NCBI GenBank assembly: GCA_010093605.1
Contig: MU004195.1
Location: 1,441,566-1,505,565, forward strand
Direction of reading: 5' to 3'
Length of the DNA: 64,000 nucleotides
Source of the DNA: Lophium mytilinum
Taxonomy: Eukaryota
Below the pieces are notes generated by a model. The model had not been told where the DNA came from. It saw only the letters and a program-made list of their open reading frames with translations, and made no database searches. Shown here piece by piece: positions 1 through 64,000 of the stretch. A program made the position numbers and the translations under genes. Each line of letters begins with the position of its first letter. Within the stretch, counting starts at the first letter, position 1.

Positions 1-917
1 TTGTTCTCATTGAGAATGTCGACGCTCGGTCCAAGAGGTTATCCATGTCTGTGTGAGCCATGTAACGCTTACGGATTCTTACTTTTTCTACCGAGCGCGT
101 TCCAATAAAGGACAACTATTTCCAGTACTATCTTTCTGTATTCAATGGCGCAAGATAGGACGTCCGCTATCGTAGAAGTACCGTTTTTCGTTCAATTTGA
201 TCATAGTTGTTAGCCCCTTCCCCTTGAGATGGCGTAGATCTCCACATCTATCATGCTCCTCTCGTTAGGCCTCGAGTTGTTGTAGCACGATAGGCGTAAA
301 ACCAGTCGCATATCATCAAGATGCTGTCTTGTACCTAGGTACACCTGTCTCCGACTGCTCATAGTGCTTCGAAGAGTTCCTACTGAGTCGGTCGTAGTTC
401 TGAAAATGCATTGAAGCACCCCAAGCAGTAGCATACAAACGCACACCCAAGGCAACTTTATCTTTAGAGGCCACTTCGTACAGGAAACTACTGGTGAGAG
501 CTTTCTATACGTTGTTTCCGTTCGGGATTGATTCGTTGCCTCCCTTCGTCGTGGCGCACAGATTGGAGATTGATGCCTCCGGACTCGAGTCCCTATAACA
601 GCCATAGGCCTTGGTGATGTACAATAAACGGAGGAGAGGAGCGGCGTCATACTACACAACGCAAACAAGTCCAGTCAGTTGAGTTCTCTAAAGATGGAAT
701 GACCCTCTGCAGCCTGTAGAGAGCTTCACCACGTGAGAACCCCGATTCCGCTCCGCTCGGGCTATCTAATATCCGAACCTTAAATGTTCACTGCAACGTT
801 CGTAGTGAGATTTCAACATCAACTTCCTTCGCTGTTGGTCGACCCTTTGTCCACGCTCCATTGCCTTCTCGGCTGGTGAAACCCATTGCTCAACTTACTA
901 GCAGCAGCCTCTGAGTT

Positions 918-1932
918 ATGACGCCTAACAACTCGAGTTGGCAAGGCGGCATGTCACTGTGGGAGTTCTGGTGGCCCGAGTTGGCCATCAGCAGAAAGCC
1001 TTTCGCGTCTCTAGCAGTCATGATCTCCGATTTTCTCCTCCATATCATCTTGCTTTTCTTCATGGCCGTCCAGACTGCTGCTCTCACTTGCAAAGTCATG
1101 CATCTGCGCGACAGTGGCAAATGGGACTGGCTCAAAGATGGAAGTTCGTGTCCTGGGCTTCAAGTCTCTTACCCGGACAGCGCGATCGTCAACATCGTGA
1201 CGGAAGACGAGAGCAAAGTAAGAACTCCTAGCGACACTGCTGCTTTCTGGAAATCCTTTCTGATGCTAATGGGTGAGGGTCTAGATGCTGGACGACTTAA
1301 CGAGCTTCACGAAGGCGATGCCAAGATTCATATCCGCCCCGAACTCCTTCACTTTCTTCTGGTACATGATAGCACTATGCGCAACATACACGGCCATCAC
1401 TGTCAGATCTCCGAAGGCGGTACTCGCAATATTGCTCGGCAACACGATAACGGCATCGGTAGTGTGGCCACTGTTGTTCTGGAGTGACAACGGGGTCTTC
1501 TGGCTGGTCTTCTTTCCATGGAACGTAACATTGACCATGGGCATGAACATGTTCCTGAGATCTATTGCCATAGCACAAATGCGGAAGCAAAAACAGGCCG
1601 GCCCATTGAATGCCAACGAGTACGACACGGAGAAAGGACCAAAGAAGGGCTCGTTCGTGGAGGGAGTGGCTTCAATGGCGGAGTCCTTCCAGCAAATTGG
1701 TGCTTCAGCCTCCAGGAAGGTCGAGTTCGCTGCAGAGGCGTCCCCAAGAATCCGTGATCAGCAACAGCTCGCGCGGAGCCACGATATCCTCGCCCTCAAG
1801 TCTGCGAACGCAGAGCCCGACGCCAACGAAAGCGATTCCGACCGCACCGGCAGCGATTCCGACGACTTCGAAAGCGGTTCCGACGACGACTACACCCTCA
1901 CACCGATGCGGAGGTGTGGCGGTGTACTTTAA
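918..1932 (+). CDS. Hypothetical multi-pass membrane protein, 2 exons (918-1217, 1285-1932), ~315 aa
   Basis: Intron GTAAGA(1218)...GCTAAT...CTAG(1284) joins ORF 918 in phase to ORF 1285-1932; several hydrophobic segments and an acidic tail. No family recognised. Confidence 0.6.
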
Positions 1933-2314
1933 CTTGGGAGACGACCTGGGTCCACAACACAAGAGTTTCTTCCAGGCTGGCCCCATCCTCGATGAGTATC
2001 GTTTAAGCTATACCGGTAAGGCTAGGGAAAACTATTCAAGACATGTGTTGCCGGAGCATGCGGCTCAGGTAGGCGGCATGCTGCGGAGGGTTGCAAAGGC
2101 CTAGAAAGTCCTCTTATTCCAAGCGGATAACATTAGGAAATCCAACAAGATAAGTACTAGCTCAAATGAGTTTCACATGGTTTCCCATTTTTATCGCCAT
2201 GCAGTGACTGCCAAGGTGGCACAGTGAACCACTCTCGCCGCAGCTCAGCCCCATTCTTCTCGACGACGCCTCATCTAACTACAAGAACCTCCCGAGGCGC
2301 GCTAAGCCCGTACG

Positions 2315-2925
2315 CGAGCATGATGCTGCAACTATGCTGCCGTGAAGACCATGCTGACATGATGCTAGCATGATGTTGACATGCGTGTTCTACTAGACAT
2401 CCTTGCATCAGCCTGTTGTGTCAATATCTTGCTAGCAATAAGCATTATTTTAAGAGGGCCACGGTGTTATCCTAATAGCGTTAGGAGAGCATGCTTGACA
2501 AAACTAGTGTTGCTAAAAAAAATCATGTTCGGCGTAAAACCATGTTCGGCTGTAACACCATGTTTGAAATTTATATTTTCTAAGAAAACTATTTCTCTCT
2601 ACTTTACCTCGGGTACCCCTCTTTCACTCCCTCGGTAATGCTGTATCTTTTGGCACACTAACGCTAAAAAGCTGAATCTTTCTTAATAATTCCTCTTTCA
2701 GAAAGTTTACCCTAGACCGGTCTATTATTCACGGTATCACTGGCATCTAGGTTGCCTACCCACCGTAGCTAAGGTGCCCGGTGCTGAAAATTGCTAAGGT
2801 AAAATAATACAAGCTTATGTAAGCTAGGTAGAACACTATATTTAGGAGAAAAATTATGTTTGTAAATAAAATTATGTTTGAAAGAAAATCATGTTAAGGG
2901 CCTAAAACCATGTTTCTGTAACACA
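2315..2925. repeat. AT-rich degenerate repeat, probable RIP-eroded transposon relic
   Basis: Locally AT- and TpA-rich; many CATG(T/C)T motifs; direct repeat AAAATCATGTT..AAAACCATGTT..CTGTAACAC at ~2519-2558 and ~2885-2924; no credible ORF. Confidence 0.4.
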
Positions 2926-3093
2926 GATTCTGTGAAACATCATTGTCCCATCATATCAAGGTTAAATGAACTCATCTTTCAAAACCATCTGGACATGATG
3001 CTGCCACCGTGTTCGCGTACGGGTTTAGCGCGCTAAGGTCGCTATCTCCATTCAAAGTATGCTTCCCATCAATCGTGTCTTCCATCTGTCAGA

Positions 3094-3799
3094 ATGTCCA
3101 TTCTCGCATCATCATATGCGCGCCTCCGAGCCGGCCTTCGAAACTACCCCCTGCTCCAGGACCTGGTTCTCTTATCTCTGCTCGCACTATGCGCTGTCAT
3201 ATACTTATCTGCAGGCGCAGACTACCAGTTCTATCTACTCAATTTCATCCAAATTGACGGCGACGACAAGCTATGCCACATGGGGAGCGTGAAAGCGTCG
3301 ATCGCTTATATACAGTACCACATAAACGCGGTCACAAGAATTATTAACGAACCTGTAGTACGCCCACCTCCATTTCGTCCCCCTGCACAACCGCTCTTGT
3401 ACATCTCCACAATGCTCGCTCACACATTTTCTTATTCAGAACTTCAAATTGCGCTTGCCGTACTACCATCTGATGTCCACCCTCGTCGCGACGGTTTCCA
3501 AAATGGTGGCATTGATTGGTGTCACGGCGCTTTCACAATTTCCATCGGTATATGGGTATCGCCACGGCAGATTCCATGTCCTCTGGGTTGGGCTGATTAT
3601 TATTGTGATGATCCAAGAGCTTCTCGTGCATCGACGTATAGGCGTAGTATCGCTTGTCGGGCTGCCGTGGGCAACGTTTGGGCTGTTTGCTGTGGGTGGG
3701 GGTTTACATCGAATGATGAGGAGTATGATGAGACGTAGAGCGTGGAGAATGAACGAGAAGAGAGAGCTTGGTAGATGTGAAGGAGAAGAGGAAGTGTGA
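3094..3799 (+). CDS. Hypothetical membrane protein, 2 exons (3094-3357, 3440-3799)
   Basis: GTACGC(3358)...GCTCAC...TTCAG(3439) joins ORF 3094 in frame to the hydrophobic ORF ending at 3799. Confidence 0.5.
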
Positions 3800-4031
3800 T
3801 GTTGAAAAACAACTTGAGCATACTTCTTTTGACACTAGATGATCAGGAGAGTGAGGACGCGAAAAGCGTATTTCCTATTCGGATAAAATAGTCGAGAGAG
3901 GTACCTGACTGATGATCGTGAGAAAACACAACTGGAATAGTCTCGAGATACGCAAAGATTTTACAGCTTATAAGATTTCTTGCAACGTGGGCTTGTGCTA
4001 AATTCAATGGGGTATCGTTTTCTCATGCAAG

Positions 4032-7000
4032 TCATCCTAAGATCTTCTCAATGACCCATCCTTGCACGCCCTCTTTTCTTTGGATCACTCTCCGCACGCC
4101 TAGACTCCAGCCCATGCCACCCTTCTCGCCAACTAAGCTGACCTCCACCTCACATTCTCTTCGCTCCTGCCCGCTCTTCGCTCTATCGGCCTCAACAATC
4201 ATAGCCTTTGGTTTCGAAACTCCTAACAGCGGTGTGCCTAACGCAAGATTCACGAGCTGGGGTCGCGTGATCGGTGTCAGAGGATGCATTCGTGTTCTTG
4301 GAACCTTCGTTCCGTTGATGGTAGAAGGCGCGGCACGCTGGAGATGGGAGTAGATGATGAAGCCAGGGAGCTTTGGTATAGAAACGCGAGCAAGTAGTGA
4401 AGACGGATGAAGATATACGAAGTGCTCAGCAGGATCGTCAGTGGTCGGCCGCCCAACATGGGAAGGGAAAAGCGTAACGTAAGGAACCTCGATTGCTGTC
4501 CTAGGCTTTCGTGATAGCTCTGGTGGGACCGGTGCCAAATCTGCTCGCATGGCAACCTGGTCGATGAAACCAGCAGCACAGATCTGCTTGAGAAGCTCTA
4601 GTCGCTCTGCACTTGGTGGTGGCAGTCTAGGCTTGTAAGTTGCAATTGAAGCTGGGTGATGTGTGCGTACAATCGTTGATAGCTGGGAGCGTAACTGGCT
4701 CGCTTCGTTCATTGCTTTTGCATTCAAAAACATCTTGTCGCAGAAAGCATCTAAATCGGACTCATACGCATAGGCGCAAACCGCATTGTTGAGTTTCATA
4801 CAGTCGCTCAGTTTGGCGTTCTTCGAGAATTGAGAGAGTGCCGCGTTGTATGACTTGCGAAGTGCCGACCGCTCTGTAGCTTCGATGTTGTCCTGCATAG
4901 TTCGTACTGCATCAGGGTCATGAACTGGTTCTCTAAGACCAAGCTTATTCTCCGGAATGATCAGCTCTGGAACAGAGAGAGCTGAGACCAGGGCAATAGT
5001 CTCAGCTGTGAGCTTATGCGTCATGCCCATAACGAGCATTCGCGCAAAGCGAGGATTGAGAGGGTATAGCGATAGCTCGTGTCCCAGCTTGGTGACTTTG
5101 CCGTCAGCAGATATAGCTCCTAGATACGAGAGAAGCTTCTCAGCTTGGCGTAGACTGTCACGATCTGGAGGCGTTGGAAATGGAAATGTGGGTACTGGTG
5201 CTCCCATGCTTTTCAGTTGTAGAACGACTCCCTCGAGTGGAGTGCGCAGGATCTCTGGAGAAGCATACTCTTCAAAGTCCCTTTCAAACACAGCCGACGA
5301 GTATAGCCGGTAACAGTGTCCCGGGCCTGTTCGACCAGCACGACCAGCGCGTTGGTTGGCACTGGCCTTGCTGATCCATCCCACTTCAAAATTTTGGACT
5401 CCTGTAACAAGGTCGTACCTTTTCTCCTTCGATCTTCCGCAATCGAATACGTATCGGATACCTGGGATAGTCAAACTCGTTTCAGCAACGTTCGTCGCAA
5501 GAACTATGAGTCGTGATTCATCTGGCGGAGGTTCAAAAACTCGTAGCTGCTGGTTGGTAGGCAGCTGTGAGTACAATGGAAGTACATGTACTTTCATGAC
5601 TGTACTCTCAGCAGACTCTTCTCCGATATTGAACTCTTGTTCGTCCTCGTCGTCGAAGCCATCGACAATGGAGTCATCATCTGATCCGTCTTCATCCCGA
5701 TAATCATCGGCTTTGCCGCCAAGGTCTACGTCTTCAGTTTCTAGAGGGGCATCGGCAGCTGATATCCGTACTGGGGGAGATTTTGCCTCTTGCCCTAGGG
5801 TCGAAGCAAAAGCCTGCTTGAGTCTCTTCGCTAGTTGCATGATCTCGTTCTGCCCAGTGAGAAACACCAGCATACCTCCACGAGGAAGCTTCTTGTGGCC
5901 TCTACTAACTTTCTGGAAAGCTTCTTCGACATAATCTCTCTGCGTTCTCCTTGCGAAATGGTTGGTGACAGAGTATTGCCGGCCTTCAGCTTTCAGCAAT
6001 GGCGGAGGCCCATGCCGGAAAAGCCGACGGTTTTCTGTAAAGTCAGAGATTCTTAATGTTGCCGACATGATAATTAACTTTAAGGGCTTATTGCTCGGAT
6101 TCTCCTTTGCCATGTTCGCCCGAAGGTCGACGATCCTACTAAGCATACCAATCAGGATATCTGTGTTAACGCTCCTCTCGTGAGCCTCATCGATAACGAT
6201 GGCTGAGTATTTTGTGAGGACAAAATCCTGCGAGATCTCACGTAGAAGTACACCGTCTGTCATGAACTTAATGGCGGTCTTGGCCGAAGCAGAGGAATCG
6301 AAACGAATCTAGTATACATTAGCTGTTAATGAACTAGTATCAAAGGGTTTTTAATCTTACCTGGTATGAAACCTTTGATCCAGCCTCCCCAAGCTCGTCG
6401 CCAACGCGTTTAGCCATGCTTACTGCTGCCACTCTTCGGGGTTGCGTGACTCCAATCAAGCCAGGCGTTGGACCGCCTGGAGCTCCATATCCTGATTCGA
6501 ACAGGAATTGGGGAACCTGGGTGGTTTTACCGCTTCCAGTTGCACCCCAGACTACTACGACATCGTTATTATGGATTGCTTCCATGATTTTCTGCTCTTC
6601 AGCCACGATGGGTAGAGCTAGACGAGACTCTTGAATTTCCGGTGGCCTTTCAACATGCACGCTGAATGCTTTCCTGGTGGCATCGGTAGCCGTGTTGCTC
6701 TCCAGCTCGGGGGGAAGTGGCTCCAATTCAGGAGCTCTTGGCGTGAAATTGATAGGTTTTGTAGATGTTTCCGTTACCGTACCCGAAGGAGTGAAGCCGA
6801 TCGCTTCGTGTCTCTGCTGGGTAGCCCACGCCTTGAATGCTGATGTACGTTCCTTTCTAGAAGCCTTCGTTTCTTCATCTTCGCTGGACGAGGTATCCTC
6901 ATCTTCACTTTCGCTTTCCTCTTCTTCCTCTTCATCCTCTTCCAACGAAAGACCAGAATCACTGGCTCCAGATTCTTGGTCGGTTTCATCCTCGATTTCG

Positions 7001-7880
7001 CGGTGTTCGTCCTTTGTTACTCGCTCGTCTTCAGAATCTGTAGCCATCTCCTCTTCTCCAGAGCTAAAGCCTTCCCACTCTGGCTCTTCATTTACCGGCA
7101 TAATCACGCTCTTAGTCTTGGTCCGCTTCCGTTTTTTGATGATCGGCTTGCCCTCCTCGTCGACTTCTAGAGGTCTTTTCAGTCCACTCCCAAAACTAAC
7201 CAATGGTTTTTCGAGAGGGGCTCCTTGGTCATCTTCCTTGTTCTCCTTCACAGTGATGGCCACGGGTTCCTCTGCCTCTTCTGGTTGGTCCTCTTCGATA
7301 TCTTCACTGTTGCTTCCGCTTGCTTCGAGAGATCTGGCCTTCCTCTTCTCCAGAATGACAGCATCATTCTTATCCACATCGATCCCAGCCTGCCGCTCCC
7401 TCAAAGCCCTTCCCATCTTCTCTCTCGCGCTCTCAGTCGTCCGTCCCAACTTCTTCGAGCTCTGGTAGAGTGACGTGTCGACCTTTTGCTCCGCGAGCTT
7501 CTTCAATAGTACAAGGTTTTCTTCTTTCTTCAGTTTTGTGTCCTACGGTCAAATATCCATATTAGCACAATTCTCACTCAACAGCAAAAGCTGCCCAGAC
7601 AAAATTCATTGCGAGAGGGTGTGAATCTGAGAATTGAATTGACGCCTACGATGTATTTCTCCAACCTCTTCGCCTTCTTTCCAGACATCTTGCCTTCCTG
7701 TGCCCCCTTCAGCTCATCCCGTAGCTTCCTCCGCTTCTCCTCCCTCTCGAGCTTCTCTGCGGGGATGATGAGCGTCGCATTCGAGTCCGCTTCGTCGGGT
7801 TCGGGCACATGGCTAGAACTTTGCGCTTTTTGTCGGGCTATGGCCTTATGCTTCCTCTGCCGGGCGACGAACTTCGCCAT
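4032..7880 (-). CDS. DHR1: DEAH-box RNA helicase Dhr1/Ecm16 (DHX37), small-subunit processome; exons 7880-7650, 7542-6361, 6308-4032
   Basis: Motifs GATGSGKTTQVPQ, TQPRRVAA, DEAH, SAT, TNVAETSLTIPGI, QRAGRAGR; N-terminus MAKFVARQRKHK with a long acidic region; canonical introns 7543-7649 and 6309-6360. Confidence 0.93.
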
Positions 7881-8093
7881 CGTGTCGTCGTCGAACTTGG
7901 AAAAAAAAGTTCGGGGAAGAGATTCGAAATTTCGAGGAAGGTGACAGGGATCCCGAAAGCGGTGGCAGAAAACAATTTCGCCAAGACCTCTGGAATCAAC
8001 CTCCGCCTTGAATCTCGAGGTGTTTACCATCCAGCAAATCCAAGCTCTATAAGTTTTCCTGCATCTAGCTTGAGAGAGCAAGTACTCGTAAAT

Positions 8094-8658
8094 ATGGCAG
8101 ACCCAGAATCCTACACCGTAACACCCTCCCCCTACCCCGCCCGCACCAAAACCGCTTCCGCGAGCATAAATGACATCCCCACAACCGCGACATCTATCTA
8201 CTTCGCCGACAAGATCGTGCTCACGATCACGCAAGCTGGGCGGTTGGCACATTGGGTATGCTCCCCTACCCTTCCCGCCTCACACTTACCCCAGCACCCT
8301 CAATCACAGCCTCGACTAACAACCCCTCCAGCTCCACGTGCCCCTCGACACCGAGTCCCCCGCCTCCGAAGCCCCTCTTGAACCCTCGTTCTCAGACCCA
8401 GACGACGACTCCGCAGATCCATCCTCAGACCTCTTACCGCTTTCGCATCTTACCGCGACGACGGTGTTAGGGGGCACCGTACCGGTGCTTGATACCATGG
8501 GCCAGCTGCTGGCGACGCAGATAGCGAGCGCGATTGCAACGAGAGATGCGGGTGAGAGGCGGATGGTGGTTGTGGGGTTGGGCCTGGACAAGGGGATGGT
8601 AGACCGGGGACGAGAGGGGTTTGTGGAAGTGGTGGGCTTGGTTTTGGGGGTGTTGTGA
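8094..8658 (+). CDS. Proteasome assembly chaperone 3 (PAC3/PSMG3-like); exons 8094-8255, 8332-8658
   Basis: FADKIVLTITQAGRLAHW, TATTVLGG and GQLLATQIASAI...VVVGLGL match the fungal PAC3 pattern; intron GTATGC...GACTAAC...CCAG. Confidence 0.75.
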
Positions 8659-8804
8659 ATATGGGAGGGATGGAATGGAAAGGTAGAAGGCTTTCATATG
8701 GCATGGCACGGTGTTACGGTTGCATAGCGCTCATATACCCAAAAGCAATTCAAGAGGCTCAGATTTTAAAAGGGATATATGGCGGGAGAAGGAGTTATAT
8801 GTTG

Positions 8805-10944
8805 CTAGATGATCTTTACAATGGCGTCGTTGATGACTTCGGAATCTTTGAACCAGTCCTCAACAGCTGGCTGTGGTAGGTCCTGGCGTTGCTGGTATAC
8901 CAGTAGGCCGATGCGTTCCCATGCGTTTTTCACCTGTCGTAGAACTAGGAGAAATAGGTAATGCTGATTCCAAGATGCGGCGTCTAGGTATAAGAATTTA
9001 AGACAGGCAATTCGACTTTTGAGGCCGACTTGATGCTCGCCGTCTGCAAGGAGATTGTAGTCTGCGTAGAAGCGACGGGAACTGATGTTTCGAAACTGAC
9101 CAGGTATCTGTATCTCGCAGATGTCGGATGTGAGTTCTTCCGTGGTCGTGCCAAAGATCAGCTGGCCTTGCAAGATAATATGGCCCCCATTGAGAGCTCC
9201 CGTGGAGTCTGGTCCCGCGAGAGAGACATTGGCACTCAAGAACTTGGTATAAACGACGAGAGGGTTTTCGTGGTCATGGTCTCGAGCCTTTTCGGACGTC
9301 TTGTCGATGGTGCCCTGAAAGCGATATGCAATTGCATCAAGACCCGACTTTGCCTCTCTATTCGAGACGGAAGCCCAACTCCAGGTCGGCGCTCTCCAAA
9401 GTTTTGGCCGACAGAACGATTCTGGCGTTCTGGTCGTCCACAGCATATCCTGGGTCAAGGTGCTTTCCCACAATCCTGCAAGATATCTAGACTGTATCGA
9501 TTGTTCCATTTCCTTGACCGCGCCAGATATGGCAGGAAAGATGTCAGACTCGTACGTGAATTTCATCCGGCTGTAGTCAGTGACCATGTCTCTCCAGGCG
9601 TTGGCAGTCTGCGAGTCCGTGACTTGGTCGAGTATCAACTTCTGGTATTTTTGCTTGGGTTGCAACCAATATGTATCCCCTGGCAGTTCCATGCAGCTGC
9701 ACGCACTTTGCGTCATACACTCCCACATCAGCTCGTGTTTGCCGAAGTGAAGTACGCGGGGACTCAGGAGGCGCTCTTGAAGTACCCAGCCTCGAGATGT
9801 GAGAGGATGGTCTGATGTAGAGTGTAATATTCTCAGCTTCTCTCGAACAAAGATACCCTTGTAGTCGGGCTGGTTGCAGATCCTGTCCAGTCCGTAACTT
9901 ACTTTTCGTATTTTGGTTTGGCGGAAAAGGCCTTCTCCAGATCCAGAAGAGGCGCTAGCTGCCAAAGTAATAGCTGCGTTGCGATAGATGTTGCCCATGA
10001 TAATAGATTGCTGATTCCAGTCGTCGGAGTCTTCTTGGATAATACAGAGACTATCTATCCATAGATATCTGAACTGCAAGCGGCGGGTAAAATCTACAGC
10101 TTCCTGAAAGGTCTTAGGTAGAATCTTCCATGGAATGCTCTTCTTGTGATTGTCGATGTTTGCCCGTGTAGTTTGGAAATGCGGCTTTTCGCCCCAACAA
10201 TGGCTTAGACACGCGTACATGCAGCTGGTGCCTGGTGGAATTTCTTGTAAAGTGACTTGTGGTTCAATTTCGGGAGCACCTAATCCTACATCGAGAACTC
10301 GATAGGTCACTGCGATCGGTCTGGTATTCTGGCCACACAAAGATCCGTGATTCGTGATGCAATCAACCATCCATTTTCTCACAGTCTCTAAGCTTTCCTC
10401 TGATTTCGTATGGTCGGACATGGGAAAAACTAGCGGGACGGTCTTTGGTATTCGAGGATTTCCTGGCGTAAATTAGCTGCTGGATGACGAGTTTCTCTTA
10501 GTCTTCAAACGTGAGAAGCTGCCCCAAATAATAGACGCGCTCCAAGTTATGATAAAAAAGGCAAGGAAGAGATCAGTACTGACTTTCGAGAGCGCAAATC
10601 TCAAATTGTTCGCCACCAAACTTCACTTCCAATCCTGACCGGTGGACGCTTACAATACATAAATGGGAAGATAAATGAGCATCTCTAGGCCAAGACAGCA
10701 AAGCATCGTAAGTGACGCGGCATAATGTGCAATTCGTTTCTATGGCGGAAGCTTTCAAGTATTCAATCGAGAATATCAGGGATGAACTGCCTAGACTGAT
10801 ATCCTTCAAACCCTTACACACTTCCTCGGCTGAGTATAAATTTGGAGAAGGCGTAAAGGAATAAGGATCGACTGAGATGCTGTGTTGGTAAGCCTTTTCT
10901 GAGCTCTGCCGTACGCCTTCGGTGGGGATTCCGTGTGGATCCAT
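8805..10944 (-). CDS. Heterokaryon incompatibility (HET) domain protein; exons 10944-10584, 10462-8805
   Basis: HET motifs YACLSHCWG, LPKTFQEA, YLWIDSLCIIQE, MGNIYRNA, RGWVLQERLLSPR, YLAGLW, APTWSWAS; intron GTCAGT...GCTAAT...CAG links the upstream 123-aa ORF in frame. Confidence 0.88.
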
Positions 10945-11556
10945 GGATAGAGAAAAGACAGCCTAGCAAAGACGAGCAAAACGAAAATTGGAAGTCCTTG
11001 CAGATATGAAGTTTCTAGGCATCATTCCAAGGCTTTCGGTCTATCTACAGCAAGAGAACAAACCCATATATTGAGACATGGCAGCAGATTCCAGTACGGG
11101 AGACCGTTGATCACAGAAGCAAGAAAAGCAATCGGCATGTGCGGTGTTCGAGGCAATGAAAAGGTTATTATGGACAAAAGAAAACGTTGTTATACATTTA
11201 GGCGCTGTGCTTCGCGTGTCATCCTGCAGGTCGTGCCCAAAGGAGTGCGGCACAGCGCCTAATGGATCTGCGAGATGCATTGTGATAGGCTACAATTTGG
11301 AACAGATGACAAGTATCTCCGTCGACTGAAAGTGCCCATGTTGGGGTCGAGATCAGAGAGTATGAAATAGCAGACTTCCAGAGTATTTATAGCAGTTGCA
11401 GAGATTTTGTCTATGAACCCTGGCTTTTGAGTATTCTACCTGTCAAAGAATTGCTGCCTGCGTGAGAATCTCACATGCTTTTTCATTAGGGTATTTGCCT
11501 CTTAGTCTAACCGTAACGCCAATTCGTTTGTTATCCGTCGTCATTATACATCCCAA

Positions 11557-12252
11557 TTATAGCAGTTGCGACTCCAAGCCTGTCCTCCAAGATAGCAACG
11601 AGTCCGCGTCAGCCGCATCGATCTTCTCTTTCGGTTTGTGGGTATCTGGAAGGTGTGCAATGATGTCGTCAAGGGCAGCCTGGTAGTTCTGGGCAGCAGA
11701 GTTGAGAGCGCGAATGGCCCTCTTGCGTACATCTTTGCTTGGATCTGTGGTCGCTAGTCGGACTAGGGCGGGAATACCTCCAACAGTGAGGAACTGAGAG
11801 GCATGTTAGTGAATGAAGGGTTTGACATGGGGACCACTTGCCTTCTCCTGGACTTTGATATCATTCTGGACGGCAGCATGGCAACAAGAAGCAGCTAGGG
11901 ACCTGATCTCAGTATCCTCGCTGTCCAGCTGTTCCAACAACGGCGTCCACAAGCCTCGAGGCCCATCTTTGTACTGCTGAATGTTCTGGAGGTTGTTTGC
12001 GTTGTCCAGATTCTCCACCATCAATCGGAAGTCTTCGAATGCTTGGATGCGAGTATCGAGGTCGATGTCTCCCACCGCATTCTTGATGATGAGCAAGTTT
12101 TCCGCCATCCTCTCGGCGTCAGATCCGACATTGAAGCCAAAGAGGGCGGCCATTGCTGCAGAGGGGGGAGATGCGATTGGGGTCTCTGCGTTCTGGCGCG
12201 ACGCTTCTGAGTTCTGAACGCTCCATTTGAGAAGGTCGGGGAGCGCAGCCAT
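11557..12252 (-). CDS. FES1: Hsp70 nucleotide exchange factor Fes1; exons 12252-11842, 11793-11557
   Basis: LLKWSVQNS, VENLDNANNL, GLWTPLLEQL, AVQND; spliced C-terminus FLTVGGIPALVRLATTDPSKDVRKRAIRALNSAAQNYQAALD; the intron has a GC donor. Confidence 0.88.
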
Positions 12253-13252
12253 TATGAGGGTCTTGTCTAAGTTAGATGCAAGAGAAAGCGTGAAAATATC
12301 AAGGTGAGAGAAGACGGCTGGAAGAGAGACGGAGGCGTGGGCGAGGAAGGTCAATTAAATTCGTCTGAAGTGCTGTTGTGACGAAACATGAAGAAAGTGT
12401 GGATAGGGGAGCTTTTCGCGAGGCCGAGAAGGAGCCACAACCTTCTTTTGCATTCCGTCAGCACACTTCGCTCTCACCAGATGTGCAGACAGACTTCAAT
12501 CAGAGGGGGCGATTACTGACATGCGGCTCCAGCTCTATCTCCAATCTCACGGACAAAAACTGGAGCCTGTAGCGGAAATCCGCACTGCACGATGCTCCGC
12601 TCCTCGCAACCGCTGCATACCCCACTATCACGTGACTATCTCCTATGGCGGTGAAGCGTGGCACTGTGGGAACGGGCTGGCGATGGCTGGGGAACGGCGA
12701 GCAGGGCTTGGGCGAGGGTTCGAGGGCAGCGGCACACGTAGCACTGCTCCCGCGGCGTCTCTGCAGAGTCAAGAGTGGAACGAGGTGCGCTTGGCGCTGC
12801 CAGTGCGTTTTGGCGTTGCCTGCTTGGTGTTTGTTGAGACTTGGGCTTCATCATGCTGTGGCGGAGAGAACGCGTGGCAGCGGAGCAGATGCAAATAGAA
12901 ACAGTGCAGCCTGGAAGAGACTTCGCTACATATAAGAAGAATAAAGAAGCTATTCGTCTGCTGCGGCCATTGCTTGTCTGTTCCTGCTAGACCGCCATCG
13001 TCACCCACCGCACAGCTCTTGCCCATTTCTAGCGGGGCCTGTGCGCTTATTTAGCACCCAACCTCGCCTTCGCACCTTCGCCCACACTACAACCTCATCG
13101 CCGCCCCGTAAGACTCTCTCCCTCACCACCGCGAGCAGCATCTCCAGCCCTCCAATCTCTTCGCAGCTAATCGCCAATTCCTACAGCCACTCCTAATTGC
13201 AATCCGCCTGCACCCCGCACATCGCCTCCTATCTCCCCCGTAATCAGCAGCC

Positions 13253-14855
<1,603 letters not shown>

Positions 14856-16129
14856 GGTAAGATATTTTTATGCGGCGCTTTTGTCCCGTTGACTCTAACT
14901 AACATCTCAAAGCGCATGCGTCTATGCAAGTATCGACAGAATCAGATCAAGCCTACTAGCGAAGGTAACGTGTTGGAACAACCTCGCTGTGCCAGGGCTT
15001 TTCACATGACAATTGCTCATAAAATGGCGAGGTGGACCAGAGTTTGGGTGAATTTTGTTATCGGGCGAGCGTGTAGCCAACCGGGTGTGGTGCATGGTAG
15101 TTATGGGGACGGAAAGATGGTAGCTTAGAAATCCTGACACTCACCCTTTTTTCAACTGCTCCCGACTTCCATAGTTGTTGGCACTCTATTCTCTCCTTTT
15201 CCTTCTTCTGTATCGAGACTATGCCCTGTGCGTTGTGAGAGATCGGGTGCTCGCGTCGGGCTTCTGGTCGGTATGAGATGCAATGAGAGTGCTTTTACTA
15301 ACTATGCCCTATTATTGCATTTCAAAGCTGCGGATTAGTGTAGACGGGAGTATTAGGCCGCTCTCTATATATGAATACTGAGGCTGTTGGGAGCGATATG
15401 GCTGGGAAGGTTTCAAGGACGCCCTGGCGTTATACATACACTCTCTCGCTGGGGGCCTTACAGTATTGTCTTAGATGTCCATGAGTCGTAGCGGCAATCA
15501 TGAGAACCGGAGGAATTGTGATAGTAATTCGGCCCAACCTCGCTATACTGATAAGCGTATCAGAGTTAGATTGTATTTAATTCTCTAAGCTTACCTTTCC
15601 TAAGAGTCTATCTCTACCCGGAAAAAAACAAGCATAGGCCACAACCTTAATTAAACCCCATGCTCTCCCTTCAACCGCTCACGTTCAGGCACCCGATATT
15701 CGCAATCCACATTTACGAATTCGTGTTGCCTGGGTTTCACGATCGCGCTGTGTCCCGAACCGCGCATAACCGTCTGCCGTCCCCCCCGTTGATGCAATTT
15801 CAACTTCCTAGCTAGGTTAGCAGCTCGGCAACAGTTCAAAAAGAGACCAACGAGCGAGCACACGGTCAGGCATCCGAACTGCGCGTGCAGATTAGAAACC
15901 ATATATCTTTAAGCGAAGGCCTGAGTTCTTTCTTGCTTACACTCGCGTTTGTGGGTAAAATTACTCGAGTTTGAGGGTCCTCTTTGTTTGTTGCTTACAA
16001 TTGCCTCGGAGATCTTCATTGACGGGGCTGCTTGGAGCTAGAGCGGATGCTTGTCTAGAGAGCTTATTTGGCGTCCCGACTTCGTCTTACCAACAAAGAT
16101 CTCGACCTTCGAAACACGAAAACGACACG

Positions 16130-17967
16130 ATGGCTCCCGCGAAGCCATTGAGCCCGGACGGCGGTAGGGCTGTAGACGAGACGACGCCTCTTCTCGTCGC
16201 GCCCGTCACCGAGCCGAATGGCGAGACCGCATCCGCTGTTATTAGTAATGGGAAAGGCGATGATCCTGATGAACAGCATCAGCATGAAGATGATGAGGAA
16301 GAGGAGCCATTGCCGATTGGGCAAATTCTTCTGCTGTGCTTCGCCAGGATGGTGGAGCCAATTGCCTTTTTCAGCATTTTCCCGTTCATCAACAAGATGA
16401 TCTATGAAACGGGTAGTGTAAAGGAGGTGGACGTCGGATTCTATAGTGGGTTGATTGTGAGTCAGCCCTCAGACTGTGAGTATGGAAGGAAAGCTAACTA
16501 GATATAGGAGAGCCTGTTCTCGCTCACACAGGTGTGTGTCATGATTGCATGGGGACGGGTATGTAACGACTCCATTGATTTTCCTCCTGGCTTATGAGAG
16601 ATTGGGGTTGACATGTCTAACAGGCTGCGGACCGTATTGGAAGGAAACCAGTGCTCGTTTTCTCACTAAGTGGTGTCACAATCGCGACGGCGCTGTTCGG
16701 ATTCAGCAAAAACCTTTGGCAGATGATCTTTTTCCGGTGTTTGGCGGGTGTCTTTGCGGGAACCATTGTGTAAGTAAACATCAACATCTCGTGAGGTATA
16801 ATGGCTGATAGGAACGATAGAACTATTCGTGCAATGATCTCAGAGAACAGCACTAAGAAGACTCAAGCGAAAGCTTTCAGTTGGTTTGCCTTTTCGGGTT
16901 ATATTGGCATATTTGTTGGACCGTTTATAGGCGGCACGATAGAAAGCCCGGCAGAGAAGTTCGCTTTCTTCAAAGACATCAAGTTCTTTATCGAATATCC
17001 GTACGCATTACCTACGATTGTCACAGGCTCATTTGGCTTCGTCGCAGCAGTCATCTCTGCGCTGTTCATCAAAGAGGTTCGACTCCTTATCCTAATCTGG
17101 TGTCTCCCGCTAACTTTGGACTAGACTCTGCACGTACATGAGAGTCAAGGCTCAACAGACAACACTCCGCCCAAATCGATATGGGAAATTCTCAAAGCCC
17201 CTGGGGTGGCCACCGTTCTCGGGTTGTATGGCTTCACTATGCTCATGGCATTCGCATACACTGCTGGTGAGTCCTCGCTCGAACCCCTCAATGCAAATGT
17301 CCCACTGACGCTTCCTCAGTACTGCCTGTCTATCTGTTCACATCCATCAAAAAGGGAGGTCTACAATTCCCGCCACTGGGTATTTCTATCGTCTTGGGTG
17401 TTGGTGGACTAGCGCAAGCAGTCTATCTACTTTTAATCTTTCCTCCGCTCCAGAAACGCTTTGGGACGGTCGGTGTATTGCGACTCTGCTCCTGTGCCTG
17501 GCCTTTTTTCTTCAGCTTGGGACCTATACTAAACACATTCCGCCGCCATGATGCCATGGTCCCTTTCTGGATCTTCGGCCCATTTGGATTAGCCCTGGGC
17601 AGTGGAGTTGCGATGGCTTTTAGTAAGTTCCGCTGTCATCTTCTACCTAGTCTACCTCGTCCACAGTCTAGATACTTACAACCTCACAGCTGCCGTCCAA
17701 CTTGCTCTCAATGACATATCTCCCTCGCACAAGGAGTTCGGGACGCTAAACGCGCTCGCTCTGGCGACTTCGAGTGGTACTCGTGCTGTCATACCTGCTA
17801 TAGCTACGAGTATCTTTGCAGTTAGTGTAGGAGAGCAGATTGCTGCTGGCCACCTCTTCTGGCTGGTACTGATTGCAACATCATTGATGTATGCAGTAGC
17901 GGTGAGATGGCTGCCAAAAAATGCAGAGGGAAAGTACTACAAGAAAGTAGACGATGAAGATGCGTGA
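16130..17967 (+). CDS. Major facilitator superfamily transporter (DHA1/ZIF-like), 7 exons
   Basis: ETTPLL N-terminal motif, VGFYSGLI|ESLFSL, WGR|AADRIGRKPVL, TIRAMISE, GPFIGG, YPYALP; six GT-AG introns with donors at 16457, 16559, 16770, 17077, 17267, 17623. Confidence 0.88.
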
Positions 17968-18219
17968 GTATAAAGGATCACTTCCAAAAGCGTCACCATA
18001 GATATATTCAACTCGACTCCCACATCCCCAGGAGTCGCACCACTTCCCCGAAAAGCTCTGTATATAAATAAATCCCAGCCTATGATTGGCCCACTATACC
18101 CTCTTACTATACCTATGCGAAGCCACTAGTGCGCCACGTGATCCCTTAGACTGCATCCCATACTTAGAAAAATACTCGCGCCCAACCGCCCCAACGCGTT
18201 CCAAACCCCATACAACACC

Positions 18220-19791
18220 ATGGACCCCCCGCAACCCCCGAGAAGAAAGCAGTTCAGGCCGCCCCAGCAATACCTCTCCACCTACGCGCTCTCGCCCCAC
18301 GCCCACCATCCACCCCTGGCCGACCACCAACAACAACAACCAGGCCCCGCGCACGCGCACTTCTCGCCCGCGTTCGCGCCGCCGCCCATCCCTACCCCAA
18401 CACCGCAATACTTCCCACCACCTGCTCTAGCCTACGCGCAACCACCACCACCTCCACCGCCGCCGCAAGACCCCGCCGTCTACAATACCGGCTTCCGCCC
18501 GCCGCCGCTGCAATGGCCGCAGTCGATCCCCGCGCACTCGCTGCGGCTGATGCGCGAGTACACGACCATCTGCAACTCGCCGGGCGTGCAGTCGCAGGGC
18601 GCGGTCGCGTTGGCGGATTTCAAGGTCTTCGGCATGGGCGTCATCACGCTGCATCATAAGATCGAGGATATGTACCGCGCGCTGTGGCAAAGGGCGGGGG
18701 AGGAGGCGCGGAGGGATGTGGGGTGGGATTGGGTGGCCGAGGCGGAGGAGGGGGAGTGGGGGATTGAGAAGCAGTTTCGGCGGGCGAAGGCGGAGGTGGA
18801 GGTGCGGGAGCCGGTGCAGGTGCCGGTGCAGGAGCGCCCGAAGATGAAGAAGAGTGTGACGGCGAGGGGGCCGGATGGGGAGGGGGAGATGGAGTGGGTG
18901 TTTGATGGGGTGCGGTGGAGGCCTGTGGGGAGGGAAGGGGGGGAGGTGAAGAGGGATGGGGAGGGCGGGCATAGGAGGAGGGAGAGTGGACATCATGGCG
19001 TGCGGAATGGGGAGCGTGGGAGCGCGAAGGGGCCGCCGATTGGGTTGTTTCCGCCGCCTGCTGTGGCGGGTTCGAAGATACATTCGCACGGCCAGGAGTT
19101 GCCGAAGAAAGTCAGAAAGCATAGGGCCAAGGAGGTGGATGGTACACACGGTGCAGCACAAGACACGGGTGGGGTCGCATCAGCGCTAGAAGCCTCAGGC
19201 GTGAAACAGAAGCATAGACGGAAGAGCCAGAAGATGAGGGACCCAGATGCGCCGAAGCATCCTAAATCGGCGTTCATCTTCTTCAATTCGACGGAGAATC
19301 GGCAGAAGCTAAAGGATGAGAACCCGGAGATGGTGTTCAGTAAGCTTTCTCTATTAGCCCTTATTGGAGATTTTGATCTAACAATTCCCACAGAGGACAT
19401 CGGAGCCCTGATGGGTGAACGATGGAAGACCATGCCAGCTGCCGAACGCGAAGGATATGAGAAGCAAGCTGCGGAAGAGAAGGAAAAATATCTAGCGGCG
19501 AAGGCAGCCTACATCCCAAAGGTTTCCGCGGATGCCAAGACCACGGGACTAAGTGCCAAGACCACGGGATCAAATGTTAGGACACCAGGATCAAGTGTCA
19601 AGACGCCTAAATCGGTTATCACAATGGAAGATCAGGATGCTACCCCTAGCTGGCCTCATGTGAAAACTACGTCCAATGGCAAGGCTAGCGGCATTCTAGG
19701 CCAAATTCCTCACCGGGTGCCTAACTATATGTCTGGTGTCCCTAGGGTTTTACCGAGTAACGATATGGACGTTGATATGACGGATGGTTGA
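18220..19791 (+). CDS. HMG-box protein (Nhp6-like box) with a long Pro-rich N-terminus
   Basis: RDPDAPKHPKSAFIFF...ENP..F|.DIGALMGERWKTM..ER..YEKQA..EKEKY; probable 54-nt intron 19340-19393 inside the box. Confidence 0.75.
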   Translation: MDPPQPPRRKQFRPPQQYLSTYALSPHAHHPPLADHQQQQPGPAHAHFSPAFAPPPIPTPTPQYFPPPALAYAQPPPPPPPPQDPAVYNTGFRPPPLQWPQSIPAHSLRLMREYTTICNSPGVQSQGAVALADFKVFGMGVITLHHKIEDMYRALWQRAGEEARRDVGWDWVAEAEEGEWGIEKQFRRAKAEVEVREPVQVPVQERPKMKKSVTARGPDGEGEMEWVFDGVRWRPVGREGGEVKRDGEGGHRRRESGHHGVRNGERGSAKGPPIGLFPPPAVAGSKIHSHGQELPKKVRKHRAKEVDGTHGAAQDTGGVASALEASGVKQKHRRKSQKMRDPDAPKHPKSAFIFFNSTENRQKLKDENPEMVFSKLSLLALIGDFDLTIPTEDIGALMGERWKTMPAAEREGYEKQAAEEKEKYLAAKAAYIPKVSADAKTTGLSAKTTGSNVRTPGSSVKTPKSVITMEDQDATPSWPHVKTTSNGKASGILGQIPHRVPNYMSGVPRVLPSNDMDVDMTDG

Positions 19792-20782
19792 TGCTAAGAG
19801 ACAGAAGTCCGAGAAATCGATCTTGAGCATACACAGCACTGCACACGGAGTTCTGGCGCCGCAGAAAATGTGGAGGGGGTATGGACGGTTTGGTGATGGC
19901 ATGCCTTCTTGCTTGGTATTGCGATTGCATACTTTGTTAACGTGTAAATAGTATATGAAGATACCCTGTAGACTTGTCTCATAGATCATCACGAGGCGCT
20001 TAATCAATGGGAAGAGCCTCTGAGCTCTTCACACATCTACACAATATCTTCCTTATCTCGCAAGCTCGTGGAGGGTCCATTCCGTGATTGCCTCAGAAAA
20101 TCGAAAAGCCTAGACGTCTTTTTTGAGTAGCTTATGACCAATTTTAAACCTTCAGCCTCTCGTGCAATGGTTTTGATGGTCGAATGTTGGGTTTGAAAGC
20201 CTTTAGGTGCATGTTCGGGTTCCATATATGTTCGTACTTCCCGAAGTACGAACGGGGGGTAAGCGCAGGCGGACTTAGGCGGCACTAGGGGCCTCCCTTA
20301 TCTATAATTTAGCTTACAGCCTACTTAAGGGCATTTTTTATAATAATTAGCTCTATACATGCCCGGGTTTAGAAAGCTTTTTCTCAACCAGTCGCCGTAC
20401 GGTCTTCTAAGCCGGATCCCATTTCGCCAAATGCCACCCAGAGGGGAACCAGAACTCTATCACTCTCACACGACGAAAATGTCCGATTTCTCCACATGTA
20501 TCTATGACATTTGGATTGCGGTCCCGTCGCGGTTGATATTTGCGCTCTGTTTCGTCGAGATTTGTACTTGTTCGGAAGCACGTACCGCACGCTTCGCTAT
20601 AAAAAAACAGTCAGTCTAGCCTCTCCCAAAGATTTTTGTCAATCTATAATCAATTTTGATTGAGTCCAAGAAATGTTAGCAAAACGATAACGGGCATGTT
20701 TAGAACTGAGCACTTGATGTGCCAGCAAATTACGCAACATATGAGAGAGCCTCCAAGTCAAATACAGAAATTGAAGGGTATC

Positions 20783-21793
20783 TTACCATTCAAGTTCCTT
20801 CTCTGTCACATCGGGCCCCTTCATACCACACTTTGGACAAACTTTATTCCGAGTTCTGTGCTGGAGAACGACGATGCTCATCGCGACTCTTTGGCTAGGA
20901 AAGAAGCACTCGTCCCAGTTTCGATTCAGATCGATTACTTTTTGCGTTCCAGAATCGACAATAACGAATTCCCCAAGATCGATTTTTAACGGATTTGTAT
21001 TGTGAGTTTCGCAGTTAGCCCTCAATACTGCAATCAAGGCCTTGGCAGACCTGACGAATTCCAGGTGGAACGGGCTGTATCTTCCGAAAGCGTCCATGAA
21101 ATAAACCGGCTGCTGTCGATCAACCTGGGGCGGTATGCGAGTAATGAACCTCTGAATATCCATGACCGCCTGGAAGACCTGGATGTTCACTCGCAGCACT
21201 TGAGCCGTTGCCTCAATGAGTTGCCTCCCCTGCTGCACCACCGTGGTGACATTATCCGACACCGCCGTCAACCTCGCCATCCATGAAGCTGACACATACT
21301 GAACCATTCCCATCAGCGTCTTGTGATTCTCCTCTTGCTTCCGCGCATGCAACGCGATACTCCCCATCTGCACCGTCAGCAACAACACCTCAATCGCCCC
21401 CGTATGCCCCCTCAAATCCGCCTTAAACGTCTCCAAATCCTCCTTCTTACACACCGCCCACTTCATCTTCATCCATCCATCCTTGGTCCTCTTCCCGGAT
21501 CCCCCAGTTCTTAGATGCGGCTGATACTTCGCTGCCTTATCCCAGAACCCGTCGATCGTCCGCTGACACTGCGCCGCCGCCTGCTGCAGCGCAATCCGCT
21601 CCGCATTCTGGGAGTCGTGCAGCTCGACACGCTTGACGCGGAGAAGGGCGCTCTCGAGGGTATAGAGCTCGTGGAGGAGTTCTCGGTATTGGGTGCCTGA
21701 GCAGCTGCTGGAACGCAGGGCGTCGATGACGGTGGAGGTGAGTTTGAGGGCCGCGAGGAAGTCGCCGACGGAGAAGCCGAAGCCGATGGACAT
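20783..21793 (-). CDS. HeLo-like/SesA (fungal STAND N-terminal) domain protein with a probable C-terminal ubiquitin-like domain; 3' end uncertain
   Basis: N-terminus MSIGFGFSVGDFLAALKL...YRELLHELYTLESAL, plus KMKWAVCKKEDL and QQPVYFMDAFGR..PFHLEF; the ORF ends at a GTAAGA donor, so a short further exon is possible. Confidence 0.7.
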   Translation of the reverse strand: MSIGFGFSVGDFLAALKLTSTVIDALRSSSCSGTQYRELLHELYTLESALLRVKRVELHDSQNAERIALQQAAAQCQRTIDGFWDKAAKYQPHLRTGGSGKRTKDGWMKMKWAVCKKEDLETFKADLRGHTGAIEVLLLTVQMGSIALHARKQEENHKTLMGMVQYVSASWMARLTAVSDNVTTVVQQGRQLIEATAQVLRVNIQVFQAVMDIQRFITRIPPQVDRQQPVYFMDAFGRYSPFHLEFVRSAKALIAVLRANCETHNTNPLKIDLGEFVIVDSGTQKVIDLNRNWDECFFPSQRVAMSIVVLQHRTRNKVCPKCGMKGPDVTEKELEW

Positions 21794-22326
21794 GGTGAGG
21801 GCTCAGAGAAGAGGCATCGTGATGGGGGAAGGGGGAGAGGGGAGGAGAGGAGTGGTGATGTGGGAGGTGTTGAGGTGTGAGGCTGTGGCTGTGTGGGCGT
21901 ACAGTATGCATATGCATATGCAAAGCCTTGCGGCGAGGCTGACTTGGTGACGTGGTGGAAGGCTTGGTAGAATGGAGTTGTTGGATTGGAGGAAAGCAGG
22001 GAGGGCCTTTTCTTTTGGATCGGGGCTGCTTGGAGGTGCCTGTTGGCCACTGATCAAAGACCTTTAAATGGAATATTCCTGTGGTAGTTCTACTTCCAAT
22101 GTCATTGTCGTATTCACATGATCTCAAATACGTAGACTGTGCTCTGGAATTGATACTGCTAAGTGTTAGTACAAATCATTGGAGTTCTTTGTATCACAAC
22201 GCTTGAATAACTACAGAACTCGTCAGACTGTCATCGGATATATACAGTAACTGTAGTAAATGCAACAATACAAGAGCGCCAGCGTAAGAAACCGTTAAAT
22301 ATAGAGCAATCGCATTACTTAACGCC

Positions 22327-23430
22327 TCATGGGGCCTCGTACATCTGCCGCGTCTGCCCTGGAGCCTCGTATAACGGCCTTGTCTGTCCTGGAGCTTCAT
22401 AAACTGATCCTGTCTGTCGTGGAACTTCATATATCGGCCGTGTCTGTCCTGGAACCTCATACCTCGTCGGGGCGGGCGTTCCTAATGCCTCGTAAACTAC
22501 CTCACCATGCTGATTATATTGATTCGTTTCCGGTGTCCTCCCTTGCGGCGGTGGTGAAGGTGTCTGCGGCGGTACTAGTGTGGCCGCCGCCCAAGGCGTC
22601 ATCTTGGCTGGATCATTTTTCCACTGCGGCGGTGACACAGGCGATACAGCACGAGGGCTTGGAGATATTGGCGTTGGACGTGGATTGAACGATGCTGGAG
22701 GGGGATTGTATGGTGGGACTGGAGGCATTGCATTCCTCCTTCGGTAGCGACGTCTGGCGCACATATAGCCAACCATAAGGGCGAAGATAACAGCGATGCC
22801 GCCTGCTACGCTAGCAATGATAGGGACCTTGTTGGTTTGGAAGGCTGACTGGGTAGGGTGTGACGATGCGGTCGGCGACGACGTAGACGATGTCGTTTGG
22901 CGAGTCGCAGTTGTTAGGAACCCATTCGCAGCAGTTGTAACGGCAGCGCCGGTTGCAGAGCTTGCAGCTCCTGTCAATGGCTGGGTTGCTGTTGGTGTCA
23001 AGCTTGTGTAATCATCAACGACGACCCCTTCGGCGAGCTCGAAGACCTGGGTGTCGTCGTTGCAGCATACGCTTTGGGAGTTGTAGCAACAGTATCTGTT
23101 GCCGCCGCACGACACTACTTTCTGCCATTTCGACGCGTAGTCGCCTGTCTTGCAATGCTGGAGGCAGTTGGGCGAGTTCCAGTCCTTATCTGTGCATGCG
23201 CCGCGGAAGAAGTATCCGCCTTTTCCGAATTGACACAGGCCGTTGGACAGGCACAGATCGCCTTCGGCTGGTATACAACATGAGGAGAACTGGTCTCCGG
23301 TACAAGCCTGGTATGCGTAGTCCGTGGGGAATGAACCGTCGGGGTAGTAACAGGACGCGCTGATAGCAGGGATCGCGGAGAGGGCTACAGCGAGAATGAC
23401 AATGGGGTTGGAAAGGAGGGAGCGATGCAT
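22327..23430 (-). CDS. Single-pass cell-surface protein (signal peptide, Cys-rich domain, S/T stalk, TM helix, Pro-rich tail with tandem repeats); Mid2/Wsc-sensor-like architecture
   Basis: CYYPDG...CC....DLCLSNGLC...RGACTDKDW.SP.C...C domain; TM IIASVAGGIAVIFALMVGYMC followed by RRRYRRR. Confidence 0.8.
   Translation of the reverse strand: MHRSLLSNPIVILAVALSAIPAISASCYYPDGSFPTDYAYQACTGDQFSSCCIPAEGDLCLSNGLCQFGKGGYFFRGACTDKDWNSPNCLQHCKTGDYASKWQKVVSCGGNRYCCYNSQSVCCNDDTQVFELAEGVVVDDYTSLTPTATQPLTGAASSATGAAVTTAANGFLTTATRQTTSSTSSPTASSHPTQSAFQTNKVPIIASVAGGIAVIFALMVGYMCARRRYRRRNAMPPVPPYNPPPASFNPRPTPISPSPRAVSPVSPPQWKNDPAKMTPWAAATLVPPQTPSPPPQGRTPETNQYNQHGEVVYEALGTPAPTRYEVPGQTRPIYEVPRQTGSVYEAPGQTRPLYEAPGQTRQMYEAP
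22330..22461 (-). repeat. 30-nt coding tandem repeat, ~4.4 copies (YEVPGQTRPI / YEVPRQTGSV / YEAPGQTRPL / YEAPGQTRQM / YEAP)
   Basis: Repeated TGTCTGTCCTGGA-like units at 30-nt spacing on the + strand. Confidence 0.85.
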
Positions 23431-24336
23431 CGTGGAGACAGCGAAAGGGTTGAGTGGTAGAAAAGTTGACGGCGATGGCGACATGAACAAAAATACGGAG
23501 GGACGGAGGGGAGAAGAATGTTTGTAGAAGAGCTAGAGTCAACCTTACAGTGCCTGCATCTCGCATCGTGTACCGCATGGTGGTGGCTGTAAAGACACTC
23601 CCAAGACATGCTTCCAAGTAACGCCAGCCTTGGTCCTATGCGCCCTGGGGTAATTCCGAGGCTGTGATACGCTCACCGGGCGAGATATAGGATTAGTGCT
23701 CGTGGCTATGGACGGCCAGAGCCATGTGGAAAGCTTCTTTTGAAGATGAAGCTTGGCTAAAGCCTGCAACCAATGTTCCAGCCCTGGACACTCTCCAAGC
23801 CTCAGGGATCACGTGGGGGTGAAAGACGTCCCCGGAGGCTACCCACCGTATCGTTCTACTCACGTATCGAGTCGCAGGGCGGGCTTAACATGAGGCTGGG
23901 TGTCATGGCCGACGGCGAGCTGTGTCGAGGTGCTGCCACCCCTCTCCGAGATTGTTCGAAAGTGCAAACGAGGTGTCTGTCGAGCACCAGATGGCATGCT
24001 TAGCTACGTTCCTTGTCGTGATTCCGGTGTCGGAATGTGCTCAGAATTGACGAGTTGAACGCGTGAAAACGCCAAAGCTACGATGCTTGTGGTCATAAGA
24101 GGCGGCCCCTGGCTGCAAGGATGGGATTGGCTCGGGAGCTAGGCCAATTGCACAGAGAGGAATATTCTTAATCAGCACGGGGATTCTTTACACCACCATC
24201 TCTTCTTATCCTTCGTCTCATCTTCACCGTCTCTGAGACTGTTAGAGCGTCCTTCACAACGTCGATTCTCTCGTATGGCTCCAAATGCTAATTCCAATAG
24301 TATCATCATGGTTCTATTTTCTCTTTAACTTGGTAT

Positions 24337-25495
24337 CTAATTTTGCACGCCTTCGATGATCACCTTGATCACGCTCTCCTTTCCTTGCCTTACTAGCTCG
24401 AATGCCTGTTCTGCCTCCTCAAACTTAAATCTGTTTGTGATGAGACGCTTGACGTCAATTTTACCGCTCGCCACAAGATCCACTGCGGTGGGGTAGCAGC
24501 CGGTTGTATAACGAATGGAACCACGGATAGTAAGGTCGCGGATGCAAGCGGTTGTGATAGGGATCGTAACATTCTCCTTGCCCATGCCAGCTTGGACATA
24601 CATACCGCCCTTCTTTGCCAGGTTGATACCCGTCTGAATGCAGCTCTCGGCGCCGGTGGCCTCGATGACCACATCAGGGCCCTCTCCGAGGTTGAATTCG
24701 TCCTTTATCATTTGGGCGAGCTTGACGCTCCAGTCATCGGCAGACACGTCCGCCGGCTTCGCAGGCGGTAGGAAGACACCATCGGCACCAAAAGTCTTCG
24801 CAAACTCAAGTCGAGACTTGCTAATGTCCACACCTATGACCTTCTTTGCCGAGTAGGATTTCGAAACAGCCTGGCATAGGACACCGATGGGTCCACAGCC
24901 GAAAACTACTATCGTCTGGTTCGCACGAACTTTCCCGACTTTGGTGATCTGCACTGCAACAGCGACAGGCTCAACCATGGCGCCTTGCTCCAGGTCCATG
25001 TGGTCCGGGAGTGGCACGCAGTAGTCCGCTGCGACAATGTAGTACTTTGAAAGAGTTCCGTCATGGGGAGGAGTGGCAGCAAAGACTGTATCTGGGCAAA
25101 GGTTGTAGGAGCCGGAGCGGCAGTAATTACAGTGGCGACAAGGAACTCCAGGTTCAATTGCAACGCGATCTCCGATCTTGAGGTTCTTGACTGCTGATCC
25201 GACCTCAACAACCGTGCCAGCGGACTCGTGGCCTAGGATGATTGGAGATTTAAGGATGAAGTCTAACTTGTAGTCAGCACCTACACTATCTATTTCCTCC
25301 GAAAGAACTCATTATACCTCCGATACGTCCTCTTTGCCAGTAATGTACATCACTTCCGCAGATACCAGTTTGACCGATGTGGATTCGCACATCCCAAGCA
25401 TCTCTCAGTTTAGGAACTGGGCGTTCTTCGATGGCGCAGTCCTTGATGGCGCGAAGCACGAACGCTGGGTTCGTTTCAATTTTTTGTGTCGCCAT
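24337..25495 (-). CDS. Zn-dependent xylitol/sorbitol (polyol) dehydrogenase, MDR family; exons 25495-25318, 25262-24337
   Basis: [23 protein letters not shown], structural-Zn cysteines, GCGPIG, RGSIRY. Confidence 0.92.
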
Positions 25496-26396
25496 TGTGT
25501 AGAGATTTACAAGGCAAGTAGGTGGGTATCACGAGATCTCTCCGTAGTGATAAATTGTGTTGAAAGATATAGTCTAGCTATCGGAGAAAGATGTAGGACT
25601 GTGTGTCCTTAACTAACGAGAGCAAAAGATTCACAAAGCTACCACGAAACTTCCAGACCCGCACCACGCGCGCGCTCACGGATTCCTAGGGACCAGCAAA
25701 CAACGCGCTCTTGACTCCGCGACCCCTCACTTGACCGGGGCATCCACCCCTCGACTAGCGACTCGCACAACGTGCTCGCAATGGCCACCACTGAGTCAAG
25801 TAATGAGCTGCGTGACCGACGGGGGTTGTTGTCCGCTCCGCACAGCACCGAAACTGCGGGTCCAAGCAAGGCGGAGCGCCCCATCCGGAGCATTCTATCC
25901 CCGCATCTGCTAGACGATATCACGTGAGATCTGACTCGCGCCCCAAGTGCTCCAGGGACGTGACGACTCGTTTTACCTGAGTAGCGTCATATAGCAAGGA
26001 TTTGGTCGAGCGTAGAAAGGACATTGCCAACTAATATGTCTTAGTACTCGAAGGGCTTCCTCGGTACTTCGTACTGACAGACACGTAGAAGACACTCCGG
26101 AGCATCCCATGGTAATAGTCGAGAAAGGTCGACATATCTGTAAACCCAAAGCTTCAATTTGAGTTAGCGGAAGTGTCTGCAAAGTAGTCCCCTAATGTAT
26201 TTGTTTTCCTGAGGTGCTTAAGAGGTCTATATCTACTTCCACAGCATCATGAATTGAGAAACAGTACAGTCAAGATCCAAGAGACAAATGAAGATCATGT
26301 AGAATTCATTTCTAGGTAGAACATTTACATGAAGCTATTTATGTCCTTTTAGGACATAGAAACCAGAACGCCTATCTACCGAAAAGAATCCACTGT

Positions 26397-27260
26397 CTAG
26401 CGGCAAGTGTAACCGCCATCCACAACCAGATCGCAGCCAGTGGTGTATGTGCTGGCATTGCTTGCCAGATACAGGTACGCGGCCTTCAACTCCCTTGGGT
26501 CCGCATCACGCTTCATCGGCGTCAAGCTGTACCATTCCTCTTTCATTTCGAAAGCACAGTCGCCTGAGATGGCGGTATCAATGTATCCAGGGCTGACGCT
26601 GTTGACCCTTGCGAACTTCACCCACTCCACGGCCAAGGACTTGGCGAGATGAATGACACCAGCCTTACACGCGTTGTAGCAAGCCTGCTCCTGTGGCACA
26701 TTGGCAGCGTGACCAGACATCGACGCAGTGAAGATGACATTCCCAGAGCCCTGCTTTCGGAAGATCTCGCCGGCAACACGGGCGCAGAAGTAGGCTCCGC
26801 TGAAGTCGATATCTACGACACGGTGCCAATCCTCCAGCTTGTCGTCGAGACCACCCTTCTTGGAGGGAATACCGGCGTTGGCGATCATAACGTCTAGTCG
26901 TCCGAAGTCCTTCACGACAGCGTCGGTTTGTGCCTGCACTTGATCGAACACTGAGACGTCGCATTGGTAGGCTTTGACCTTGACACCGAAGTCTTTTGCA
27001 ATTGTCGCGGCGAGCTTCTCGCATTGAGTAGACTTGTAGTACCAGAGAGCGATCTAGAGATGTTAGTCGCCTGCACAAATTGGAGGCGAGGGATATCTCA
27101 CGTCTGCACCAGCCTCTGCGAGTCCTCGAGCAACTTCATACCCGATCCCACCTGATCCTCCTGTAATGATGACCACTTTTCCATGCATGTCGAACATCTT
27201 GAAAACACTGTCCGACAGCTCAGGGGCGGGCCATCGGATGCTTTGAGGAGCAGCACCCAT
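26397..27260 (-). CDS. Short-chain dehydrogenase, sorbose/L-xylulose reductase (SOU1-like); exons 27260-27102, 27053-26397
   Basis: TGGSGGIG, NAG, TASMSG..NVPQ.QACYNACK, RVNSVSPGYI, VDGGYTC. Confidence 0.9.
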
Positions 27261-28033
27261 TTCGATGTGTGTTTGAGGCGAAAAGGAATTTGTCGATTGA
27301 TGAGTAGAGGCTGTCTTGACGTTTGTGTTTACGATGAGACAAATGCGATATTGAGACTTGGAGAAAGAGATTCAGAAGGACTTCAACAGCATATATGCAC
27401 AGAAATATGGATACTCAACGGAAAGCAGCCAACGGCAGCTTTTGCGAACTCGTACTTCCCCGACTCACCTGCACGAAACCCATACACTCTCTATCACGAG
27501 CCAGCTACAACGACCATCTCACATGACAAGCGGGACGGATTCTATCGTGCGAGGACGAAAGAAGATTGTGGTGTTGACGGACAACACGGCACGTCGCAGA
27601 GCGGAAAGAGTTGTCCGCTTATTACGGACGACTCTCTCCGCTTACGGGACCAGGCCTGTAACGGGCCAAACCATCGACACTGGTCTTCATTCCCCATACG
27701 AAAGCTCGATTTAGCGCTCCAGACTCACCAATCGGTGCTATTCAAGCGTCATGTCAGGAGACTCCATGCGATCTCCCATGGGGTCCCCGCCATGTCAGCC
27801 TCATCGCCACTGCGGAAACGTGGGTAAACCGCACTTGATGCCGAACGCCTGGAATCTGGATGCTGCGCGTGTACGACTCGCCGCCACGCTTGGGTGTTCT
27901 TCATAAAGGGGTCGTGATACCTCTGCGATTTGAGAACATTTGACATTCAATCATCTTCTACCCTCGAATCTTTTCTTCCTCTGATTGAAAGAGATTTCAT
28001 TTTGTTCTCTTCCTTCACCAGTCGTCACTCGTC

Positions 28034-29714
28034 ATGAAGGATAGTGATATCGTAGGAGAAGCCATTGCGGCGGTGCTGCCCCAGCACGACCGTGTATGGT
28101 TTCGAGTGCCCCATCTGCTCCAACTCAACATGATTCTCCTGGTCCCATTGCTCTCGTCTGCAGTTGCTGGATATGATGGTAAGTAGACCGTTAAAATTCC
28201 AGACTAGCTATAGTACGATTGCTCACAGTTAGACAAGGTTCAATGATGAACGCACTTCAAGCGCTCTCCCAATGGAAAGACTATTTTGGTAATCCCAAGG
28301 GCTCCGTCCTCGGAGTTGTCAATGCTGCTCAGTCCATCGGTTCCGTCATCTCGCTCCCCTTCGTCGGCTGGCTGTCCGATAAAATCGGCCGTAAACTCAC
28401 CCTTCTGAGCGGCATAATCACCATCGTGGTTGCGTCCGCCATCCAAGCGGGCTCCGTCAACTACGGCATGTTCGTCTTCGCTAGAGTCATTGTCGGAATC
28501 GGCTCTATGCTTGTCGTCCAGCCCTCACCTATGTTGATCACCGAGCTCTGCTACCCTACCCATCGTGGGAAATACACCTCCTTGTTCTGGACCATCTATT
28601 ATCTTGGCGCAATTCTTGCTGCGTGGACAACCTTCGGTACCCAGAAAGTCGAGAGCACATGGTCTTGGCGGATCCCCTCAATTGTGCAAGCTGGTTTCCC
28701 CATCGTGCAACTAGTCTTCTGGTGGTTCGTCCCCGAGTCACCTCGCTGGCTCATCGCCAACGGCCGTCTTGAAGAAGCAAAGGCGATTCTGGCTAGATTC
28801 CACACCGGCGGCGACGCCACACACCCCCTCATCACTTTCGAAATGTCCGAAATCGAACGCACTATCGAGATGGAGCGTATTGCCTCCAAGACCAGCTGGA
28901 AGACCCTCATCGCCACCCCTGGCAACCGCAAGCGCACTCTCATCGCCGTGTGCGTCGGCTCGTTCGCCCAGTGGAACGGTGTGGCTGTCGTCTCCTACTA
29001 TCTTACGTTAGTGCTCGACACTGTCGGCGTTACAAACCCGGATACTCAAACTTTGATCAACGGCCTCCTCCAGATCTTCAACTTCTGGGCCGCGGCCAGC
29101 GCTGCCTTCCTCGTCGACCGCCTCGGCCGCCGCACGTTGTTCATCTGGTCTGCATGTGGTATGCTAGTCACTTTCATCATCTGGACTATATGCTCTGCGC
29201 TATTTGACAAACACGGCGGCAACAGTCTCGGCATAGCCGTTATTGCTATGATCTTCATCTACTTCTTCCACTATGATATCGCCTACACGCCCCTCCTACT
29301 CGGTTATCCAACGGAGATCTTCTCCTACACGATTCGTTCTAAGGGATTGACAGTTGAGCTACTTAGCGTTTACGGTATGTACTCTCTACGTCTTACTAAC
29401 TCAACTTCTATATGGCGACTGACCTTTGCCTAGGATCTTTGATCATTCTTGCATTTGTGAACCCCATTGCGCTGAACAACATCGGTTGGAAATATTACAT
29501 CGTCTTCGACGTATTCCTAGGAGTGATCTGCGCCGTCACCTTCTTCCTATTTCCCGAAACGAAGGGACACAGCCTCGAGGAGATCGCAGAGGTATTCGAT
29601 GGGCCAAACGCGATGTCCGGTGTCGCGAAAGACCAGGCGACGCATGATGTCAAGCTAGGCGGAGACGGGGATATCGAGCACAGGGAGGAGATCACCAAAG
29701 GCACCCTTGCCTAA
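28034..29714 (+). CDS. Sugar porter (lactose permease/cellodextrin-transporter-like); exons 28034-28178, 28238-29374, 29434-29714
   Basis: GYD|GSMMNALQ, SDKIGRK, PMLITELCYP.HRG, WSWRIP, PESPRWL, QWNG, DRLGRR, PETKG.SLEEI. Confidence 0.92.
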
Positions 29715-29862
29715 AGCGGTCGCCGACTCGCATCGCTTTCAATAAAGCAAGTGTATATGCACAGTCACAACATATGTCTTTGTATATAACCAATTCAGAA
29801 CATACCCACTACTATTCATGATAATGCTCTAACGACTATCTCGTGTCACGCTCCTCCCTTCT

Positions 29863-30645
29863 TCACTCTTCCACGCTTCTGACCCTCACATCAACCCACT
29901 CCACTAAACTATCCCGAGTCGCAATCCCATTGATATAATCATTCGCATCCACCCTCCTAAACCCATCCTCTAGCGTCTTCTCTATCCCAGCGGCCACATG
30001 CCGCCGCGCCACCCTCGCTCTCGCAACATCCAAATCCACATCCACAAACACCCGCAGGTCCACCAGCGGCGCAATGTCCCGCCACTTGTCCTGGTTCAGG
30101 AGGAGATAGTTGCCCTCCAAGACCACGATCTCGGCGGAGGGGGGGATGGTCACGCCGTCCACTACAGGGTCTTTGGCGGCATGGTCGAAAGAGGGGACGA
30201 GGAGGGGGGCTTCTGGGGAGCTCTCGGCAGCTAATGGCGCTGATTCTGATGTTGATGTTGATGTTGATGTTGATTCGGGGGTTGCCGTTGAGGTTTTGGG
30301 ATATCTATCCGCCCAAACACGTAGGTTATGGACGAAAGCGAGCAGTGCGTCGACGTCAAAGGTCCACGGAGCTCCGCGGCGGATATAAGCTTCTTCTTTA
30401 TTTGGGAGGGCATCGAGAGTCGAGCGGGAAAGGTGGAATCCATCCATTGAGACCGCTATAGCCGTTGGGGTTGACGATGGGGATGTAGCAGCGGCAGTCT
30501 GGTTGATTATCCTAATCGTCTCTGTAGCAATTGTCGTCTTTCCAGACCCTGGTGCTCCAGCAATAGCAACCAAAAATCTGCGTTTCTTGGACTGTGCAGC
30601 ACGTGACTGGATCGTAGCAGCGAGGTCTCGGTATGTGGCTTCCAT
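29863..30645 (-). CDS. P-loop kinase of the YFH7/YggC/FrcK type (uridine kinase/phosphoribulokinase fold)
   Basis: AGAPGSGKTT, MDGFHL, RRGAPWTFD, FDHAAKDP, EGNYLLL. Confidence 0.88.
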   Translation of the reverse strand: MEATYRDLAATIQSRAAQSKKRRFLVAIAGAPGSGKTTIATETIRIINQTAAATSPSSTPTAIAVSMDGFHLSRSTLDALPNKEEAYIRRGAPWTFDVDALLAFVHNLRVWADRYPKTSTATPESTSTSTSTSESAPLAAESSPEAPLLVPSFDHAAKDPVVDGVTIPPSAEIVVLEGNYLLLNQDKWRDIAPLVDLRVFVDVDLDVARARVARRHVAAGIEKTLEDGFRRVDANDYINGIATRDSLVEWVDVRVRSVEE

Positions 30646-31126
30646 ATTCTAGCGTCGAGAAAGAATGGCTGCGGCTTCGGGTGAGCGAAACGGATATCAG
30701 GGTGGCTACCGAGGATATCAAGCACAACAGGAGGCCAGGAAGCGGAGCAGTCTCTGTCGAAGTGGATCTCAGCACTAAGCGCGACGCACCCCATAGATCG
30801 TCCATTCCGGCACCCAAACCATCGGATACGTAGAATGGGTCAGAGTGTCCGCTGCTGGGGGCCCCGGCAGTCACGTGAAAGCGGACGGAATGAGGTGTCC
30901 GCCCTGCAGCGGACACCTTGGGACGATCGCCACGTTGCCTCGCGAACTGTGGGGGAGGGCCGATGACGGGGAGCTGTGAGCTGTCGCGTGAAAACGGAAG
31001 GACGCGCCTGTTGTTTGGAGGGGAGTATTCTTTGCTTTACTTGAAAGACTTTTCAGGATACCTTTGGACGACCAACAGCCTTATATTTTGTACTTTTGAA
31101 ACCCAGCTTTTGATATCACACTCAAC

Positions 31127-32123
31127 ATGGTGCTCGCAAAACCGGAAAACAAGCATGTTCTCAAGGCTTTTGACTTGACTGGAAAGGTTGCGGCAGTGAC
31201 TGGTGTGTATCAGTTGTGGTCTTTGAAGGCTGCGAATTGCTAATTGCTGCTCAGGTGGTGCTCGCGGCATCGGTCTCGAAGTATGCAGGGGGCTCGCGGA
31301 AGCTGGTGCACATGTGAGTTACACCTTAGAAGACGATTGTAGAGCTCCGAATTTGACATTGAATAGGTTGCTCTGATCTACACTGCATCCAAGGACGCCG
31401 GAAAGACCGCCTCAGATATTGCTTCGGAGAACAACATAACGTGCAGAGCCTACAAGTCTGACGTGACCGACGCAAAGCTGATCGAGGAGACATTGAAGCA
31501 AATCGCTGCAGACTTTGGCAAACTGGACATTCTTGTCGCCAACGCCGGCATCGCGACCCATTACGCTGCGGAGGACTACACGCCTGAGCAGTTCTCTGAG
31601 GTCATGAAAGTGAACTTGGATGGAGCATTCTACACTGCACAGGCTGCGGCGAGGATATTCAAAGTCCAAGGGCATGGTAACATCGTCTTCACTGCGTCCG
31701 TGAGCGCAATCTTGGTGAACGTGCCACAGAAGCAGTCTGCGGTGGGTATTCCGATCCAGAATAGTCTGACACGGTACTGATGTTCAGCAGTACAACGCCT
31801 CGAAAGCTGGTTTGGTGCACTTAGCCAAGTGCCTCTCGGTGGAATGGGTCGACTTCTGCCGAGTGAACTGCGTATCTCCAGGTTTCATCGCTACGGATAT
31901 GTTGAGTGTACACCCCGAGGAGTGGAGAAAGAAGTGGTTCGGCATGATTCCGGCCACGAGACTGTGTGATCCGTATGAGCTAAAGGGAGTAAGTGATTTA
32001 TGTCTTTGAAAAGGTTGACACGATTGCTGACCTGACTAGGCATACGTCTTCTGTGCTTCTGACGCATCTAGCTATATGACCGGTGCGAACATCGTAATTG
32101 ACGGAGGTTATACCTTGCCTTGA
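31127..32123 (+). CDS. Second SOU1-like short-chain dehydrogenase, 5 exons
   Basis: FDLTGKVAAVT|GGARGIG, NAG, NVPQKQSA|YNASK, RVNCVSPGFI, IDGGYTLP; intron donors at 31203, 31313, 31742, 31989. Confidence 0.9.
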
Positions 32124-32277
32124 TCACCAAGGTCCAGGCGTACTACTTTGTTGCATATCGTTGGCGTAGATTCCCGAGTTTCAAGATTAAGAATTTGTAA
32201 ATACCTCTTCGGCTATTGCTTACGGTGTCTCATCATATACTGCTGTAGCCGTGGAGAGTGAAGTTGCACACTCGTCT

Positions 32278-34640
32278 TCATCCGAAATCCGGGATTTGAT
32301 TCATGAACTCCATAATCGTCGATTCTTGCCTGTTCATTACATCAGTAGAGTCTTCGCAATGGAGTAGAATCACTCACAGCATATTATCAACGCCTTCAAA
32401 TTGCGCTGTATCCAGAGTAGGCCAGAGCAACGGATATAAGCCGTTCAATTGGGTCTGTGGCGATTCTTGTGTTGCATCCCAGCCGTCCACATCTGTATTA
32501 GGCACCAGGTATGCGCCACACAGTGACCTTATAACGCCTAAGCAGCGTTGAGCGCTGGGGTTGAGTTGCGCCATAGACTCGATCACGTGAATGGCCGTTG
32601 TAACTTGAGCAAGCCAGCTGTTGGCGGCTGGTGATTGAGGTTGATTCCGGAGACAAATGACAGGGATGAGCACGGCCTGAAATAAGAAATATAAGCCATA
32701 CCAGCAAGCCATCATAGGCTTTTGCCCTTCGAACCACATGTTGGCTATGAGGTCGATTGATTCTTGCGCGTTGTCGAGGCATCTTTGAATTGCGATTTCA
32801 GAGCTCTGGTGGTCTTCTGGTTGATTCGTTCTGGACCGGTCAATGTCTCGGGTAATCATGCGCCGCACTAGGAATGGTCGATACATCAGAATACGAAAAT
32901 TGCGGTATCGGCAGCGAAGTATTGAGTGGGCTAGAATATTGCGTGGGGTCTGAGTGACGTGCTCTTGGTAGTATTGCGGTAAGGATAGAAGCCATTGCTG
33001 GATGAGCATATCGTCTAGTTCTAGCATCTCAGTAGCCGAGGGGTATGGCGTTGAAATGATTCTAGCATATATTTGGCAAGTAGCGAGATGGAACGTGGAT
33101 TGGGCTCGGAGGTGTGAATACACCGTCGTTTCCTGAGCCGGTGGCGGCATATTTCGCGTACCTGCAGTAATGTCCTTCAGGTAGTATTAGCTATGAGAAA
33201 TGTACAGGAGTTCTGAGACTAACGCTATCATGCACATTAAGAGGTATCTCGGTCTCAATCCCGCCTTCCGGAAAGTCAAGTGGCCGTGAAAATGTGATTA
33301 TGGCGCCGACATCAAAGATATATAGGCCCCACCATACACGCCGCCTCATCTCCAACATGAGCGGCGTTGCATCCCAGTTCGGGAACTCTTTGTGGAGACC
33401 AATACCCATGGCGATACGACGTGCAAGACCTGTGTAGTTATAGCCAGAATTGGGCTTGTTTCTCTTTTGCAAGTAGTTTGAAATGAGTGTTAATCCTTGG
33501 ACTATAGTGAGATTGCCAGTTTCCAACATGTCGATGGACAAACGAGCTTTCGCAGCCTCGAAGAGTCCAAGATCAATATCGGTTGGCTGTGTAGCGGTAG
33601 AGTACGCGCCAATTGCAGCTACGACATACAGCAGAACCTGCCATGCGAGAGTAGTCGGTCGCGGGATTACTTCCATGAACTGGGCACGAAACGTGGCTTC
33701 GTGAACAATGGGATAAGATACATGGTACAGGCGGAAATAAGCGTCGATGAAGGGCTCAAGCTGAGATAGCGACCATATCGCTGTAGGTATCGTGGAGGGG
33801 TGTGATTCAACATTATTGAAAGGTTGATCTGCTTCGTTTGGGGGCCTCGAATCTGTCAGTCGCAGAAGCGCGGCTCCAGAAGCAACTCCAAGGTACCCGC
33901 CCCCGTTGGAGTTACTTGTGAGGCTTGCCATGCCATCGACGAATTGGTCTCCATTTTGTCTGCCAGTGCGTTCGTCCCAGTCAAAATCGCCCGACGCTGG
34001 TGGTGTCTCTAGAATCAGAGCCTGAGCTTTGGTAGACTCTGAAGACGGGGTCTGCCGCGAGGAAGATGGTCGGTGTCGTGCAATAGCAGTACGGTTACTC
34101 TGGTAGCTTCTAACATGAAAAGATTGGTCTTGATATAGCGGTTCCTCTGTCCTTTGATGGCCACCGAAGGCTGTAGGATGTGCGGTCGTTGCGCTTGTCG
34201 GCAGGGCTTGTGGGGTTTGAGGAGTTTGTTGCGATTGGTTCGTAGGGGATGTGAGCTGCTCCAGTGTAGTATTGTCTTCGTTGACGCCATTGGAAGAGGG
34301 AGCTACATTGTTAGAAGGACCTCTTGAAAGGCTCTCCAATAATGCCTTCGTCCTCGCAAGTTCTCCCTCCACCTCAGTCAAGTGCCGCCGCGTGAGAGGG
34401 GTCTTAGTCTGCTTCTCGTATATGCATCGACGACGGAATTTTATACAGAGGGAGCACACGGGGATGACGCGATTACACTGTGCATAGTCAGTAGAGCTCC
34501 CTGGTAGGTGGGGTTACCTGAAGAATAAGAACCTTTGACTTCCGCCTCCTGCATTCTCTGCACGCTAGGTCGGCAAATGCAGTCTCCTCTGAGGATTCAG
34601 CCTCCATCCATCTTGAAGTATCATCATTCAACGCTGCCAT
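32278..34640 (-). CDS. Zn(II)2Cys6 transcription factor with a fungal-specific TF domain, 4 exons
   Basis: ACRECRRRKSK|CNRVIPVCSLCIKFRRRCIY split by an intron; YFRLYHVSYPIVHEATF, AMGIGLH, EMRRRVWW; last exon ends QIPDFG*. Confidence 0.9.
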
Positions 34641-35173
34641 TGGGGGCCATTATGAAGGCGGAGAGAGTTCTCGGCCACCGCATATGAACGTAGCGGTCCA
34701 TGAGGTACTAATAGGCGTTTCCTCGGCGTCGATACTCTCCTCTAATTGGTTTATACATTGCACTATGATCTGCGCATTGGGCTCTTGGTGTCCAGACACG
34801 CGCCCATGGGTTGGGCTTGAAAAAGTGGCACTCTAGTTAAGCATGCTGCCACAGATGTAGATACGTCTGGCTGCCCCAGCTTAGAGTGCTCCAAAGGGTT
34901 TTTAGAGAGCCTAATGTGAAGAGTTCCAATTACTATTAAAGGTTTGAAAATGCATTAAAGCATATCAATGGTATACATGTGTACAGGTGTGATGCGGCTT
35001 GTTCAAGTTGGAGATGCCACTTCTCTTATGCCCTGAATATTAGACTCTCAAAAGCTGATGCCTGCAGGCACAGCCGCATACCTTCAAACCTTAAGGCTGT
35101 GCAAAGTCCTTCAAGCCCTTATCCCCTAAAGTCTTCAAGCCTTACGTTTATCGACGTTGAATTCCACGCAAGA

Positions 35174-36001
35174 ATGCCGTCCAAATTCAAGAACCCTTTT
35201 TCGCTATCTCTCGTCCACCGCCAAAAGCCAAGAGTCCGTAGCCAAATCAACCGTATCTCCACTATCGTTCTGCCCTCTGAGCCGCCCCCTCTACTCGCCC
35301 TCCCACGCGAGATCCGCGACATGATCTATGCCTACATTCTCCCTAGAAAGCGCCAATCGTCAATACTACCCACCCCTCATACTGGCTTTACCTCCGTCTC
35401 CGCACCTTCCCCTCCACTCTACCTCCAGCTCACCTGTCGCCAGCTGCGTGACGAGCTGATGGACGCGTTCTATTTAATCGCGGTGTTCGAGGTTGGCAAC
35501 CTGAATTCACACTCGCGGAGGTGGCGTAACGATCCAGATTACGAGATTTTGGCAGCCTCGCCACACTTAGCTCGCATTCGCCACATCCGAGTACGAATAT
35601 CCCTAGATAGGATGAGCTTTCTCACGTTTAATGAGCTATCTCCAGAACAAAGCGTGAAAAAGGTCTGCCAAAAGGCAGAGAAGTTGGCCAGTGTTTTGAA
35701 GAACGGCGCGAAGCATTTGAGAAGCGTGACGGTGGATTGGTGGGATGATTTTGGGTACAAAGAAGATGTGGATAGGAGAACGGTGCTAGAGCAGTTTCGG
35801 TCTTTGGATGGCGTGAGGTGGAAAGTTGGAAAGATCTATGCGCTTAAGAGGGTTAAGAAGGACGTTGAGTGTGAGGTTAAAAAGGGCTTGCAGGAGCTCG
35901 ATGAGGGCATGCTTGATGAGAGAGAGGGAGCGTCGGGCAGAATTGAGAGCACCAATGAGGCGGACGACGTTGGAATACGAGACAAGAAGGAACAAAGTTG
36001 A
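35174..36001 (+). CDS. Hypothetical protein with an F-box-like motif
   Basis: PPLLALPREIRDMIYAY...LQLTCRQLRDE; continuous ORF. Confidence 0.65.
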   Translation: MPSKFKNPFSLSLVHRQKPRVRSQINRISTIVLPSEPPPLLALPREIRDMIYAYILPRKRQSSILPTPHTGFTSVSAPSPPLYLQLTCRQLRDELMDAFYLIAVFEVGNLNSHSRRWRNDPDYEILAASPHLARIRHIRVRISLDRMSFLTFNELSPEQSVKKVCQKAEKLASVLKNGAKHLRSVTVDWWDDFGYKEDVDRRTVLEQFRSLDGVRWKVGKIYALKRVKKDVECEVKKGLQELDEGMLDEREGASGRIESTNEADDVGIRDKKEQS

Positions 36002-36649
36002 AGATGCTTGAATAAAAGACTGTTCCATCTAATTGTATCTGCTAGAATAGCCTACCTGTGCACTCAATGTATTCGTCTCTTTGCACACTATTTATTGCTT
36101 GCATTCGTGGAATAGTCTGCCAAGCGTGAAACGTGTCTTCTACTCCGAAATACGAGATAAAGTTAGTGTGATATGCAGTCATGAAATTCGTTGCTGTTCT
36201 ATTGAGTTCATATTGGTAAAGCTTTTAGTTATATGAGCCAAGTACGTGACGTGGTACGTCATCTTTCAGATTGGTGAGCGCTAGATGTTCGGCGCTCCGA
36301 TCGTGCGAAGCCCCGACGCAACACCCCGCGCCGACATCTCCTTAGGTCATCAGCAGCCAACGGTCTTTGTCATTCTCGGCGAATAGTCAGGAGCGGAGCA
36401 GAAAGAGCTCCCCGGTAAGCGAAGATGAGGTGCATTAAGGTGAACACGCTATCACGCCAGCTGAGTATTTAATAGCATCCTACCCGGTGCCCATTATTTC
36501 ATCCATCAACCTCCAGCCATCTATATACATCAGTTCATTGACTTCCGAATCAGCTCATCCACACTGCTCTCCATTCAAACCTTATTGCAAGATAGCATAG
36601 CATCTCTTTCTCCATATCAAATTTGTGGTTCTACCCAGAAGAAGCAAAC

Positions 36650-37657
36650 ATGGTTGCCATCAAACAAATTCTAGCTTCAAACCTCAAACTCTCTACCGCC
36701 CTCCCCTCATCCCCTACAGCCGTCTTCGTTGGCGGTACCAATGGCATCGGGCTTGGCGCTCTTAAAGCCTTCACGAAGCACACAACAACCCTCTCCCCAA
36801 CAGTCTATATCGTCGGCCGCTCCCCTAGCTCCCTACAAACCCTTATCACATCACTCTCCGCTATCAATCCCTCCGCTACCTTCATCCCAATCCAAGCAAA
36901 GGACCTCACGCTAGTCAAAGATGCAGCAGCGGCAGCCACCGAGATCGCCTCCAAAATCGAGAAGCTCGACCTCCTCATCATGAGCCCCGGCTTCGTCTCG
37001 CTATATCGAGAAAACACCCCCGAAGGCATCGACAGCACCCAGGCCATCCGCTTCTACTCCCGCATGCACTTCCTCACCACCCTTACGCCCGCGCTACAAA
37101 AATCGCCATCTCCGCGTGTGGTTTCCGTCCTTGCCGGCGGGCAAGAGGGAGAGCTGTTCGAGGAAGATATGCTTCTGGAGAAGAAGTACTCCCTCATGAA
37201 CGCTGCAGGCCAGTCCGCAAGCCTGATGTCGCTTTTCTTTGAAGCATATAAGAATCAGCCGGGCAATGAGAAGATCAGCCTTATCCACCTGTTCCCAGGC
37301 ATCGTTGGCGGCACGGGACTCGCGATCAAAGGGCTTCCGGGCTTCGTGCAGTTTCTCATGAACTGGACTGTTGTACCGCTCATGAAGCTTTTCGGGCAGA
37401 CCCCTGAAGAGTCTGGCGAGCGGGTGCTATATGCGGCGACGAGCGATAAGTTTAGGAGGGTGCAGGCGGGTGATGCCAGTGAAGGGGCAGAGTTGGAGAA
37501 GGGGACGGATGGGAAGGCTGGGAGCGGGGTTTTCCTCGTGCAAGGAGACTCGAGCGTCTTGACCGAGAACAAGAAGTTGAAAGAGTACAAGGAAGCGGGC
37601 AAGGCAGATTTCGTGTACAAGCATACGCTTGAGCAGTATGAGAGGCTTGGAGTCTAA
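36650..37657 (+). CDS. Short-chain dehydrogenase/reductase (atypical, retinol-dehydrogenase-like fungal group)
   Basis: AVFVGGTNGIG, YIVGR, T.EGID...IRFYSR, RVVSVLAGG, H.FPG.V. Confidence 0.85.
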   Translation: MVAIKQILASNLKLSTALPSSPTAVFVGGTNGIGLGALKAFTKHTTTLSPTVYIVGRSPSSLQTLITSLSAINPSATFIPIQAKDLTLVKDAAAAATEIASKIEKLDLLIMSPGFVSLYRENTPEGIDSTQAIRFYSRMHFLTTLTPALQKSPSPRVVSVLAGGQEGELFEEDMLLEKKYSLMNAAGQSASLMSLFFEAYKNQPGNEKISLIHLFPGIVGGTGLAIKGLPGFVQFLMNWTVVPLMKLFGQTPEESGERVLYAATSDKFRRVQAGDASEGAELEKGTDGKAGSGVFLVQGDSSVLTENKKLKEYKEAGKADFVYKHTLEQYERLGV

Positions 37658-37846
37658 ATTTTGAATTGGGAGCAAGGCAGCTTTTAGTCAGGCGTTCTCA
37701 CTTCTGGATTGGGCTTCCTGATATCCCTTCTCAAAAGCTTTCAGCTTTAGCTTCAACTTTAATGCTTATGAATATAATACCTCAAAATTGAACCATACTG
37801 CTCCCTAAAACATGTACTGTAACACCGAGCTCTCGTAAAGCCTCCC

Positions 37847-38274
37847 TCAAAACCCCGGATCACTCACCCACTCGTCCGCATACCCAGAATCATACGCACT
37901 ATCCGAACCATCACTCTCACTCCAATCTCCCCCCTCGTCAGGGACCTCTACCCCCGGTCCGCATCGATGAACAGGGCGCGGATGGCCCTGCCTCAGCGGC
38001 ACACGCCACAATTGCTCAAAAGGAGCAATGATGAAATCTCCTATTCGTTCCGTAATTTCTTGCGGGATGGATAGTAATGGGATGAGTCTAAAAGTTTTGG
38101 TGAGTCTGTAATTTGGAGAACAGAGGAGGAAGACAAGGCTGACATGATCGCAGCGAGAAGGGTGGCTGTGAGGATAAGCCGGGCTTCCTCGACCCAGTCG
38201 ACGCCGTCGAACCGAGAGAGGAAAGAGTTGTAGAGATTTGTGATGGCTTTGGGGATATGTGTGAAGTAGCTCAT
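37847..38274 (-). CDS. Small hypothetical membrane protein; exons 38274-38144, 38087-37847
   Basis: GTCAGC...ACTCACC...TTTTAG intron fuses two overlapping ORFs in frame across one hydrophobic helix. Confidence 0.45.
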
Positions 38275-38460
38275 GGTTGCTTGTGCATGAGATAGAGGAG
38301 GATGGATGCCTGGAGAGGAAATGTTGGTATACCCCGCCGCCCACGTGACTCAGGTAATAGAAAGTGACCGTCTGAATGCAGTTTACTATGCTGTTTCAGT
38401 CACTAAGTGTTCCCATACTGAATTGCACTCTGTCGCTTAAGAATAGCGTCAATCTCAACT

Positions 38461-40231
38461 TCAGTAGTCGCTCTTCCACTCATTCTCAATCTCCACCTTC
38501 CACCCCTTCACACTATACACCTTGATCTCCTCCATCCTCGGCCCATCGTCCCGCTCACTCTTTTTGAAATTCATCTTTTGCGCCATCGGCCAACTATCCA
38601 TCCTATCCCCAATGTACAGACACTTGAATGTGAGTTCCAGTTCCTGGAGCCTCGCATTCGTATTGTTGACGAAGAACTGCCTGAACAACTCCGCGGCATA
38701 CTCTTGCGCGAGTCCAATTCGGAGGACGGGAGGGCCCACATTGCCTGCTAAGGCATCAAACTTGTACTTGATGGAGAACTCGTTGGCCTCGATGGGAACG
38801 TGGACAGCGAGGCGGAGGATGGAGAGGTGAGAGAAGCGAGAGAGGATCGCGACGGTGTCTTTGGGCTAGGCGGGGGATGACGTTAGTTGTAAACCTGAAA
38901 CATTTCTAGAAGAGAGGGTAGCTTACCCAGGTGTAAGCTTCACCAACGAGGCGGAGATCTATGTTCATCTCTTCTAAATTGTGAGCTCGTTCGCGTAGTA
39001 GCTCCAGCTTCTCGTTTCCCCATACTGGAGGTTGTTGACGCCGGAATCTGTGGTCTAGAGACGTTGAGAAACGGAGTCTGCGGAGACTTGGGCTGTGCTT
39101 CAGGATTGCGTCAAAGAGAATGTCCCCATTCTTGTCAGTATTGCTGATGTGTAGCTCCTCCAGGGCGTCGATGGCCTCAATGAAATTAACAACGCATCCC
39201 GGATTATCCGTACAAGTAGGTGGGGCGCCGGAATATTCCCTTAGACCCTGGATGAAACTCGTGTGGAAGCACTTCAGGCCGGGCATCTGGCCGTGGAACT
39301 CTTCAAAGAAGGTTTGCGGACAGCCCGACCCGAGATCTAGTCGGCGGAGTTTGGTCCAATCCATACTGCTTCGTAAAATTTGACAATGCTCGCGGCTCCA
39401 GTCGTACTGGGTTGGTATATTGAGCTCTTGCAGAGGAGGTATTTTATCGCCTGGCTGGATAAGCAGGTTTAGGGGATGAACATGGTCTCTGCCTCGCAGG
39501 ATGTCGACCTTGTAAGTCGGATTATTCTCAAATCCACGTCCTTGTGGGTATGAAGGTACGCCATGATGGAAGAATAGTTTCAGGATCCGGAGTCTGTGGC
39601 TCTTCAAAAGGACTTCTTTGAGCTTAGGTAGCTCTGAGTATGCGCCGTTATCGCGTCCTACAGACATATAGAAGACCTCATATGTCAGCGAGTATAGTAG
39701 CGGTGATAAGAGAAGACGCATGTCCATGTTCATTTCCTGATCGTCGGATTTGGCACGGCGTGTGTTATTGACATGGAGCTTCACATCAGGCCAGCTAGTT
39801 TCGAGCTTCGACAGGACGGCTTCAGGAATTGGTTTGTTAGCGTTCCAGTGGAAGTGTTGGAGATGTTTGAAGGCGCCGATAATCTTCCGTATGGTAGAGG
39901 AATCGAAACTATCATGTTTGGCGCTCCACTCGGCAATTCTTAGTTCTCTAACGTGGAGCCATAGATCACGATGTAGGATTTGTTGAATCAGGTTTTCTGT
40001 TTGTTCTAGTTGTCGAGGGCCCTCGTCGCTCAGCTCGATAGAGCCCCATACGAATCGGTCTGTGAGCTTGTTGCACTGCTTCGATACGCGACGTAAATTA
40101 CTCAAAGAAGTCGGTGATTCATCTTGTAGCTATCGAAGGTGATCAAATGTAGACTCAAAAGAATTGATCGTACACCTTACCTGCGAAATGATGATATTAT
40201 GAACATCCTCGTTTAGATCGTTGAAATGCAT
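38461..40231 (-). CDS. F-box/LRR-like hypothetical protein, 3 exons
   Basis: MHFNDLNEDVHNIIISQ|...LSNLRRVSKQC, recurring LxxLxL motifs; donors GTAAGG and GTAAGC. Confidence 0.7.
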
Positions 40232-40737
40232 CGTAGACGACTTTGCGACGGGGCAGACCCGAAGGTAATCCGGGAAAAGGTTTACTTCGTTCGGTGTGTA
40301 AACTGTGAAGGAGGTAGACCTAATTGTTGCAGCAATGATCGAAAACGACAACAGGTTCGCTAGACGCATTGAGCGATAGTACCGGATCAGATGCGCTGAA
40401 GTAAACAAGGGAGGTGTGGTTGGGATGGGGATTATATATAGTGGCGTCAGCAGAGTGTTGCCTACTTCTCAAGGTGGGCTGTGCCCGCATCGTCACGAGA
40501 AATCAGTACGTATGTTTACTAAAACCGGAACCCTAAAGACAAAACAACCCTGACAGCCGAAATATGAAAACCTTGAGTTTAAGGGGGAGGTTCCGTCTTG
40601 TAGGGAAAGGTCTTCGAACTGTGATGACATGGAAAAGTACCCCCAAATATGGTTTAGTTGACACTGCCGCCCACGTGACCTGCTTGGAAGCTGTGAAGAT
40701 TGACTCATTCTGATTGATGTGGTAGTGCCTACATAGA

Positions 40738-42141
40738 TCACATCAAGTTATTCAAAGCTTTTTCAAGACGCGAGATCCGCTTCAAAAACCTTGACTCAGA
40801 ATGCGAAAGACGGCAACTCTGATTATCACCCGACTCTCTCCCAGCCCTCACACAGTCCAGGCAGAGGCCGGTGGTAGTGTCGGTGGCATCGTCGATTTTC
40901 TCTTGTAGTATGCGCTTGATGTCACTTACGACAGTGTTGCCTTTGGTACATATACAATAACCCCGTTGGGTGCAAGTCGGCACAGGTGCGACAAGCTGCG
41001 AGACTTTCTCCTTGATCTCGGACACCGGAAGTTGATCCAATTTCTCAGAGAGCGGCCAGAGACCGACGTTTGACAGATTGTAGTAGAGACTCCCAACAAC
41101 TTGGCGGATACAGACGACATTAGAGGCTAAGACGAACGGTGTGACGGTGGCGTCGAATGCCTGCAATAGAACTTTGCGTAAATCGTTTCGTTTACTTTCG
41201 ATCTCATCTGGAAGTTCTTAGCCTCTATAATATAGACTCACGTTCGTTTCGGACTGTGAAAAATGATTTGCGACCAATTGGAGAGATTCGAGAATCTACA
41301 GTCCTAGGCCACAAGTCTGGGCACACGGACTCGGCTCCAATTTGCCCACTCAACACCACTGTGGGGGGTAGCTTGACTGCTGAACAGGCAACTAGTCAAG
41401 AGGCAGTCTAATCTGCACTGCTTGAAGTTTGACACTGCCCTTGAGTATTTGAAACCCTGTGAGGTACCCCAAGCAGTGGCGTACCAGTGGGGCCAGACTT
41501 GTGGCCTGTCACTGTACAAACCAGTGTATATAGATTCATGTTCAGACAATGTAGAAAAGAAAGTTCGACTGCTTACCAGTAAGACCATCTGGGAGCATTT
41601 CGTACCCAGGGAAAGCATCGAATTTGAGTGGCTCGGGATGGTTATCCACCAAGGCCTTTGTAACCTTTGCAAACGCTTCTGGGAGGTCGAGACCGTATGT
41701 CACAAAAAGAAGCTTCTCAAATCCCTCGCTCCCGGCATGAGGAAGCCATTCAGAGGTCCAGAGCAGACTCCAAGGCTTCACGGGCCCAGCGCAGTCATAT
41801 TTGTCGCATAAGATAGCAAGCTCAGCTAAAGCGGCTACGTCGCGCTCCATTGGAATTGAACTCGTGCGAAAATGGAGGATATGGCAGAGCAAGGTCATAG
41901 CAGGCGGGTCGTCGTCCGGCAATGGGATGAGGCGCGGTGACTTGGAGGTCAATCCCTCTCCTTCTGAGAAGCCATGCGTAAACATAGCGTTGAAGACGGA
42001 GGACGCGAGGCTGAGAACTTTCGAAGAAACGAGTAGATGAGCCGTCAGGTCTTCGGAGCCAAGTTCTAATAGGACGTCCCCATTCTTATCCATCACAGTG
42101 GTTCCAGGAGGATGCACATGGTCTCCAGGTCTCGTAGCCAT
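40738..42141 (-). CDS. BTB/POZ domain protein; exons 42141-41577, 41207-40738
   Basis: DKNGDVLL, LVSSKVLSLASSVFNAMF...FSEG, LPDDDP, LAILCDKYDC, C-terminal GLCLDC; intron 41208-41576 gives in-frame GLT-D-EIESKR. Confidence 0.8.
41299..41514. mobile_element. 216-bp Tc1/mariner-type MITE inside the BTB gene intron
   Basis: Terminal inverted repeats CAGTCCTAGGCCACAAGTCTGG and CAGTGACAGGCCACAAGTCTGG (19/22 identical), each flanked by TA (41297-41298 and 41515-41516). Confidence 0.75.
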
Positions 42142-42580
42142 TTTGATAGTCTCAAGTACGGATGCTAGCCTGCCGGGACTCGAAGGAGACAAAAGGTTGA
42201 ATGTACTGACGTTTTGAAGGCTTTGGGTGGGGATTGAATGTCGAATTAACCTCGCAGTAATGACGAGTCGGTACAGATTGAAGAAGAAGCGCGATACTTC
42301 TGAATGTGCATTCTTCAGCCTTCCAGCCTTCAGCGAGCCGTGGACCAGGTCATACACTCATCTTGGCAGAGGCGGAGGGCTGCATGAACGCTGGCCAATC
42401 ACGATACATGACCTGCAACAAACAATTCGGTCTCCCGACGACGTGCGAGATCGGTGGTGGAAACATGCCGGATATCTGGCCCTCATTCAAACGAATCTGA
42501 TGTTGTGTTGGTGCTGGTGAGCGGCCCGACGTCTTCGAACTTTCTCTCCACTTCGTTCCGTCCAAGCTTCTTCCGCCAGG

Positions 42581-43945
42581 ATGCGCTTCAAAGCGTCGAT
42601 CCAAAATATCTCGATATTTACCAGTATGCCAGCCCTTTACCACACCCTCGAAATCTATCTGACGCGTAAATCGCAGAGCTTACCGCGTCGCTGAACTCGC
42701 TGGGCAACTTTGCGTGGGTCAAGCTCAGCGACAACCAGGTCTGCTTCACCATTATCCCGGAGCAGGGCACACAAGTTTGGGCGTAAGTTTGCCTTGAGGA
42801 CATCGCGTAGATCAAATAAGCTGACCTGTTATTTCTATAGCGTGCTATCCATAGTAAGGGATCCTCTACAGATGCTTGTAGCTCCCATTGACCACCCCGC
42901 CCACGCGTAGGACTCCATATTCGAAGTCTACAACATCCAATCCGCGGCCAACAATGTGGTCAACCTCGAAGTTCCCCTCGCCCCTCTCACCACCGCCCTC
43001 CGATCGGCCCTCCAAGCCACCTCTGCCTCAATACGCCTGACGAAGAAGGACAACATCCCCCTCCTCGCCCTCACCATCGTCACGAACTCCTCCATAAACC
43101 CACGCGGCGCAATTAGTACAACAGGCAACAGTCAGGAGGACAGTGCCTTTGGCAATGGCTACGAGGAGTCTGCCTTTGGCCGCGAGCGCGAAACCATCGT
43201 GACTCAAGAGATCCCAGTAAAAGTGCTGAGCGCCGACTCGGTGTCCGGATTGCATGAGCCACGGTGCCGCGAACCAGATGTGCACATCATGTTACCTCCG
43301 CTGGCGCAGATTAAGGGCATTAGTGACCGGTTCACGAAGCTAGCGTCTGGAGGGGCGAAGCCAGGCGCGGGAATGACGGCGGCGAATGCGCCTCGCTCGC
43401 GGCTAGAACTGTCTGCGAACATGCACGGGTGCTTGAAGCTGAGCATTCGGACGGACGCGATGAACATCAGTAGCGTGTGGACCGGGTTGACGAACCCTGA
43501 GCTCGATCCGAGTCAAGTGCAAGGAGGAGAGGAAGGCATTGCGGAGCATCCCAGCACGCGGATGAAGGCGCTCGGGAGTGCAGACGGGCGCAGCGACCAA
43601 GGTTGGGCAACTGTTCGGATTGATGGTCGAGATTGGGGGAAAGTGATGTCAGTCGGACGTCTGGGTGGCAGAGTCATTGCGTGTGAGTAGAAAAATTGCC
43701 GCCGGCCGCTTTGGAGACCGTCCATCTTTCAATGAGGGCCAATCGAACTGACAGCACCGCAGGCTTCTGTCATGAACATGCGTTGATCCTCTACGTCTAC
43801 CTTCCGAATGACAATGAAGGGGAGGATGAGTCGGTGTTGACCGTAAGTGGAGCTGCTTCATAGCCCCTTCGAAATATGTCACTTTTGCAATCCGAATATG
43901 CCTGACCGGAAGCCTTAGTACTACATGAGCTCCTACAGCGCTTAA
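42581..43945 (+). CDS. HUS1: 9-1-1 checkpoint clamp subunit Hus1/Mec3, 6 exons
   Basis: MRFKASIQN, FTIIPEQGTQVWA, YNIQSAANNVVNLEVPL, ELSANMHG, FCHEHALILYVYL, YYMSSYSA*. Confidence 0.9.
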
Positions 43946-44960
43946 CGAGCGAAGCGCGGCCTACCACCATACCCGAGGCACGAAGTTTTCGATAGTATCT
44001 CTCTCCTCGATCTATGAAACGATGGAATGACGATGAAAAGATGCCCTGTGGCTGGCATTCGTCCAAACCCATAATGATATCCAAAACAAAATATACAAGT
44101 ACAGAAATCCTTCTCATTCCCAGCATAACACTACACCGGAGTGCCCATCCCTCGCAACACAACCCCTCGGCCTTCCCCAAGATCCCGAGTACGTAGAAAA
44201 CACATCTCAGGCCCCCACCCACCGCGCCCCCTCCCGCGCAACAACGACGTCAACACACCAGCCCCCGCCAGTCTGCCTTAACCCTCCAAAATAACCCACG
44301 TAACACAGACTCCCAGTCGTCCAGTCACCGCACGGTTGCAAGTGGCTGTTCACTCTCCCCAACCACGGGACACACACCCGCGCCTCAGCCACTCCGTGGC
44401 CAGACCGCGGCACAGCACGAACCTCAACATCCCCGGAAGGGATCGCGTAAATTTCCCATCGACGCCGCATGCACAGGGGACGCTTACCCGCACGCCACAC
44501 CTTGTTTTTTTTGCCGCGAGCGTGACGGGTTGCTGTTCCGGGAGGGGTGCCTGGCGGAGCCGCGCTGGGTGTCAGCTGTAAGGCTGAAGGATGCGGATCC
44601 TGGGCGGAGGATGATTTGTCTCAGGAGGCGGGCCTGGCCGCGAGTGATGGCTGCATGTTGGCGGCTTACTAACGTAGGGCTGAGCACGCACGGGGTTCGT
44701 GGAGGAAACAAACGCGGGTCAGTATTATGGCCCGCTGCGATGATGGTGGAAGTATATGCGTGGGCGAAGAGCATTCCTACATTCGAGCGGATGTCTGTAA
44801 GGTGGACTCACGGCCGCGGAGTGGGTGGATTTGCTTACAAATCGAGACCACGGCTCTTCAAGGTCCTTGTGCGATATACATCTTGCCGCAAATGTTGAGT
44901 GAATACGGAGTTGGTCAGTCCTCTCTTCGTCCCGCGTCTATATACTACCAAGCGTTTAAA

Positions 44961-45344
44961 ATGCACCAGCTCGAGTTCCCAACCGCTCCTCCTAACCTCC
45001 CCAACCCCTCCACTTCCGCCGCGGAGAACGCTCCCTGGTGCCTCATCGGGCCTGGGATCTGGGAACTGCCCCTCAACAGCTCTGCTCCCTCTTCTTTTGT
45101 GAAAGAGAGGTCTGTCCTGCAGTACTACGAACCGCACACTCCATCTGTTACAGATGCTATTATCACGCACACGTATATTGAAGAGGTGGTGATCTTGTCT
45201 GGAAGCTTGACGGATGTCAAGAAGGGGATTGCGGCGGTGCAGGGGAGCTATGCGTATAGGGAGCCGGGGATGGAGCATGGACCGTATAGAGCAGGGGAAG
45301 AGGGGGTGTTGCAATTTGTTAAGGTGAGAGGTGAGGGGGTGTGA
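44961..45344 (+). CDS. ChrR-like cupin domain protein
   Basis: THTYIEEVVILSGSLTD...GSYAYREPGMEHGPY. Confidence 0.75.
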   Translation: MHQLEFPTAPPNLPNPSTSAAENAPWCLIGPGIWELPLNSSAPSSFVKERSVLQYYEPHTPSVTDAIITHTYIEEVVILSGSLTDVKKGIAAVQGSYAYREPGMEHGPYRAGEEGVLQFVKVRGEGV

Positions 45345-48300
45345 GGTTGAGGTGAAGGAGGAGGTGGGAGATTGGGTTTGAGAGTGGGATTTGGGGAAGT
45401 GGAGAGGAAGAATGAAAGAGAGAGCTATGAGAGAGAGGCGAGTTTGAAAGGAAGAGGGGTAATAAGAGAGATGGGAGTTGAGAGAGAAGGCAGGATGAGA
45501 GAATGGGGGTAAATGCACGAGAGAAGAATCAGATGGAGGGAGGAGTTGGAGAGGAAGATTAGTGAACTGTTTGGGATGTCAGGGACGGATGTCTATAACG
45601 CCGCCTATGACGCCGGCGCAGTTTGCGGACCGAGCCGTTTCGTATTCGGCTCGATGGATGGGTCTTGAGGGTTAAGGGTGCCTTGCGGCCTGGGCTAGAG
45701 AAAACGGTGTTCGTGATACACCGCGTTCGCATTCCTTTTGACGTCAGATGTTGGAGTTGGAGCCGGGTTCGTTTCAGGCACGGACGCGATGTGCTATACC
45801 CACTACTGCCTCATCTCATCCTTTCCGTTTTGCATGTCGAGGCTATGACTCTATTTGCGTATGGCACAACGCAGGCACAGCGCGGTGCAGTCACCGTACA
45901 ACCCACCAGCCTCGCCAATGCCACCTTCTCGAACTTAGCAACTCCCGAAACGAGTTTCCAGTGGACTCACCTCCATCTCGGATATCAATAAATTAGCTGC
46001 TATATTCCCACAATGGCTAATGATCAAGATTATCCGAGCGGCCGCTTCACATGCCGCATTCCACGAATTTACCCGGTGTGACAACCGATTCGCTTCCGCA
46101 ACTGCGGCTCGTGTCTGTGTCTGCTGCAAGCCTCCCGCGCCCGCAGTCCGTACCTGAGCCGTACCGCCCGATCTGCCACCAGCGACCGGGGCTGCTGATC
46201 GAGGAAGTGGCGACAAGCTGAAACGAAATTGAGTACCTAGTAGTGGGAACCGTTGCTTAGCGGCAACGGCGACTAGATCTCGGTGGCGTCAATCGAATCG
46301 GATTCCCCGCATCCTGAATGATGATGACACTTGACCATGGCGGCCGCACGTCTGTGTTTGGAGTTATGATGCGACCCGGGTAGAGATTTGGTATTGAGTC
46401 AATGGCGTATGTTGTGTCATGGAAGCCTCGTCTGCCCTTGCTGTGGAACAGAAGATGGAAGGTTTCTCGTGGAACAGAACACCTTTGTAGAACAGAAAAT
46501 GGAAGAGTGTGACGAATTTCAAATCGGGAAGGCAGGGGTTGACAAGGGAGTACAGGTGATGCGATGGCATTACCTACTCCTTCTACCAAGTTTCAAGTAT
46601 TGGCCCATACCTTTGGACGAATAAATTAATCCTACCCCCACGAAACATCCTCAGGAAGATCAAACGAGTGATACTGCACGCTTTACTAAAACCAACAGTG
46701 GTAGTATGCGCGCGTAGGGGCTAGAAATGAATGGAATGATCTCCGAGAAAGAGAGAGTGCGGGTAAAGACAGTCAAAAATAAGTCAGCAGCTTTGAAACC
46801 ACAGAAATTTTGGCCCCCAAAATAGAATCTCGAGACTCGCCGTGGCTGGTGAGGTGGGATGTCATGGTGGTGAGCCACATCCCCGTCCATTTTCAGCACA
46901 AATGTCGCATAAATAGCTCGGAACGCCACTCCCTTCAGCCAATGGCGGAGATCTCGGTGGCCGGATTGAGCTCAAATGTCCCTTAATATGCACCAAAACG
47001 GAATATGAGGTGCACAGCCCGGGTCAGCCCTAGCGTTAGGGGCGGCAGGGGCATCGCGCTTGTTACAGCCTATGAAGGAAAATCAAAGCGTGTAAAGGGT
47101 TATTTTGGGTGGGTACCTGCAGCGCCCATCCTCTCCATCGGGCTCCAGCCTCGACCCGGGGACGGGGAAAGGATACCGGTGCAGGTTTGGCCCTGTTTGG
47201 ATGCTGCGAGACTCGAGAGCCTGGCTCCTTGCTTCGTTGTGCGGCTCGTGCGTGCATACGTCTATCGACATTCAATCTATGTGTCCGGAATGGAGCAGTG
47301 GTGTCTGCCTTCACTGCGATACTTGGCCCCCATGGATAGAGTGCACCCTGTGGTAATACAAGTAGGGGGCTCCCCCTCCACCTCCAGCGGGCACCTCGTG
47401 GCTCCAGTCGCACAAGCAAGGCGTCCCTTTGGCACGGGGAAAGTGTCTCAATTGTCTTGGAGTCGTTTGGAGCCGCGATTGGCATCTGTGTTAGACAAGG
47501 GAGAGCGATGGAGACCCGGTCGGCCGGCCGCAGCCCTCTATTGCTTCGTTAGGATCCCGAGTATTGGCTGTGATTCGCAGGGCACGATTTGGGATCTCGG
47601 AAGATGGCATTATTTTAGGAATGTAGCAGAGTGCGTCGGCCCATTAGCTGTTCAAGGCTGCGCGCCGGTGACGGTGGAAGCTGGATAGACGCAGGTACAG
47701 CAAGAAGGCTCTCAGCAAACACAGAGACGAGTAGATTGAGGCTCGTGTGGCGCGAAGAAGATGCGCGCTCTCTCACCGACTAGAGTGGTTGTCGCCGAGC
47801 GCTGCGCAGTCGGGATCGCAGAACCGCCTACCGAGCTGAGAGTCTAGAGCACGGATCTCGATCCAACGCTGCGATGCAGTGCTGAAAGAACGAAACAATG
47901 GGAGAGGCCAGCTGTGATGATGCGCTTCTTGGTACTGTACAAGAGGAGACGCCGGGCAACGGGACTGGTCCATTGCAGATCGCCGTTCACATGCCGGCTT
48001 CATGCGCATGCAGGTATGACAGGTCGGCGATGAGTCTTTGACAGCCTCAGGCGCACTCGGATGCCCTCTCACAAGAATGCTCTGGTGGACGGCGAGGCTT
48101 CAATAGGGGGGGAGCGATGGCCAGGTGAGCGATGAAGTCAGAGAAGGAGTGAATGCAACACTCGCATGGAGTTCCTGCTCGCATTCCTATCGCGGCAAGT
48201 ATCGACGGCGAAGGATCTCTGGTTGCACCCACAGTGTGGAACGACGCCGATCAAACGCTTCCCCGGCCACGTTGCGAGATCCGGCGGTGGGTAGTGCAAC

Positions 48301-49039
48301 GGCGGCATCCCTGCGCGCAAACGCAGTGAATACAAGGGCCTCGAGGGCATGACTGTGCCGCCCAGGCCAATGCCATTCACTCAACACCACCTGCACACAA
48401 GCGCGCTGGATCAAGAGGCGTTCGATCCATCCCGCGCCTGTCGCAATGCCCGATCGCCTCGCCGCACCGAGCGTGAATTGATGCCTCCGGTTCCGTCTCC
48501 GACTCTCTCCATCCATCTAGTACCTCTCCCAGGCTCCCGTCCCGTCCGTCGCGCCTCTCCGCGCCGCGCACGAGAAGCACAACGGCCGCCGCAGAGCAGC
48601 TCGCACAGCGTCACACGTCGGATTCGTGATTTGAAATTAGGATTTCGAGCACCTGGAATCCTGGATTGCCTCCAGGGCCACGGCTCACCTCACCCGCACC
48701 CATGCGCAGCTCTTCCATCCCACGCTGCCCCGAAGCGCCAGGGCTGAACCAGGGTCTCAGCGCCGCCGCATCCACTCCAGCGGGAGGCTTGTCAGGGCTT
48801 GTCCCCATAGCCACAACCCACTGCTCCCCTCACACCTGCACCCACCGCTCGTCCAACGGCTTCGACGCCGCCATCGCGAGGAAACGGGGCTTGGCCAGTG
48901 CAGGTGCCCTTTGCAACCGCTATGCACAGAACCACCCTTGTGTCTCCCGCAGGGGTCGAGAGTAATGCCCGTCCGCTGAGGCTACCCTCCCTCCCCTAGT
49001 GCCAGGCACCGATTGTGTAAAAGCACGCGCCAGAGGTGG

Positions 49040-49047
49040 ATATAAAG
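49040..49047 (+). promoter_or_regulatory. Putative TATA box upstream of the MGRGGYN mini-ORFs (second TATAAA at ~49287)
   Basis: ATATAAAG followed by a pyrimidine/CA-rich ATG-free leader typical of strongly expressed fungal genes. Confidence 0.45.
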
Positions 49048-49490
49048 GCAGAGTCCCCAGTTGTGGCCTGGAGAGTCATCATCATCACCACCAAGCATTC
49101 ATCCATCCATCCATCCCACGCACCACACACACACAGCATCCAGTTACACGCCTCGCACGCGCGTTTCATTGTCTCGGCCTTCCATCCTTGCGCTTCCACT
49201 TGCTCTGCTCTGTTGCCTTCTCCTTGGGGTCATTTTCTATTCCGAGCGGCCTCCGCCTCTGCTGTCTTCTACTGCGTTCTCTGCTTTATAAACAGCGTCT
49301 CCTTGAGTCATTTGCTTCCATCCATCACATCTCAACTTCCATCGGTCCTCAAGGCATCACATCTTCTCTACACATCACCGCATCTCCGTCTCAGCGTTCT
49401 AGTCCGCAGTCACATATCATCGTCGTCACTTCAAGCATAGCAATCATATCGTCCTTCTCAACCATCTTCATCAACATCTTCATATTCTCC

Positions 49491-49514
49491 ATGGGTCGCG
49501 GCGGCTACAACTAG
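49491..49514 (+). CDS. Putative micropeptide MGRGGYN, copy 1
   Basis: ATG GGT CGC GGC GGC TAC AAC TAG; the first ATG in >500 nt; the same peptide is encoded again 137 nt downstream. Confidence 0.55.
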   Translation: MGRGGYN

Positions 49515-49627
49515 ACGCTTTCCACCAGATCACACAAGTTCAGCAGGACCAGACGACACCAAGCCCACGCACCAAGCCAAGAGGCGCCCTACACTACCCA
49601 CAACCACCACCCGTCCCAGCCATCATC

Positions 49628-49651
49628 ATGGGCCGCGGCGGATACAACTAG
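49628..49651 (+). CDS. Putative micropeptide MGRGGYN, copy 2
   Basis: ATG GGC CGC GGC GGA TAC AAC TAG; strong context (ATC-ATG-G); differs from copy 1 only at two synonymous Gly third positions. Confidence 0.55.
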   Translation: MGRGGYN

Positions 49652-50188
49652 AGGACCGGAAATCCGGAGTTCCAACACCCCACTCAACACCCGACCGCAT
49701 ATCGCAGCGGTCAACTACCACAATTCCCACTCCATGATATTATAACCACATCCCACGCGGCTTTGTATATATGGCGGCTTCTTCATATTCCCATTCTTAC
49801 CAGCACAATGACGACGATAAACGGGGCGGTTTTCGGGAGGAGGGAGTGAGGTGGATGCGGCGGCGGAGGAAGGAGGAGGTTGTAGAGCGTTCTGATTTCG
49901 ATTTCCCTTCTTGTTCTTCAGCATTGCGAGCGGTCCAGCGATTTGGGCTAGAGGTTTCTTTTGCGCAGCGTTCTTGTCTTTTTCCTTCTCTCTGCGTTTC
50001 TTCCGGCATTGTTCCTGTTTTCCAGCGAGCATTGCTACGGCACGGCTATTTCGTCTTTCCTACTCAATCTGCATTTCCTGCCTGCTATTCCTGCGTTTCC
50101 CGCTTTGCATTTGTTGTCGCATTCGCATTTAGCCCTCTATTCCATATCCCATATCCAAATTCGAACCTCGTGTCGCCCGACCCGGCTA

Positions 50189-52306
50189 CTACTTCCCCAC
50201 ACAGAACCTGCACTCGCGAAACACAGATTAGCAAAAGCTCATTGCGCAACCCTTCTCGAACGTTGAGACCTGAAACACCGGGGGCCGGGAGGGCCCGGAT
50301 GGTGCCACAGACCGGTCAAGAAAAAGCCGTTTGACTTAGGCAGCACATGTGATGCGGAGAGAGGGCGCTATGACTCACTTTTCGAATACGACCCCCAAGA
50401 CCTCCTCGACGTCTCCCGCTTCGCCTCGGCCCGTGATCCGCGCCATGCTGTCTGCCGCCGCGCGGAGGGACTCAGCTGCGATGACGATGTCGATGTCCAT
50501 TTCGGCGTTCTCTTCTGCTGTTTCTGGCGCGAGTTTGCCTTCCCAGAGCGGGTCCTGGGCTAGTGGTCGTGGTTCATGGTGAGAGATGTCGGCTGCGCCG
50601 ACGGCAGTGAGGAAGGCTTCGAGGTGGTCCAGACATTCGGAGAGCAGGACTCGCTGGCGTTCTGTGGCGCCGAGAGACTCTTGCCAGATTGATGCGTCGG
50701 GTATGTCGTCGGTGGATTCAGAGTCTGGGATCAGGGCAGAGGTCATGGATTTGAAGGTTGAGATGAGTCCTTGGAGGAAAGATTGGACGTTTCCTGGGTC
50801 GGAATCAGAGGAATTGGCGTCAGATGTAATAGCGTTTCTGCATGAAATGAAAAAGACGCGGTCGGATGGTACGTCGAGGGCAGATTGAATCGTTTCTTTC
50901 CATCGTGCTTCAGATGCTGTGGCGTTCGAGAGTTTGTCTACCTTGTTGATAGCAACGACGACATTGATGCCGAGATCCACACATTCCCTGGCTGTCGCTT
51001 TGACCTCGGGGTCGATATCCTTTGAAGCATCCTGAACCACGATCAAAACATCCGACTCAAGCGCGCGCTGCTTAGCCCTCTTAATCCCCTCTTCCTCGAC
51101 AGCACCCACCAGCCCCTCTCCACCCCCTAACCCATCCCCACCCGCTAACCCAGCCCTCCTCAACCCCGCCATATCCCCTAGCCGCACCAACCACCCCCCA
51201 AGATCCACCCCCACCTCCACCACATCCCTCGTCGTCCCAGCCTCCGCCGCCACAATCGCCGCCTCCCGCCCCACAATCCGATTCAGCAAACTGCTCTTCC
51301 CCGCATTCGGCGCCCCCAGCAACGCCACCCCAATCCCGCTCCGCAACAGTTCGCCCCTGACCGCATTCGCGCGATGCGCCTCAATCTGCCGCTTCAACCG
51401 CCGTATCTGCCCCGCGACGGACGCGCATAACTCAACCGGCGACTCGTCGAAGTGCTGGTCCTCGGAGAAGTCGATCAGCGCCTCCAGCTCCCCGCGCGCG
51501 AGCAGGAGCAGCCGGCGCCAGCTCTCGTAGCGCGCGGCGAGCGAGGAGGTGGTGCCGCGCACGGAGAGCTGGCGCTGTTGCTCGGTGGTGGCGGAGAGGG
51601 TGTCGCCGAGGGCTTCGATTTGGGGGAGGGTTAGGCGGTTGTTGGTGAAGGCGCGGCGGGTGAATTCGCCGGGTTCGGCGTAGCGGATGCGGGGTGGAGG
51701 ATGGAGGGTTGCTGAGGGGGGGAGGCATTGCGGGATGGCGGCGAGGACGGCGCGGATGATGGCGGGGCCGCCGTGGATGTGGAGTTCAAGGATGTCTTCG
51801 CCTGTGACGGTGTGCGGGGAGGGGAAGTGGAGGATTAGGGCGCCGGAGTCGAGGACGGTGGAGGGGGAGGGGGGGAGGTGGGGGGTGTAGAGGCGGCGGA
51901 GGGTTGCGTGGCGGGGTTTTGGGAGGGGTTTGAGGGGGCAGAGGGATTGGTATATCTAGGAGGAGGGAGTTGGGTTAGAATGAGGCTATGATTGATGATG
52001 ATGATTGATGGAGGGTGAAATTACCTGAAGGCATGCCGGACCTGATATGCGTATTACGGCTATGGCGGCTTTGCCCGGAGCGGTGGATAGGGCGTATATG
52101 GTAGAGTCTTCATGATGAATGACACTTGAATTGCCAGTATGATAATTGCGATGAGATTTTGGGCTCAAGGGCCTTCGTGAGAAAGGTGTAACATGATTGC
52201 GACAAGCGCTGTAGTTTCTCCCAACTAGCAATTGGACGACAGGTAAAGGACGACTCGGACAGTTGATTCGCGGTAGGTGCTTGTAAAGACACTGCAGAGC
52301 TCTCAT
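50189..52306 (-). CDS. MSS1: Mitochondrial tRNA modification GTPase Mss1/MnmE (GTPBP3); exons 52306-52025, 51955-50379, 50207-50189
   Basis: TIYALSTAPGKAAIAVIRISGP, TGEDILELHIHGG, ALIDFSEDQ, GAPNAGKSSLLN, GTTRD, NKVD, terminal VFEK|FCVGK*. Confidence 0.95.
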
Positions 52307-52970
52307 ACCGAGAGAATGGTGTTATTGGAGCATGATGGTGATGAGGCTCCGAGACCCTTCTCCGCACGGAGCACGCCTGAACTTCACTGCTCCACGCTCA
52401 TTGGACAAAATCAACGTTGCTCAATCCCAATTTATCAATACACCTGAAGCCATTGGCAACTACTTAACAGATTTCTTTATAAGCTCGCAACTGATACATT
52501 CGAGTTTGGCCACGCCTTTGTCTCAAACCAGGTTTTCTAGGGCAGGTATCACGTGCAAACAGCGGCACATGCGTCCGGCATAGGCGAATTTTCCCACTTT
52601 TAGTCGCATTACTGGAGTGGGGCGCAACGCTGAACACATTGGCGTTATTTTCCTGCACGTTCGCTAACTGATTTGGCGATTATCAATCCGTATTCGCTGC
52701 CGTGAAGGAATCGTAGAGTGGTGGCGGTGGGTACTGCTCGGATTTGAACACCCCACTTTCACCCCTCCTTTCAACGTCATAAACAGTGTCATGATAGCTT
52801 CCGACCTCGCTTTTAAATTATAACACCGGTGTCAGATTTATCATCTAAGCTCGCAATAACTCTAATAACTCCGCTCTGAAATATACGTACCAAGCCACGT
52901 CCTCTCAACGTCTTCGACACCCTGCTGCTCCTCCCTCCACTTCCACCGAACACTTTCCAATTCAACCACA

Positions 52971-54218
52971 ATGGCACCAAAAGAAATACGATGGGGTATC
53001 CTCGCAACAGGCGGGATTGCCCAGACCTTCACAAAAGACCTTACAGTCGACCCAACTACTCGTGGCGTCACTAAAGTCAAGCATGTCGTAGTCGCGGCAG
53101 CGAGCTCCTCCTCGAAGAAGCGCGCAGAGGACTTCCTGAAAGAGTGCAATTGGCCCAACGCAAAGGCATACGGCTCCTACGAAGACTTTGTCAAAGACCC
53201 GAACATCGATGTCATCTACATCGCAACACCTCACTCCCACCACTACCAGAACGCAATGCTGTGCTTAGAAGCGGGGAAGAACGTGCTCTGCGAGAAAGCG
53301 TTTACCGTCAATGCGGCACAAGCAAAGAAGCTCGTTGAGAAGGCGCGTGAGAAGAACCTTTGTGAGTAGAAGCTTAGTTTCGCACACCTACAGTCATCTA
53401 ACTCCCTCATAGTCCTCATGGAAGCCGTCTGGACCCGCTGGTTTCCCCTCTCCATCTACGTCCGAGAGCAAATCACCTCCGGTCGTATTGGCACCGTCTA
53501 CCGCGTCCAAGCCGATCTAAGCATGGCCGATGATCCTGATAAAACATACGCAGATGGGAAGAACCGGATGGTCAACATGGATCTTGCGGGAGGTGCACAA
53601 CTGGATCTGGGAATATACGCCTTGACGTGGTGCTTCCAAACACTATATCATACCCAGCCGGCCAGCGAACGCAAGCCTCCCAAGGTGCAAGCGGCCATGA
53701 AGCACTTCTCGGTCACCGGATCAGATGAGTCAACGACCGTCTTGCTTACTTTCCCGCGTTCTGAGAAGCTTGGCGGTGATGCGCATGCTGTCGCTATGAG
53801 CTCTATCCGTGTCGCGACCGATCCGGCGAAGAAGAATGTGGCGGGCCCTGCTATCCGGATTCAGGGTGATAAGGGAGAGATTCAGGTATTCCCGCCAGCA
53901 TTCAGGCCTCTCGATACCCGCGTCATTCTTTCCGATGGCACGGTCGAGGATAAGCATTGGGCGCAGCCGGGTCCTGGGAAGGGCAGCGGCTTCTACAACG
54001 GCTTTGGAGAGACAATCCAGCCGGAAGGTGAGGGCCAAGGCATGTTCTGGGAGGCGGATGAAGCTGCAGTAGCGATTCTTGAAGGGAGGAAAGAGGGGAG
54101 CTTCTTAGGTCTAGAGGAAAGTATAGTGATCATGGAGACTATGGATGAGATACGGAAGCAGGGAGGTCTGAAGTATCCTGATAAGATTGAGACACTCAAT
54201 TACCCTGTTGCCCTATAG
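52971..54218 (+). CDS. Gfo/Idh/MocA oxidoreductase (D-xylose 1-dehydrogenase/dihydrodiol dehydrogenase-like); exons 52971-53361, 53413-54218
   Basis: IRWGILATGGIA, YIATPHSHH, VLCEKAF, F|LMEAVWTR, AGGA.LDLGIY. Confidence 0.9.
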
Positions 54219-55383
54219 AAAGAAGTCGAATAGGAGAAAAGCTTTATAGCTAATTTAAAGCGTGCAGTTTGTTAGATCATATTGTGGTTTGTAGATATTT
54301 GTGTCGGGTACTCTAGAGGCATGGACTGTCCCCAGAAACTTTCAACATCTAACATCAAATTACCTACTCCTGAGCACTTGAAATACAGGATCTGGACATT
54401 TTAAAGTTAGTCAAGACCGCGGCTCCTGGTGTACTCAAATGGATACACACATCCCCACTTGATGTGTGGGTAAAGGGTCGTGGATCAACACTGATGTTCA
54501 GAAAGGTAATAAAAGCTCTGAAAGGGCATTCTCGATCTGAGGTAGTGACATTATAGCCAAGAAAGCACCCTTTCATATGGTACTCGGTCAAAAGGGGTAG
54601 TGACATAATTTCGCCGCTGGTTGAAGTACTCGATATCCCATTGAGTATCAAACACAATCTAAACTTCGTAACAACCTGAATGTAGCTGATGCCCCATAGC
54701 TATCTTACCACTGTCAGGAGTCCTTCAATACTTTAACAGAGTCTCAAAGTCGACGTAGAAATCCTCACGCCGTAGTTCAAGCTGTCATCAGGAAGCTTTG
54801 ACATTAGTATGCCACTGTATGGAGTCCTCCAGCATGCTAGATTAGAAATCAAAGGAAGGAAATGGCTTCGTATGGCTAAATTTGGCCAGACCTTAGATAT
54901 ACTTGATCGGTTTTGACCTGCTTCACTGCGCTACCTCAGGAGTCACCTCATCCGACCCAAAAAGCCAATGCTCAGAGTGGATCTTCTGATAAGAAGCCCA
55001 AGCTTCGGAGATGGTTCCGTGATTCTGACAGCTTAAAACAGAGCATCGTGAATATGTTGAGTGCTTGGCACATGGTCTCAACACATAAATCCATGTTCGT
55101 GCAGAAACTCGGGTGCCTCGGCATGTGATTATGAGGTTGTAAATGCAGAGTGAATGTGATTGGGGATAACGTAGCCGGTATCAGAACTACGGAACGCTGT
55201 AACTCTCAGCACCTGCAATAACGCGTGTGCCAGCAAGCCGCCCCCAGCAGGCACATGCTATCTAGCATAGCCCAACAACTTCAGACTAGGTAGGCACCAA
55301 GCGGCGTAAATACCGCCTCTGTCTGCCCTCGAGGGCCTTCTCAACACAATGAACCTACCAAAATCCTCAGCTGTCCCTCCAAT

Positions 55384-57099
55384 ATGATTGGAACATCAAC
55401 CCCCGAGTATATCTTCATCCGCGCTAGCATTGCCGGGCTGCGCGCCATCACCCCCCTCAGCGTCCTATACTGTGGCTTCTGCGTCGTACGCCCGCCTCAA
55501 TCCATAGTTGGAAAAGTCTTAGTCGCCTGGGCGGCTATAGAGACGGCCTTCTACTTCCTCGTCTACCTACCGCGGAAACACATCCTGCAGAAAGCAGCCG
55601 ACCATCCTGAGCCTCTGGACCCTGAGCACCGTAAAGTGCTATTTCAGAGATGCTTCTCTACGATACCTGATGCGGAGCTGTACCTATCGAAATGGTTCCT
55701 CGGTAGCCCGATGGAGGATATCAAGCGCGAGAACATCAAAGACTTTTTCCGCTGGGCATTTCTGAACACTGCGGACTACAACCCAGCCGATGAGGAGGAG
55801 CTTGAGACATACATAAATGGTGTGGAGGAGCTTCTGGGACGCAAGATCGAGCCAGGCCGAGGATCAGCGAAATGCTTGCGGTTGACGATTGACGAGGTGG
55901 GCATGATGCACCGGAGTTTCTTCTGGTACTGTGTAAGTCACGACGAACATATTCCTTCCGCAAAATCGATACTGATATAGATACAGATCGTTGGTCTTGT
56001 GGATACAGCTACCGCAGTCCATTTCAAATACCGCGGCTTCAACCTCTACCGCACGCCTCTCCGCCGCTTCTTCGACGTCTTCCCCCTCCGCCCCCTCACG
56101 CTCTTCAGCACCCATCACTCCCCCGCTGAGCACACGTCATACTGGTACCGCCCGCATACCTCCAAGACCAAGCTCCCGGTTCTTTTTGTACACGGAATAG
56201 GCATCGGACTATTCCCCTATGTGCAATTCTTCGGCGAAATCAACCAGTCAGAGGATTATAAGGCGTCAGATGGAGATGTTGGAATAATAGCGGTTGAGAT
56301 CATGCCCATATGCATGCGGATCACACCCGCAGCCATCGCGAAAGAGGACATGTGCAGGGAGATCAACAGCATTCTCGAGAAGCACGGCTGGGACAAGTTC
56401 GTGCTAATATCGCACTCGTACGTCTCTTTGCCTTCCTATACCAAACTTAACTTGTGATATTGACACTTTACGCAGCTACGGCACCGTAATTTCGACACAT
56501 CTCCTCCAAAACCCAACAGTGGCGCCCAAAATCGGCCCAATCCTTCTCGTTGACCCCGTCACCTTCCTCCTCCATTTGCCAGACGTGGCATACAACTTCG
56601 TAAGCCTACCTAGCCATTTCTTTCTTTCGTCAATTGTACTAATTGGTGACACATCCAGACTGCTCGTAAGCCCCGCACCGCAAACGAGCACCAACTCTAC
56701 TACCTCGCCTCCCAGGACATGGGAGTTTCGCATACCCTCTCGCGCCACTTCTTCTGGAACGAGAATATTCTCTGGCTAGAGGACATCGAGAAGCACGATG
56801 TCACCGTCTCTCTCAGCGGGCGAGACCTGATCGTGAATAGCGATGCTGTAGGCAGGTACCTTGTTGGTGCGGCTCCTGAGAGTAGCGAGAGTGGCAGTGC
56901 CTGGAGTGATGATGATGGGGCCTGGAAGGAGGCGCCATGGGGCGGCGTAGGCTTAGATGTGCTGTGGTGGCAGGAGGCGGACCATGCGCAGGTGTTTGAT
57001 ATTGTGCGAGCAAGGAAGAAGCTGGTGGAGGTTGTCAAGAGGTACGTGAGGAGTGGTAAGGGGGCGAATGGGACTGTCTATGGGACTATTAAAGGTTGA
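55384..57099 (+). CDS. Alpha/beta-hydrolase fold protein with an N-terminal membrane anchor, 4 exons
   Basis: PVLFVHGIGIGL, SHS|YGT nucleophile elbow, LVDPV.FLLH.PDVAYNF, LSRHFFW.EN, GRDLIV, DHAQVF. Confidence 0.85.
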
Positions 57100-57393
57100 G
57101 TTTTGGGTTGGGTCTGGCGTTCGGCTGAATGAGACGTGATGAACATACCCATACAGTATAGAGCAGAGACGTCGTGCGGTGAGATCAAGTCACGAGCCTG
57201 GCTTTTTCGAGACCGCGCGCTTCAATGCAATTCCAGTTCCTATTCCAACTCGAATCCCATTCCGTCTTCGATCACTGTCTTTGCCTCTTCTCTCACCCTC
57301 ACCTCTCAGCTTTTACTCATCTCAACTCATCTCATCTCCTCCCTACCATACACTCTACGCCATACTCCGCTCTCCAACGACAACCTCCCAAAA

Positions 57394-58155
57394 ATGTGCA
57401 CTCCACGCCCACGTGTACCTCAACCTCACGAACCCCTCGAACTCACCGTCCTCCCCAACCCGCGTACAAACCCATCCCACCGCAAACGCCTCCAAAAGCG
57501 GTCCGCGGTCCCATTCGACCTCGTGTCGCCTCAGAAACACATGGATGGTGCAGACGATGGCGGTAGCGGAGGAGGAGAGCAGACAAGCCCAACGCCTGTT
57601 TCCAATCACAGGAGCCATGCACAAATAGGCGCCTCGAAGAGTACCGAGACTCGCCGCCCAAACCACACCTCCCACACCTCTCGCACCCATTTCCCACCAA
57701 CGAGTCCAGTAGCTCCTCTCCCACCACTCCTCTCGCACTTGCGGGAGTCTCAGGAGGAGATGCTAAGAGGCGGTGGGCTGGGCTCGAGGTGGAGCGACGA
57801 GTCTGAGATCTTCGTCGCCCCGGACCTTCCGAGGTTGGTGAGGAACCCGATGCTGCCGCCGAGTGTAGCGCATATGCCTTCTTTTCTGGGTCCGACGGTG
57901 TGGATGCGGAGGGAGATTGAGCGGGGACACGGTATGATGCCTAGGAGCCAGGGGTACGCGGGGTATAATGGCAGTGGCAAAACAAGAGACAGTAATGAAA
58001 GACGAAGGGAGAATACTAGGCCTCACCCTCAGGTGGAAGAGCTGGAAGAGGGTATGGTCCGCGTCCCTATCACGCCGCGGAAAATAAGGGGGGAGGGGAG
58101 GCTTGGGACGATTCGGGAAGCGAGTCGGGGACAGAGGGGGTGGGGGGATGGATAG
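57394..58155 (+). CDS. Hypothetical low-complexity protein
   Basis: Open frame with an AAAATG start and the same C-rich to G-rich composition trend as neighbouring genes; no domain recognised. Confidence 0.4.
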   Translation: MCTPRPRVPQPHEPLELTVLPNPRTNPSHRKRLQKRSAVPFDLVSPQKHMDGADDGGSGGGEQTSPTPVSNHRSHAQIGASKSTETRRPNHTSHTSRTHFPPTSPVAPLPPLLSHLRESQEEMLRGGGLGSRWSDESEIFVAPDLPRLVRNPMLPPSVAHMPSFLGPTVWMRREIERGHGMMPRSQGYAGYNGSGKTRDSNERRRENTRPHPQVEELEEGMVRVPITPRKIRGEGRLGTIREASRGQRGWGDG

Positions 58156-58176
58156 TGGATATGGGATGCTTCAAAT

Positions 58177-59075
58177 CAGACTACCTTTGGACCAAACGGT
58201 CACCTGCTAGCTGGGGTACTCTTGACAGTGGTATCAAGCAAGCAAAACTGGAGCTGGAAATGGAAGAGTTGAAGGCAGGATTCTTCAATGGTCTGGCGTT
58301 TCACATCTAGGCCGTACCAGACTACCTTTGTACCAAACGGTCACAAACTAGCTGGGGTACCTCTAACGGTGGTATCAATCAAGAAAAACTTAAGTTGAGA
58401 CGGTACTTTATGGGAGAGGTGAATGAAAGATTATTCAATGGTCTGGAGCTTTCAATCTGGGCTTTTCCAGACTAGATTTTGACCAAAAGGTCACATGCTA
58501 GCTGGGCGACCTCTGACGGTGGTGGCAATCAAGAAAAGCTGAAGCTGGAACAGTGCAATATCTACATGTCTGTGCGTATGGTATGAAATCTGTGTAGTAT
58601 GGAAGAGGTAATTACATGACTCCTCAAATCAGACTCCCTTTTGACCAAACCGACACGTTCTGGCTGGGCCACCTCTGACAGTGGTGTCAAGCAAGCAAAA
58701 CTGAAGTTGGAACGGTGCAATATTCTTTTGTCTGCGCATTTGGGAGAGAAACTCTGTAGTATGGGGTAGGTGAATGCAGGACTCTTTATACCAGACTACC
58801 TTCTGACCAAACAGACATGTGCTAGCTGGACCACCCTTGATAGTGGTATCAAGCAAGCAGAGTATAAGTTGGCGCAGTGTAATGTTCATGTGTCTGCGCA
58901 TATGCTAAGGAATCTGTGTAGTATGTGAGAGGTGAATTCAGGACTATTAAAACCAGGCTACCTTTTGACCGCATGGTCACATGCTAGCTGGGCCACCTTT
59001 GACAGTGGTATTAAGTAAGCAGAACTGAAGATGAAACAGCGTAAGATTGCGTGTCCGTGCATATGGCCTAGTTTG
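58177..59075. repeat. Degenerate tandem array, 6 units (starts 58177, 58318, 58468, 58630, 58792, 58954)
   Basis: ~83-bp core CAGACTACCTTTTGACCAAACGGTCACATGCTAGCTGGG..ACCTCTGACAGTGGTATCAAGCAAGCAAAACTGAAGTTGGAA recurring at 141, 150, 162, 162, 162 bp. Confidence 0.9.
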
Positions 59076-59265
59076 TATCCTGGTATAGAAGTGGAAGACT
59101 CCGGGACTCGAATATACTACGATTCGCAGGGTCTTCAAGAAGAGTGGGATTTGCATTGCTATTGTACACATTACCATAAGTAGAGTCATTTCCTCCGCCC
59201 CTTCGTCCAACAAATCATCTACACAAAGACACTTACTGTCCCATGCATGTGTGCAATATCGTCCT

Positions 59266-60762
59266 CTACTCTTCCGCCGGGTACTCTGCCATCGCCCGCT
59301 TCACTTCAAGCATCTTGATGTCTTGCCGATACATTTCCACGGTAGCATCCCAGCTTTCCGAAGTAGCCGCCCATTTTTCCGCGCTAGCCGCCGCCTCTTT
59401 CCGCTTGATCGCTGCGAGTCGAGCTTCATATCGAAGTTGGCTTAGTCTTGGACGCTGCGGCACTGCCGTCGGCCGCTCCCGCTGGGCCTGATCTCTAGTC
59501 TGGTTCACAGGTGGATCATCTGTGGGGTCATGAATCGTGGTAGACTGGACAGTGTTTGTAAGGTCATCGATTGGATCGGAGCCACTCTGAAGCCGCGTCG
59601 TGGAGCTCCGAGTCGGCATGGGAGCCCTCCTAACCTGTGGGTTCACTCTGGCAGTGGCGGTAGTGGTCCTGGTTTGCTTAGTGTGCCTCGAGGCGCTTGC
59701 ACTGAGCTGTGAAACTGCCTTGCGTTTTCCCTTTCTCTGTGGGACTGTTGTCTGAGCCTGGGGCGCTTCGTTCTCGTCTACCAGCGCGGAATTGTGAGGA
59801 GGATCAGCTTCGTTATTGAACGGCGCCGGAGACAGGTCGGAAAGCGGTTCGGTGGTAGCATGAGGAATCCGACGCTCAGAGGGTCCAGGGTATCCGCAAT
59901 GCTCGAGGTCGTCTGAGGGTTTGTTGTCATAAGTGAAGATGAATTCGAGTGTGCGGCCGTATTTGCTTTCAACGGGCCTGAACTGCGTGTTCTCCGTCAA
60001 GTCGTCGGTCCTGATGACTGGATTTACCATCTCCATGCTGCTGGCTGTTAGACTGTCATAGAGTGAGAGGTATGAGGTGGTTCTTACTGTGTGTAGCATG
60101 GAGTGTGGTGGTGAAGATCTTGTACGATTGATTGAATCGGCGCATCTAGATCTCTCCCGTTTTTCATGGTACCGTACAAGCGCCTCGGAACGACATGGTT
60201 ATCTAGCCACCCGTGCTGCAGGGTCACTGTAATCTTTCCCATGTAGCGCTTCACAAAATCTTCTAAGCGGCTCTCAGGAGCTTCCGCCCCCTCATCTACA
60301 TCTTTGTTAGCTTGTCGCCTGCTGTTCCGCGACGGTTGATCTATACATACCAATCATGAACTCCCGGAAGAAGAACGCGGACTCGGCAAGGTCTCCATTT
60401 GGTCTCTCGACAACGGCGTTCGAGATGACTATGCTGCGTGGCGCTGCGGTACGGATGTCGGCCTGACTCAAGATGAAGCGCTCTTCTAGCAGTGTCCAAT
60501 TCCGTATCTTTCTCTGGTCCGTTTTGTTCCCATCGATGAGAATAGACAACAGGATGCCGGCGGATTTGCTCCTATTTCTCGGTACAGTGACCTTGATGCC
60601 GTACCTTTGCGGTGGTTCTACCTTGATGCTGCAGCTGACAGACTCCTCCCGGTGTATGAGCTTGACATTGGAGCCAAACTTGGTCGTGACGTTGGCCTCC
60701 TCGTACGCCTTGCCTGTTCCTACATTGAAGATCTCGACCTGGTAACCGCTCGTATTGATCAT
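59266..60762 (-). CDS. Hypothetical fungal protein, 3 exons (beta-rich N-terminal domain, disordered linker, coiled-coil C-terminus)
   Basis: Three ORFs joined by GTATGT...GCTAAC...TAG and GTAAGA...CTAAC...CAG introns; motifs YEE, ILIDG, FFF, GKITVTL, EFIFTY. Confidence 0.6.
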
Positions 60763-61272
60763 CGTGCTTGAGTAGGTAGGAGATGTCGGCTGCTTAACTG
60801 CGGTGTAACTGCGTTGGTGAGTGGCAAGGTGCGAGGAGAGCTGGACTGTGTAGAGCGTCCGTCGTGTGAGAGGCTCGCCGTAGTAAGTGAAAAACTGCTA
60901 CGCAGGCCTTTCCCTCCAACGCACCCGATGTAGGAAGATGACGCTTCTTATATCAGGGACATTTACTTAGGAAGGGAGTAGTCGGAAGATGAGGGGCGCT
61001 ACCCCGGAGTAGGTGTGAGATGGAGGGCGAGCTTGTGTGTTTGATGGAGGTGGAGGAAATATTTAGCTGGCTGAAGTAAAGGGCGGCGTATAGTATGGCC
61101 GCTCACTCCGCTACCCTAAGAACCTAATGGACCTCAACACTAATAGTTGGTGAACGAGAAGAAAGTGATACCGGAACAAACCACTCAACAGCATGTTGAA
61201 GCTCAAGGTCGCGGTTTGCAAGATAAAAAGCTCTTATCACAACACTATTACTCATTATGAACATCCATCGAC

Positions 61273-62565
61273 CTACACTATATTCTTCGGCTCTTCTTTC
61301 ACCCTCGTATGTAACGCGGCCAGAGCAATTTCATTATCGGGTGCTTTCGGCGTCGACTTCGACTTACTCAGGTGCTTCCCAATATACCCTCTCGGACCCC
61401 AAAGATGGAAAGGATCCAGTGCACCGGCCCAAACCGACCGCTTATTAGCCTGCTTCTCTGCCCTGAGTCTCTCAAGCTCTTCGTCTGACATATCCCAGAA
61501 CTGTGTTTCCCTATCCTTCCCTCTGATCAAGCCCCACACATCAAAGGGATCAAAAAAAGTGACGATCCAGGGTCGATCATCCGTCCAGCCCGGTCCACGG
61601 CGCTCGGTAACGCCGTCACGGTCCAAGAACCGACTATTGGAGGACGGAAGCCGCTTTCCGGGGTGCCAAATGTTCAAAAGGAGCGTGTTGGCAAACATGA
61701 TGGAGGCTTCGAAGACCCAGAAGTAAGCCTCATTCTGGTATACCGCACCCTTCCATCCTTCGACATACTCCACGATACGATAGATACACCGGATCGTGAC
61801 AATAGTTGCGCTTATGTAGAGGACATAGATTACGGTGCGGAGTTTTCTGGACAACACGTTGGCTTTTTGGGCGCGGTGTTGGAACAGAGCAGCCATCAGA
61901 CCAAACGCTCCGAAAAGACAGGCTTGGAGGATCAAAGATGCCTTGACGAGGTTTGCGCCTATTTGGCGTTGTTTATCAGTCATCGTCAAGTTTGCCATGC
62001 GCCAAGCACCTTGTCCGATGAGGATTTCGCAAACGGCGTCGAGGCCAACGAAGGTGGTTACGACTCGGCCGGGATGCATAGGTGAGAGATACGGTATGTA
62101 GTAGAGTATTCGCGATAGAATAAAGTAGTTGATGAGGGAATACACAGGCCTGTGGATTTTAAGTCAGTAATGGCATGTCATGGAGCTAGTTGCTACACTT
62201 ACGGTCCAGACATGATTAAGACAATGCTCGCAATCATGACACCAAGACTTTCTGTATTGTATGCACCGTATTCGCGAGTAATAAAGCCTGACATCATCAA
62301 GAGCGCTGCCCATGGCAGAAGAATAGTTGTTCTCCATGACTTATAGCGACTATGGAACACCGTTAATAAATCAGGCCTTGAGTAGTGCCGGAAACTCACA
62401 TAGTTTGCCAAACATGGATGACTCCAGAGATGAAAAAGAGGACTATGAACACAATCGGAGCGACTTTGTTGGGCGCATAGTACCAAGTGCTACCAGGCGC
62501 TATTGACAGTTAGTAAGAGTGCCTTGGGCCATGAAGAAGGTCCTACAATAGTCTCCTAATCCCAT
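61273..62565 (-). CDS. RTA1-like 7-TM protein, 4 exons
   Basis: WYYAPNKVAP, GFITREYGA, GP|PVYSLINYFILSR, HPGRV...F...D, IRCIYRIVEY, E.YFWVFEA..M, WHPG. Confidence 0.88.
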
Positions 62566-64000
62566 AGCGATTGGTCTCAGCAAGTTAGGTATTAGTGAGA
62601 TGAGATGTTGTTTGCTTGGTTTCAGTTCGTGGATTGAAGACTGTTATGTAGGAAATGGAAGAAAGAAAATAAGCGGGTTCAATCGACGAGTTGGGGTATC
62701 TCGCGTTCCAAGCTTGATATACGGCTGCTGGGAAGTCTGCTGGATTAATATACTGTCGTAGATTGGCTAGAACGTGTGCGCGTACCAAGATATGAGGCTG
62801 TGTCTGAAGCTCGCTGCGTGTAGAACGCCATTTCTCAATGATAGCCCTATCACAATGCGTCTCTATCTATTAGGTCCACTGCGGGTCTACCATTGACTTC
62901 TTGCTAAGTAAACGGCTACGTTGCAACAGGCAGTGCTGGGGTGTTCGTTTCGCGCAATGAACCCGTATAGAAGCATGAAAGCGAGGAATACGAAGATCTT
63001 GGCATGGAGCAGGCGACACCGTTTGGCGAGAACAAGGCACAACTTGCCTGCCTTATGCACAAGGCATTGCGTAAGGCTCAATCTATCAGGCATGCGACAC
63101 GAGAATACGAGAAGACGGAATATGTGGCTGATGTTTCTAGCGCATGACTAGGGATGAACTGCCACAGATCACCCGCAAAGCAATGCAAGTGGGTGTACAC
63201 TAAAGTATGATTGAAATGACTAGGTGGCAAGCAAGATCGGAGGCTGCTTCGTCTTCGAGCATGGCCACGAGGCTTTGAAAGGGAGAAGACGAAGATCAGA
63301 GAAAGCGGTCGTAAAGATCCTCCATTGGAGCTGATTACTTTGTCAACGCTATCCCGGTGGTTAGAAGATGGTATGGACTAGTCCAACAATGGCCACGCGC
63401 ATGTCTTGGCGCAAGATCTCACGGAGACGACCTCCACTCCCCTTCAACCTTTTATCTCAGCATTCGATTGTCCGAAACGCCACAATTTCACCCAAGGCAT
63501 ACTCGACCTTGTGGAGCGCCTCTTGATGTCTGCTGCGGTTAGCCATGCGACTCTACCTCACTTTTTTGCATAAATCCGAGTTATAACCGCTGATGTGATG
63601 GAGAGCTCTAAAGTCACGGGTAATAACCCTGCTCCGGGGTTCGAAGCAATAATGTTAACACTTCTCAGTCGAATATCACGACCCATCAGGAGTATTTCCC
63701 TTGCTGTCATCGCAGCTAACATCCCGCCTGCCGCTTCGCAATCTTCACTGGAAATCTCCGTCGCGTCCACTACGGTCCATTGATTCTCTACATGTGGATC
63801 TCGTGCCTAGCAGCGAGTCTGCCGATGCATCCGCCAACTTGTCGCAGCCAGGCCAAGCCATTGATGGGGATGTTCATCGGCCCAACTCTGAGCATGGACC
63901 ACCCGGTGCTGTAAAATCGCAAACCAGCTCGGAACTTTTGAGAGGCCCAGCGAAGGAGAGGCGTCACCAGATTCCTGGCCTTCGTCGGACCCCGTATCTG

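Follow-up and report, generated by a model that had tools for sequence, protein, structure and literature searches.

One of the closest described systems is the polycistronic micropeptide gene of arthropods known as tarsal-less (tal), polished rice or mille-pattes. Its transcript lacks a long ORF and instead carries several tandem tiny ORFs, which encode near-identical peptides. According to the accessible portion of the tal report, these ORFs are 11–32 codons long and share an LDPTGXY core, the smallest peptide has 11 aa, and the 40–200 bp spacing between ORFs was argued to permit reinitiation (PMC1852585). The tal transcript is polyadenylated, and its translation and function have been proven.

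Other systems are similar in part. Conserved-peptide upstream ORFs (uORFs), which include those encoding the AdoMetDC hexapeptide MAGDIS and the fungal arginine attenuator peptide (AAP) of arg-2/CPA1, bring about a sequence-dependent pause. Here, the amino acids are conserved while the codons drift, and a single uORF lies upstream of a main ORF. In legumes, the conserved and abundant ENOD40 transcript contains no ORFs other than very short ones, and the roles of its peptides and of the RNA itself are debated. Fungal RiPP, Kex2-processed and pheromone precursors are made from a long ORF with a signal peptide and dibasic sites between the repeats, or with a CaaX motif. Finally, in the part of the source available, the bacterial mccA gene of E. 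coli is described as a seven-codon gene for the microcin C precursor, the heptapeptide MRTGNAN, which is itself the functional substrate (PMC4231749). It is single-copy and is the first gene in an operon with the adenylating MccB.

The locus analysed here lies in a stretch of 64 kb (the window) and contains two seven-codon ORFs (sORFs), both encoding MGRGGYN. As in tal, the tiny ORFs stand in tandem, encode near-identical peptides and share a transcript without a long ORF. As far as the accessible tal literature goes, the two also share a seven-residue conserved core and a copy number that varies between lineages; tal ORF AA holds two copies of the motif, as does a fused ORF at one related fungal locus (L007). 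The tal spacing fits as well: the gaps from a stop to the next ATG are 61–209 nt in all loci and contain no extra ATG in 8/10 of them, with one each in L007 and L010. In contrast, the peptides are not homologous, making the fungal gene an analogue and not a member of the tal family. It belongs to a different kingdom, its ORFs have 7 codons instead of 11–32, and its first copies have a weaker start context than the 5′ ORFs of tal. In addition, a fixed linkage to the convergent gene MSS1 is a feature of the fungal gene, unlike tal, and the fungal locus is known from sequence and RNA-derived contigs.

The likeness to AAP and MAGDIS lies in the very short ORF, which plausibly acts from inside the ribosome, and in conserved amino acids with drifting codons. 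The fungal locus differs in having 2–3 identical copies and no main ORF. With mccA, as described in the available text, it shares a seven-codon ORF for a heptapeptide ending in Asn, which would likewise be directly translated, but its only conserved neighbour is MSS1. A Pfam scan of 15 long unspliced ORFs at 38.9–57.1 kb returned BTB, Hus1, Cupin_7, MnmE and GFO/IDH/MocA only, with no ThiF/E1-type (MccB-like) or other biosynthetic gene and no export or immunity gene among them. ENOD40 is a plant RNA that is strongly structured and has ORFs which are unlike each other and unrepeated, whereas the fungal RNA is unusually unstructured. A pheromone or RiPP precursor was rejected, as each fungal copy has its own ATG and stop and there is no Cys or CaaX, no signal peptide, and no Lys-Arg or other dibasic site. 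N-myristoylation of Gly2 was considered and set aside, because the consensus would not accommodate the Tyr at position 6.

The MGRGGYN mini-ORFs and their conservation

The features of the locus are collected in Table 1. An initial annotation, made from the letters of the window alone, had described two separate mini-ORFs for the same heptapeptide, and that description is exact in its coordinates, in the −3 bases and in the two differences between the copies (49496 T/C and 49505 C/A), both of which are synonymous Gly third positions. It is also correct that similarity ends one base outside the ATG and TAG: a repeat search returned a 26-nt repeat (49490–49515 and 49627–49652) with 92 % identity. 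The two sORFs are in different reading frames, 137 nt apart. Within the window, the degenerate codon pattern with up to three mismatches occurs at these 2 sites only; shuffling gives an expectation of 0.02, and 2 sites were reached in 1/100 shuffles.

Table 1. Features of the MGRGGYN locus, with positions in the window
Feature	Position	Strand	Remarks
TATA box of the sORF transcript	49041–49048	+	TATAAAGG; from sequence and comparison of loci
Initiator-like element	49065–49079	+	GGCCTGGAGAGTCAT; conserved; predicted transcription start near 49076–49078
5′ leader	49079–49490	+	ATG-free, G-poor (~14 % G), weakly structured
sORF 1	49491–49514	+	ATGGGTCGCGGCGGCTACAACTAG, MGRGGYN-stop; −3 base T
Spacer	49515–49627	+	113 nt, A/C-rich, ATG-free
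sORF 2	49628–49651	+	ATGGGCCGCGGCGGATACAACTAG, MGRGGYN-stop; −3 base A
Third mini-ORF	49734–49745	+	ATGATATTATAA, MIL-stop; by alignment, block shared only with L002/L008 (ATGCTGTTATAA, MLL-stop)
Conserved block	49763–49776	+	follows the last sORF; TTGTATATATGGCG, with UGUAYAUA in the consensus YTTGTAYATAYGRC
Probable 3′ UTR of the sORF transcript	49777–50100	+ (presumed)	end approximate; from RNA-derived contigs
Terminal mini-exon of convergent MSS1/mnmE (..K/FCVGK-stop)	50189–50207	-	stop 537 nt from the sORF 2 stop

A metagenome collection was then scanned for the degenerate MGRGGYN codon pattern, which yielded 10 fungal loci (L001–L010). As an exact MGRGGYN-TAG copy was the condition for finding each of them, the scan is blind to lineages in which the peptide has diverged. 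All ten carry 2–3 related copies, and the clustering of matches, which the initial annotation had proposed to look for, was found in every case (10/10 homologous multi-copy loci). No exact match to the pattern turned up in 596 Gb of prokaryotic genome sequence. As L001 is a duplicate, it was excluded. The remaining nine distinct loci contain 18 canonical MGRGGYN-stop ORFs, to which the window adds 2, and an Asn codon directly precedes the stop in all 20.

That selection acts on the peptide itself had been proposed from the two copies in the window, and the related loci bear this out. Five ATG-bearing copies fall outside the search pattern and came to light only through nucleotide similarity, so they are unforced by it. 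Relative to the consensus, they show 12 synonymous and 0 non-synonymous differences, where 26 % synonymous would be expected (P about 9e-8). In L010, the sole decayed copy, which lacks its ATG, shows 2 non-synonymous differences and no synonymous one. The first copies orthologous to sORF 1 in L002, L008, L006, L009 and L010 show synonymous differences only. Stop codons are interchangeable: TAA or TGA is used in 6/18 canonical copies, neither of which was required by the search pattern, and all three stops and all four following bases occur among the copies. In two loci there are variant copies with an altered N-terminus (MNPSTGRGGYN in L010 and MGRGGYNGPRRTILLQGRGGYN in L007), which keep the C-terminal GRGGYN-stop; both loci still hold a canonical copy. 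Codon-level purifying selection on MGRGGYN is established by these comparisons of sequence, and the locus very probably holds a real micropeptide gene that has been overlooked.

Promoter, RNA and the MSS1 neighbourhood

A TATA[AT][AG] box is found 155–610 nt 5′ of the first sORF in 8/9 loci having upstream sequence, and that of the window is identical in L002 and L008. It is followed at ~22–30 nt by GGCCTGGAGTCAT or a GGAGGCCTCA-like sequence in 7/9 loci. This arrangement supports a core promoter belonging to the sORF transcript itself, consisting of the TATA box and the conserved element ~25 nt behind it. The initial annotation had also noted the absence of a plus-strand ATG between 48965 and 49491; these 526 nt turned out to be the longest plus-strand ATG-free gap in the window. 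ATG-free leaders, which are poor in G and 149–676 nt long, are present in 9/9 loci with upstream sequence, where composition predicts 1.5–7.4 ATGs. Folding is weak as well: the minimum free energy of 49080–49660 is −99.9 kcal/mol versus −173 ± 17 for 60 same-length segments of the window, none of which (0/60) folds equally weakly. The spacer is A/C-rich and ATG-free as originally described (31 % A, 44 % C, 15 % G and 10 % T), and a relative, organism C, has a 12-nt insertion in it. A pyrimidine occupies −3 of the first copy in 10/10 loci, with ~65 % expected from leader composition alone.

RNA-derived contigs from three studies were used, which carry no strand, end or level information. One X3 contig spans 48350–50205 without a break and continues beyond the spliced-out MSS1 intron; it is therefore cDNA-derived. 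The intron joint (50205/50377, cut +2, CT..AC, which is GT..AG on the minus strand) is present in both the X3 and X4 contigs. The X3 contig extends ~700 nt 5′ of the TATA box, which counts against the predicted start site. An X4 contig from organism C, which shares the splice, covers 49571–50090, and X4 records 8 and 9 overlap at 50061–50090. Between the sORFs and spliced MSS1, the RNA contigs leave no gap (X3 record 3; X4 records 8 and 9). Contigs from X6, a metatranscriptome library, cover 49124–49256, 49303–49453 and 49610–49826. sORF 2 is covered by the X3 and X4 RNA-derived contigs, in addition to X5 and X6 contigs. On the 3′ side, X4 record 8 reaches 50090 and an untyped X5 contig (record 18) reaches 50100. 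Both sORFs are crossed without a joint, which speaks against the 24-mers being spliced exons, a possibility that the initial annotation had named as counting against its reading.

X5 and X6 have contigs on 49124–50100 and none on the MSS1 coding exons, and X4–X6 have none upstream of 49124; from these coverage gaps we draw no conclusion about a start site or about whether the transcript is independent or abundant. Among the differences listed for organism C (40 of 152), none falls within 49628–49651 and six fall at 49659–49677. These 40 entries, at a divergence of only ~4 %, are not usable as evidence of conservation.

Behind the sORFs, the third mini-ORF of the window is replaced in other lineages by different tiny ORFs (MYD-stop, MYEEEE-stop and MWD-stop). 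The UGUAYAUA block, which we take to be a candidate PUF-type or 3′-end-formation element, is found in 8/10 aligned sequences; it is absent in L007, and the L005 contig stops before reaching it. L006 and L009 can form a hairpin downstream of the last sORF (TCGTACAT...ATGTACGA), but L004 pairs differently and the window group has none, so it was rejected as a general feature. The long ORFs at 49738–50334 (+) and 49715–50059 (−) were rejected as genes: neither has a Pfam family, and both are absent from a collection of 15 billion proteins. Of nine substitutions in organism C within 49820–50059, 3/9 are at the third position of each long ORF, which is no bias.

The stop codon of convergent MSS1 is at 50189–50191, and no credible plus-strand main ORF precedes it, in agreement with the initial annotation. 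The related loci, too, have no main ORF behind their sORFs. Synteny with MSS1, which it had suggested examining, was compared up to 1.5 kb and found in 8/8 loci long enough, where the pattern FC[VI]GK-stop lies 119–816 nt behind the last sORF. In L009, the sORF and MSS1 transcripts must overlap, because only 119 nt separate the last copy and the MSS1 stop. MSS1 protein identity between the window and the loci is 46–63 %, while the heptapeptide is unchanged. The MSS1 of the window is 100 % identical to a protein assigned to Lophium mytilinum, a Dothideomycete, and the best named relative of the L007 protein is from Endocarpon pusillum, a Eurotiomycete (70 %). By these protein matches, the loci span Dothideomycetes to a Verrucariales-like Eurotiomycete.

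Possible action as a free micropeptide or as a cis-acting RNA

The reading we favour, with a confidence somewhat above even, is that a stand-alone RNA polymerase II transcript gives a free MGRGGYN micropeptide from repeated sORFs, in a manner analogous but unrelated to tarsal-less. The transcript would be ~1 kb long, with a predicted start near 49078 and RNA contigs to about 50100, and its only conserved coding content would be the two seven-codon ORFs. Ribosomes would scan the ~410-nt leader, which is ATG-free, G-poor and weakly structured. Part of them would initiate at the first AUG (pyrimidine at −3, G at +4), and those that skip it or resume scanning would start at the next copy, 113 ATG-free nt further. 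This would provide two doses of peptide per mRNA, and three in other lineages; as in tarsal-less, several copies on one mRNA make sense as a means of dosage. The selected product would be the peptide, probably GRGGYN once the Met before Gly is removed, which may act in trans on a target. A link to the RGG motif of RNA binding and arginine methylation, which the initial annotation brought up, would be speculative. The gene would have been kept convergent, and probably 3′-overlapping, with MSS1. The strand and ends of the RNA, its translation, Met removal and trans action are what we infer here. A stand-alone transcript missed by gene finders, as the initial annotation had it, is supported by the 2–3 copies, the ATG-free leaders, the core promoter and the unspliced RNA-derived contigs, and there is no room for a main ORF ahead of MSS1.

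A free peptide of 6–7 residues is expected to be short-lived, and to our knowledge no trans-acting, directly translated eukaryotic peptide as short as this has been described. The main rival is a switch in cis, where the nascent ...GRGGYN would pause the terminating ribosome and thereby tune the stability of this RNA, or its transcription or read-through into the overlapping MSS1. In that case, the RNA would be translated but serve to regulate MSS1, and the locus would not be a peptide gene. The linkage to MSS1, which is strict across classes (8/8) and holds despite 46–63 % identity, is unexplained by a purely trans-acting peptide and argues for such a switch, as do the forced transcript overlap in L009 and the continuity of RNA contigs into spliced MSS1. 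Seven residues fit inside the ribosomal exit tunnel, and a conserved peptide with synonymous drift is the pattern of conserved-peptide uORFs. In addition, the N-terminally altered copies that keep GRGGYN-stop suit a nascent chain no less than they suit a free hexapeptide; however, they stand beside a canonical copy and may simply be decaying. Against the switch, the same mRNA has no downstream ORF to regulate, 2–3 identical tandem copies are unusual for arrest peptides and usual for product dosage, and the variety of stops and following bases means that no special termination context is kept. We regard such a switch in cis as rather unlikely.

Two further readings are both very improbable. The 24-mers could be a DNA or RNA motif that binds protein, base-pairs or belongs to the 3′ region of MSS1 on the opposite strand, and that reads as a mini-ORF only by accident. 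They are indeed G+C-rich islands within a G-poor RNA, their codon use is fairly uniform (mostly GGC/GGT, CGC, TAC and AAC), so some nucleotide-level constraint is possible, and further short non-coding blocks nearby are conserved too. But the copies vary only at every third base, where the first Gly wobble shows all four bases and the next three wobble positions show three each; an L007 copy has switched its Arg codon from CGN to AGA, stops are freely exchanged, and the distance from ATG to stop is fixed in 18/18 canonical copies. Loss of the ATG in one copy went along with loss of the peptide. A scan of 48300–50400 gave 0 Rfam matches at E <= 1, which also speaks against a non-coding repeat. 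On direct reading of the minus strand, stop codons interrupt the only frame in which the variable sites would be third positions, and minus-strand coding was rejected on this ground. Alternatively, the sORFs could belong to a larger protein, as its exons or C-termini (with splicing, a non-AUG start upstream or read-through), or be uORFs of a plus-strand main ORF. Upstream of copy 1, its frame stays open over 175 codons; the frame of 49738–50334 does so over 198 codons, and both 3-nt insertions of organism C fall in that open-frame region. Nevertheless, the RNA contigs cross both sORFs without a joint, the copies are in different frames, and their flanks are unalignable between lineages. Upstream open codons number only 3 in L006 copy 1, 22 in L007 and 37 in L005, with most values within those of shuffles, and an N-terminal extension through non-AUG starts was rejected as these frames are inconsistent among loci. 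The downstream ORFs have no Pfam family, no entry in the protein collection and no third-position bias, as described above, and L009 leaves only 119 nt before the MSS1 stop.

Returning to the free micropeptide, a fuller form can be put forward tentatively, as one possibility. This would be an ancient, stand-alone gene of filamentous ascomycetes producing, by direct translation of 2–3 tandem seven-codon cistrons, a free 6–7-residue peptide with an invariant C-terminal Asn, either a trans regulator or the precursor of a microcin C-like modified molecule. It would be functionally coupled to MSS1 and would have adjoined it since before the split of Dothideomycetes and Eurotiomycetes.

Significance

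A literature search found no paper on MGRGGYN or on tandem heptapeptide ORFs in fungi. Matches to GRGGYN, judged by title and abstract, were unrelated Gly-rich proteins, NLS peptides or delivery systems only. In the accessible part of a survey of fungal sORFs, the shortest reported has 11 residues (PMC7394265), and the available sections of a 2024 review of the fungal “hidden genome” mention nothing comparable (PMC11413187).

If the proposed gene is real, filamentous fungi would have a class-spanning polycistronic micropeptide gene that was missed by annotation pipelines and sORF surveys alike, and the minimum length of a stand-alone coding gene in eukaryotes would drop from 11 to 7 codons. 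If the peptide is indeed free, no shorter stand-alone protein-coding ORFs would be known from any eukaryote. The specificity of the motif, seen in the absence of chance matches in the prokaryotic DNA, makes it searchable in any genome. The locus would also lend itself as a clean natural model in which to study leaky scanning and reinitiation behind an unstructured leader that lacks AUGs. Finally, it would raise the question of why a heptapeptide gene has stayed tail-to-tail with the gene of a mitochondrial tRNA-modification GTPase for hundreds of millions of years.

Tandem mini-ORFs and their RNA

Two seven-codon ORFs in the window, sORF 1 and sORF 2, each encode MGRGGYN. They differ at two sites, both Gly third positions, and a repeat search of the window returned a 26-nt repeat (49490-49515 and 49627-49652), so their similarity ends one base beyond the ATG and TAG. 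The spacer between them is rich in A and C and lacks ATG, while the 526 nt preceding sORF 1 form the longest + strand ATG-free run in the window. The degenerate codon pattern for the peptide, with three or fewer mismatches, matched two sites in the window, which are the two sORFs (0.02 expected; two reached in 1 of 100 shuffles). On all these points, namely both 24-nt ORFs, their synonymous-only difference, the sharp limits of similarity and the ATG-free spacer and upstream stretch, the initial annotation was correct.

Features of the window, RNA-derived contigs mapped on it and hairpins at two related loci
Feature	Position	Strand	Details
Hus1 gene	42911-43687	+	upstream of sORFs
Cupin_7 ORF	44673-45341	+	upstream of sORFs
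TATA box	49041-49048	+	
GGCCTGGAGTCAT / GGAGGCCTCA-like element	49065-49079	+	
sORF 1	49491-49514	+	ATGGGTCGCGGCGGCTACAACTAG
sORF 2	49628-49651	+	ATGGGCCGCGGCGGATACAACTAG
Third mini-ORF	49734-49745	+	ATGATATTATAA (MIL*)
Downstream block	49763-49776	+	YTTGTAYATAYGRC; UGUAYAUA
MSS1 terminal exon, stop	50189-50191	-	FCVGK, five codons, spliced onto ...VFEK; RNA contigs and sequence reading
MSS1 intron	50208-50378	-	GT..AG; joint in RNA contigs
Second MSS1 intron	51956-52024	-	69 nt; RNA contigs
X3 contig	48350-50205, 50377-51126		sequence same as window; first part unbroken, then across MSS1 intron
X4 contig	49571-50090		organism C, ~4 % diverged; MSS1 splice as in X3
X5 contigs	49384-49537, 49554-49958		study shared with X4
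X6 contigs	49124-49256, 49303-49453, 49610-49826		lake-water metatranscriptome library
Hairpin, L006	~1845-1880		(GA)TCGTACAT...ATGTACGA(TC); oriented coordinates
Hairpin, L009	~1350-1385		(GA)TCGTACAT...ATGTACGA(TC); oriented coordinates

The sORF region is found in RNA-derived assemblies from three studies (sets X3-X6), which, being contigs, are uninformative on RNA strand, ends and level. The X3 contig is spliced over the MSS1 intron and is thus cDNA-derived. It spans both sORFs without a splice, and the sORFs were not found to be spliced exons, an alternative that the initial annotation had named. Organism C, a diverged relative sampled in X4, has two 3-nt insertions (AGG at 49870, GTT at 49888) both within a purine-rich repeat in the 3' part; they look like repeat slippage rather than coding constraint.

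Related loci and their architecture

A single scan of a metagenome collection with ATGGGNCGNGGNGGNTAYAAYTAG, the codon pattern, yielded 10 loci (L001-L010). The same pattern had no match in 596 Gb of prokaryotic genomes, so chance matches are negligible. Further related copies lie within 61-209 nt at all 10 loci. Three copies are present in L001/L004, one sequence from two samples (stops TAA, TAG, TAA), and in L006 (TAG, TAG, TGA). L002, L008 and L005 have two apiece, as does L003, whose contig begins only 20 nt before the first. L009 has two plus a third with a nonsense change, CGA to TGA. L007 pairs one canonical copy with a 22-codon ORF (MGRGGYNGPRRTILLQGRGGYN) that, by its sequence, looks like two fused copies and uses AGA for Arg. 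L010 has one canonical copy, a variant in which ACG replaces ATG but an ATG lies in frame four codons before it (MNPSTGRGGYN), and an ATG-less, decayed copy reading TGRGGHS.

Over 476 residues, the window's MSS1 fragment matches a protein named by its source as Lophium mytilinum at 100 % identity; the value for Mytilinidion resinicola is 86 %, placing the window in the Dothideomycetes (Mytilinidiales). MSS1 of L007 has Endocarpon pusillum as its best named relative (70 %; Aspergillus and Penicillium ~50 %), which identifies its source as a Eurotiomycete of the Verrucariales kind; MSS1 of L004 reaches at most 57 % with any named relative. The MSS1 proteins of window and loci share 46-63 % identity. 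These assignments indicate that MGRGGYN is kept unchanged in at least two Pezizomycotina classes, whose split probably dates back several hundred million years. No alignment of flanks or spacers was obtainable between the deeper lineages.

MSS1 (mnmE; Pfam MnmE_helical, TrmE_N, MMR_HSR1) lies downstream on the minus strand, with a GFO/IDH/MocA oxidoreductase beyond it. With the terminal exon of MSS1 placed by the RNA contigs, sORF 2 and MSS1 lie tail to tail, with 537 nt between their stops. The five-codon exon is kept in all eight related loci reaching that far, convergent and 119-816 nt behind the last copy (the contigs of L005 and L010 end before MSS1), so the synteny with MSS1 suggested in the initial annotation holds. 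The ~3.3 kb from the Cupin_7 ORF to the sORF promoter (45600-48900) have no Pfam-recognisable ORF, yet X3 contigs cover parts of them (46500-47892; 48350 onward); they may contain non-coding transcripts missing from annotation, or form a very long promoter.

Of the nine loci whose upstream sequence is available, eight have a TATA box, 155-610 nt ahead of the first sORF. In seven of the nine, a GGCCTGGAGTCAT or GGAGGCCTCA-like element comes ~25 nt behind the box. This element is shared across deep lineages (window, L002, L004, L005, L006, L008, L009) and may serve as a core-promoter initiator or bind a factor there. From the positions of both in the window, transcription is predicted to start near 49078, although the X3 contig extends ~700 nt beyond the TATA box on its upstream side. 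The leader is poor in G and ATG-free over 149-676 nt in 9/9 loci, where composition predicts 1.5-7.4 ATGs. No stretch tested is less structured than the window leader (-99.9 kcal/mol versus -173 +/- 17; 0 of 60 controls as weak). Within it, GTCGTCACTTCAAGC (49422-49436, ~55 nt before sORF 1) is shared with L002/L008, though the rest has diverged. The -3 base of the first copy is a pyrimidine at 10/10 loci, for which composition alone predicts ~65 %, and +4 is G in all. The spacers of L007 and L010 hold one additional ATG each; those of the remaining loci hold none.

Behind the last copy, YTTGTAYATAYGRC is conserved in 8 of 10 sequences (window, L002, L003, L004, L006, L008, L009, L010); it resembles sites bound by PUF proteins and the efficiency elements of yeast 3' ends. 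In some lineages a second block, TACATATC, follows. The third mini-ORF has the counterpart ATGCTGTTATAA (MLL*) in L002/L008, and MYD*, MYEEEE* or MWD* stands in a comparable place elsewhere; it may encode a peptide, serve as a start/stop device or have arisen by chance. The related L006 and L009 share a perfect 8-10-bp hairpin, missing from the window group, while L004 pairs different blocks.

Selection on the peptide

Among 23 copies with an intact core, the first Gly wobble shows all four bases, the next three wobble positions three each, and Tyr and Asn C or T. These copies were picked by their core, so for the first two codon positions the tally is circular. Circularity is avoided by copies that the search pattern misses and that were found through nucleotide similarity alone (six or fewer mismatches), leaving out the duplicates L001 and L008. 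Here, five ATG-bearing copies show 12 synonymous and 0 non-synonymous differences, with 26 % synonymous expected from random change (P ~9e-8). A CAG-start copy has one synonymous difference, and an ATG-less copy has none and two non-synonymous ones. This pattern supports the earlier proposal that selection acts on the peptide itself. The stop interchanges freely between TAG, TAA and TGA. Minus-strand coding was rejected, as the frame placing the variable sites at wobble positions runs through stop codons.

Mechanism and relation to known systems

The locus is conserved and transcribed, its seven-codon ORFs are under amino-acid-level purifying selection, and its layout suits scanning. A + strand Pol II transcript would run from ~49078 to ~50100. 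Ribosomes would scan the AUG-free, unstructured leader, and part of them would initiate at the first AUG, whose context is weak. Those that leak past it, or that reinitiate, would come to the following copy, since an ORF of seven codons is much too short to prevent reinitiation; the same case has been made for tal (PMC1852585). Each mRNA would thereby give two to three doses of peptide. As Met is removed before Gly, MGRGGYN would probably be trimmed to GRGGYN.

On balance, the peptide is slightly more likely than not a trans-acting product. A less likely reading is that the nascent ...GRGGYN chain acts in cis at termination and decides what becomes of the sORF RNA or of MSS1 mRNA, which overlaps it. 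The unbroken MSS1 linkage and the variant copies that retain only the C-terminal GRGGYN-stop speak for cis action. For trans action speak the tandem, identical copies, the free choice of stop codon and context, and the lack of an ORF to regulate. On this last point the initial annotation stands, as before the convergent MSS1 there is neither room for nor sign of a main ORF at the sORF loci. No Pfam family matches either of the two long frames that overlap the 3' part; both are missing from a 15-billion-protein collection and show no third-position bias (3 of 9 substitutions each). In-frame upstream extension of the sORFs is inconsistent between loci, with only three codons in L006.

The locus resembles tarsal-less/pri in its tandem tiny ORFs, conserved seven-residue core, varying copy number and two-motif fused ORF (here L007). 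It differs in core peptide, kingdom and ORF length (7 rather than 11 codons), and is therefore not a member of that family. Conserved-peptide uORFs share the peptide-level conservation, but their defining place upstream of a main ORF is missing here. The mccA product (MRTGNAN; PMC4231749) is similar in length and terminal Asn; a Pfam scan of ORFs around the window locus found no MccB-like gene. The locus is neither a Kex2-type RiPP nor a pheromone precursor. A literature search for the gene found no description, and a fungal sORF survey gives 11 residues as its shortest sORF (PMC7394265). Conservation, peptide-level selection and scanning layout thus favour the polycistronic micropeptide gene first proposed, whose strand is predicted. 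Judged from its sequence, the MGRGGYN locus is a new, deeply conserved fungal form of such a gene, with predicted translation and function.
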